A DNA stretch of 61,386 nucleotides, counting the filler. It is 15 parts of 15 records of this genome, joined end to end, with 100 filler letters (N's around TTAATTAATTAA, not from the genome) between each part and the next. Parts side by side here need not be neighbours in the genome. Positions count along the whole stretch, not along the records: positions 24,797 to 28,680 come from SRR15195285_13436; 14 more parts are not named here. The stretch is one strand, 5' to 3'. Position 1 is the first letter of the stretch. Every line of letters starts with the position of its first letter. Below the pieces are notes generated by a model. That model was not told the DNA's origin. It saw only the letters and a list, made by a program, of their open reading frames with translations, and searched no databases. Positions 1 through 61,386 of this stretch are shown one piece after another. Made by a program: the position numbers and the translations under genes.

Positions 1-507
1 GCCCTTTTTCGGCGCGGATTCTGCATGCGCGGGGCGTTTGCCCGCTACACGATGAACCGACAATTCAAAACAAATGTACAGTAGGGATGATCCCTAACCG
101 GCGCCATCGAAGAGAGTCATCGAGTCAGCTCCTCGCTCCTCCCCGCTGCCCCGGTCCCGGTCCGGGGCCCAGGCAGGCGAATGTGAATGTGAAATCACCA
201 AATTCTCACAACAATGACTGATGAGTCACAGTGTCAGTCAGTCAGTACCGCGAGCTCCGGTCGAATACTGTACCGATCACGCTGATCGCAACGCGTTGCT
301 GCAGGACGCGCAGAGGCCAACGACAGGGCTGCACCATTCCTGGGCAGCGCTGCGAGGGACGGCGCGCTGCAGATCGTGGTGGAGAGCGGCAGCTTCGTCG
401 GGGCGCTGCGGGCGGCGGGCAGTGGGGGGAGGGGGGAGGGGGGAGGTCGGGAGGGTCTGCAGTTCACGTACAGGCTGTAGGCTGCGTGGGAGCGTGTGGC
501 ACAGCGC

Positions 508-2372
508 ATGCCGAAGATGGCCGGACAACCGAAGATGGCGGACGTGCCCGCCGCCGAGCGCAACGATCTGCTCAAGGAGAAGCTTGCAATGTGCGCTGTC
601 GTATACGACTTCGCCGAGGTGGAGACACCAGAGCGCGACCAAAAGCGCCAAATCCTGCTCGGTGAGCCATTCACAGCGCCATGCGCGCCATTCGCGGTGC
701 CATTCGCAATGCCATTCGCAGTGCCATTCGCGGCACTACCGGTTTCCGACGCCGAAATCGGCGGGTAGAATTCGGAGGCCAGCCCTCAGGCACCTCAGCT
801 GCCCAGGAATGCGCGAGCGGTGTGTCCTTCGCGGCGTGCACGCTTAGCTGGCTGCTGATCACGTATGTGCGTGATGCGTGAACAGAGTGCATCGATTACA
901 TCACCAAGAAGAACGTACTGACAGAGGCTGTCTACGCGGACGCGCTGTACATGGTGCGTCTCATTGTGCTGCGATTTAGAGCGACCAGGTTGTTCCTGTT
1001 CTTGCGTTGACCTGATCCTGCGTTCGCGAATGTAGATCAAATCCAACCTGTTCCGTGCGCTGCCGCTCGGGGCACGAGACTTCAACGCGAACTACGATCC
1101 GGAGGAGGATGAGCCAAACCTTGAAATGGCCTGGCCTCACTTGCAGCTGGTGTATGAGTTCTTTCTGCGGTTCATTGTGTCCAGCGACGTTGACCCGAAG
1201 GTCGCGAAGAAGTACATCGACAAATCCTTCCTGATCAAGGTAAGTTCTCAGTGCAGCCCTGCCCGCGCCAGTGCTTCCTGTGCGTCCGCGCCGACGTCTG
1301 CTGTCGATCACAGCCCATGCTCTCTGCTATTGTGGTGCTGCAGCTCCTCACGCTGTTCGACTCAGAAGACCCACGTGAGAGAGATTACCTGAAGACAATC
1401 CTGCATCGCGTGTACGGCAAGTTTATGTCTCACCGCCCCTTCATCCGCCGCTCCATCAACAACATTTTCTACACCTTCGTGTACGAAAACGGGGATCACA
1501 ACGGCATTTCAGAGCTCTTGGAAATTTTGGGGTCGATCATCAACGGTTTTGCACTTCCGCTCAAGGAAGAGCACAAAAATTTCCTGAGCAAGGCGCTGAT
1601 TCCGCTCCACAAGCCGAAGAGCATCAACGCCTTTCATCAGCAGGTGTGCTGCCTAACTATCGCCGCAACCCACGTCGAGTCACCTTGCGAACACCCGCTC
1701 TTTCGTGCGTCTCGGCATTGTTGGGCTAAGTTTGGTCGCAACGGTCATGTGCAGCTGGCCTACTGTGTGACCCAGTTCGTCGAGAAGGACTCGCGACTAG
1801 CAGAAGAGGTAATCGGCGGGCTGCTGAAGTACTGGCCCGTCACGAACTGCCAGAAGATTGTGCTGTTCTTGGGCGAGCTAGAGGAGTTGTTGGAGCTGAC
1901 GCAGCAGCCAGAATTCGCCAACCTGATTCCCTCGCTTTTCTACAGGATTTCGCAGTGCTTGATGTCCCAGCACTTCCAGGTTGCGGAGCGCGCCTTGTTC
2001 CTATGGAACAACGAGACAGTGGTCGTGCGGATCACAGAGAACAGGTGCGTGAAGATAGGCCCGCAGTCGCATAGGAGGCGCGTTGACATGTTCCAACTAC
2101 ACTTCGCAGGAGTTACTTAGACGTCGTGTCGTTGCCACCACAGGGAAGCAATTTTCCCGATCGTGTTCGGCGCGCTCACGACGAACACTGCGGGCCACTG
2201 GAACAGCACTGTACACGGCTTGACATACAACGTGCAAAAACTACTGATGGAGATGGATAGCGAGCTATATGATAGATGTGCGCAGCAGCATGAAGAGGCT
2301 CGGCAACAGGAGGAGGCCAACAGGGTCAGTGCCGCAGCTGCCTGGGATGCTGTAGCGACTGCTGCCAATTAA
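508..2372 (+). CDS. PPP2R5: Protein phosphatase 2A regulatory subunit B' (B56 family), 6 exons
   Basis: Spliced translation gives the B56 motifs [49 protein letters not shown] and [19 protein letters not shown] introns at 662-885, ~954-1035, ~1240-1343, 1644-1754 (in-frame, 111 nt) and ~2045-2142. ATG 508, TAA 2370-2372. Confidence 0.96.
666..734 (+). repeat. Intronic 12-bp minisatellite (GCCATTCGCnnT)
   Basis: About 6 degenerate tandem copies (gccattcacagc, gccatgcgc, gccattcgcggt, gccattcgcaat, gccattcgcagt, gccattcgcggc) at the start of B56 intron 1. Confidence 0.85.
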
Positions 2373-2602
2373 CTCAACGCGCGTAGTACTGGCCAGCCAG
2401 CGGGGTCAGCTAGCAATACGCAAGTAGTACACATAATAGTGAGAATTTAACAGCCTGCCGGTGCCTCCGTCCCCCCCCACACATACACTCACTGGCCTTT
2501 TCTTGTCGTTGTCGGTTGGGTCTGGGCAGCACAGCGCGGTGGCCCACAGTGTATAGCCACCGCGCACAGCATCGCCATCATTCTGCCGCTCCTGTCTTTT
2601 CC

Positions 2603-5451
<2,849 letters not shown>

Positions 5452-5498
5452 CTACCGTACAGCGGCTTGTCACAGGCTGGGTTGGATTCGTTGGGAGT

Positions 5499-5598
5499 NN
5501 NNNNNNNNNNNNNNNNNNNNNNNNNNNNNNNNNNNNNNNNNNTTAATTAATTAANNNNNNNNNNNNNNNNNNNNNNNNNNNNNNNNNNNNNNNNNNNN
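5499..5598. other. Artificial contig linker N44-TTAATTAATTAA-N44 (first of 14)
   Basis: Identical 100-nt spacers with stops in all six frames also lie at 11974-12073, 15577-15676, 20451-20550, 24697-24796, 28681-28780, 31806-31905, 35095-35194, 39540-39639, 43485-43584, 46754-46853, 50664-50763, 53933-54032 and 57788-57887. Confidence 0.99.
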
Positions 5599-6735
5599 CC
5601 GCATCGCATAATCCATCGTCCACGTCGCTCATCGTAGTGTGCTGAGGGACACAGGGGGGTGGGGAGGACGATCGTCGCAGGGAACGCTCCCAGCAGTACT
5701 CAGCAGAGTAGGGAATTCCAATAGTCCATCGCCGGAAAATGCGCCCACGCCGCAGTCCTCAACCCCGCCCCGCGTCCAGTGACTGGAAAACCCAGGGTCC
5801 GTCCACCCGTGTGTACACGTTGGTCATCGCCATCCATCCTTTGTGTTCCCCCTGTTAAGTACACTCCGGCGCTTGTCGGTATTCATAGGAACACACCGTG
5901 CGTCATGCCGCGTCTCTGAGGTAAAATTCGGTGTTTTCAAAATCAAATGGGACAGTAGCTCAGTAGGAACTTCCTACTGTAGGAAGCCTACACCGGAATA
6001 CCGGTACGGTAAAATAGCTGTGCATTCGGAATCGTACCAATTTGGCATACTAGTACGTGCGCCTTGAATGTTTATGTTGAAAGGATGATCATGTGGGGAT
6101 CCCCCCTCCGCGCTCCGGTACGCTGTATCGACTGTAGGAATCCAGTTCTCATGTCTCGTGGGACTCGTCTCGGACTGCTGCAGTCTCACGCCAGGTACGG
6201 TACCGGTACTTGTTGAATCTGAATGGGAGCGAATGACTCATTCCGGGAATGTCAATGTGCCGTAGCCGAACCCTGTGGCGCGCGCGCCGCGTGGGTGAGT
6301 GAGTCCTCGCGACGAGCCAAGTTTGCGCCGCGCGTTGCGTACTTGCGTTGACCATGGTGCTGCAGCTGATGGACCGGGTCACATCGACGCGCCGGTACAT
6401 ACGGCGATAGCAGACGGCGGTGGTTTTCGCTAGCGAACACAGCGCAGGCTCCCGAGGCAGGACGCTTCCCGTCGCAGCGTGTTCACGCGCGGTGGAGCCA
6501 ACGCATTGCATCGGCTAGTGTCGATGAGGCAAGCACAGCTAGTGTACATGTACTCAGCGCAGCGCCGCCGGCTGCTGACGCCAAGCTGTCAGAATCAGTT
6601 GGCCTGGATGGTTACTGTGTGCTCCTGCTGCGTGGCTACATGGCGTGACGAGTCGGCGAGTGGCTATGTTGAGGTGATTTCTCTGCCACCGTTCAGCACA
6701 CTCTCGTTCAGCGATGATGGCATCGTCGCTGTGCA

Positions 6736-8339
6736 GTGCATGCATCAATGATGTCTAATTTCCAGCCACGTGATGTGCAGTTTCGCATCTCTGACCGCAG
6801 GGCTGAGCAGCACTGGCCATGCTGTTCCGTTGAGCAGACTCAGATGTTCGCAAGTGTGGTCGGCAGCGGAGTGCCTGGCGTATGGCACATGGAGTTCGAC
6901 AGGGATGTTACACGGCGCGACCTGCTCTGGGACGTTCCGTTTATTGCTGCAACAAACCAGCAAGTTATCCTCTCAGGCCAGGCTGCCCATGTAGCGAAAG
7001 GCATCACGCCAAGATGGGCGCCGGGATACGTTGTGAAGAGCGGCGCAGGGTTGAGCCTTTCATACTTGAACACTGTCGGCGAGCTCGTGCTAGAGAGCAG
7101 TGCAACCGGGCTGAATTTGACAGACACGGTGGTGCCAGCTGGGGCGCAGTTCCATGGAGGTATCGTCAGGATAGTGCGCTCGACTGTGAACGACGGTGTG
7201 CAAATGAGGTTTGGGATGGCAGCGCTGGAAGTGCTCAATAGTACCATGCTTGCAGATCCCAGTTTTGACGCGGAGCCAGGCTCTCCGTACATCACCATCA
7301 CATCGTCAGAGCTAAGACGATGGCCGAAGTGGGCACCCATCGCCAACGCCACAGGTGTCCAGATGACCGACGTCACCGTGTCGCTGCACATGGACCTGAA
7401 CGACGGCCGCACGACTGGTTCTGTGTTAGGTGTGGTGGATTCCTGCGATGGCTGTAGCGCAGGATTCGAGTACGCATGTCGGGCCGGCTACAACGGCCCA
7501 GATTGCATGGACGACATCGACGAGTGCGCAGGTGTAGACGACTCGACCGGCAATGCTCTGAATGGAGGCTGCGAGCAGATATGTGTCAACACCCCAGCAT
7601 CATTTTACTGCGCATGCAACCCCGGTTATCAAGGTATAGACGACGGCAGCGTTAACTGCGAAGGTAAGCCGCAGATTTGTTGATCCGCGCGCGGAGCTTT
7701 GCTAAGTCTGAGGAGATGCTTCGCGTGGCTGCTGATTGCCTTCCAGATATCGACGAGTGTGCCTTGACTGGCTGTGCCCACGCACCACCAACGGTACGCG
7801 ACTGCCGCGCAACAAGGAACGTGTCACTCATTGGCAGCAAGGAAGAGCTGAGCGAATGCGAAGACTATCAGAGCTCGGCCGCGCGCGAGGCGTGCTACGA
7901 CAGCTTGAAGCACCCTCAGTTCGAAAGCTTCTACAGTCTCAACATAAGCTGGGTCCTTGTCCTTCCAGTTGTCCTTGGAACTGACCACAACCACACCGCC
8001 AGAGTTAATATCGAGCATCTGCACCGCAGCACCATGTTCCTCGCAACGCCTCGCTGCGATTCTTTGTGCACAAACTTCGAGGGGACCTACCAGTGCTCCT
8101 GCGATACTGGATTCATGCTTGACGAGGTAGATGACACTGGACACACTTGCCGAGATATCAACGAGTGCATGGACGAAGGCACTGGCGACCCGTGCCTCTC
8201 GCATGAAAACAGCAAGTGCGTAAACACCGTCGGTGGTGTGACATGCTCTTGCCAGGAAGGCTATGTGGGCTGGCCAATCGGCCCAGCAGGGGATGGAGTG
8301 AATGTCTCCGCGTGCGTTTCAGCCATGGGGGAAGGCTAG
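6736..8339 (+). CDS. Calcium-binding EGF-repeat extracellular protein (N-terminus unresolved)
   Basis: cbEGF motifs DIDEC..GGCEQICVNTPASFYCACNPGY, DIDEC..CTNFEGTYQCSCDTGF and DINEC..CVNTVGGVTCSCQEGY. Phase-1 intron 7664-7746 joins two ORFs. Upstream exons/start are not confidently placed. Confidence 0.8.
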
Positions 8340-8366
8340 CATTGCAAAGGGATTTATGGTTCAATA

Positions 8367-11258
8367 CTATTGATTTTCTTGGACGGCGGGCTTTTTGACT
8401 CCAGCAATGTCTTTGTGAAGCGCTCCAGCGGTACCTCGAATATCCATGATGCCAATATCTTCCATGCTGGCACCGCGCTTGATTCGACGGCGCTCCTGCA
8501 GACCACCCTTCTCGGTTCTAAGGTGGCTGCGTGCAGCAAGCTTGCCAGATTCTGCACTCGCTGCTCCGGCTCCTACTGATTTTGTCGGCGTCGGAAGTGA
8601 CTTCCGGCCTGTCTGTTTCTTCTTGCCGTGGTGTTGATGGTCGATTCGGATGTGCTCAGGAGCAGTTTGATGGCTTTCCGAGGCGGCATGTACATGCACT
8701 AGCCCATAGCGTTGCACCGTAGACGCGAAAGCTGCGGGAGAGATTGCATCGTCGTCCATCTCGTCTTCCTCCATCTCAAGAGTGTCCTCCACGGCTTCTT
8801 GATACATGCGTGCCAGCTGCTTCTGAGACGGCCAGGATGTATTGTCTGTCGAGCCGTCTGCATTGGTTGGTCTGTCTGCTACCTCATCTGTCTCCACAAG
8901 CTCAAATATAAGATTTGAGAACTCTGAAAACGAGAGAACGCCATTTCCGTCCAGATCGTGTTCACGAAACAGGGTCTCCAACCGCTCGACCACACTCGCG
9001 CGCCGGCTAGTCCACTCTGCCAAGGTCGCTTCCAGCAGTGCATCGACATCTGTCATCGGAACCACTTTTGATGTCACACGATCCACCTCGGCAGCTGACA
9101 CTTCAACCAGTGCCGACTTCAGTGACTCCGGAATTGCCAGCCCTCGGCTTTCAAGCCAAACCGTTTCAATAGCACCCAAGCAGTGATCGAGAGGCAGGCG
9201 GGGCTGCGCGTCGCCTCCGTACTTTTCGTCGATGGTCTCAGGCGTGTAGAGCGTGGCCAGAAGGTCTACAAGTAAGTCTGCGTCGCTCGGGTGGTAGGTC
9301 ATATCGTGTTGTGCCGCCTGGAGCCCACATACTTGCCCAAAGAGCCGCAGTCGTCTGTCGTAGCGCTCCGGGTTTGGCACACGACAGAGTTGTTCGCACT
9401 CGGCAGCAGAGACCGACTTGCGCTTTGAGAACTTTATGACAGATGCAGTCAGCTGGCTTGTCGCCCGATTGGCTAGCGAGGGTAGTCCAAATTCGTGGAT
9501 CATGTACTCCGCAACAAACTCAGGCATCTCATCCCGCCTGTGTCCCTTCTCATCATCGACAGCGTCTGCCACTGCCTTCTTTTCGTACAGCTTTGCAACC
9601 CGCTGTCTCGCAAGACGCAGCGTTAGTGGGTTGGCGCGGACAACTTTCAAATTCGTCTTTTTGACGCGTTCACTGCGACGCCTGCCTTTTCTCTGTCGGC
9701 TCCTTCCTTTTGTGCTCCCCTGGCCTGCGTCTTTCCCCTCCTCCTCCTCCTCCTCCAACAACATGGGCCCGTCTGTCTGCGTGCTCTGGACGACTCCAGA
9801 ACTCTGGTCATCCTGTCCCTGGCGGGACACACCAAATGTATGTGCAACAAGTCGCTCCGGTGCAAGACCGAGCTGTCCCGGCGTGGCGTACATCTCCTCC
9901 GCGACTAGAAGTTTGTTGATCACAGAGCCGACTGTGCAATTCCACTCGCGCTCGGCAAACTGCAGCAATCTGACCAGCAGCGAGCGAGTCTTCTGAGGAC
10001 TTCCCGCTGTGGCATGAAGAAGCACACGCGGAGAATGCTCGTTGAGTCGCAGCAGCCACTGAGTCAAGTGCTCATTCTGGTTGGGAAGCAGAGGCTCAGG
10101 AAGTAGGCTGGCATCTAGGTGCTCGTCCAGGCAGTCTAGCGTCACACTCAGCACTTTGTGTTGCTGCTCAATGCTACAGCGGTCCAACAGGGCACGTAGC
10201 AATATCTCCAGTTCTCTGCTATCGTCGAAGACAATGTCGCTCAGCTTGTTCGCAAGCGTTGGCACGTCGACCCTCATGGCGTCCTCGAGCTGGAGCCTGA
10301 GCACATCTGCGCTAGCCTTTTCCTGCTCGGCGTTCGCCCGCAGTCGATTTCGTTCAGCCATCAATGCAGCCTCGTGACGTTCCGCCTCCTCGAGCTTGCT
10401 TGCGACCAGGTCTCGTTCTTGCTCCACAACACGAAGCTGCTTTTGTAGCTCTGCAATGGCCTCCTTCAAGGCCGTATTCTCGTCATCACGCTCAGCTGTC
10501 TTCTTGAGCAGCGCGAGCTCGAAGGACCTGGCCTCAGCCCGCTGGGCGGCGATGTCCTCTTCCATTGCCTTCACCTGCGCAGCAGCCTGGGCAGCAGCCT
10601 GCGCAGCCTGCCGCCGCGTCTCATCCAGATCTTTGCGCAGGCCCGTCTCCTCTAGCAAGCACGCCGGGCAGTGCACGTTCGCGCGCGGCGGCTGGAACCA
10701 ATCGCTGGGCTTGGCTGGTGGTTTGCCCGTCTCGCTGTTGCCGAGCGCACCCTTGCTGCGCTCGTAGCGCTTGCGCAGCCGCGTGTAGCATTCGCTGCGG
10801 GCAAAGTCGTTTGGATCTCGTGTCCTCGCGTCCGAGCGATCCGAGTCGAGTCGTGCAGCGGCGGACCGCGGGCGCAACCGCGCTCGGGCCGACAGCGGCA
10901 GCGGCGCCTTGCGCTCTGCGAATCGTCGCTCCTCGCCATCGCCCCAGTCGCCCACTGCACCGCGGCGCACAGACCCCGCGGCCGAGGCCGGGCGAGCGCT
11001 CTGCGGCCGGCGCCTCGTCGCGCTATCGCTGCCTGGTGCGGTGGCCGTAGAGGCAGCGGAGCCCGGGCGCGTCTGGTGCTCCTCGCGGTGCGTGCGCATG
11101 CCCCGCCATGTGGATGTGCCGGGCGACTTCACTCGGGGCTCTCGCGCCGGCGCCGACTGCGGTCGCTTGGGCCTCGTCATTGCGGGCGGGCGCGGCACCG
11201 CAACGCGTGGCCCCGCCGAGCCCGCACCCTCGCCCTCCGCCGCCGCCTCCACCGCCAT
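8367..11258 (-). CDS. Coiled-coil + TSNAXIP1-like + EF-hand protein (probably ciliary)
   Basis: 963-aa intronless ORF with N-terminal RPxSA repeats, a long coiled coil, KLYEKKAVADAVDD..MPEFVAEYMIHEFGLPSLA..RLRLFGQVCGL (TSNAXIP1-like) and an EF-hand DLDGNGVLSFSE. Confidence 0.65.
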   Translation of the reverse strand: MAVEAAAEGEGAGSAGPRVAVPRPPAMTRPKRPQSAPAREPRVKSPGTSTWRGMRTHREEHQTRPGSAASTATAPGSDSATRRRPQSARPASAAGSVRRGAVGDWGDGEERRFAERKAPLPLSARARLRPRSAAARLDSDRSDARTRDPNDFARSECYTRLRKRYERSKGALGNSETGKPPAKPSDWFQPPRANVHCPACLLEETGLRKDLDETRRQAAQAAAQAAAQVKAMEEDIAAQRAEARSFELALLKKTAERDDENTALKEAIAELQKQLRVVEQERDLVASKLEEAERHEAALMAERNRLRANAEQEKASADVLRLQLEDAMRVDVPTLANKLSDIVFDDSRELEILLRALLDRCSIEQQHKVLSVTLDCLDEHLDASLLPEPLLPNQNEHLTQWLLRLNEHSPRVLLHATAGSPQKTRSLLVRLLQFAEREWNCTVGSVINKLLVAEEMYATPGQLGLAPERLVAHTFGVSRQGQDDQSSGVVQSTQTDGPMLLEEEEEEGKDAGQGSTKGRSRQRKGRRRSERVKKTNLKVVRANPLTLRLARQRVAKLYEKKAVADAVDDEKGHRRDEMPEFVAEYMIHEFGLPSLANRATSQLTASVIKFSKRKSVSAAECEQLCRVPNPERYDRRLRLFGQVCGLQAAQHDMTYHPSDADLLVDLLATLYTPETIDEKYGGDAQPRLPLDHCLGAIETVWLESRGLAIPESLKSALVEVSAAEVDRVTSKVVPMTDVDALLEATLAEWTSRRASVVERLETLFREHDLDGNGVLSFSEFSNLIFELVETDEVADRPTNADGSTDNTSWPSQKQLARMYQEAVEDTLEMEEDEMDDDAISPAAFASTVQRYGLVHVHAASESHQTAPEHIRIDHQHHGKKKQTGRKSLPTPTKSVGAGAASAESGKLAARSHLRTEKGGLQERRRIKRGASMEDIGIMDIRGTAGALHKDIAGVKKPAVQENQ

Positions 11259-12073
11259 CTCCCCGCAGCCAGCACACCCGGCCCCGACAAGAGAGCGCGC
11301 TAGCAGGGCAGCAGCGCTCGCTCACCGAACCACCCTCCTCATCGAAGACGAGCCGCCCGCGCATCGCCGCAGCATCGTCTTCATGACCACCGCCACCGCC
11401 ACCGCCATCGCAATTCGCTGCGTTGCGTTGCGGTGCGTTGCGTGCGCCGCAGCCTGGCCTGTATGTGTATCCGGCTGCTCTCGAGTGTAAAGTGTCTTGC
11501 ACTGAGGCCAGGCGATCCAGCAGTAGCAGCTACTAGTACTTGCAGCAGCAGCTCATCGAAGCGGTGCGGGTACCCTCCCTCGGTGGTGGTTGGTCAGGAG
11601 GTGGAGGCCGAGGCCGTTCTTCACGCAGTGCAGTGCCACACACCACAGGGATTATAACTGAGTTAACTATCAATCCATACTATTCATGCTATTCATAGTA
11701 TTCGTATCTAGTACTGTGTACACGAGCATGCATAAACATTGCTCCGGGGTCAGACCTGTTCTGGAACGACACAACGCAAAAACGGCCACTCGCCTCGCCG
11801 ACGAGGAACATGCAACCCGGTGCGCGGTGACTCGTAGTCAGCAGGCAGTTGTCATTTCCTCACGTTCTTTCAGGCATCAGGCCCTCCTAGTCTAGTAGAC
11901 TCAACTGGGTTGGTCACTATCCATTATTTGCAATGAAGGACAATAGATGCGACGTTTGGGCTAGAGCGCACGCNNNNNNNNNNNNNNNNNNNNNNNNNNN
12001 NNNNNNNNNNNNNNNNNTTAATTAATTAANNNNNNNNNNNNNNNNNNNNNNNNNNNNNNNNNNNNNNNNNNNN

Positions 12074-13191
12074 CCGGAGCCGGAGCCGGAGCCGGAGTTG
12101 GAGGACGATGCATCTCGATCCCTCAGCGCCACACAGCAGCGGGAGGCAGGCAACTGGATCCGCTGCAAGTGGTTAGAACGGCAACAGGACGTGGCGACGA
12201 GGAACACGGAATGGAGCCGCGAGGAGAAGCAAGGGCTTGTCGATGAGGTGAACTCGCAATTTGCTAGGATCGGTGAGAAGCAGACCTACACCATCGAACA
12301 CCTCGACCAGTGGCTACTGAGAATGTATATCGGCTTTGGGAGGGCGATGCGTACCTTCGAGCCCGCGGACGGCCCAGACATCCGCAGCGAACTGGCAATT
12401 CGGGAGGGTGAACGTCTCGTCATCGAGAAGGGCGCCCTGGATAAGGCTTGGTGGCGCTGTCGAAGACAGCAGCAGCGCGTGCTGCTGACGTTGAATGTGC
12501 ACAAGGCTTCCGGTGTGCGCTCCGCGGACTGGAACGGCAGCAGCGATCCATTCGTCAGAGCATTTTTTGAGGGTCACGAGATGCTTACCAAGGAAGACAG
12601 CACCGTGAAGGCCAACACGTTGGACCCAACCTGGAACGAGGCGCTCTCGATTGGAGTGCCCACCGGGCGGAGCTACGCCAGTACCATCGATTGCGACGGG
12701 CAGTTGCCGACGCTGATCGTTCGGGTCTACGATCACGACATTGTGGGCTCTGATTTTCTCGGAGAGGTCAGGATTCCACCTGCCGAATGGGCTGTGGTGA
12801 CATCGAAGGTGTCGAGCTACAAACTTGGCTTGCGAGTAGACGAGGACGGCCACGAAGACTCCAAATTCTCTCATGAAATCACTGGTGATCTCGAACTCAG
12901 TTTCGAGACCCGTCAGGTCAGCATGGAGGACCGCGGGTGGGTTCCGGCGGAGTATCTAGGTACGCACCAGTTTCCATCTCATCCAATGTACAGTCGAGCT
13001 ACACGTTCCTGCTTCGCTAGCTAGCCTATCAGTAGCCGATGTGATCTAATCTAGCCAGGACGACGGGATGTGCCGATGAGCAGAAGTGTGGGGCATGGGC
13101 AAATCAATGGTCCGACGGCGCAAACGCGGCGCTGACAGGCGGACGAGATGTGGAGTGCCGATACTGTGGGGACAATTCTTTGGCTGCATGA
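12074..13191 (+). CDS. 5'-partial protein with an SH3 domain interrupted by a C2 domain
   Basis: Frame open from the contig start (PEPEPEPE). SH3 N-half RAMRTFEP..ELAIREGERLVI..AWWRC, then C2 (ASGVRSADWNGSSDPFV..NTLDPTWNE..VYDHDIVGSDFLGEV), then SH3 C-half RGWVPAEYL. Probable intron 12960-13054; the last exon is tentative. Confidence 0.8.
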
Positions 13192-13625
13192 CGCGAGCTG
13201 ATAAAGATGACCGTGCTCAACTTGCCGCCGCAAGGGCGAGGCGAGAGCAGCAGTCCGCGCGTGTGCCAGCAAGGCGACCTGGGTGGAACACAGACGCGAA
13301 GATGTCCTTGACTATCACTTCGGCAGAGAGCCGTCCTTGAAGGTTGGAGTAGGGCGAGTATCTGACACCTGTTCTCATAACGGCTAGATACCTGGTCTAT
13401 CCTCTAGTGCGCTCAAAAGTTCGTCGTGGACGCACTCCTTCCCCACGTCGTGCACATGCAATACTGACATGGCGAGCGCAAGATGATCCCACGGTAGAGC
13501 GTGCTATGGATTTACCGTTTGGCGTTGCTGGGCCTGTGTGCGACTGGAGAGCGACAGTGTACGGGCGTTTGTCGCTAGCCGTGTCTTCACAAATGCAAAC
13601 GTGATCATTTCTATTGCCAAGCCAA

Positions 13626-15139
13626 TCAGAGACGCGGCAGTGCTGCAGGCTGCTGCTGCCGCTGCTCTAACACAGTCGAGCCAAGGCTATTGCGCTGCTC
13701 GGTCAGCTTGCCAATCCACAGCTGCCGCACGTCTGCTTGCTCGCGCTCATTCAGGTGGTCGTAAGATCCAGACTCTGCATGAAATCATCAGCATGCGTGA
13801 GAGTACGGGACGTCGACTGAAAGAAGTGTCGTGCATACATGTGGCGCACCAATGAAATTGTTGAAGGAGGACATTTGGTCGTGTTTGGGAAGAATCCATT
13901 CGGGAGTGAAGGCGTGAAGGCACGCCGCACGCTCACGGTCGGCTGAAATGTTTAAGCCTGATCTGTGCCACGTGTTGGCGTTATCTGCGGGCAAGTCGTG
14001 ATGCGCACACGTGAGAAACCTACCGGGACTGGACTTCTGGGCACCAACAAAAAAAATCCAAACGCACACATAATGAGGCTGCCACCCGGGCATTCAATCT
14101 GGTCGACAACTTGTGGTGCGAACGGTGGGAAGTGCTCATTGTCGCTCGTGTTGAACGCAAGTGGTGGAGGGGTCCTCGTCTCATGGGATCCAATTATGAA
14201 GTTCGTCGAGTTCTCGACGGTGAAATCATCGATGCACACGTTGCACTGCGCACCGAGGACAACCTCTGGTGGAAACGGAGATTGCATGTCGTGCAGAGGG
14301 TAGTCTACGTGCCACCCTCCTCCTTGTGGCGACCCCTGAGCCGTTGGCCCGTTGACCAGAGCACCATCAGGCCCTACATCGAGTCCGAGTGGCTTCGTTA
14401 TCCCTACCGCCGGAGCGTGGGCGAGGCGAATTGCTGAAGTGCCAAGGTAGGTCGTCAGCATGTGCTGCATGACTGGGTGCGTGGCCATGCGGGCAAAATT
14501 GGGTGACGCGTTGATGCAGTTGACCAGATCTACCCGAGAAGCCGTCTCAGTCACCCCCGCGCGCCCACCATTGAGATGACTGTCGCCAGGCGCACCTGAG
14601 CCTTGGACTCGCATCAGCTCTGGGTTTGTACGCATCTGTCGAACATCATGGCGCAGCCTGCCGAGCAGCCGGTCACCCAGGAGGCCTGGACAGACCACGA
14701 ACCCTTCCGTCATTAGGCTGGACAGGTATTCAGATGGCAGGGAGCCAGGCCCTTCCAAAACTGCGACGTTCACACGCGTTGCCACGGCCCCCGCCCGCTC
14801 CCAGGAGTCTGGCAGCTCTACATGTACATGTAGCTCAGGAGGAATGACGAGCTCCCAAATCGGGTCCGAAAGTGGATCCTCATCGCCCTCAGTGGAGCCA
14901 ACGACGGCACCGAACAGCTCAACAGCACCGCTGTGGTGGACGAGGTGAGCTTTCCGCGCCCCTTCTGCAGGCCGGAGCAGCCAGCATGCGTCGTCGCCAC
15001 AGTGCGCGGTCGAATCGAGTCGCTGGGTGCTGGGGCTGCTGGCCGTGTCATCCACGGCGCGGCAGGTGAGAAACCGGCCGTCACTGAGCTGGAGCAGCGT
15101 GTACCGTTGCTCAGGTGGTGTGAAGGTGTGCGTCGGCAT
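13626..15139 (-). CDS. Phytanoyl-CoA dioxygenase (PhyH) family 2OG-Fe(II) oxygenase, PTS1-like C-terminus (PRL)
   Basis: GWHVDYP (HxD), IDDFTVEN, GSH and, after splicing, YNANTWHRSGLN..R. Two 3' introns with gtgcg donors give an end ..QQPAALPRL*. Confidence 0.85.
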
Positions 15140-15676
15140 ATTTCCCAGTATATTTGCAACAAGAGACCTCTCCCCCGCGCGCCAACGCCGCACTCGCGCA
15201 CTGCGCCCTTGCTGTTCTGCAGAGCGTACTGTAGCCCACAGCCTACGTAGGTCGACACTCTCGCGCGCCGCGGCGCCTCCACGCGCGCGCGCTCGTGAGT
15301 CTACCGCCGTAGCGCAAAAAGTATACTAAACATAGTAAAATACAATAGTGCTACTATGCCGCGCGCGCGTCTCTATCAGTATTTTGAGTTCTGGGCTCTG
15401 GGTACTGCAGCGGGGGAAGCTGAAAACTCGTAGGATCAATTTGGAGGAGTTAGATTGGAAGTATGTATATAGTATGAGAAAATCAAGCACACACGGGAAA
15501 CAAGTACGACTTGCTGCCGGAAGGTGTCGTGTACACATAAAGTATTATGTTTGTTTCTTCGAAACAGGGGTGATTGNNNNNNNNNNNNNNNNNNNNNNNN
15601 NNNNNNNNNNNNNNNNNNNNTTAATTAATTAANNNNNNNNNNNNNNNNNNNNNNNNNNNNNNNNNNNNNNNNNNNN

Positions 15677-18600
15677 GAACCGGAGCCGGAACCGGAGCCG
15701 GAGCCGCAGCAGCCGGCGCCAGAGGCCGAGCCCGATATTGGCTCTCCTGCTTCGTCACCGCGCCGGTGGATCTCGGATGAGCTGGCGCAGGCCACAGACG
15801 CCGTGTACGCAACAGTTCAGGAGCCGGATGAAATGGCTGGCCAACCGGACGCTGGCCGGAGCGAGTGGTGGGAGCGCGTCGCAGGTGTGGACGAGGAAGA
15901 CCTGCTCGAAATAGACGTGGAAAATGGTGCTGTGCAGGACCCTACTTCGTGGTGGCAACAGGCAACCGGGGTAATGAAACACAGGGAACAGTACGTGACG
16001 ATGCGAGGTTCTGTCCTAAGTGGCGACAACGGTGTGAACGATAAAGAGGTGGACACAGTCCGGCAGTTCAAGGAGGCACCAACGGTGCTCGACGCTCGCT
16101 GGTTAGGTGACACTTCTGGGCCCGAGAAAATGAAGCCTCCGCCGCTTCCACTGGCGGGTAAGAAATATTTGGGCCAGAAGCCACTCGTTGCCCCTAAGCC
16201 GGCAATTAGAGACGTGCCCGCAGCTGTGCAGGCGATCCTCTCCGGCACGTCTGGCCCAAACTTTGGATTTGCACATCCAGACCCTGCCAAGTTCCACGTC
16301 GACCCGTTCGACGTGATCGACGATGACGGTGACAAGAAAGAGGCATTTGCAGACTCGATTCTCGATCGATCGTGCTTTGTATTTAGCGAGGAAAGCATCA
16401 TTCGGAGGGTTGCCAGGGCAACTGCCGACAGCTTCATTTTTGAGATTAGTGTGCTATTGCTGATTGCGGGTAACTCTCTGACCTTGGCGATGTACGACCC
16501 TGTTGACCCAGACTCAGATTCAAACCAAATGCTCGAACAGGTCGGCACGGTTTTCACTGTGCTGTTTGCCGTTGAAATGTTCACGAAGATCATCGCGTTC
16601 GGTTTTGCGTTCGGTGATGAGGCGTACCTTGGAAAAAACGAAAACGCTGCCTGGAACAGAATCGACTTCGTCGTTGTGACGTCAGGATTGGTCGAGCTGG
16701 CTGGTGTTGGCCCGGATCTCGGCGTGCTACGTGTAATCCGTCTACTGCGGCCGCTACGAACAATTACAAGTATCCGGGGAATGAGAGTGTTGGTCGGCAC
16801 CCTCCTTCAGCCAGAGACCCTCGCTGGTATCGGCAACGTCTGCTTGCTTTGCATGTTCATCTTCATTGTCTGGGGGATTATCGGTGTCAACATGTTCGGT
16901 GGCCAAATTCGCTCTCACTGTGTGGATATGGTCACGTTCGAGATGGATGAGGACCAGATGTGCGGCGGTAGGTACACATGCCCAGCTGGCACTTACTGTT
17001 CGGCTGTCAATCCGTTAACAGGAGAGACCAATCCGAATCCAGAGAACGGAATGATATCTTTCGACGACTTCCCCATGTCTGTGCTCACCGTATTCACAAT
17101 GATGACCCTTGAAGGCTGGACTGATGTGATGTACATGGTACAAGATGGGTTCACTCCGTGGGCATGGATCTATTTTGTCATTCTCGTTTGCTTCGGAACG
17201 TTTATTGCAATCAACATGTTTTTGGCTGTCATTTCGGCTGGATACGAAAAGATGGCAGAAGAAGTCGATGAAGAACAGACCATGAGGGACAACGCAGAAT
17301 ATCTTCTGAAGTGCTTGTCAGAGGCAATCAATGACGCCTTAACTTGGGACCACACGCAAGACGAAAAACCAGCCGAAAAAAGCACTAACATTCACGAAGG
17401 CGACTACGTGCGGCTAAAAGAGTCAGCTCACATTAAATACCCTCAGCGAGGGCGCGGGAACTTGACTCAGCCAGGTGGCCCAACGCCGCACGGCAGGGTC
17501 CTGTATTTCGACCGTGACCCTGACCCTGCTAAAGCACCTGATGACCCTGCGAACGAAGTCCAGAATCGCACCGGGACGCTGAGAGTTCCACACCGCGTCC
17601 GCGTCACCACGGTGAACGTCGACCAGTGGAAACCTCCGAAGGGGGTCGAGGTTTCGAAACTCATTCAGGATCAGCAAGGGATAAAAGAAGACTTTTGGTA
17701 TCTGCTCGACGATATCGAGAGAACACACCAGACGAGGGAAGACAACGAACGCGACAGAAACCTGGAAGAGGCGCGCAAGCAAGAATATGAGCGCTACAAG
17801 CAGCAGCGAATCGAAAAATTCTTCGACTTTTTTGATGAAGACAAGTCTGACAGCATCAACCGAAAGGAATTCGTCCGCGGCCTCAGGAAGCTTGCGCAAG
17901 CCAACCCGCCAACAGATCCAAACCAGCCCATGACCGTCACGCAAAAACCAAAGAAGAAGCGTGTTGATCCCGGAGCGATTGTCATCAAAGACCAGCGGAT
18001 GCGGGCACTGCTTCACCTGATCACAGCCGACAACCTCAAGGGCAATGATCGGGAATGGCAGAAGGAGATGACGACATTGATGTTTGGCTTCATCGATGAT
18101 GACGACTCGGGGCAACTCACCATGACTGAATTTGAAACTCAGTTTCTAGACGAACGGAACTGGAAAAATACAGAAGTTGAGCCCGACCTGACCAGAGCAG
18201 ACCTTGACAACATTGAGGAGGGCACACCAATCTTTGACGTCGTCGCACTGCACTGCAAATACATTGTAACGCGCAAGTGGTTTCAGAATTTCATTGTCAT
18301 CGTTGTGCTCGTCAACTGTGTCGTGCTGGCAAACGCTGGATATGGAAAATCGCGTGAGACCGAGCAACTGCTGGAGGATCTGAACTTCTATTGCACACTG
18401 ATATTCATTTTTGAATTCTTCGCTATGTTGATGGGCCTCGGTCCTAGAGTCTACGTTCAAGACAACTTCAACTGCTTGGACGGTTTGATAGTAATCGCGA
18501 GCATCTTAGAGCTTTTCGTCTTTAAGACCCCTGAGGAAGGGTCTGATGAAAGTGGAGGTGGCATGATTTCGGTGTTCCGTGCGCTGCGTATCTTACGGGT

Positions 18601-20450
18601 TTTCAAGATCACCAAATCGATGGAAAACTTCAGGCGTGTGCTGCAAACGATTGCCTCGGTTGTACCAGAGATGAGCAATTTTTTCGCGCTGCTCTGTCTG
18701 TTCATTTTCTTTTTCTCAGTCATGGGGCTTCATCTGTTTGGAGGCACGTTCGAAATTTTCGCAGAGCAAGGCGACCCACGTCGTTCTACTTTCGACACAT
18801 TTGGTGATTCTGTCCTGTCGGTATTTCAAATTTTGACCGGTGAAAACTGGAACGCTCTGATGTACGATACGGTGGAAACCAACGGAAAAACTTCGATCGC
18901 ATACTTTGTTATCGTCAATATCTTGGGCGTCTACGTGATGCTGAACCTCTTCTTGGCGGTTCTGCTGCTGAAAACTACCGAGGCATTCATGCCACAAAAG
19001 GATCCTCGTGACGAGGTCTTGGCCCGGGCACGTGTTGCTCAGAAAAAGCTAGATATCGATGCCGAGGAGCCCATCTACAGATTGCAGGGAAAGACGTTCT
19101 TCGTGCTAGGCGCAAATCATCCACTGCGTCAGGGCCTGCTCCAGGTTCTGGGCAACACGTATTTTGAAAACACCATTTTGTTCGCCATATTTGTCAGCTC
19201 TGCAGCTCTCGCGGTTGAAGAGCCGAATCAGGCACAGGAGGTGCTGGATATTCTCGTATTGCTGGACTATATTTTCACTGCGCTGTTCATTTTCGAAATG
19301 GTCGCGAAAATCATTGTCGTTGGCTTGTACCTTGGTCCAGTTTACCAGGCTCACAAAGACCCGGACCTGATAGGTCCGTACTTTAAGGAAGGCTGGAATA
19401 TACTCGATGGGGCAGTCGTGTGCTGTTCTGTGATTGCCATCATATTGAGTGATTCGAACCTTGGCTGGGTCCGTGGGTTCCGAGTTTTCCGTGCTCTTCG
19501 GCCACTCCGTGTCATCAAGCGGGTGCCTGAGCTAAAAACTGTGGTGGAAAGCCTTTTCCGCTCGGCTCCAACCCTTGGCAATGTAATCCTTCTTCTCTCG
19601 ATGTTTTGGCTCATCTTTGGCATACTGGGTGTCCAACTTTTCGCCGGAAAATTCTACTACTGCAACGATGGCGATGTATATGGTTCGTATGATTGCGTTG
19701 GATCATTTGTGGACGCGGAGACAGGCGATCTTGTGTCTAGAGATTGGGACAAACCACTGGGCTGGGGCTTTGATAACATTGGCGAGGCAGTAATTACGCT
19801 GTTTGAGGTCTCCACCCTAGAAATGTGGCTTGACATCATGTATCTCGGCATCGATGCAGTAGGTATTGACAAGCAACCGCTGTTTGAGTACTCTCCCGCA
19901 ATGGCTGGGTTCTTCGTCACATTCATCGCACTAGGATCCTTCTTTCTGTTGGAGCTATTTGTAGGCGCGACGGTCACTTCCTACAACATGATCAACATCG
20001 AAGCAGAGGGCTCTGGTATGCAGTCCGAGCGGCAGAAACAGCAGGTTGCAAAAATGGTGCTAAAGGAGACCGAGGACGAGCCCGATATCAAGTACGACTG
20101 GCAGATGTCTCTGTACAAGCTGACGACTAACTCAATTTTTGAGAATCTGATTATGCTATGCATTGTGCTCAACATTGTGCTGATGGCACTGGGCCTGGCT
20201 CCTGCGGATATGTCTGATGAGTACGTCAACGTGCTGGCCTGGTTCAACGAGGCATTCACTTGGATTTTTGCCGGCGAGTTCGTTCTCAAGCTTGGCGCAC
20301 TGTTTCCTTCGCGGTACTTCCGAAACGGGTGGAATGTGTACGACTGGTTTGTAGTGACTGTCACGATGACGGAGCTGATCTACAAAAAGATTGACCCAAC
20401 GGGGGAAATTCCGGGCGCGTCCATCATGCGTGTCTTCCGTATTCTGCGGG
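15677..20450 (+). CDS. Four-domain voltage-gated Ca2+ (Cav/Nav-superfamily) channel alpha subunit with EF-hands in the I-II linker; partial at both ends
   Basis: Intronless open frame across the whole contig. S4 segments LRVIRLLRPLRTI, FRALRILRVFKI, VRGFRVFRALRPLRVIKR and MRVFRILR. Pore loops TLEGW, TGENW and TLEMW (E/E/E; domain IV pore missing). Confidence 0.95.
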
Positions 20451-20827
20451 NNNNNNNNNNNNNNNNNNNNNNNNNNNNNNNNNNNNNNNNNNNNTTAATT
20501 AATTAANNNNNNNNNNNNNNNNNNNNNNNNNNNNNNNNNNNNNNNNNNNNAGTGACCAACCCAGCTGAGTCTCCCCTTGGTCCAGGATCCTGGATCAGGG
20601 ATTGGAGACTTTCCCAGTCACGAGGCGGCACTGTACCAACGTAATCGGTAATGCCAGTTAGAACTCAGCTCACCGAGAAACTCACGCTGAGAGCCACGGG
20701 TGCATTCTACGGTTGGAATGTTTGCCCACCCGTGGCCCCTGTTTCGATAGAAACAAACATTCCAAACCAATTCAGTCAGCAGGCGCTGCTTGAGGAATTG
20801 TCCCACTCGCTCGCAACGACGCGACGA

Positions 20828-22305
20828 ATGGCGGTGCTGCTTGCGCTGGGATTAAGCGCGTTGCCATGCGTGACAGCCACCCCATCTACACGCTCTGACG
20901 GAGCCGCGCCGAAGCTTGTCGAGCAAACCCCGGCCGCCTGCCGTGATCGCTGGCTCGAGCCGTTCAGCTCGGATAGCATTTGGAACACCGCGATCGGGTC
21001 TGCCGCAGAGTTTCGCCCCGCGAACCTGTTCCACGCGGATGATCCTCGTGGCGTGCCGGACAACTGTGCGCCGACTGCGCTGCTGTCTTCGCCCCGGCTA
21101 AACATTGCAAATACTGACATCTAGGTTGAACGCCCTGTGCTGCCTGCTGCGCGAATGTGTGAAATGCAGTCCACAACGATCAGGACTTTCTGGTGAGGAC
21201 TAGTGTGCACGACCCGCAGACAGTCTGGATCAACCAAGGAGACTGGGGCGCGGATGACAAATGCGCCGTGCAAAACCACAGCAGGACTGGCTCTGCATGC
21301 AGCTCTAGCTCGCGGCAGCTAGATGGCTGCTTCTCCGAGATCCGACTACCGCGCGAGTGGACTACGGCCTCAGACTGCGCCGGCCGCCCAGACAGCAGCG
21401 GTTCGAATTGTCGCTCTGCAGCGAATCAGCCAAACAATAATGCTATGGCACTCTTGTTGCCAGATAACGAGACCCTCGTCCAGATGCAGCCTGTCTATCG
21501 TTGTGGATTCTATCCAGCCCCTTTGTTTGCCCGGTGGGGCAACAGCACCGACGGCGGCCCGCAGCAGTTTCCAAACACCACGAGCATCTTTGGTAATGGT
21601 ACCCTCGGCGCTCACGGAGGCTCTGGTCTCTCGAGCATTGGCGGTAGCATACGTTTGGGCGAGCTCCTGCCTGACGCATCCCCTATTCGCCATGCCCTGA
21701 AGATCGAACTCGCAAACTTTTGGTACTGGGGCGCGACACAGCTGAACCCTCCAACTGAGTACAACGGAGGGAGGACTCAGTACGTCTGGCCTGCGATAGG
21801 GAGCAACGCTGCGTATAACAGATCAGCTCAAGCGTCGAATGCCGGTTACACGGGCACCAATCGTTTCGTCGCCCCCGGCGCTCTGCTTGCGATTCCATCT
21901 GCTGGTGCGTCGGCAGTTCCCACTACCACGCTGATTGGTGAGAAGATCAAGCGTGCAATGGTTGACTACGGCGGCTACATTGTAGACGGCAGTGGAAAAG
22001 GGACCGGGAAGCATCCACACCACAATTTGGCGGCAATATGTATGGACGCAGAGGTAAATGCAGAGGTGCGCGAGCACTACAACCTCAGCATGGCGTACCC
22101 ACACGGTGTCGCCAACCCGAAGCTCAAAGGCAGCGACCAAGGTGAGTCAGCAGCTGCGCTGTACAATGATCTGCTGCACATCTTCCAGGCTCTGCATGTT
22201 GTGACAAACAATGCGCCGGAGAGCGTTGGAGGTGGTGGCCAGCCACGCGCACCGCGAAAGCCGGCTATATGCGGGGCTCCATCGCAGCCAGATGCAACAA
22301 AATAG
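20828..22305 (+). CDS. Secreted uncharacterised protein resembling a bacterial hypothetical family
   Basis: Signal peptide MAVLLALGLSALPCVTA. Intron 21066-21169 joins two ORFs. Conserved-looking blocks RDRWLEPFSSDSIWNTAIGS, GAHGGSGLSSIGGSIRLGEL, IRHALKIEL and DYGGYIVD. Confidence 0.75.
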
Positions 22306-22477
22306 CCGCCCATGGTGATCAAGAATCTCGTGGCGCGCGGATCCGAAAGCTAGGTTGCGACTGAATGGCGCTCAGAGGACTAGTCAGAGGACTAGAGCGA
22401 CTGAGTGGTCAACGCCAGCCCAAAGCACCATACAGTACATTAAAGCACCAATAGCCCACACAGTATCACAGCTTTCA

Positions 22478-24494
22478 TTAACAGCTCGGCTGCGCATGCA
22501 CTCGGGCCGCTGCGACTTTGCTCGCTGCGATGTCGAACTCGAAGTCGGCGCCCATCGCCGCCATCTCGACATCCCGACCACCGGACAGCGGCTCGAAGCT
22601 AAAGGAGTAGGGCCTGCGATGCCGTCGGCTCTTACGATCAGTGGACGATGCGCTGTCGCAAGACGTATCGCAACACTGCAAATTTGAGCGACTTACGTTT
22701 GACCTGTGAACACTTCGACAATCTGCTGGTCGACCACTACGCGGAACATAGCCTGTAGAGGAGCGCCATTGCCATTGCAACCGCTACTCCCCTCCACAGG
22801 AACAGTCACCTTTGTCCGCCCCGCGGTGATTAGCAGCGAGTGCATTGGGCGTGGACTACTACAGTTGCCAGTGAAGCTAACCATGAGCTCAATTGGCCCG
22901 TCCTTGCAGCACCACGACGACTCGTGCGTGCACCTGCAGTGCGTGCTGCTGTTGCCTGCGCGCAGCCGCACTACCGCACTACCGCCAGTGGCTTGTGCGT
23001 GTATCTGCGCGCCCGGCGTGCCACAGCAGCAGAGTCAATTGAGACGATTCAGCGTCTACATGAGCAAATGAATGAGGATGAGAAACGAACCGTGATGTTG
23101 ATGTCCATTGCGTCCGCAAAAGACGCTGCGCCGACAAGCTGCTTGCTCTCGCCCGCCGTCAGCTTTACACCACTCGCTTGCACAGCCGAGCCAGTGTGCC
23201 TGCTGGCGAGCGCTGCGACCGGGGCGAAGTTGAGGCTCATGTCACTCTCCGTGAGCGTTATCTGGCGTGGCAAGCTCTGTACCCCGCCACCAAGATTAGC
23301 CATTATGATCCGTTCAGCCCCTGGTCCCAGCACGCTTTGACTGGCATAGAAGTTGCCGTAATCTGCTGCCTGCAGTTGCTCCGAAGCAGGAACGAATCGG
23401 CCACGCTCGAGCTTGCCAATCAGATAGACGACTCCAGCATTGCGTGCAGGCCCCCCACCATTGCGGTCTGGCGTACTCCACATGAGCACCCACCAGGCAT
23501 CGCTTGTTGCCAAGCCGAAGTCCACGTTTGCAGCGGTGACCTTCGCCGCCCCTATGCCGATGGGGAATAGATCGCCGCACTCTGCTCGATTCATCGCTTT
23601 CGTATATGTATACAGCGCTCCAGCATACGACCACGTTGCGAAGTCGGCGCTGCGGTAAATCATGAAGGCCGGTAGCGAGGTCTTGGCTCGCGGGTCACCG
23701 ACGGACGTGCTCACCATGGCGTAGATAGAATCGCCTCCAGGGTCCGTCGTGTTGTGGAATGCAACCACGTTGCCGATCAGCCCAAAGGGTGGAGGGATGT
23801 GATTCCCGGGCGTACCAATCCATCCCTTCTCTCCCTCTGAATGATTCCCCTCGATCCCGTGCGATATCTGAGTCCAATTCGTTAGCCGAGGATCTTTGCT
23901 CGAGTCGGAAACGGCGGCGAAGTTATTGGTGGTCTCCCATCCAGTCGTTGTGTCGCCGTTCACCAGGCTGCCTACGTGCGTCTCGTTGATGCGGAGGGTG
24001 CAGCCGGTGCCTGCGCTAGAGTACATATCTAGCGACGGAGAGATTGCACAGGGTCCGAACGGGATGGGCATCGCCAAAAAGTCGCCAATGAGGTCCGAGC
24101 TCGTGGCATGCCCCCATCCGTCTGGAGAGTGTGGCTTGCAGGATGGGTGGTACGATGGAGCAGTGGCGGGCGAATACTGCGGCTGGATATGAAATCGCCT
24201 GGTCGGCTCGTCCCTGCGCAGCAGCCAATAGCAGTGTCACTGCTACTCATCACTTGCAACCAGCAATCGGGTAGCAGCAGGTGCTCGAGCTGGCGTCCTG
24301 AACAGCTCCTGTAGTACTCAGGATCTACGACCCGACAACTTGACAGTCACGTGACTTCGAGAAACGGAGGGACGCACGCACCAGTAGAGTTGCGGGTCGC
24401 CCATGCCGCCAGCAAGCAGACCGTTGCCGAGGCCGTAGTGAAAGGCTGGGGCTGCCACAGCAAGCTGGCTCATCGTGTGGGCAAACAGCATCAT
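22478..24494 (-). CDS. Divergent glycoside hydrolase family 32 (beta-fructofuranosidase-like beta-propeller + beta-sandwich)
   Basis: Spliced N-terminus ..PAFHYG..MGDPQLYW/DEPTRRFHIQPQY..WGHATSSDLI, then AECGDLFP, DYGNFYASQS, QSLPRQITL and RVVVDQQIVEVF. At least 3 introns; 3' exon boundaries are approximate. Confidence 0.8.
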
Positions 24495-24796
24495 GCGTTA
24501 CGTTGCCACGGTGCGTACGCACCGCCCACGCCGGACGAGCGCAACGAGTCCGTCACGGCACGGCGTCCGTCCCCGCGCCGGCCGACCAGCAGCACCAGTC
24601 GCCGGTTGGTTCACCGCACAGACCCGCCCTCCAGAGGGCGCGCGCGCCCCAGCCAGCAACGACCCGGGTGTGCAGCACGCGAATCCGGCCCACATGNNNN
24701 NNNNNNNNNNNNNNNNNNNNNNNNNNNNNNNNNNNNNNNNTTAATTAATTAANNNNNNNNNNNNNNNNNNNNNNNNNNNNNNNNNNNNNNNNNNNN

Positions 24797-25649
24797 GGGG
24801 CGGTCGAGTGCCAAGGGTTGCACCGAGACAGTGCGCCGCCTGATATGGGCCTAGAGATTGGCGGAGAGTCGTTTCAACGCCGAAGTTCCCATGCGCGCAG
24901 CATGGGCATGTCGAACTACATTGAAGCGTTGCTTAAGGACCTCCGCGATGGGGACGAGCACACGCAAGGCGCTGATATGAGCCTCTACACGATGCGTGCA
25001 CTCTCCGAAATGATGCATCCGTCTGGTACAATCAACTTCTTGCTGACTGATTCCACATGGGAAAACGGTCCGATCCGCACTATCCTGGGCTCCCACTGCA
25101 ACGTACAGCAGCCGCCGAAGACCGACGAAGAGCCGGAGTGGATGCGACTGTCGACCCTGGTCGGTGCACCTGGTAGGTCACACACGTACCCACTTTATGT
25201 CCGTCTAGTCGCGTGGATTGACATGCTGCTGTTGCCTGTGATGTCTAGCTGGTAGTGCAATTTTTCGAGACCATCGTGTCTGGCACTCCGGTACACCCAA
25301 TCTCTCTGAGGAAGTCCGAGCAATGCCGAATATTGAGTGGGCAGCGGCATGGACAGCCGGTTCACATATTCAGAAGGTTATGCCGCACCACATTTGGGAG
25401 CAACTGTCGGATAAGGGCAAGCACAACAATCGCTTCGTTCATGTTGAGCCAGGGCTGTGGCCGCGTGGTGCTGGGGTGATGCATCCGCTTGCCACCGGGC
25501 GTCTTGCTGCGTTCGAAGCCATGGGTGGCTTGTCTGCGGCCATGGAAGATGCAGGCATGGGTGCAACCGTCGGCCGGCCTCTCGAACGAACGGATCGTAA
25601 GCCTGCTGGTGCACTCACCAAAGAACGTGATCGGCGATCCAAATTGTAG
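24797..25649 (+). CDS. PhyH-family dioxygenase, 5'-partial, peroxisomal (SKL)
   Basis: GAVECQGLHRD (HxD), GSH and, after intron 25173-25248, AGSAIFRDHRVWHSGTPN..R. Ends RRSKL*. Confidence 0.88.
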
Positions 25650-25821
25650 ATGGAGATCGTCAACCGCAGCGCACTGTCAATCTTGTTGATATAATGTAGC
25701 GCCGATCGCCGCTCGAGCACGCTCCATGGAGGATTCGAAAGGAGACTTTCTGGCGGGTTGCGACGCAAAATGTATGAAAATGCTATTGGAATCCGACTAA
25801 TCAATTTTGCATTAACTGTTG

Positions 25822-27492
25822 CTATCTTCGTGGCGTCCGGCCTTCCTGTTCGAACACTGAGTCTTGTGCTCTCGGTGTCGGCCTCACGAGTAAGTTGCCT
25901 GCTCCATCAACCGGATTGATCCAGCCACTCCTGCACCTTTTTGTGGTCTTGCCATCGACCGTCAATGTCTCCACGTTTAAATGCGTCCCAGCGTCATCCA
26001 CGATGACTTTCACGACCTTCACACAGTCCCCTTGCCGCAACTGTACCACATGATCAGATCCTCTCCGAGGACTTTTTCGGAGAGTAAGCCTTTGCGCTGC
26101 CACATAAAGCTGTGCTCCTTGCTCGAACTGTGCTTGCTCCAAATCTTTAGCATCAGCACGGTCAGTGGCAACTGGGTTTAGGGTCAATGCTGACGTGCTG
26201 CGACTCTTTCGGGCCTGTAGATCTGACAGAGCTGGGGGCAAGATCCTTGCAGATTCCTTAGGTTCGCTAGTCTTCTGCTCAGCCCCTTGGCTCTGATTAG
26301 GCATTCCGAATCCTGCTCCAACCGTTGTTAACACGTAGCTCTTGTGAACATGGGCGTTCGCATATACATGCTCACTCCCGTTTGCAGCTGTCAGCAACTC
26401 TTGTGGAATAGTGAAGCTGGGCGTCGCCATGACCCTCAGCGTGGCCGTAGGTATGGCCAACACGAGGACAGCTTGTATCAGGTTTGGGTCTTGGGCAAGC
26501 AGCTGGGTGGCATTATGTTTGAATCCTCCACCAGCGTATTGGTCCCAACCCAAGTCGATAGGTGATCTCGTTGTCACTGTACACTGGGCATCAATGCCAG
26601 AACCACGCTGACACATTTTTACTGCCTGCTCTTCCGTTGTGTAGTGAAACGCTAGGCTGTAGCTGCGAAGTTGCTGCTGTTGAATGCTGTGCAATGCAGC
26701 TCTCATTTCGTCCGGTGTAAATCGTGAAATGTTTTCCGGCCACACCTGCTTATGTTTGTTTGCATGCCATTGTCCGCGATGGCGCTGCAAACGCGTGATC
26801 GTAGGGTCAACTGGAGGTACAACGCTTGCCGTCGTTAGACTGACCTCCATGCCATCAATCTGGTCATCAAACACAAGTGAGTCAGCCGGAACAGTCGCGA
26901 GAGCAACGCCAATCATTGCGCCCAGATCGTCACGTGACGAAGTGAGTTGAACTCGTCTGCTAGAGCCTTGCATCATGATCTTGCCAAGCAAGTCTTTCGA
27001 TCCTTCTTCGCAAGGTTTCAATATCAGTACCTGCTGGATCTTTGTGTTGCTGAAGTATGAATGGCCGTCACAGTCTGGCACACAGTCCGAAGCAGGAACG
27101 ATATACACATACGGTCGACCAGGCACAATGCGCTTTTTGTCTCTGTTCTCTAGTGACGGTATACGCACGACTAAAAGCACCTCGAGCTTCTTTGCCCACA
27201 GTCCCCAATTAGGATATTCTTCAGAAGGAGCCGGCTTTGGCATCACTTCATACCATTTCGACCCCCACAATTTTTCGCCGCATCTTTTTGCAAATGCGGA
27301 GCCTCCGTACTCATCCCAGCCTAGGTCGACTGGATTTTGGAGACAAACAGACACCCCACCGCCTAGCTGACCTTGCGTCGATGCTCGGATGCCTAGACCA
27401 CTAAGAATAAGTCTAGCACTATCAAGGTCAGTGAAGTGAAAGCCGAGTTCATGCGAAGCAGGCAGGTGCGGGTAAGCAGAAGGATTAAAGCT
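25822..27492 (-). CDS. Protein with two degenerate ART/GIG2-like repeats and a C-terminal SH3b-like domain; 5' end unresolved
   Basis: The frame stays open upstream of the listed ORF to 27492: LGFHFTDLDSARLILSGLGIRASTQGQLGGGVSVCLQNPVDLGWDEYGG. A second copy reads LAFHYTTEEQAVKM..SPIDLGWDQYAGG. The C-terminus has LTLRKSP..S..VVQLRQGDCVKV..GWI. Confidence 0.55.
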   Translation of the reverse strand, partial: SFNPSAYPHLPASHELGFHFTDLDSARLILSGLGIRASTQGQLGGGVSVCLQNPVDLGWDEYGGSAFAKRCGEKLWGSKWYEVMPKPAPSEEYPNWGLWAKKLEVLLVVRIPSLENRDKKRIVPGRPYVYIVPASDCVPDCDGHSYFSNTKIQQVLILKPCEEGSKDLLGKIMMQGSSRRVQLTSSRDDLGAMIGVALATVPADSLVFDDQIDGMEVSLTTASVVPPVDPTITRLQRHRGQWHANKHKQVWPENISRFTPDEMRAALHSIQQQQLRSYSLAFHYTTEEQAVKMCQRGSGIDAQCTVTTRSPIDLGWDQYAGGGFKHNATQLLAQDPNLIQAVLVLAIPTATLRVMATPSFTIPQELLTAANGSEHVYANAHVHKSYVLTTVGAGFGMPNQSQGAEQKTSEPKESARILPPALSDLQARKSRSTSALTLNPVATDRADAKDLEQAQFEQGAQLYVAAQRLTLRKSPRRGSDHVVQLRQGDCVKVVKVIVDDAGTHLNVETLTVDGKTTKRCRSGWINPVDGAGNLLVRPTPRAQDSVFEQEGRTPRR

Positions 27493-27591
27493 TTACTGGT
27501 CGGCTATTCACAAATTTCGCACACTCATCGCAGGCCGAAGGCGCAAGCATGCTGTAGCCATTCAGCCGGCGGCCCGCAAGACTTGCCTTCC

Positions 27592-27639
27592 GGTGGTCTG
27601 ACACCGGGCATAAGGGCCTTGTGCCAATGTCAGACCACC
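27592..27639. repeat. 48-bp palindromic hairpin element, copy A
   Basis: GGTGGTCTGACA-cc-GGGCATAAGG-g-CCTTGTGCC-aa-TGTCAGACCACC, with perfect 12-bp terminal inverted repeats plus an inner stem. Confidence 0.85.
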
Positions 27640-27878
27640 CACGCAATTGCGTCGTATCAGTCGTCTCCGATCATGCACAAGCTGACGACAGGAACGACAA
27701 TCCAGAAGATGGCGATCCTGACGAGTGCTCGTCACTAACGGCGGCCGTGTCCACGAGGTAGGCAGGGGAGTGTGATCCGGGCGAAGCAGGTTTAGGCGAC
27801 AATGGGAGGTAGCACCAGGCATGCTGGCAGGAATGGAAGACACTGGGTGTGTGGGAAAGTCTGCTGAAAGGATTTCCA

Positions 27879-28680
27879 TTATCGTCCCGCTCGTTTTGCT
27901 TTCCGCTTGGCTGCGAGGGCGGAGCGCAGGCCAGCTTTCGCGGCAGCATCGCCTGGCGAAGTCTCGATAATGTCCGCGAATAAGTCTGCAGCACGCTGAC
28001 AGTCCGCCGCCGTGGGGTGCTCCGCCGCGAGCACTGCCTCGGCATCTGCTATACCCCACTCAACCGACGAAGGTTGTACCGCACGATCGGTTTCGTTTGC
28101 GACCTCTGCGACGGCAGGGCTGTCTGCCATAGCTGCGGGAGGTGCCGCAGCCACCTCCGCAGACGTGTCGACAGCTGGGATGTCCGTGCTGAAAGCTGGG
28201 GCCTCCACTCTTGCGTCACCATCTGGTTGCCCCTGCACCGGCAACCCCACTGGCTCTGAGGCAGCGCTGTCGGCTGGAACGGCAACGGCCACACTGCTAC
28301 TCGTGTTGCTGGAACTAGCGTCACCAGCCGACTCCCGCTCGCCGTCCTCGCTGGCGGCATCGTCTTCGTCGGCTGCCGTGGCTACTGCTGGCGACCAGGT
28401 AGCATCTTGCAACGCTGCGATGGGAAATTTCAAGTTGGTCGTGTCAGTTCTCCCGCCTTCTTTTTCTTCCACCCACCGCACCTTCACCCCGCCATCCTCA
28501 CAGACCTCGGAGATCTCACCCGATGGCCCTTCTGCCCTGCTCCTCCGCGCAGGATTCCACTTCACGCCCGCATCGAAGCATGCCGCCTCGGCCTCTACTT
28601 CCGGTCGGACGCACACAGCCATCCCTACAGTCGCGTCTTGTATTTGTGGTGCTGGCTCGGGCTCGGGCTCGGGCTCGGGC
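27879..28680 (-). CDS. 5'-partial protein: Mind-bomb-type SH3 repeat (REP)-like domain, acidic linker, TPR-like C-terminal helix pair
   Basis: Open from a contig-end PEPEPEP run. GMAVCVRP..KWNP.R..G..GEISEVCEDGGVKVRW..FPIAAL resembles the MIB SH3-like repeat. Ends AADLFADIIETSPGDAAAKAGL..*. Confidence 0.5.
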
Positions 28681-29122
28681 NNNNNNNNNNNNNNNNNNNN
28701 NNNNNNNNNNNNNNNNNNNNNNNNTTAATTAATTAANNNNNNNNNNNNNNNNNNNNNNNNNNNNNNNNNNNNNNNNNNNNTGTTCTTTTTATCTTTAGTT
28801 TATTGTCATCTTCACAAGATACTGGTACCGGTATGACGTGTGCATGAGGAGGACGTGGACCAAGCGCTCGGAGTGGCGAATGCACGCGTGTATCGATGGC
28901 GCGTAGGAATTTCCTATAGCACGCGGTCGCACCCCGCCCGTGTCGCCCGCGCGCGCGCGCGCGCGCCGCGCGACCGGCGCCGCCATACGCGCGGGCGAAT
29001 AGAACGTATCGATACCCGTAGAGATCTACTAGTATCTCTCGCTGGGGTCGCGCTAGCGCTGGCTCTTGCTCGGGGAGACGGACTCTGGTCGAGCGTCCGT
29101 CCGTACCCGCGAGCAAAACAAC

Positions 29123-31805
29123 ATGCGGGGCTTCAACCCCTTGGCCGGTCCCCTACTGATGACGCTGGCGATGATCCTTGCAGGGCACTCCTCGTCGAGT
29201 AGAACGCCGGCAGGGCTCTCGGCCGGCACCTACACTCGTCAGCTGCAGGCGGCGCCGCCAGCGAGCACCGCGATCTGTCCCGATTTCGATGTGCGCAGCA
29301 GCCCGCCCCCCACTCCCCCTCCCCCCCCAAAAAAAGAAAAGAAAAAGAAAAGAAGAACGCCTGCCTCGCGCATGTAGCAATCTGACGTCTCGTGGCTGCA
29401 TGTACCGACTGTAGGAGAGTGGGCGAATAGATGTCTCCGACCTGCTGCTGATGCTCGGGGCATTCGGTTCTCCAATGGCCCAGTTTGACCTGGACGCGAG
29501 TGGTCGAGTGGCAGTGCCTGACTTGCTACTGATCCTGGGAGCGTTCGGGCGGGAGTGCACGCGTCAGCCTACAAGCGAGGCTGGTGGTGTGCCAACGGAG
29601 TCTACGTGGTATGATTTGAACGCAGAGCCCACGCCGATCGTGACCTGGGGCAAAGGAGTCGATTACTGCTTCTTGCAGGGAATGGAGCTCTGCCGCTACG
29701 CAAGCTACTGCCCAGACGGCAGCGGCCAGCCTCCCGTTGGAGGCACCAAGATCGGCGACGAGTGGGCACCTGTGTCAGACCAGCCGAATCGGTGGGTTCA
29801 AGTGGGAAGCTGGGGCGGGGATGAGAGTCACACCTGTGTGACGCACGACGAGCTGCAGGGCGGGGTGCACGGCGATCCCGGCTGGGGCATCGATCCTGTC
29901 GGCCACGGCTTCATGGGCTGGGTTCAGTGTTGCCCTGTGGGCGAAATCGAAGGAACCTGTCTTGATATAGCGGATCCACTGGTGGAGGTAAGCTTCATCA
30001 ATGACGCGACCGACACATCTGGCAATGGCCGTGTAATCACTCACACCGGTGGGAACGATGATGAGATCGGACCAACTGGCGCTCACTTCGACGGCAACGG
30101 TGATTACCTCACTATCAGCGATTTTCAGTACGAATCTGATGCCACTTTCTCTGTTTCGTTCTGGTTCACGAAGGAAGGGTGTACCGGTGGGATCTACGAG
30201 TATTTATACTCCGATCACAACAGCGTCGGCCTGTCCATGTGGGACACACCATACCTTGATGTCTACATTGGTTGCGAAACATCAGGCGGAGGCTGGTCTA
30301 CGCTCGACGGCAGCATCGTTCGCTACTGGATGCGTGATACGTCCGGCACCGAGGCAATGATGGACTGGCCACTAGCTGATGCGGGATCATTCGATGCTAT
30401 CACCTCGACTTGGGTACACATCATCCTCGTGGTCGAACCAAATTCCATTAAGACATTTGACGATGGCACGCAAGTGCCAGAGCAGCAATACGGGTTTTAC
30501 GGAGATCTTCCACAGCGAATGAATGCTGCTGCACCCTCGCCTCATGCTCTCAGTCCACCTTTCACAGCAGCAGCCGGGGGCCGCAACATTTTCGAGTTCG
30601 GTGAGCTGCATGTTGGAGGGAGAGCCGACCACAACGACCAGCGTCGGTTTCTCGGGCACATGGCACTGCTCGTTGTATACCCGTCCGTGCTTACAGGATC
30701 GCAGGCGTCATGTCTCTTTGACCGAGGCGAGCAGGCCTTGCCATACCCCACTGGCGAGTCCGTCGGCTTCCAAGATGCATCAGGGCAGTTCGATCAGACA
30801 TCCTGGGGTGCGGCTGTAGATTATTGCATTGCGCAGGGGACAGGCGGCCTCTGTCCACTTAGCACGTACTGTCCAGATGGCCCTGGGTCCCCACCGTTTG
30901 GAGGCACACGGCAAGGAAATCAGTGGGCTCCCTACGTTGCCCCCGGCAAAACAAACAAGTGGGTCCAAGTTGGTGTGTACGGCACAGATCCAGACAACAC
31001 TTGCAGGAACCACAACCAACTGCTTGGCTCGGTATTCAACGATCCCACATGGGGTGCAGACTCAGCGGAGGTCAGTGCTGGGCGACAAGTTGGCTGGATA
31101 ATGTGCTGCTCGGAAGCATCACAGACCGCAAGATGTCTGGCAGGAGATGATTGTGGGGGACAGGTGATGAAGGAATGTGGCACAGCTTGTCCGAATGTCT
31201 GTGGAGTCAGCCCACTGACGCCAGGTTCTGGCAGGAGGCAACTGACAGAGACCAATGCTCCGACTTGCAGCTCCCTCCAACGAGGAATGGTTCTGCGCTG
31301 CATCTACGGTGCAGAGTCGAGCACCGCCGAGCAGAGTCCGTGCGAGCAGTGCGCGGACGCACTGCCATTTTACCACACGATTGTTGGAGAATGCGTACTT
31401 GCAATTCGATCCAACCAGGATTTGATTCAACCTCGCTCACTGCCACTTGAAGCTGATGGACAGGTCGCAATTGAATACATGACTCAATTTGTTAACGAGT
31501 GCAATCAGCCTCCAGCAGTATCACCGCCGCCACCAGCGGGCGTCTGTATCATTGGTCCCGATGATCCTGACGGCACGCTTTGGGCACAAACGAACATGGA
31601 TTGCGAAACACTGAAAGATATCACCGCAATGATTGTGGCGCCGTTTCCAGCGTGTGAGGCGGACCTGAACACGGTGTCTCCAACTGACTTTCCGACCGCG
31701 ATGTTGCTGAAGAGCATCTGCATGACTGCATGCAATGAGTGCATGTCAAGCGTTGCTCCTGCAGCGTCGACTGTGCAGGTGAATGTGCAGATCACGACAC
31801 TCACT
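29123..31805 (+). CDS. Secreted modular protein: dockerin-like duplicate repeat, two Cys-rich lectin-like repeats, LamG/ConA domain, TIL-like segment; 3'-partial
   Basis: Signal peptide. Intron 29291-29414 yields CPDFDESGRIDVSDLLLMLGAFG..DLDASGRVAVPDLLLILGAFG. Two repeats W...VDYC..QG..LC....YCPDG..WAP..N.WVQVG. LamG motifs FDGNGDYL, FSVSFWF and WVHIILV. CGTACPNVCG. Confidence 0.8.
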
Positions 31806-32047
31806 NNNNNNNNNNNNNNNNNNNNNNNNNNNNNNNNNNNNNNNNNNNNTTAATTAATTAANNNNNNNNNNNNNNNNNNNNNNNNNNNNNNNNNNNNNNN
31901 NNNNNGGGGGGGAGGGGGGGATGCAATGGCCAAGTGGCCAGCATCCGTCTGCTAACGACTTGTGAACAACACTACATTGATATCATGAACAGCGGCTCCA
32001 GTGTTGTGTTTCCACTCGTTCTATCAGCGCTTCATCGTCCAGCACAT

Positions 32048-34717
32048 TCATACTTTACCTTCGTGTGGCGATATCCTGTCGCCTCTGTTTGGTGGCGCAC
32101 CTGGTGGCGGTTGTGGTGTCACTAGCGGCGGCGCACCAGCCAGTGATGTTTGCTCTATCTTGAGCGACGCACGCGCTTGCGCCTCGATGACGGTCTGCAA
32201 TTGAGCAGCGAGCCCATCCAGCCGCTGATTCAGACGAGCTTCTACCAGCTGGACGTCAGCACTTTCGCTGGCCCCCACACGTGGAGTAGTAGGAAGGTCA
32301 CCAAAGTCATCCTGCCCATTTGTGGGTTGAGAGCTGTCTAGACCGCCAGACTTCACTCGCACACGGCAGACAGCGTCCGCAATATGAGGGTCTACTGCCA
32401 TGAGGGTGTCATGGTCGTCCATTGCGACTGACAGCCGACGACGCCCTGATTCCACTGTCAGAGTCATGCGCTCAAGGCTCACGCCAAATCGTAGCGCTCG
32501 GTCGAGGGCCAATCCTCGAACCTGTCCCGTAAGCGTAGGATTGTCGCTTTCGATTGCTTCGAGATCCTCCCTCTTCAGAATGCACATTTGCGTGACCGTC
32601 ACGCACTTTGCTGTGTAAATGTGCTGGTTTCGCAAGAGGCCATCGCCCAGCCCCAGGCATGGAAGTTCCCCGAAGAACGCGCCGTCGCAGAAAAGCATCT
32701 TGTCCATGTCTCGTGCGTATATGTTGCGACGTCCTCCGTTCGTACGTCCAGTGCCCTGGGAGATCACCGTCGCAGGATCTTGCACATGAACCTGTACCTG
32801 TCCTTTTGAAACAAGGTACATTCCGTCCCCCACATTTCCTTGCTCAATTACTTCGTCACCCTCCAGACCCAAATACGGCAACAGTACCTGCGCAAGCCGG
32901 TGAATCACTTCATTGCCGGCTAGCGCAAATAGCGGGCAGTTTCGTATCTGTGCATAGTACATGTTCTGCGTGACTTTCTTCCTAAAGTACGGTGGCAAGC
33001 GCTGCATGATATCTTCCTCCTGGGTGATGAGCGTCTCCGCAATCGTATGAATTGATTCCATCGCAACGATAACTTCCGTCTTCAAGTCATGGTCGACACC
33101 TTTAACGTCGAGGAATGTTTTCAGTTCATTCAGCTCCCTGTCGCGCTGCGCCTGTAGCTCGTTCGCCTCGGCTATGACCGAGGTGAGGGTACCGGCCATG
33201 AGGCCAAACATAATTGTCCCGAGTATTTCCACCGCACAGACAACCCACTTCTCTGTGTCGGTATGTGGTGAGCGGTCTCCATAGCCTACAGTCGTAAGCG
33301 TGGTGACAGCAAAGTACAAACAGTCCAGGTATTTGGTGCTCCAGTGGACGTTCGCCGTCCACTCGAGCCCGTGGTGATCAGTCTCACTGTGCCGCCATCC
33401 ATAGAAGACCAAATCATCATCTATCACTTGCACGCCATCGCCGATGTAGTACCAAACACACGCAGTGATGTGTGCCAAGTACAGGACAGCCATTAGCAAC
33501 GAAAAAAGGCGAAATAGTGTCCACAAACCTGGCACGCCGAAAATCATCATCGCCCGCTTCACCACCAGCTTAAGGTGACCGAGTCGCAACATCTTTCCTA
33601 GACGAACGAGTCGAATTACCTTCAGCGCCCTGAGGTTTGATCCGCCGCCGCTGGTATCAAATGCCATTTCGATGTACCGCACGGGCAGGCAGGCGACAAA
33701 ATCGATGAGGAACCACCCTCGCATATATCTCATCGCCACATTCCATTTGCCATTCTCCAATGTCCCTTTCTCATTGATGTAACCGACCCGAAAACGCAGC
33801 ACCACATCGATCGCGAAGTAGCAGTCGACCATGAGCTCCCACCAAAACCAAGCTGTGCTGGGATCAGTGTTCTCCTCCACAAAGCCTGCCGACGCAAAAG
33901 GTAGAGATATGGCGATGTACACTAGACAGAATGCCTGCATGGCGTCCCAGTATGGAAGTAGACGGTCCGCCCGCGTCAGGCCGCCATAGTTGCACCAACA
34001 CGGCCGCTCAGCAGCCTTCAGCACAGCTTCTTTGCGCAGCTGGTGCAGTGTGACGCTAGGTGCATGCGCTGTCCCATAGATTGCACGCACATCGTCACGC
34101 AGTTTCTCCAGCGACATGCGTACCATCTGATCTCCGCTCAAACCGTTCACGTCTTCATGCTGCAGCTTCAGCGCAACAGCAGCAATAAATTCCTCGTCTG
34201 AGATGAGCCCGTCAGCATCGTTTGCGTCCATTCGCTCAAAGAGGTCTACCATCGAGACGCCGCTCTCCATTTCATTCCACCACTGCATGAACTCTTGGTG
34301 GTCGACGCTGTTGTCGTGGTTGGTGTTCATTTTTGCCCACTCATCTTTCAGCTCGCTTTCGCTCAGCGTCATCTGCAGCTCTCTCGTCAGCATCTTCATC
34401 TCGTCCCACGAGAGCTTGCCTGAGTGATCGCGGTCGATCGTAGCGAAGAGATTCTCCGCATACGTGACCATCTGTGCCTGCATCTCCTCCTTGGTGATCG
34501 TACCGCCCTGATCCGAGTCCCAGCGGTCGAACAGGTAGTACAGCTTTTCCAGCGACTCCTGCGTCATCCACGGGTAGCGCGCCCGCGCGATCTCCACCTT
34601 GGCGCTGATCTCTCTTGCCGTAAAGCTCGCAAGCTTCTCCGTCGCTGCCGCATCCCCAGCAGCCTCTGCTGCTCGCGTAGTCTCGGCCACCGCACCCGGC
34701 ACCGACGGTGCGTCCAT
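32048..34717 (-). CDS. EF-hand-containing cyclic-nucleotide-binding-domain K+ channel (KCNH/HCN/CNG superfamily)
   Basis: Intronless. Four EF-hand loops (DSDQGGTITKEE, DRDHSGKLSWDE, NTNHDNSVDHQE, DANDADGLISDEE), S4 LRALKVIRLVRLGKMLRL, filter TLTTVGYGD, C-linker and CNBD (GDGMYLVSKGQV..FFGEL). Confidence 0.93.
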   Translation of the reverse strand: MDAPSVPGAVAETTRAAEAAGDAAATEKLASFTAREISAKVEIARARYPWMTQESLEKLYYLFDRWDSDQGGTITKEEMQAQMVTYAENLFATIDRDHSGKLSWDEMKMLTRELQMTLSESELKDEWAKMNTNHDNSVDHQEFMQWWNEMESGVSMVDLFERMDANDADGLISDEEFIAAVALKLQHEDVNGLSGDQMVRMSLEKLRDDVRAIYGTAHAPSVTLHQLRKEAVLKAAERPCWCNYGGLTRADRLLPYWDAMQAFCLVYIAISLPFASAGFVEENTDPSTAWFWWELMVDCYFAIDVVLRFRVGYINEKGTLENGKWNVAMRYMRGWFLIDFVACLPVRYIEMAFDTSGGGSNLRALKVIRLVRLGKMLRLGHLKLVVKRAMMIFGVPGLWTLFRLFSLLMAVLYLAHITACVWYYIGDGVQVIDDDLVFYGWRHSETDHHGLEWTANVHWSTKYLDCLYFAVTTLTTVGYGDRSPHTDTEKWVVCAVEILGTIMFGLMAGTLTSVIAEANELQAQRDRELNELKTFLDVKGVDHDLKTEVIVAMESIHTIAETLITQEEDIMQRLPPYFRKKVTQNMYYAQIRNCPLFALAGNEVIHRLAQVLLPYLGLEGDEVIEQGNVGDGMYLVSKGQVQVHVQDPATVISQGTGRTNGGRRNIYARDMDKMLFCDGAFFGELPCLGLGDGLLRNQHIYTAKCVTVTQMCILKREDLEAIESDNPTLTGQVRGLALDRALRFGVSLERMTLTVESGRRRLSVAMDDHDTLMAVDPHIADAVCRVRVKSGGLDSSQPTNGQDDFGDLPTTPRVGASESADVQLVEARLNQRLDGLAAQLQTVIEAQARASLKIEQTSLAGAPPLVTPQPPPGAPPNRGDRISPHEGKV

Positions 34718-35276
34718 AGCAGGCGTCCGGCCTGCGCTGCACACCACTGCAGTCTCTTCTGGCGCCTCGACAACAGTGAACAGTACCGGCAGCTCCTCGG
34801 CGAATGCCTAGCCTTTCTCTCTCTATCTCTCTCGCTCTCGCTCTCTTTTTCTCAGAGGGTAGCGTGCAGCACGCAGCCCTGCGATGGGTGCTGTGGGGAC
34901 CGCGCGACGGAGAAAACGAAACCGCCGAAACGAAGCGCGTGGACGGAGCCTGCTGCATGGATGTACGCGTCGATGCTGCATGATCGATGCATGCGCATAT
35001 GATGCATGTGTTGCATGTACGACCGAAGAGCTGTTCCATGATGAGCTCTTTCAAGCCGAAGAGTTCTTCGATCGCTGCTCGAAATGGTCCAAGANNNNNN
35101 NNNNNNNNNNNNNNNNNNNNNNNNNNNNNNNNNNNNNNTTAATTAATTAANNNNNNNNNNNNNNNNNNNNNNNNNNNNNNNNNNNNNNNNNNNNTCGAGC
35201 ACTCAGTCTAGCTGACCATACTAGAATACTGATCGCAGGGGCGTGCTGTTTGCGGGGGGCGCGGGTCTCGCGTGCA

Positions 35277-38200
35277 ATGCTTGGGCCGATGATGGCACGC
35301 CACATGTGCTATGACACAGTAGTGCAAATGCTGCTCCTCCCTGCAGTCGTGTCAGCGTCAGCGATCCCGGCCCCCACGTCGCTGTTGGTGGAGGGTCTCG
35401 AGGCGGCTGTGGCTGTCATCAGCGAGGCACAACCCCGCTTCAGTTTTGTGCATGGAGACACAGCCGAAGCGCTGCCGCGTGGGACCACACAAGCTTCCTA
35501 CCAGATCACGGTGTCACGCGTAGACGGAGGTCAGGAAGTGTGGGATAGTGGCGATGTCAAGTCGTCCAACTGCAGCCAGATTGCTTACTCGGGCACTGCG
35601 CTTACCCCCTTCACGCGATACCGCTGGACTGCTCAGTGGACGGCGTCGAAGGCTGCGGGCACATCAGCGCAGGCCACCTCTACCTTTGAGACGGGACCCA
35701 TGGCTGCCGGAGACTGGCACAACGCGAGCTGGTTGCAGGGCACGCAGAATCGCTATGAACTCGAGCTGCCAACTGCTGGTAGCACGGTCGTCTGGGCTCG
35801 CGCGTATGTTGCTGCCGTAGGCTGCCATTCCTTGGAGGTCAACTCGCAAATTCCCGCGCCAGATTTGCGTGGAATTTGTCCGTGGCCGGTGGATTCTCTT
35901 AACATACGTTACCAGACCAGAGATATCACAGCCCTGCTACAGCCTGGGAAAAATGGCATTGGATTGCTGTCTGGTCACGTGATGACTTCCAACTCCCGCG
36001 TGATGGCCCTCATACAAGTACACTTTAGCGACGGGAGCAACGTTACAGTCACCACAGGTGAGCCAGGTTGGATGGAGCGCCCGTCCTATGTTGTGGAGAA
36101 CTCCGCTTGGCACACCACTATCAACTGGACGCAACGCGAACCGGGCTGGTCTGGAGCCAGCTTCAAGGTTGGTTCGAAATGGAAAGACGCCACTGTGTCT
36201 CAGGAGCCAGGCAACCCAGCCATAGCGTTGCAGATGCCTCTGTCTGCGGTCCTCGGTGAGGTGAAGCCGATATCAGTAACAAGCGAGCCGAACGGTGATT
36301 TCGTATACACGTTTCCAAAAAACTTTGTAGGCACTGTCAAATTGCAAGCTTTGCCAGACGCAGAGCTTGGGTCAGAGATCAGCTTGCTACTGGGTGAGTG
36401 GCTAGGCGCAAAGCCTCCTACGCCGGTTCCGCCGACGCCAGCCCCACCACCAGCACCCACGACACCAGTCAAGTGCGGAACAGCCCCAGAAGGTGGTACA
36501 TTGATCCTAGGTGGGTGTAAGGATGGTGCTACTATCGATCAGGTGGAGTTTTCATCGTACGGAACCCCCACCGGAAACTGTCAGAAGGGCTTCAAGCCAT
36601 CAGCGTGCAACGATGTCAATTCTACTGCAACAGTTTCGCGTCTTTGCTTGGGCAAACCGACGTGCAAAGTTGTTGCGTCCAATGGGCAGTTTGGAGGCGG
36701 TGATCCATGCCTGAATGTTAAGAAGCTACTCTCAGCGTCTGTTCACTGCTCGGGAGACCCACCGGCACCACCAACTCCTCCGGTACCACCACCGGCACCG
36801 GCACCTCCGCCTCCACCTTCGCCAACCGACCAACGGTATCCGCTGATATCGGGAGGCCAGCAGCAGTACGAGAATCACATCTTGCAGCCAGGGAATACGG
36901 AGCAGCTAGAGACGTTGTTCTGCTGGCATGGGTTCATCTACGTCCGCGTCACTCCCAAAGGAAACACAGGTTTCAAAGGCACGTTAGACTCTATTGTCGG
37001 GCTAGAAATTCATACGAACGTCACCCAAACTGGCTACCTTGAGTTCGGCGGGCGGTCGTCGAAAGCCGCTGCTGCCGCGGATGTCCTCAATGGAATCAAT
37101 CAGATGACGTTGCAGAGCCAGCGTACAAATATTGCGGCATACATGCCCACAGGTGCGCTACCACTCAAGCTGCGTGAGCTCATAGCAGCAAGAGATTTTG
37201 AACGGAGTGGACGGCTGTTGTTATGGCTGCAAACAGATTGTCCGACTCGTGAGAAACATGGCTGGATGGTGATGCTCTAACTGCAATTTCGACTCTTCTT
37301 AGTTTGATGGGAATCTAGCGCTGGTATAGCTCTGAGTATATGTTCGTTGCCTGCAGGGTGATGCTCTCGATGCATCTGAGGAGGCACTGTACAATTTCAA
37401 CACGCTTGCTGTACACGAGAACTTCATGGAATTGGTCGATGAGAACCAAGGAGTCGGAGGCGATGTACCGTTTGTAATACCAGCTGGTAATCCCGGCAAC
37501 GGCAGCTGCAACGATATCGCATGGACGGCTGCCTATCCTTTGATCACGCATGATTTGTTCACGTACTACGGAGATTTGCGTGTGGTCGAGCGGCGATGGC
37601 CTTCACTTGTGCTTTACATAGAAAATCTCATTGCGCATGCCAGCGGTACCCCTGAGAAGCTAGCGGAGTGCGACCAGTTTCAGGACTGGCTGTGTGGAAA
37701 TTCTATGAGCTGCTGTGCAAATACTGGAAATACTACTGCCCCATTGTCCTGCCCCGTGTCTAACGAGATGGGTGCGTTCAACTACGTGCTGGCACTGAAG
37801 GCCATGTCTCAGATGGCTAAGGCACTAGGGAAAGTCAACGACTTGACGCGATACGCCGCACTTGCAGATGCAGCCAGGCAAAGCTTTCATTCTGTGTTTT
37901 ACAATGAGGTTGCTGGCACGTATGGAAACGACTTCGGAGCTGTTCAGTCGCTCACGCTTCCAGCCCTTGACATCGGATCCCCTCCCTCAGAACTGAGACC
38001 ACACGTTGTTCAGACATTGCAGAATGACCTTGCGCTGCGAACACAGTATCATCTTGCTGTGGGGGCAGTAACCTCGAAGATTTTGCTAAACGTGCTCAGT
38101 GACAATGGTCTACACAAGAGTGCGATGAGAGTTGCAACTCAAACAACGGAACCTTCCTGGGGATACTGGTGGACGCAGAACTCCACAACTTGCTGGGAAG

Positions 38201-39121
38201 CGTTTCCTGGTGGCGGCGATACACGCAATCATATTTTCTTGTGAGAAACCGCACCTTACCCGCAATCACATCCTTTTGTATAATTATATCCGCAATCACA
38301 TCCTTGAGCGGACGTGTAGGTGCGGAGGTGTCGGTGAGTGGTTTTGGAAGCACTTAGTTGGACTCACCCCCACACAGCCAGGGTTTGAGGCGATTCGTAT
38401 TGCGCCCGAGCTTGACCCGGACTATGGTCCTGGATCGCTGAACGCTACATTTCAATCGGTGAATGGGAAAATCCACTCGAGCTGGACCCTCCAGGATTCA
38501 GGCTCCGTGTCGATGTCCGTAGATATTCCGCTCGGTGTTCAGAACGCGACGATTGTGGTTCCTAAGCCCTTTGTCACATCTCCTACACCGCCCAAGCCGG
38601 CCCACCAGGTGTGCGGCTCTGCCAGTGAAAAAGAGGCATCATTGACACTGTATTGTAACTCGGACCACAGCAGTGACGGTGCTGTGATCGACAAAGTGGA
38701 GTGGGCGGCATGGGGTACTCCAGATCTTAATGGCGACTGTTCTGAATGGAAAGCCAACTCGACATGCAATTCCAACGTGACGGGCGCAGATAGCCCCTTG
38801 GAAATCGTTTCGGCCAACTGCACCGGCAAACCGAGCTGTGTTCTTGCCTTTGGCGGTGGTGGTCATTCCTCACTCGGCGACCCTTGCCCAGAGGTGGTCA
38901 AGACCCTTGCAATACGAGTCCATTGCACAGCGGGAGAAGGCGGGACCATATCTAGGCCGGCTGCCTTGGCCACGATCACCGAGGCAGGCCAACAAATATG
39001 GGACGGAAAGCAACTCGTTGGCAAGCCAGTGGGTATTCTAGCCGCAAGGGACGAACCCGATGGCGTGGCTCTAGACGTTGCTGGCAACAGCGACTGGGAT
39101 TTTGTGTCAGCACACGCGTAG
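35277..39121 (+). CDS. Secreted alpha-L-rhamnosidase (GH78) with two inserted SUEL/Gal-lectin domains
   Basis: GH78 motifs PRFSF, ARAYVAAVG, WHGFIYV, PTDCPTREKHGWMGDA, DIAWTAAYP, TTCWEAF and RNHIFLCGGVGEW. Introns ~37153-37236, 37269-37356 and 38241-38319. SUEL motifs SYGTPTGNC..CLGKPTC..FGGGDPC and AWGTP..CTGKPSC..GDPCPEVVK. Confidence 0.92.
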
Positions 39122-39876
39122 CTGGACAAGTACAGCGAGCAACGAGGCCACGGACTGTGACTATCGCGCTGACGGGGCGCAAAGATTCACGATGTAAATG
39201 CACAATGTTCTATAGTTCCTTCTCAGCGCAAAATTGCGACTCAGATGTGTACTCTGACGTGGTCCAAAAAGCGCTTTTGCCTCAAGTCGGGGCTTCCACC
39301 CCGGCCTCTGAACACCGGTAACCATCGTGGGAGCGCGCCACGCGACTCCGTTTTTATTGCATGACGATGCGTTGTTGGTTCGTCTTTGAATTTCCCCTAG
39401 TTACACGGGTGGAGTTGTTGTTGCCGTACTACTTTACAGTAGGCAATAGTGGGCACTACGGATCGCCATGCTTCCAGTTGCAATTTTGTTCCCTGGGTAA
39501 TGATTGAAATGACTGGGAGAATGGCTGACAAGCGGCAAANNNNNNNNNNNNNNNNNNNNNNNNNNNNNNNNNNNNNNNNNNNNTTAATTAATTAANNNNN
39601 NNNNNNNNNNNNNNNNNNNNNNNNNNNNNNNNNNNNNNNCTGTGCTGTGCTGTGAAGCATGCGTAGATTGACACTCAAATGTTGGTTCCAATTCCCAATT
39701 GGAACGCATACTGGACTCTCCCCATCTTTGGTTCTAAGATCTAGTACTCGTAGTACTACTATACCTAGCTCCGCATTTACTTACTCTCTACTTGCTAGCA
39801 GTATACTACCAGGTAGTTAGATCTAGTGTGCGAGGTCATGTTTGTTCGCTGCGAGACAGAGTGCGACAGAAAACAT

Positions 39877-42800
39877 TTACGGTCGTGGATCACCGATGGT
39901 AGCCTCAGTACTTCGTCCGTCCACATGAGCTGGCGGTACGAGAGGGCCATCCTCATCGTCGTCCGAACCCTCGGTGAGCTGGAGAGAGTGTGAAGGGTAG
40001 GGAGGGGCCTGGGGACTAATCGAATAATCGTCCTCTGAATCCTCGTCATCGTCGTTGCTGTTTCGGCTCATCGGCAACGAATCGCTAAAGAAGCAGCAAC
40101 AAGACACATAAGTGCAATCGGCCGCAAAAAACTCATGCTGCCCCTGGTACGCCAGTATGATGGCGCGACTCAAAACAGACTAGCTAAGCGGTCAGAATCC
40201 ATGGAAAGAGTGTGCAACCGTATCCCATGGAGTTTCGTACAGTTTCTTCCTCCTGGTGCTGCTGCTGTTGCTGCTGCTGCCTCCATCCAGCGCGTTTGAC
40301 CTGTGAAGACACGAGGGCAGATTATTGTTGATCGTGCTTGGTCGGGTTGCATCTATAGGTCTAGTCGACGGAGTCTACCTTCTAGCCACCTGCACCCGAG
40401 ACGACCGTAGATCACGGTGTTCGTCTCTAGGGCTTGCGCCGTTGCCTCCTGCTACCGGTTGTGGCTGCGATTCTTCTTCGCCGAACTTCCCCCGCATCAC
40501 GCCAACTAGAAAAGCGGCCACCTGACAACAGAGAAAATAAGCACAGGACGCACATTTCAAAATTGCAAGCACTATATAGAACGCAATATTTGCGACATTC
40601 ACTGTGCCTACACCTCCCTGCTTGACATCCAGATGTCTCCCTCTGTGTGCGGCACGCTCATGTGTGTTTCGTCCATCCTGTGTGCTAGGTGCCAGCATCC
40701 TACGTGCTCAGACTTACTGGGTGCTTCATCGTCTTGAGCAGTATGAGAATAATCACCATGATAGGAACACTCAACACCTGCGCTCGCGCAAGGCAGCCGG
40801 ATATGATGCAATTAGCATTGTGCCAATGCGAAATTGATCAAACCGTCGACATCAATCGGGTCGCAGAACGTACCGCTCCAGGCACCCCCCACAAAACAGA
40901 CCACAATGTAAGTGATGCCAGCACTGTGACCTCATGCATGTCGAATTTTTCTCCAAACAGGACAGGTTCGACCACATTTCCAACTAACCCTTGTAAACAG
41001 CCGGGTAGAAAAAAGGCAAGGAAGCCCGGTACTCTGTCAATGCAGCCGCGTGTTAGGTATGTGGATCCGTGCTATACGGCCACGCGCATGAGACATCACG
41101 AGAGGAGAAGTTGGCAGGTATCAAGCAACTACACAACGCACAGCGTCATATCTGGTTGAAAGAGAATGACTGGCACTGGAAGGAACGTCGCGATCACGCT
41201 GCCGACGATCGGAATGAAGTTGAGAAGAAACGCCATAAGACCGAACAGTGGAGCTAAATCCACACCACACAGGGCTAGAATGGAACCAGCAAAAACGCCC
41301 GTCGCAGCTGAAAGGCCGAATTTGTCTGCGATTATGTGCAGTTCATTTCGCGGTTAGTCATCGTCCAGCGGCTATGTTCGCCAAGATAGCCCATGAGTGC
41401 GCGCGCATGGTCACGTCACGTACAGTTGATGTAGGTACGCACTGCGTCGTCGAACTTGGCAAGCGTCGTAATCCTCGGATCCAACTCCGTGGTTTCAACG
41501 TTTTTGTCTCCCGGCGCTTCCCCAGCGTGCTCGCGAGCCTTCTCCATATCAATGCGCGCCCTTAGCAAGAAGCTTTTTTTCTCCATGAGCAGGTAGCACG
41601 CGAATAGGAGTACCTGCGCCAACGACAACAACAGCAACCACAGGGAGTTGATGTGGTTGGCCAATGCGCTGGTAGTATCTGCGTATCATCTAGATCTAAA
41701 CATACTCACGAGCGGCTGGGCGCGGCACAACGAAGCAACATGGGCTTGCAAGCGGGCTGGAGAGAGGCAGGCGGGGGGCGGAGAGAGAGAGAAGGAACGA
41801 GTAAACATACCAGCAAAAGATCAAAGACGAAACCACCGAGTGACGTCAGGACGACGAATGCGGCATCGACAAACGCAACACCACCGTCCTGCCCAGTGGT
41901 CTCGAGTACCTGCCCACAAGTGCCGCATGGGTCAATCCCAGACCACGCGTATGTGCAAGCACACATGCAATCAGGCATGCAGATAGCAGGCGTCCAGCGG
42001 CCGAGCGCCCAGATAGACAGGCAGCTCGATGCCTCTCACTTGATCAAGGTCGACATCGTACTCAAAAAGCGTGTCTCGCGTCGCGTTATACAGCTCGCTG
42101 TAGCGCTGTTGGTATTCTTCTTTCCGCTCAAGCATTTTATCGACAGCCTCAATGATCAAAATGACTATTCCAGCGAGAATTAGGATGAAAACAGCGTACG
42201 CAGATGCCACCGCAAGCCTGCGCACAATTGATGCGGGCGCATATTGTTGCGTTAGAGATGCTCGCAACAACGAGGTAAACAACAAAAGCGGACGAGTGGC
42301 GCAGCGCTGCGGCACGGGGGAACAATGAAACGCACCATCGCGGAAAACGCACGAGCAGCAGAGACTTGCAAAGACATCTCGCGGCTCCAGACGCCCTGTC
42401 GGGATTGGTCTTGCGATCACCAGTGCACCTGATGAGAAGCTTCCGGTAGCCGGGCATCTCTCTGTGGCGGTTCGACACGGCAGAGTTCCCCTGGTACATG
42501 GAACCGCACCAGTCCACACAGCACTCCCTGCCACAACAGATCAGCGGCCGATCTGCGAGCATCTCCACCAGCGGCTGCAGAAAGTACGAGAAGAAGATCG
42601 ACATGACCAGCGGCACAAGGATGAACTTGAGGTAGACAAGCAGGATTCCCATCGCGAGCACCGCGCACGTGATGAGAGCTGGATGGCTGACCTTCTGGTC
42701 AAACGTCAGCGAGGACCACGTCCCATGCTGGCTGCGTCGGCAGTCGCTAATGGCCGACAGGATCTGCACGCGGTCCCCGTAGCGGACCAGCTCCTCGTCG

Positions 42801-43099
42801 ATGTCGCAACTCGTCAGGTCCTCGTCGGTGCGCATGTCGAGCAGCGCCGAGCCCGTGATCTCGTGTTCCAAGAACTGGCTCCGCACGTGCTCCACGATCG
42901 TCGACGGAAACATCTTGCGCAGCTGCTCCGGCACCCACACGTCGTGGACCTCCTGCACCGTGTAGGTGTCGATCTGGCCGCGCACCCACGCCTTGGCTGT
43001 CCGCGGAGTGAGGAAGGGGCTCTCCGTCATCTCCATCTCTGCCTGCGGCGGCTCGCTCTCGCGAGACTCCTCCCGCTCCAGCCTCAGCGGGCTGGCCAT
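39877..43099 (-). CDS. AI-2E (UPF0118) family transporter with N-terminal SAM domain, multi-exon
   Basis: SAM-like YTVQEVHDVW..FLEHEITGSALL..YGDRVQILSAI. AI-2E motifs LKFILVPLVMSIFFSYFLQPLV, FDDAVRTYI, FGLMAFLLNFIPIVGS, GNVVEPVLFG, LWGVPGA and VLSVPIM. Acidic C-terminal tail; internal and 3' exon boundaries are approximate. Confidence 0.85.
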
Positions 43100-43177
43100 G
43101 CTCACAATTCCCCGAGGCCGTCACTTTGCGACCAGCTGCCCAGGGTGCTCTCACAGCGGGCTGGCCATGCTCATAAT
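43085..43177. repeat. 24-bp direct repeat duplicating the AI-2E start region
   Basis: CAGCGGGCTGGCCATGCTCA(C/T)AAT at 43085 and 43154 (period 69 bp). Confidence 0.85.
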
Positions 43178-44008
43178 CATAACTGAAAAGCAAGCTCTCA
43201 CGGCCCGACCATCACCGCCAAGCGACTGAATCGCGAGAGACCTGCCGTAAAGTGGCGAGATCTTTCGAGCAGCGCTGCTTGCTACGTTCCCAGTAGATCC
43301 GTCCCGTAGACCCGTAGACCCGTAGTCGCCAGCGCAGCGCTATACACAGAGAGCTTCCTGAGCAGCCGAACAGCGGGTGCACTCACGCTTCAACTCGGAG
43401 ACAGGCCGACAGGCAGGTACACAGACACCCACCACACACATGCAGAGGAGACAGAGCCAGCCAGACCGACTGACCGACTGACTGNNNNNNNNNNNNNNNN
43501 NNNNNNNNNNNNNNNNNNNNNNNNNNNNTTAATTAATTAANNNNNNNNNNNNNNNNNNNNNNNNNNNNNNNNNNNNNNNNNNNNTTTGTAGTGATCTCGG
43601 GGTATAGCCCTTTTAAAAACCGGTGTCATCCTGTGTCACGAGATGCGTCCCACTATCGTTGCCCCCAGCCAGAACGCGTAGCTGTAGCTATGAGAGCTCT
43701 CTAGTTAACGAAGAGCTGAAGCTGTTTGTAGGATGAGAACAACGGGTCGATTTTAATCTGGGCACTGTGCTGGGTACTCGGTACTCTACGTACACGTTGC
43801 TCAGCAGTCATCGATCGCGCGGGTGCGGTGCATGATCGATTAATTTGCCGCGTGCGCGTGCGCGTATGAATGCACCACGCACCGCGCACACTAGACATAT
43901 ACGAAATCGATACGCACGCCCCACCTGTGTTCACAAAACAGCATAGAGCCCTTGACTGCAGTCACAGCTGTACCTTGCTGACGCGCGGGAACAGCGGTCG
44001 GCGCCAGA

Positions 44009-45301
44009 ATGTCACGGTCGGCGTGCCTTCGACTGGTGCTGCTCGTCGCCACAGTCGCCGTGCTTTCACCTTCGAGGAGTGCTCAGGCGCAGGCTACTGT
44101 AGTGCCTAGCTCCCCTGTCATGCCGCTGGAGCTGCTGGATGCGGCGGATAGTACTGCGTCAGGATCGGTCTGTTTGGACGGCAGCCCGCCCGGCGTGTTC
44201 TACCGCAAGGCGGCAACGGCTGCCGCCAACACATCGTGGGTGATATACCTGCAGGGCGGCGCCTGGTGTACTTCGGTATCTGACTGCGCAGGTCGGGCGA
44301 AGGGGCACCTGGGCAGTTCGGCGCACTTCCCGCCAACTCTCGGATTTGAGGGAGTCCTCGACCCCAACCCTGCGGCCAATCCGACTTTCGCTAACTTCCA
44401 TCACGCACTGATCCCGTACTGTGACGGCGGGTCTTTCGCCGGCGACGCAGCAGCCCCTGTTGCATTGAATGGCACCAATCAGACGCTGTTCTTCCGCGGG
44501 GCCCGGGTGCTGAGGGCAGTACTTCAGTACTTAGCTGACAAGCACGGTCTGGCGTCAGCAACTCAGGTGCTATTTGGTGGTGGGAGCGCTGGTGGTCTTG
44601 CGACCTACCTTGGGGCTGATCGTGTTGGCTCGTTGCTGCGAGACATGGGCGCTCCTCTTACAAAGTTTCGCGCTGTGCCCGTGAGCGGCTATTTCTTGGA
44701 CCACCGGGTGGACGGTGGCACTGGCGACCACGCGTTCGGCGAGTCAATGCAGGCGATGAGCAATCTGCACAACTGCTCTGGAAATGTTCCACCTGCGTGC
44801 ATTGCATCACTGCCGCTGAGCGAACAATGGCGGTGTGTTCTCGCCAACTATTCGTACACGCATTCACGCACCTCGATGTTCCCATTAAACTCGGCCGTCG
44901 ATCTGTACCAGCTCTTTGCCATCGCGAGACTGGGAGGATGGGATGCTGGATGTCTGAATCGCGGGATACAGTTCAAGAACTGCACCAACGCACAGCTGCA
45001 GAACATCAAAGCATACTCCAAGTCGTTTGTTTCAACGCTTTCCTCGTCACCGAAGTTCAACCGGCCTGGAGAGGGTGGCTTTATCACCAGTTGTCTCGAG
45101 CACGTGGCCGCGCAGACTTCAACCTTTTTCGACAACTACACCATCAATGCAGTTTCGGAGCAAGAGGCGCTAACACGGTGGTGGGAGTCTGACGGTGCTG
45201 ACCCAGCATCCAAGCATTGGAGCATGCCGTGCACCTTGAGCGATTCCCCGCCACACCAATGCAATCCAAGCTGCTTCCCGGCCACTGCAGGCCGCTCTTG
45301 A
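44009..45301 (+). CDS. Secreted pectin acetylesterase/Notum-family esterase (CE13)
   Basis: Signal peptide; CLDGSPPG, YLQGGAWC, YCDGGSFAGD, GGSAGG nucleophile elbow, D.YQL, FITSCLEH and terminal CNPSC. Intronless. Confidence 0.93.
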   Translation: MSRSACLRLVLLVATVAVLSPSRSAQAQATVVPSSPVMPLELLDAADSTASGSVCLDGSPPGVFYRKAATAAANTSWVIYLQGGAWCTSVSDCAGRAKGHLGSSAHFPPTLGFEGVLDPNPAANPTFANFHHALIPYCDGGSFAGDAAAPVALNGTNQTLFFRGARVLRAVLQYLADKHGLASATQVLFGGGSAGGLATYLGADRVGSLLRDMGAPLTKFRAVPVSGYFLDHRVDGGTGDHAFGESMQAMSNLHNCSGNVPPACIASLPLSEQWRCVLANYSYTHSRTSMFPLNSAVDLYQLFAIARLGGWDAGCLNRGIQFKNCTNAQLQNIKAYSKSFVSTLSSSPKFNRPGEGGFITSCLEHVAAQTSTFFDNYTINAVSEQEALTRWWESDGADPASKHWSMPCTLSDSPPHQCNPSCFPATAGRS

Positions 45302-45377
45302 GGCAGGCACAATGGAACCAAGCGGGAAACCACGGCGGGCCGCTCTTGAGTCAGGCACAACGAAACCAAGCGTGAAA
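45290..45377. repeat. 48-bp-period tandem duplication spanning the esterase stop codon
   Basis: ggccgctcttgag(g/t)caggcacaa(tg/cg)(g/a)aaccaagcg(g/t)gaaa at 45290 and 45338. Confidence 0.85.
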
Positions 45378-45522
45378 AGTGAATCGAATTGCATGTAATA
45401 TCGGCACTAAATTCAGTCAATTGAGTGCGCGCGTTTGCACATACTGGCACTGCCTGGGCATCCGAGCATGAGCACCAGCATAAGGCCTGTGTAACAGTGG
45501 TGGTCTGGACTCGTTGCCATCC

Positions 45523-46470
45523 TCAGCGTCTGCTTGACGCCAGCACCCTCTGGCCTAGCTGTGCCGCAGCAAGTCCAAGCGCGAATCCAAGGGCCAACGT
45601 CACGGCCGACTCCACGGCGGCCGTGGAAGCGCTAGTGCTTTCAGCATCGTCACCCGACAGAACCTCGAGCGCCTCGCGGTGCAACGCCTTGCTCGCCGCT
45701 GCAATGACCCTGCCTTTCGATGCACTATGGTTGGTCAGCGTTAGCCGGCGCCCCTCCCAGTCGCTCATGACTCCACCCGCCCCCTCAACTACGGGAACGA
45801 GCGCACAATAATCGTACAGCCCCAAGTCAGCCTCCACGACCAGGTCCGCACCAAAGCCCGACGCAACCAGCGCGTAGGCATAACAGTCCGCTCCATACAG
45901 TGGGCGTTTCACCAGATCACACATCTTGCTGTAGCGCTGCTGCTCCACCCCGGGCGTGAACATATGTGGCGTTGTGGAATACATCATCGCCTCGTCTATC
46001 GTGGTAGCGCCGCGCGTGTGGACCGGTTTGGCGTTCAGCGTCGTCTGTCGGCCCACGACACCGACCCAACGCTCATCCAGGACGCACTGGTCAATTACAC
46101 CGAGCACAGGCACACCTTCGTGCAGGCATGCGATCAGTGTGCCAAACAACGGCTTGCCAGTGATGAAACTCTTCGTGCCATCAATGGGATCCAGCACCCA
46201 AACCATCGACGCGTCGGTGCGCACTGCGCCAAACTCCTCGCCGTATATCCCGTGCGCCGGGAACCGCGCCTCGATCTGCCCCCTCATGGCCAATTCTGCT
46301 GCACGGTCGGCCTCAGTCACCGGGCTTTCGCTCTCCGTCCCACGCTGCTCGATCTTGGATTCGACTTCTATGGGTCGGCGCCAGTACGGAAGAATCACAC
46401 TGCGTGCCACGTCGGCGAGCTCGCACGCAAAGTCGCGCAACCCCGCCAGTTCAGCAGGCGAGAGCGCCAT
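45523..46470 (-). CDS. hisN: Histidinol-phosphate phosphatase, inositol monophosphatase family (HisN/IMPL2), with C-terminal hydrophobic tail
   Basis: SPVTEADRAAE, HGIYGEE, WVLDPIDGTKSFITGKPLFGTLI, YGADCYAY..ASG, YDYCALVPVVEGAGG..DW.G. ATG at 46470. Confidence 0.92.
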   Translation of the reverse strand: MALSPAELAGLRDFACELADVARSVILPYWRRPIEVESKIEQRGTESESPVTEADRAAELAMRGQIEARFPAHGIYGEEFGAVRTDASMVWVLDPIDGTKSFITGKPLFGTLIACLHEGVPVLGVIDQCVLDERWVGVVGRQTTLNAKPVHTRGATTIDEAMMYSTTPHMFTPGVEQQRYSKMCDLVKRPLYGADCYAYALVASGFGADLVVEADLGLYDYCALVPVVEGAGGVMSDWEGRRLTLTNHSASKGRVIAAASKALHREALEVLSGDDAESTSASTAAVESAVTLALGFALGLAAAQLGQRVLASSRR

Positions 46471-47532
46471 ACCTGTAGCCCTGCCGTGCTCTGCGTACCG
46501 CTGTCGTCGCCCCGGTACTTTAACTGCGTGTACGCGCGCCGCGGGGCGCCGCGCGCGCCCGGTGTACGCACGTATACAAAGCGCCGGCGATATATACGAT
46601 ATGTACGACGTGTGCGTGCGCGCGCGGGCGCCGCGCGGTTTCGCTTGAATTCTAGAATGAAATCGCCGCGCGATGCTATACATACGATGTACGCGTGCGT
46701 GGGCGGCGCTGTTGTGTTCCGGGTGCCACCATGCTTGGGTTGCTGCACCTCCCNNNNNNNNNNNNNNNNNNNNNNNNNNNNNNNNNNNNNNNNNNNNTTA
46801 ATTAATTAANNNNNNNNNNNNNNNNNNNNNNNNNNNNNNNNNNNNNNNNNNNNCTCCGTCTGTGGATTGAATTCTGACCCAGCCCGTGACGCTCAGCGAG
46901 AGCGCTCATTCTCATCAGATGGTTGACTCGATTGACCGATATGGAAAGACCGACTCGAGTCGATGACCGATTGTGGCGATTGACCGCCATGTGAATGACT
47001 GCGGCCGGCGTGAGCCTGACTCAGCCAAATTTTGCAACCTGGCGCCGGCTTGCGGAACGGCAACCGTTTTGCCGGTATCGGCGCTGCAGTCTGACGCTTC
47101 GGCACCGCAGCCGACTTCATGGAGGCCCACCTACATGTGTGGTACGATTTTTGGAAGCGGGGACCACAAGAGCTATTGGGTTAGACATGTCGCATCAAAA
47201 TGGTGCACATAGCCTTAAAGCGTCAAATTCAGTTGGTACACAACGACCGATTGTCATCTGGTCTGTTCGACCGGAGTTGAGGTGAGTATGCCCTATCGGG
47301 TTAGCTAGTGTCCGAGATATACAGCAGGAGCAACCACCTAGCTATGTGCTCAGCTCAATCCGAGGTCTAGCTAACAGCAACGCCGTGGTGCTCGCACATG
47401 AAGCAAGTGTTACTACGCCTCCGTTGCTTTAGCCCACGTCGACATAATTACCATGGCGATCCGAGGTTGAAAGGACCGATCTCACAAACTTGGAGTACAT
47501 CGGGCGACACGGCCAGTCGTAGCTACAAACGT

Positions 47533-50500
47533 CTAAGGTGACGCCTTTCCCCGCACCATGGCGCAGCCACGTCGCAGCGGTATGTCAAGCAGTGCAGCGC
47601 CATTCCCACGAAGCTCGACTTTCGATCTGGGAAGCGCCGACCACCCTTCATGCGTGCTGCTCGCCTTCAGTTGCTCTTCACCTGTCGCTGCCGTCGAGTG
47701 TTGCCCAAGGCAGTCCATGCTAGCTGCCGTGTGATTGTGGTGTGTCCCTGGCGCGAGTTCAATGCTGCCGCCAGCACCGGTACTGTCGACAGACCAGGTG
47801 ATATTTTGCAGCCAACCGCCGTTACATGTCCAGAGGCATACCTCGCCGCCGTTCGGGCACGGCACTGCTGAGTTGTGGAATTCGACACATAGTGGGGTAC
47901 TAGGCACACTGCTTTCCTGACCGTTGTTCGCAAGCTGAATGTTACGGCAGTTGGTGTCCGCGCAGTCTCCACCATGACTGTGCCCGTCGTTGGTGAATAC
48001 GTACTGCTGCGTGGCCGATCCATCGCACGCTTTCCACGACAGCGCAGCACCAGGTCTAGGCGCAGAAGCTGTCAAGCAGCTAGAGTTTTTGGTCGCAATC
48101 GTGGTCGGTTTTGTCACGCTTGGTATGAAGAGCAACGCTGTCGACGACGAACAGCCAACCATTGCGGCTGGAATAGGCTGGTGTGGCAGCGCAATGTCCC
48201 GAGGGTGTAGTACTTCGAAGGCGTCGCTTTCAGTTTCAGCTGGCAAGTACGCAACGGAGAGCTTCGCTGTTGCCTGACTGCCTCCGAGCATCACCACCCA
48301 TAGTGTCGCGTGGCCAGGTGCATGCAGCTGCTCAAAGACGTTGGCCACTGCGTCGCCACCGGTGACGTTCAGCGCGTGTGGCTTCAGCAACCACGTCACA
48401 CCCTTGAGAGCTGTGAACATCTGTCCATACCTCGAATACAAGGCCACCACCGCAGAATCCGATGCGGAGATCGCGTGGTCAGCTTGAGGGAGAGGTGCCA
48501 TGGGGAAGACTTTCATGTACAGCTGCCGCTGGAAAAAGACATCTGCAACCTCCGCCGATGCGCAGCACTCCGTCTTACTATACGTCCACAGTATGCTAGT
48601 GCTCCGCATTCCAAGCAGACCGTGGGAGTTGAGGGCACCACCTTCGGAGAAACTCCCATCCATCTGCTCCATGAGGCCTAGCTTTGCGAACCCCTGATTG
48701 TTGGTCAGCATCACAGTCGAGTTGATCGCCATCGCTGGACTGCGCGCATTCATCATCTCGCGCAGCTGCTTGGTCGTATCCAGATAGCTACGCTGCATCG
48801 ACCGGGCTGTCCGGTTCCCGATGAAAGAAGCTCCATCGTCACCATCGAAGCTGTACAACACGTTCCAGTCCGCGCGATCGACCACCATGCCTTCAAAATG
48901 GCTGACGTGGTCATACTTGCGACTGAGTTGCGACATGAGATGATGGTTGTACAACGCATCTAGTGGATCCACCACCAAGCCACCCTGCCATGTTCCAATT
49001 GCCTGCCGTTTGCCAGCAATGCGTGGATTCTTGCACCACTGACTGCCACCACAGTCGTAATCAGTGATCACTGCCTCTGGAAAGTTCTGTAAAAGAAACT
49101 CCGTTGAATTGGCCCATGATTTCGCGCTTGATGGGACCGCCCCTCCTGCTGGTACCCCGGAGAAGTTGCATGGGGGTGGCAGCGGGTGATCTTTGACACC
49201 GATCCCACATAGGTTTTCGCCGTACTCAAAGATATTGAAATAACTGAGACCTGCCCAGCCTTCGCGCTGCAACTGGTGGTAGTATGCGTCAATGATTTCG
49301 AAGCTGCAGTTCGCTCGTTGTTGCGACCCCTCGCCGTCATTCAGCCAAAGCTCCCCGACGGCCACTGGCGGAAGAAATTGGCCTGCGTACGGAAAGAAGC
49401 GTCCACTCAGGTCCCTGCCACGCATTGAGCACGCGTAGAACAACGTCTCGTTAAATTGAAGTCTTTAGATTCCAAAAGATACTTTGGTATTATGGATTGA
49501 TTTTGGGCACTGGTTGAATTTTCGCACCAGTTCAGCGCGAAGCCCATCGCTTCAAACATCGGGTCGGTTAGATTGCCCAGGTAGGAGCCGTAGGAGCCCA
49601 GCCCTTCGATCTCTTTGATTCTTGGCGACTGAGGCTCCCAAAAGGACTTATGCTTGTCCACCGTGAACGCAAGGCCATCACGCCAGTCTGCAGCATGAGC
49701 GACGATGTCTGTGTCAAATACGTGTGGCGCAGCGCCGTCGCCAAACCGCAAGTGGTGTCTCGATACAGAGAAACTGGCAGCACCACGACAGTCGCCGATG
49801 TTGGGACACGATGCGCTAGGGGTTCCATTTCTGGCAGGGCCAGACGTGTTGAGGAAGGTCGGGTGGACAGGTGGATTTGCTGGAGAAGAGATGAACGAGA
49901 CTCCGACATCTCGACTTGGGTGAAGCACGGTGGCCATGTCGTGGATAATGTAGTCATGGTCACCCGGGACGGCCAGCGCGCCCAACAAAAAGTTTTGTGA
50001 CCACCAGCTGTATCCTCCGTCGGATGGCAGCAGGGCATTGACGAATTTACTCCCAGTGCAGCACTGCGGGTTGCCACTCCGCTCCCAGGGCAGCCACAGC
50101 TTCTTGTCGGCTGCATCAGCAAATGTGACGTTCATCTGCAGTGCCCGCGTCCAAAATGGCACCGGTACGGACGGTGTGGAGGGAGAACTCGCATTCAGAA
50201 CCCAGCCTACCGAGCTGGGGCGGGGCTCGAAGGTCTCGGTCAGCAGTGCCTGCGTCATCGTGCACGGGACATCACTCCCCTTGATGCAGACGGTGCGCTC
50301 GACGACCACACTGCTCGACAGTTTTCTCACAACCACCTGCAAGGTGATTAGCCCCTCCATCGTAGATCCGGCTGAAACCTGTTGCTTGACTCCGCGTGTG
50401 ACGATAGAGGTGATCACCCCACTAATGCCGTCCACCGAAATGGAGACGGTGCCGTCGTCCGACAGGACTCGCAGCTGGGCACTGGAGCCATCCATAGTGC

Positions 50501-50573
50501 CAGTGCCAGCAGTCGTCGCGATGCCGCTGCTGCGAAGCAGCAGCAGCAGCAAGATCAGCGGCAGCTGCCGCAT
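47533..50573 (-). CDS. Large secreted uncharacterised protein, putative glycoside hydrolase, with inserted ricin-B lectin
   Basis: Signal peptide MRQLPLILLLLLLRSSG. Intron 49415-49527 joins the two long ORFs (..FALNW/DLSGRFFPY..). Motifs ADWRDGL, SYFNIFEYG, GMVVDRADW and FQRQLYMKVFPMAP..DHAI. Ricin-like CLTA..WKACDGSATQQY and CVE..CLWTCNGGWLQN. Confidence 0.75.
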
Positions 50574-51130
50574 CAATGTTGACCAGCGCGCGACCGCTGC
50601 CTCAGCGTGATGCACGCCCGCCGTCCCGGTCCGTCAGCATGCGCATGACGCGTCAGTCTGACCNNNNNNNNNNNNNNNNNNNNNNNNNNNNNNNNNNNNN
50701 NNNNNNNTTAATTAATTAANNNNNNNNNNNNNNNNNNNNNNNNNNNNNNNNNNNNNNNNNNNNGAACGAGCCGAGAGGCATTAAAAGCAAAAAGGGAATC
50801 GATCGAAGGTGAGATCATCCCTCCCGCATCACGCGGCCGGCGCGCGCCCCCGCGCGGGCCGTGGGGCGTGCGTGGCGCGTGGGCCCTCGGACGCCGCGGG
50901 GGTCGGTGGACGGCCCGCGGAATCACGCCGGTATCACGGAATCACGCACCCTCGCGCACCGCAAGACCGCATGCCGTACATCGCGTGATAATACCGCGGG
51001 GTACTCGGCAATGCTGTACTGAGTGCACGCGTGTTCCTGCCTCGTTATCGGGCGGAGCTTCTGGGAGGCTCGGTCCAACGCCGCACTCGCTCGCTGGTAC
51101 CACAGGGCTGTTGCTGGTCCGCGGCTCGCA

Positions 51131-53436
51131 ATGAGCGAGCAGTCCGCTCCGGCAGAGCAGGGGCACGTCAAAGTTGATGGCGCTGCGATGGACGGGGGTG
51201 CAGTAGCGTTGGCCGGGGATGAGCTGGCGCAGGAGAAGGCGAGTACGGATGATGCGGCTGCTCCAGGGATGCGAGGTTCGCTGCTGTGGACCTTCGCGTT
51301 GCCGAAGCAGGTCTGGTTTCTCATGTTGCTTGAGACGCTGGACCACTACCGGCTTGGGCTGCGAATCATGCAGAGTCAATACCTCGTCATGGAGTGGGGC
51401 ATGAGCGACGTGGAGGTAGGCTAGCGCTGGCAGCTGTGCTACTTTCGATGGGACTGTGGCAGGCAGAGCTGCCAATACTTAAACTGATAGTCTCGCTGCG
51501 TTTGATGCTGTAGGCGGGAAATCTACTTGCAGTAAAGGGCGGCATGGATGTAGTCTTCGGTATTATGGGCAGTATGGTCTGCGACCGCATTGGCGTCCGC
51601 AAAACTGCCATCATTGGGCTGTCGATCGGGCTGCCGGGCCGCTTTATTTGGTCATTCTCCACCAGTCACGATTTGCTCAAACTCGCGTGCTTCTTCTTCT
51701 CTCCATGTGGAGAAGCTCTGATTGCCACAGGAGTGTACAAAGTGGCGCTGAAGCGGATGACTACCCCGCGGGTCCGTCCGTTTGCCTACGCCATTCAGTA
51801 CTCTGTTTTCAATGGCGCCGCGGGGCTGGCTGATGTAGCTATCGACTTGTTCCGTGAGCGCGATGACATTGAGCTGTGGGGTATCCACATGACCGGATCG
51901 CGGCAGTTTGTTGTCTCGACGTTCTTTGTCATGATCCTCTGCCTCGTTGTGGTCGTGATTGGTCTACATGATGAGACCTGTACTGATGTGACCGATCCGG
52001 AACAAGAAGAAGACCACCTGCCTGACGATGCACCTGCCGAGCCGCACGACCTGCAGCAGCAAAAGCCGGGAGAGGAGCCCTCATCAGCACCTGACGCTGA
52101 GCACGAGGGGATAGTGCTAGAAAAGCAAATGGCAACAATGCCGTTTGGCCAGTTCTTGGCCAAGCTGCCAGAATACCACCGGAAGACAACCGCGCGCTAC
52201 GTCTTCAAACCAACCGTGCTGAACAAGGACAATATCTTCTCAAACTTCAACGAGGTTATTCGGATGCGTAAGCTTTGGATGGTTATCATGGCATCTGCAT
52301 GCACTTTCTTTGTTGGCCTGCAGTGGGGTTTCTCGGAGACCTTGATGCCACAGTTCCTGACGCGGGAGTACGGTGAAGGTGAAGAAGGCGCGCGTTACGT
52401 TTACCGCATTCACTCCATCAATCTGTGGGGATGTGTTATCGGGCCGCCACTGGTAGCGGCTTTGTCTGGCCACCTTGAAGCCTTTGGTGTGCTTATGCCT
52501 GGACTCTGGGTAATGGCGGCAGCGCCGATATTTGTAATTCTGTTCCCGAACGTGTTTGGGTTCGTTATGTGGGAGATTATCTTTACTGCTGGAGAGTGTA
52601 TGTGGTCTCCCCGCCTCATCGCGTGGCTCATCACGCTCGCACCGACAGGGCGTGAAGGTCTCTTCATAGCAATTTCTCAGGGTAAGGATCTGATCTTGGA
52701 TCCTTTGAAGAGCATTCTCGGCGGCAACATCAACGAGTGGTTTATGCCTAAGTGCGAAGAATGCTGGGACAAGTATGGCCACTTCTGTAGCGAGCTGAAG
52801 TAAGCTGTTGCTGAATGTCCCACTTTGTTCGTCAACCCTCTGAGTATTGTATTTACAGTGATTAACGCTTCGTGCCGGTTTGCGGCCGCTGCTGTTGATT
52901 TTGTCTTCGACAGCGCCGCGAATCAAACGTGCTCGTCACAGAACGGCGCCTGTCCGCCCCCGGCTGCTGGATGGATGTCGGCAGATGGGGTCGGTCTAGA
53001 GCTCGAATATAATTTAATGCCCGAGGTGCTGTGCCCACAGAGCTGTCACCAATGTCCTGGATGGGAACTTAAGGCGGAGCCAGAGGCCGAATGGATCACA
53101 GTGCAAGCCATTACGTTGATGAGCCCAGTACTCTTCTGGGTTTTCCTGCCATTCATCCGCGGCGAAGGCAGCAAAGCAACTCTCTACGACATCTTCGTTT
53201 GCAACGCGCGCAGGCTGTACGCAAGCGAACTTGCTGCACATGCCCTTGTTCTAATGTCTGTAGTTCTCTCCATTGGATGGTCACATATTGTTACGCGAGC
53301 ATGAACATCCGTCTGCCGTTCTATCAGGGGAGGTATCTGTGGTGCAGAAAGCAAAGGGACGCAAGAAGAAGGAGAACTCGGTGGCAACTTGCTTGCTGAC
53401 GGGGCTGGTGGTGATAGTGGCGTTAGTCCGCTGTAG
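51131..53436 (+). CDS. MFS transporter with a Cys-rich loop before the last TM
   Basis: MFS motif A GSMVCDRIGVRK and multiple TM helices. Introns 51416-51513, ~52800-52913 and ~53217-53327. Ends ..GVSPL* at 53436. Confidence 0.85.
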
Positions 53437-53905
53437 GCTACTCGTGCAGCCGGCCTGTGCCTCGATCGGCCATAAAATGATCGTTGGCAGCGGTTGACGT
53501 GTTCTTTTGCGAAGGCTCACGCAAGTTCGAAGACTAGGAGCTCTCCACACAGGAACTACATGTAGCCACTGCACTGTTCGTTCATTCACACCCCAGCGGC
53601 AGTTCGCATTGCTTTCCTTCCAACTGCTTTCCAAACCAAGCCAGGCGTACCAGGCCGATGTGGATCGGCCATGCCCGAATATGGCCTGCCTGCCGCTCAC
53701 TGGCAGAGCAATTGGCCGGTGGTACAGGCCGGCTTTGTCAGATAGACTTGAGGTCGCCGGACGCAGCAACGCAGGGACAGACGTGCGTCACGTTGCCGCA
53801 CCCTGTAGTGTTCGGTGCCCATCGCACGGGTCACACTTCACGCCTGTGATGTTGTCGCATGCGATCACTCCACGGACCGACATAGAGTGATTTGCGAAGT
53901 AGCAG

Positions 53906-53932
53906 TGATATAGGGCATAAGGCCTTATGCCC
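53906..53932. repeat. Palindromic element, copy B (truncated by contig end)
   Basis: TGATATA-GGGCATAAGGCCTTATGCCC, a perfect 20-bp palindrome at 53913-53932. The assembly breaks here. Confidence 0.85.
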
Positions 53933-54032
53933 NNNNNNNNNNNNNNNNNNNNNNNNNNNNNNNNNNNNNNNNNNNNTTAATTAATTAANNNNNNNNNNNN
54001 NNNNNNNNNNNNNNNNNNNNNNNNNNNNNNNN

Positions 54033-57000
54033 GCTGCTGCTGCCGCTGCTGCTGCTGCTGCATCCATTGCTGTCGCTCCTGCTGTGTCAGCGTCGACTGG
54101 TGCTGCGTGTAGTGCTGCTCGGTAGAAGGATGCAAGCGCGAGCGCTCCCAGCTCTGGAGGAGAAGCTCGTTGGCCACCTCCTCCTGCACCATGGCAGCAA
54201 CGGCAGCAGCCTGTTCGTCCTCCTGTGCAGGCAGAGAACAAGGGCCTGCAGCAGAGTCCAAAACCGATGCCTTGCCTTGCAAAAATTCGGCTTCAGTGAT
54301 TATGCCTTCCCTTCGCAAGGAGGCTAGCTGCCGGATCTCGCTAGTGATGTCCGAGTAGTTGTCAAGTGAGGTACTAGCTAAGGGTGGTACGGGTTCTGCA
54401 ACTTGTTGATACTGCGGTGCTTGCTGCGGTGGGTTGCCCACAGGCGGCACAGCTTCAGTTGGCATCACTTGGTGGCTACCGCGCACAGTGTGCGCAGCAG
54501 CCACCATCGACTTCGCATTAGCCAGTGCCTGCGATGCCGACGCGCGCTCCCTCTTGAGGTCTTCCTCTAATTCATGGAGCTTGGCGCGTGTATGGACGCG
54601 GTCTCGATCCATCTCATCAGTCGAAGTGCGGAGTTTGGTCTGCATGGCCGCTACCTCGTCCTCTGCTGTTGCCAACGCCTGCCTTACTTTGCGTATCTCT
54701 GCTTCAGCATGATCTTCCGCTTGTTGCACCATAGCAGCTGACGCACGTTTTGCCGCCGCTACGCGTTGTCGCAGCTCCTCTTCCAAGCTTGAACTCTCTG
54801 CCAGTGCGGATTTCAGCTTCCGTATCTCCTTTCGATCTGCGTTGTGGCCCTCCTGCTGAGCTGCTGCCTCATCTCTTACACGATTCAGCTCTGACTTGCA
54901 CTTTGACAACGCTTGTGAAGCCGACTCCGTGGCACGTGCAGCATTTTCCCGCTCTCTCTTAACGGCCTCCGCGCTGCTTTGCACTGTCGCTGCAAGCTGC
55001 GCTTCCGCTTCGCGAAGTGCTGGTGTGTTGTCTATGAGCTGCAGCTGTTTATAATCAGCTCGTAATGAGGAAAGGTCACGCTCGGCAGCATCCAATCGGT
55101 CCTGCAAGAACAGCCTCTCCGAATCAGCGCGCTTGGAATCTGCCTGTGCCTGCTCAAGCTGCAGCTTCAGCTGTGGCACTTCGTGCACCTGCTGCTGCAG
55201 CTGTTCGTGCAACTTCTGATAGTCGGCGCTCAGCGAGGAGATTTGCCGGTCGGCGCTCTCTACTTGTTCCTGCAGCAAAATTTTTCCCGACGCTGCACGC
55301 TTAGCTTCTGCCTCTGCTTGTTGGACCTGAAACCGCAGCTGTTGTGTTTCCATGCTATCCAGATGTTGTGCATGTGAAGAGAGGGCCGTGCCATCACCGA
55401 TTTGCTGTGGTTGATATCCCACCTGCTGGCGTCTTCGTTCATACTCGTCAGCAAGCTGCCGAATTTTCGTGTCGTAATCGTAGCGCATCGCTTTGTACCT
55501 GGATTCCTCCTGCACGGCATATTGATCGAATTCCAGCTTGGCACGCTTAAGCTCAGTCTCCCCTGCCGTTTCACTCAGCGTCAACTGTTGCCTTACCGAA
55601 CGGAGCTCTGCGTCAGCCTCATCCTCCCGCTGTGTCCGAGCTGAGACTACCTCTTTCTGCGTGTCTTGAAGCTCTGTTCGTGTTTCTGCAAGCTCGCTTT
55701 TCAGCTGGTCATCTCGGATCCGTACCTGGTGTAGTTGCAGCTCCTCTGTGCGTCTGGTTGCCTCAGCGAGCTGCTGCTGCAACGACTTGACCTTAAAATC
55801 GTGTCCCCCCATTGAATCGGCAACACTTGAAGTCACACGTTGCAGCTCCGCAACCGCATGATCCTTCTCACTCTTCAGCCTGGTCATCTGGTGTTCTGCT
55901 GCATCTGCACGCTGACGCTGTCGGTCGGCCTCCTCACTCAGTGTTACTATCTCACTACCCAACGCTTCAGAAGAAGATTTTGTCTGCAAGTCCTGCACGA
56001 GCTCCTCATTCCTTGCGCGCAGATCCTCATTCTCCCGCTGAGAAGACTGTAGTTCCAACTGTAGCGTCATAGCTCTGTCCTCGGTTCGACGCAGCACCTC
56101 TTTCAACCGCTGCAGTTCAGATCGCATCTGTTCTTCAACAAAACCGCCGCGATCAAACTGTGGTGAAACTGTCCCAGTCGAAGTGGAGTCGTCGTCCGTG
56201 TCGCTGGCTTCTGTCACTTTCAGCGAATCTGGTAAGGCGCGTGCATTTTCCACGACATTGGGGTGGGCCTTGACTGTCTCGTGCTCGTCTGTGGCGGCCA
56301 TCCTTGGAGCCTTCACTGTTGCCGATACATCGCTGTCCCGCTGTAGTCTGTTCTGATTGTGTTCATCGGAAGCTAGCATCTTTGCCTCTGCAACCTGCTC
56401 AGAAGCCATCACCTGCTCCAGATTTGCAATTGAGACATCTGCTTTGGCCGCATTCCTCGTCAGCACACCACGCTGCTTCTCGTTTGTATCAGCATCATCT
56501 GCTAGAGCCTTGCTGCGCCTGCTGGCCTGCATGAGCTGGACCAGCGCATCAAACTCTCTGCCCGACTGCTTCTCAAGCCTTAGTCCAGCCTGCACCTCCT
56601 TGACAGCAGCCTTGACTGCTGTGCCAGCTATGCCTCCACCACCAGCTGCACTGGAAGACAGCGACGTCGATGCCAGCGCCATCGTATGGTGTGGTGTAGG
56701 TGTCTGCACTGTTTCCAGCACCGGCTCCAGCTGCACCGCTGCATGCATCGCAGCTGCATCCACAGCCACATCCTCCTGACTCATCGTCTTCGCTATCTTC
56801 TCTTCCAAACCCAGCGCATCTGTGTTAAGCGGCTCAACCGCAAGTGCCTCGGGCTTCGGTTCAGGCTCGAGCTCGGGTTTCGGTTCAGGCTCGGCCTCGG
56901 CCTCGGCCGGTCGCAGCTTCTCGCCACGTTTGCGCCTCGCCGCCGCCACAGCTGCGTGTTGTTCTGCCGCCGCAGCCGCAATTACTAATTGCGCCTCATT

Positions 57001-57787
57001 AGCCTGTGTGTCAGAGCTGGGCTCTGGTTCCAGCTGTGGCTCTGTCTCTGATGCCAGTTGATGCTGTAATTGCGGCTCCAATTTCATGTCCAACGCGGGC
57101 TCCGGCTCCAGCTTTCGTATCGGAGCAGCAGGTCGAACACTCTGTTCATTTGGACCACCTGCCTGCATTAGCTCCGGTTCACTTCTCTGTGCGATCTGTG
57201 CCGCCTTGGTGTCAGCTGCTGATTCTACATAATCTGGTATTGGTAAAGACGAAGCTGGATTCAGTCCAGCGTTTGACTGTGCTGCTGCAACAGTATCACC
57301 CAGTACTTGTTGCGTTGGTTCTGACGCTATGGCAGTGTCTAACGCTGCAACAGGCGCAGGTGCCCGACGTTCCGCCAGTACGGGTGCTGATGCTCTTTCC
57401 ACTTGGCTGCTTGGCCCAGGTGGTGGAGGGAGAGGTCGATCGTCATTTCGAGTCGGCTGGAATACCTCTGCTGTCGCAGCTTCTTCACGAGCTGGCAGTG
57501 GCAACGTGTTCACCGGCGGCACTGCGTCACGAGGTGGCAGCGCTGGGGTCGGTTCCTTCTCAACAAAAACTGTTTCCGCGTAAGGGTCAAAAAGAGCGTC
57601 CGTCTCTGTGGTTGCCATGTCTAAGCCTGACTCTGCCACTCCTTCCGGAACAGTCTCAAGTGACCCGATCGAACTATATGTCTCCGGGCCAGGCACCGGT
57701 GGCGGAAAATTGTGTTCTTCCATGAAGCTTTCGAAATCCTCGTCGTCGCTGTCGACCTCTGGTACCTGCGCAACGGGCACCAGATCC
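54033..57787 (-). CDS. Large low-complexity/coiled-coil protein with SHOCT-like domain; partial at both ends
   Basis: Frame open across the whole contig. Pro/Glu-rich N-part with PEP repeats, a long heptad region, EIRQLASLRREGIITEAEFLQGKASVL (SHOCT) and polyQ at the contig end. Confidence 0.8.
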
Positions 57788-57950
57788 NNNNNNNNNNNNN
57801 NNNNNNNNNNNNNNNNNNNNNNNNNNNNNNNTTAATTAATTAANNNNNNNNNNNNNNNNNNNNNNNNNNNNNNNNNNNNNNNNNNNNGGCAGCGTCCCGC
57901 CGGTCCTACCCCTGCCACCCCCTAGTTTCTGCATGATCCAGTGACCTAAT

Positions 57951-57986
57951 TGACGCCGGGCATAAGGGGTCCTATGCCCTCTGTCA
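57951..57986. repeat. Palindromic element, copy C
   Basis: TGAC-gcc-GGGCATAAGG-ggt-CCTATGCCC-tct-GTCA. Confidence 0.8.
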
Positions 57987-58589
57987 CGCTACGCCGACAT
58001 AATGCTCGGCAATAGCCGGGCAAAAAGGGCATCATGGTTTTCGCAATCGTGTATGTCACCCCTCGTTTGTATCCACGGTAGGGGTGCACAAGTCAGAGTG
58101 TCCCGGATCGCGAGAAAACATGCGGGGATCTCAGGTCCCAAGAACAGATAGCGATCCCGACAAGTAGCACTCAAAAGTTGGCGAACCTGGGAGGGGGTCG
58201 GAAGTTGTAGCCAAATTGGGAAGAGAACCACAGGTTTATTGCTTAGAACTGCCAAAGTTGTCAACAAGAGTTTCAGTTTTGCACTTTAGGGTAAATACGA
58301 TTGTCGCAACCTGGGCACTCCCTATCGAATAGACCTTAAGACGTGACATACTCCATGGATAGTACGCGTGTACCACTGTACCTGCTGGGTACACTAACTG
58401 CGTGTAGGCGCGCGTGTAGGGAAAGGGATATATCCCTAGCCCGAGTAGGACGCAGGACGTCGGTTCCTACTACGGGTAGGCCCTAGGGCTACGTAGTTAG
58501 TATCTAGCTAGGTTACGCGCGTGCTGCTGGCGCAGTACTGTAGCGCGCTGTACGTCACTGTCATACGTACCGTACACCGGATCGACTCT

Positions 58590-59293
58590 ATGGCCTCGCT
58601 CGGCCGGCTTGTCTTCGTCGCTGCCCTCTGCTGGCTGCCCTGTAGTGGGCTGGGGCTGAAGGAGCTCAAAGACAAGACACTTCAACCTGACGGTCGGCCA
58701 CCACCGGCGTTCTCAGCGGCACGGCACAAAACCACTACCGAGATGGAGAAGGTACCGACTCCGACAAAAAAATCGTTCTCTGAACCACTCATCAATTTCG
58801 TGTAGGAATCCTGTGCCGTTTTGACGACTACACCAGGTACTGGCAACCGCGGAAGGCGATGAGGAGAAGCGGCTGGAGCTGGTCAACGCTGAGTGGGGCA
58901 ACAAGCACCCGATCGACATAGCGGTGATGAATGGTGCAGCGGACGTGGTTCGACTGCTGATTGACGCTGGGGCACAGCTGCATAACCCTGGCGCGAGTAC
59001 GCAAACAACTATTATCACATCTTCTGCTGACTCTCACCAGCTGCCTGGGGCTAACGCTCATGCCCGAACTCTGCGCGTACGTAGATGGTCAGCCTCCGCT
59101 GCATCTGGCAGCGTGGAAAGGACACAGCGAGTTGGTAAAGATGCTCCTTGCGGCGGGAGCGGACCCTCTCGCCAAAAACAAGCACGGAGAGACTGCAGCA
59201 CAGGTCGCAGAGGCTAGCAAAACTGGGACTCAGGAGACAATAGACTTAATTGCAGCACACATCGACGGCCAAGTAAATAAGGAAGATCTTTGA
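58590..59293 (+). CDS. Small ankyrin-repeat protein with signal peptide and C-terminal KEDL
   Basis: [22 protein letters not shown]. Introns 58752-58836 and ~58997-59084. Ankyrin repeats [23 protein letters not shown] and [34 protein letters not shown]. Ends VNKEDL*. Confidence 0.85.
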
Positions 59294-59414
59294 CTTGACA
59301 TGCCATTAGCTCGCTGATGTCGAGCGTCTATCATGGTGTGATGCACAGTCATCAAGATCTGGCGGCGCATGTGGTGTACTCCATGAATGCACCAGCTGCT
59401 GCCATGCGCGCGCA

Positions 59415-61285
59415 TCAGCCGCTCCCGCGTCCTGCTCCAGCGACGTAACCTTTTGGAGCTTGGCCAAAATCAGTCTTTTGACCCATCTGATTAGCAAACT
59501 CTTGGCGCTTCTGTATGGTTGCTGTGTCAGCTGCATCTGTTGAAACTCCCTGAAGCATACACGCATACGCGCAGGATTACTGGTGAGCATAACGTAGAGT
59601 GGAATCGTCCGCAATCCCACGGGACGCACCATTGCGCGCGCCATCTCTTTCTGCGCCGTAACCGCTGCAGATTCGGCTGGTCCTGCCCCTGCGTACCCCT
59701 GTGCCCCAAAGCACATCATTTCAGCCTCACACTTGCTGAGCAAACCAGCATCTTGATACCACAAAGATTCTTTTTTGAAACCAAGCCACGATTTCGATGC
59801 AACATACTTCTTCTGCAGCTAATTCATCTTCCACTGTGCACAAACAGTTCGCGTCACAACATTATCATTTTTAACACCAATTTTGTCCGGAAACGAAACC
59901 AATGATTTGACAGATGCGTGCGCAAGCGAATTTCACGTGACTTGCCTGGCTCTCCACCTGTGCCTTTTTGGGCGTTGCGCTGACCCTGTACGTCAATAGG
60001 AACAACGCCACAAATGGCCACATAAACAGGTAATCGTGAACCAGGGAGACACAGCTCTAACCCGCGAGGCTACAGAGAGCTGTGACGTATACAGCAGGGA
60101 GCGCGTTCTGCTAGTCGCACCATAATCATACCCGCTGCCTTTTCTCGACCAGTGGACCAGTCGCCCTCCGGTGCATCTGAGTAGGACGATGGGTCCATTG
60201 GGTCGACTTCACGCTGGCGTTTGACACCGCCGCTACCACCCTGGCTGCTACCATTCACGAGTGGGTCCGGGACAGAGTCTTCTTCCAAATCTAGAGGGTC
60301 GCGCCCTCTTCCACGTCCCCTGCCACGTCCACGTCCGCGTCCACGCCAAGCATCACCTGATCTTCCACCTCCGCGACCAGCGTCTGCGGACTTGGACCGC
60401 TTTGCTTTTCCTTGGCCTGCGAGCGGCCCTGTCCCTGGCTTATGTTCGTTCAGCTGCCGCACTGTCAACGGGGCACACGTTGCAACACCCCTGCAACAAC
60501 GAATTCACAATAGTTCCTCATTTGATTGAATGCTTGCATCGAGGGCAGGAGATTATTGGGCGCACCACTGTGGCTCTGGTGGCGGGGCAGACCCAAAAGC
60601 AATTTCACCACAGTTCTCAATGTAGGCAAGGTTCAACACGGCCCCCTCAGGAGTGCCAAGTGCCTCCACCTGTTTGATGATCTCCATGCCTTGTGTTACA
60701 GCGCCAAAGACTACGTGCTTACCGTCCAGCCATTCTGCTGGAGCAACCTATCTCCAGCAACGTCAACAGCACAACCCAGCACCTCAGCAGCCTTTACAGA
60801 ATGTGCCGAGATGCATTAACACGCACCGTAATGAAGAATTGCGACTTGTTTGTGCCCGGCCCTGAGTTTGCCATGGACAGTAGCCCTGTTGCAGTGAACA
60901 CTGTGTCAGTCGCTCGCGACACTGACCAGAGGACTTGGAGCAAGTCTCACCAGGGCGATCGTGGTCGCGGACGAAGCTCTCATCTGGGAATGGCCCACCA
61001 CCATTGTAGATCGACTCCCCACCGGTGCCTGAAACACACTTAAGTCCCTAAACATATTGTGCTCAGACAAAGATCAAGAAAAGAGGCGCGAGTGAGATTT
61101 TCTCACCGTTGCACGCGGTGAAGTCACCACCTTGCAACATGAAACCTGGAACGATTCGGTGGAAGATTGAACCACGGTACCAGAGCTGACGGCCAGTGCG
61201 CCCCATCCCACGCTCGCCCGTGCAAAGTGCGCGAAAGTTTTCAACTGTCTGAGGCACAATGGACTTGAAGAGTTCAAACATAACT
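59415..61285 (-). CDS. Cyclophilin-type PPIase fused to an RG-rich, PQBP1-like C-terminal region; 5'-partial, multi-exon
   Basis: Cyclophilin exons [57 protein letters not shown] and [16 protein letters not shown] phase-2 gtgcgc..gcag intron (~60491-60565) links in frame to RGRGRG and [19 protein letters not shown]. Distal exons are tentative. Confidence 0.85.
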
Positions 61286-61347
61286 CTACAGTTCCATAAT
61301 TGCATTGATGGAAATCAGAATCAGGCACGCGCAACAAGAATCAGTCA

Positions 61348-61386
61348 TCTGTCTGTCCGTCTGTCTGTGTGTGTGTGTGTGTGTGT
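61348..61386. repeat. (TCTG)n/(GT)n microsatellite at window end (intronic)
   Basis: tctgtctgtccgtctgtctgtgtgtgtgtgtgtgtgtgt. Confidence 0.9.

Follow-up and report, generated by a model that had tools for sequence, protein, structure and literature searches.

The window analysed here is a stretch of 61,386 nucleotides, made up of 15 contigs (3,025–6,375 nt each, 51–59% G+C) joined by N/TTAATTAATTAA linkers. Three different contigs each carry a short hairpin of similar sequence. All-against-all BLAST of the contigs listed no alignment between any two of them. What are these hairpins, and how did they come to be shared? The original prediction, made from the DNA letters, described a dispersed palindromic element. 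All three hairpins were found where it had placed them, and their sequences read as it described. The features are as follows.

27592..27639, no strand: extended palindrome of copy 1, comprising the unit and 7-nt inverted flanks (GGTGGTC / GACCACC)
27599..27632, no strand: copy 1, a decayed 34-bp palindromic solo unit, TGACACC GGGCATAAGG G CCTTGTGCC AA TGTCA
53906..53932, no strand: copy 2, TGATATA and a perfect 20-bp core; the contig end cuts off the right arm
57951..57986, no strand: copy 3, a 36-bp unit with a GG centre, TGACGCC GGGCATAAGG GG TCCTATGCCC TCT GTCA
57987..58022, + strand: decayed A-type subterminal remnant beside copy 3 (cgctacgccgacataatgctcggcaat...), resembling intact ends by BLAST

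The predicted consensus was borne out as TGAY-nnn-GGGCATAAGG-(0-3)-CCTTATGCCC-nnn-RTCA, and this sequence is carried by 63 loci among the at least 116 listed in the metagenome scan described below. Two further details were also correct. The additional arms of copy 1 are perfect over 7 nt on each side, and copy 2 is a perfect 20-bp palindrome at an assembly break. The contig stops at 53932 and the right nnn-RTCA arm of copy 2 is absent from the assembly; its TGATATA subtype recurs elsewhere, in L020 and L090. The statement that symmetry is largely kept was borne out only in part, given the state of copies 1 and 3. In copy 1 the nnn positions do not pair, and the right arm carries one substitution and has lost one base. 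In copy 3, located 64 nt from its contig start, the right arm is decayed and the nnn positions are again mismatched. Hence, copies 1 and 3 are decaying. The copies in the window are solo or decayed units and appear to be relics.

We compared the window with shuffled sequences. The exact 10-mer GGGCATAAGG was matched 4 times, at three places; in 100 dinucleotide shuffles the mean was 0.09. None of the 100 shuffles reached 4 and chance is thus excluded for GGGCATAAGG. When one mismatch was allowed the excess was weak (5 vs 2.46; 8/100 shuffles reached 5). As single-stranded DNA, copy 1 folded with −18.2 kcal/mol (z −4.86; 0/200 shuffles as good), copy 3 with −8.4 kcal/mol (z −1.99; 6/200 as good) and the truncated copy 2 with −7.2 kcal/mol (z −3.0; 1/200 as good). 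An Rfam scan of the whole window at the gathering score gave 0 matches and a tRNA scan of the window found nothing. The ORFs overlapping the window hairpins had no Pfam match at E ≤ 0.01, and copy 1 is located between two minus-strand genes. These observations are consistent with the proposal that the hairpins lie outside coding exons.

Public metagenome contigs were scanned once, using a pattern that fits all three window copies. The scan returned at least 116 loci. Among those listed, 63 were kept, having TGAY or RTCA correctly placed beside the core; 53 were set aside as chance matches or other hairpins. The latter include two other repeated hairpin families, both small and unrelated to the unit (L005, L019, L039, L080 and L097; L018, L033, L059, L071, L073 and L114); the contigs of one are long and of high coverage, and those of the other are AT-rich. 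The 63 kept loci come from 24 assembly identifiers (among the matches listed) and may stem from several organisms. The unit is 34–37 bp in size and has sharp TG...CA boundaries. Similarity between copies starts exactly at TGAY, and the flanks are unrelated.

Contigs from three seawater DNA runs (X1, X2 and X4) and one RNA run (X9) were aligned to the contig carrying copy 1. Summed contig depth in the bin 27527–27656 was 64.6/156.4/43.9/22.7 in the four runs, compared with ~1–7 in neighbouring bins. Depth over the unit was thus several-fold to ~25-fold that of the flanks in the three DNA runs and the RNA run; since all organisms in a sample are mixed, these ratios describe multiplicity and not copies per genome. 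In X1, X2 and X4 another locus aligns to just 27599–27632, with three differences, and is unlike the window on both sides. Contigs of the 31-letter core had depths of 95 and 24 in X4, compared with 2–2.5 for the flanks, and one such contig in X9 had a depth of 80. Together with the metagenome loci, the depth over the unit upholds the original prediction of a dispersed, high-copy family with a palindromic core. The unit is not an internal fragment of one known transposon. Nor is it an amplification artefact, being found in independent metagenome assemblies and runs. No empty site was seen at copy 1: contigs of X1, X2 and X4 bridge the locus with the unit present, and in the contigs of these three DNA runs there is no indel or joint at the hairpin.

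The family appears to be hosted by uncultured marine protists. Relatives of the element genes described below bear EukProt names. The perfect palindrome had 0 matches in 185,579 prokaryote species genomes (one genome each) and 0 matches in IMG/VR. A relaxed pattern gave 14 IMG/VR matches, approximately the chance number by a rough estimate, and none of these had a TGAY partner or motif arrays. A viral origin was rejected, given that IMG/VR has no match to the perfect palindrome.

Many of the metagenome units are termini of something longer. Of the 63 loci (among the matches listed), 23 have at least two GGCATA motifs, all oriented alike and always confined to a single side of the palindrome. 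Such array-bearing ends typically have 3–4 direct GGGCATA(C/A) motifs inward of the palindrome, within ~130 bp, at distances of ~40–60, 63–83 and 87–116 nt from the end. The consensus of 73 motif copies is GGGCATAC(A/T). Among array-bearing loci, similarity starts at TGAY and extends 80–330 nt inward. This subterminal sequence falls into three mosaic subfamilies, and the nnn type of the palindrome tracks the subfamily. Copy 3 has a decayed form of one of the three as its right flank: in BLAST, window 57951–58022 (contig W15) is 74.7% identical to L116 over 79 columns. Except for these 79 columns adjoining copy 3, the window contigs match the metagenome loci at the unit alone.

One locus has both ends. 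At L092 294–494 there is a palindrome, two GGGCATA motifs, two inverted TATGCCC motifs and a second palindrome, which together form a complete copy of 201 bp. The second palindrome, 5 nt from the contig end, has a different centre (TGATAGA-GGGCATAC-GACC-GTATGCCC-TCTATCA). From this layout, the ends are therefore inverted repeats, each starting with a full palindrome. L092 is the sole two-ended copy seen, and terminal inverted repeats at both ends, as in MITEs or cut-and-paste elements, were observed in this copy alone. The family is also wider than the search pattern used. Between copies, the inner sides are unrelated beyond ~130–500 nt from the end, and therefore some of the presumed interior may be host flank.

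We considered whether half-palindromes also serve as ends. There were 114 half-site matches on both strands of the listed loci, of which 16 had no regular partner. The idea was rejected; except at L008, L095 and L111, the partnerless half-sites are decayed or duplicated full units. A few loci have unusual arrangements. In L088 (about 9–90) one unit is nested within the centre of another, in L026 (1067–1115) the right arm is duplicated in tandem, and L069 (388–421, oriented from its end) has a variant unit with the centre GGCATATGGCCATATGCC. L042 carries 27-nt inverted repeats (736–762 / 1364–1390) that are 601 nt apart and directly abut the palindrome-ended element on its outer side. This pair is probably a different small transposon.

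The symmetry of the unit was assessed in an alignment of 52 units (27 distinct rows). The selection pattern fixed columns 1–3, 8–16, 22–30 and 35–37. Just four column pairs were hence free to vary. Overall, 96.3% of cells were paired. At the Y/R column pair, 4–34, the 27 distinct rows comprised 20 with C-G, 7 with T-A and none unpaired, and at the nnn column pairs 5–33, 6–32 and 7–31 there were 3–4 pair types each. The covariation score was 0.195, compared with 0.063 in shuffles, and 0/500 shuffles reached it. Thus, the stem covariation envisaged at the outset was found, at both the nnn and Y/R pairs, and it could stem from the common ancestry of subfamilies. Among the 19 non-Watson-Crick cells, only 3 were G-U (G-T); hence, nothing points to selection at the RNA level, and the RNA hairpin put forward in the original prediction gained no specific support. 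A dimeric-protein binding site alone, another of its suggestions, leaves the co-variation of nnn unexplained.

Array-bearing ends and solo units differ in symmetry. The outer 7+7 bases were perfectly symmetric in 20/22 array-bearing ends, compared with 11/21 solo units (Fisher p 0.007). Within L092, the palindromes are unlike each other and each is self-symmetric. At the unit centre, 0–3 extra bases of any sequence are tolerated. Taken together, ends are kept self-complementary individually while they are part of an element, and solo units lose symmetry. This favours a constraint at the level of the hairpin, or the copying of one arm from the other. The loss of symmetry in solo units argues against a host function for them. 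The solo units L081 and L101 are chimeric, with halves of different subtypes, which fits deletion between two unlike ends.

Insertion of elements with terminal inverted repeats usually duplicates the target. For the 47 copies with both flanks, matching 3-mers, 4-mers and 5-mers numbered 0, 2 and 0, respectively, which equals the shuffled null. Target-site duplications, a mark of insertion raised in the original prediction, are thus not seen in these copies at the fixed length of MITEs and cut-and-paste elements. The 71 outer flanks contained no target motif and A was depleted at −1 (7/71, p 0.014). The palindrome extended into the flanks by 2 nt or more in 3/47 copies; the extension was 7 nt in copy 1 and at least 12 nt in L074, where it is at the contig start and may be an assembly fold-back.

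Small genes are found next inward of the arrays, reading towards the element end. A-type ends, and some C-type ends, carry a gene for a 59–63-aa cysteine-rich protein with one hydrophobic helix and an acidic tail, predicted to be a membrane protein. The stop codon is ~150 nt from the element end. Five copies of the ORF differ chiefly at third codon positions (188/145/333). The protein has 53 clusters of relatives, nearly all of 50–92 aa; some have the EukProt names COSAG02 or COSAG03, and one occurs on 37 contigs. Other ends carry a gene for a ~77-aa protein with 44 representative relatives. Four large repeat proteins among these 44 (TPR, Big_3, WD40 and one with scattered weak matches) were dismissed as spurious. 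For the 77-aa ORF, neither Pfam (above the cut-off) nor PHROG, PADLOC or PDB sequence searches gave a match. Its structure is predicted with fair confidence (mean pLDDT 80.7), and Foldseek returned nothing at E ≤ 0.001. The best VIA match of the model was the DNA-binding part of the HNH homing endonuclease I-HmuI (1u3e_M; Z 4.9, rmsd 4.4, 59 aligned), followed by AcrVA3 (Z 4.3), a Paulinella DNA-binding protein (Z 4.0) and the DNA-binding domain of I-TevI (Z 2.9). All of these scores are below the level that is meaningful for the tool. Hence, that the 77-aa protein may bind DNA is a lead only.

Deeper inside, gene content varies between copies. Inside the L043 end there is a TIR domain gene (310–1020, − strand; Pfam TIR_2, E 9.4e-11), and an ORF inside the L079 end (1–537, + strand) matches a PADLOC 2TM effector (E 5.6e-7). 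These immune-effector-like genes could be cargo or neighbouring host genes. L078 contains a 260-aa ORF, part of a family of 439-aa proteins, with 7 relatives of which none has a Pfam family; there was no ESM Atlas match of ≥0.9. Just the N-terminal two thirds match the relatives. The ORF was thus dropped as an element gene and may be a captured or interrupted host gene. A transposase ORF had been anticipated by the original prediction. In the Pfam scan of 163 ORFs or proteins from the loci and their relatives (38 + 9 new + 116/117), covering interiors of up to ~1.4 kb per contig, there was no transposase, recombinase or HUH domain; specifically, no Y1 HUH transposase gene, Rep domain or DDE transposase was present in these interiors. 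In tblastn, 14 family proteins had no match to the window better than E 0.014.

We consider it likely that the three hairpins are copies of a 34-bp end module, belonging to a family of mobile elements in uncultured marine protists. In the mechanism that we propose, GGGCATA would be recognised by a sequence-specific protein, both as the inverted pair in the palindrome and as the direct repeats alongside. Each end would fold as a DNA hairpin, or be self-copied, during mobilisation, and no staggered cut of the target would be made. Folding or self-copying would explain the self-complementary ends, the nnn differences between subfamilies, the variable centre and the missing target duplication. Solo modules would be minimal copies, or remnants of deletion between two terminal palindromes; the latter route is possible because the terminal palindromes are also direct repeats of each other. 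Once solo, modules would decay. We infer that an enzyme mobilises the family. The 5′-TG...CA-3′ edges recall DDE integrases, and the hairpins and missing duplication recall HUH enzymes and rolling-hairpin replicons. Hence the options named in the original prediction (a minimal MITE, a REP-like element or a hairpin-using transposase) pointed in the right direction, but the role as a terminal module of inverted-repeat elements with GGGCATA arrays and small genes was unforeseen, as was the relic-like state of the window copies.

Other explanations share some of this evidence. The hairpins could be artefacts of whole-genome amplification or of assembly at palindromes, to which we give almost no credence. 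Copy 2 does end its contig, many metagenome copies are within ~60 nt of a contig end (among the matches listed) and L074 has a 25-nt fold-back at its contig start. However, palindromes break assemblies but create no shared sequence. The same unit is found, with unrelated flanks on both sides, in 24 independent assemblies (among the matches listed), and copy 1 is bridged by contigs of three separate DNA runs. A less easily dismissed, though still unlikely, alternative is that the 34-bp unit is itself mobile. It would consist of two abutting 17-bp inverted ends, copied in trans, and the longer forms with arrays would be relatives rather than parents. Solo units of one subtype at many unrelated places fit this well (the ACC subtype is found in 9/21 solos and 7/19 one-flank copies), as do the exact unit boundaries, the unit nested in the centre of another in L088, and the lack of target duplication, which is also a property of REP elements. 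Two papers attribute the proliferation of palindromic units of that kind, as a supposition, to Y1 HUH transposases (PMC6006769, PMC3337134). On the other hand, solo units are the less symmetric class (11/21 vs 20/22), as expected of relics, the chimeric solos L081 and L101 fit deletion between unlike ends, and a candidate enzyme was not seen in the available interiors (up to ~1.4 kb).

It is improbable that the palindrome is a host signal, either a transcription-end hairpin or a dimeric DNA-binding site, that was spread by or taken from a mobile element. An RNA contig does run from the stop codon of the gene at 27879–28622 (− strand) to the hairpin (27628–27883), and bins 27267–27526, beyond the hairpin, have no RNA cover where DNA contigs continue. 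The small genes of the element also read towards the palindrome, and ORFs of ≥120 aa beside solo units are oriented towards the hairpin in 9 cases and away in 5. However, the RNA contigs are from one run, and are a weak hint at best, and 9 vs 5 is not different from chance. Furthermore, solo units lose symmetry, G-U pairs show no enrichment (3 of 19 non-Watson-Crick cells), Rfam gave 0 matches in the window and co-variation at nnn would not follow from a protein site alone. We are still more sceptical that the palindrome is the core of a site-specific recombinase system, with the GGGCATA arrays as arm-type sites and the solo units as unoccupied targets. The comparison here is to the attL/attR layout of integrase-type elements, which is resembled by an inverted-repeat core at the edge, direct repeats inside and no target duplication; a small gene, whose predicted fold is weakly like that of DNA-binding proteins, adjoins the arrays. 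Yet in 20/22 ends the outer half of the palindrome agrees with both the inner half and the array subfamily, and hence it does not look target-derived. The two ends of L092, each self-symmetric and mutually different, are not hybrids. In addition, a fixed crossover spacing would not tolerate a centre that varies by 0–3 nt, and no recombinase gene was found in the available interiors (up to ~1.4 kb). The end module of a mobile-element family thus remains our preferred reading.

How does such a family compare with known systems? Ac/Ds, En/Spm and IR/DR elements are TIR elements with several subterminal binding sites. Like these multi-binding-site DNA transposons and MITEs, the family has inverted ends, one short motif repeated inside each end, a short gene-less derivative (201 bp, L092) and many copies at unrelated places. 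Unlike them, its ends start with a full 34-bp palindrome and the target is not duplicated. The interiors covered (up to ~1.4 kb) contained no DDE transposase. Helitrons have 5′-TC ... CTRR-3′ ends, with one hairpin near the 3′ end, and insert between A and T. Conversely, both ends of this family are TGAY...RTCA palindromes and A precedes the unit in just 7/71 flanks. Solo LTRs are end-pieces left by recombination between element ends. Our solo units are alike in being single end-pieces that would follow recombination between two identical ends, but each is a 34-bp palindrome, not the long terminal repeat of a retroelement, and the deletion route is one that we infer. The inverted terminal repeats of parvoviruses are used in rolling-hairpin replication. 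They share a fold-back terminal palindrome, short protein-binding repeats beside it, the same layout at both ends and no target duplication. The differences are that the repeats here are outside the palindrome, that there is no viral match in IMG/VR and that the host appears to be a protist. No Rep or capsid gene was seen in the available interiors (up to ~1.4 kb).

Hairpin-based movement has been worked out mainly in bacteria and parvoviruses. REP/REPIN-RAYT and IS200/IS605 systems (PMC6006769) share with the family palindromic units of 20–40 bp, many copies, positions outside genes, no target duplication, hairpin ends and inverted pairs. The high copy number of the palindromic unit is common to both (here 34–37 bp, with several- to ~25-fold depth) but the host is not, the family being apparently eukaryotic, with the perfect palindrome in 0/185,579 prokaryote species genomes. 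Unlike IS200/IS605, there is no fixed flanking tetra- or pentanucleotide, the 71 outer flanks having A depletion at −1 only. No Y1 HUH gene of the REP/REPIN-RAYT kind was seen in the loci (interiors of up to ~1.4 kb). The conserved edge is TGAY/RTCA, and not the GTAG or CGTC tags that PMC3733652 names. Spy transposons are similar in being eukaryotic and having terminal inverted repeats with no target-site duplication (PMC4122938). According to the same paper, Spy inserts precisely between AAA and TTT, and its DDE transposase is related to PIF/IS5; the flanks of the family show no AAA/TTT.

No description of the family was found in the literature collection searched for the unit sequence, for Picozoa transposable elements or for terminal palindromes without target duplication. 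The family is real and widespread, and appears to be undescribed. Its combination of features, namely perfect self-symmetric palindromic ends, arrays of the same motif and no target duplication, fits none of the eukaryotic superfamilies compared and points to hairpin-based movement. Tentatively, and with some doubt, we raise the possibility of a new class of eukaryotic DNA transposon. Its members would have two self-templated hairpin ends, make no target duplication, encode a small private GGGCATA-binding protein and carry variable cargo, including immune-type genes. By analogy, such a class might be a eukaryotic counterpart of IS200/IS605, REPIN-RAYT or rolling-hairpin replicons. The transposons of uncultured protist lineages are almost unexplored. 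If hairpin-based movement is confirmed, the family would widen the range of transposition mechanisms in eukaryotes and account for one frequent source of contig breaks in single-cell and metagenome assemblies such as these. The 34-bp unit is a simple marker for such elements and their hosts in marine data.

Some further observations concern the window itself. At 27464/27465, 135 nt to the left of copy 1, a 5,898-nt X2 contig (97% alike up to 27464) and an X4 contig (alike from 27465) break, and are unlike the window beyond. The pattern is suggestive of a structural variant or of a difference in insertions. A non-palindromic stretch of 34 nt (27542–27575) is matched by other X2 and X9 contigs that are unlike it on both sides; it is absent from the at least 116 metagenome loci listed and may be another short dispersed repeat. 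A 41-nt stretch (25130–25170) within the ORF at 24818–25255 is matched by other contigs in all four runs and is either a conserved coding motif or a repeat. Finally, hexamer microsatellites, (CCGGAG)n or (CTCGGG)n, start or end several contigs (12074–12109, 15680–15730 and 28656–28679) and are another frequent break point of this assembly.
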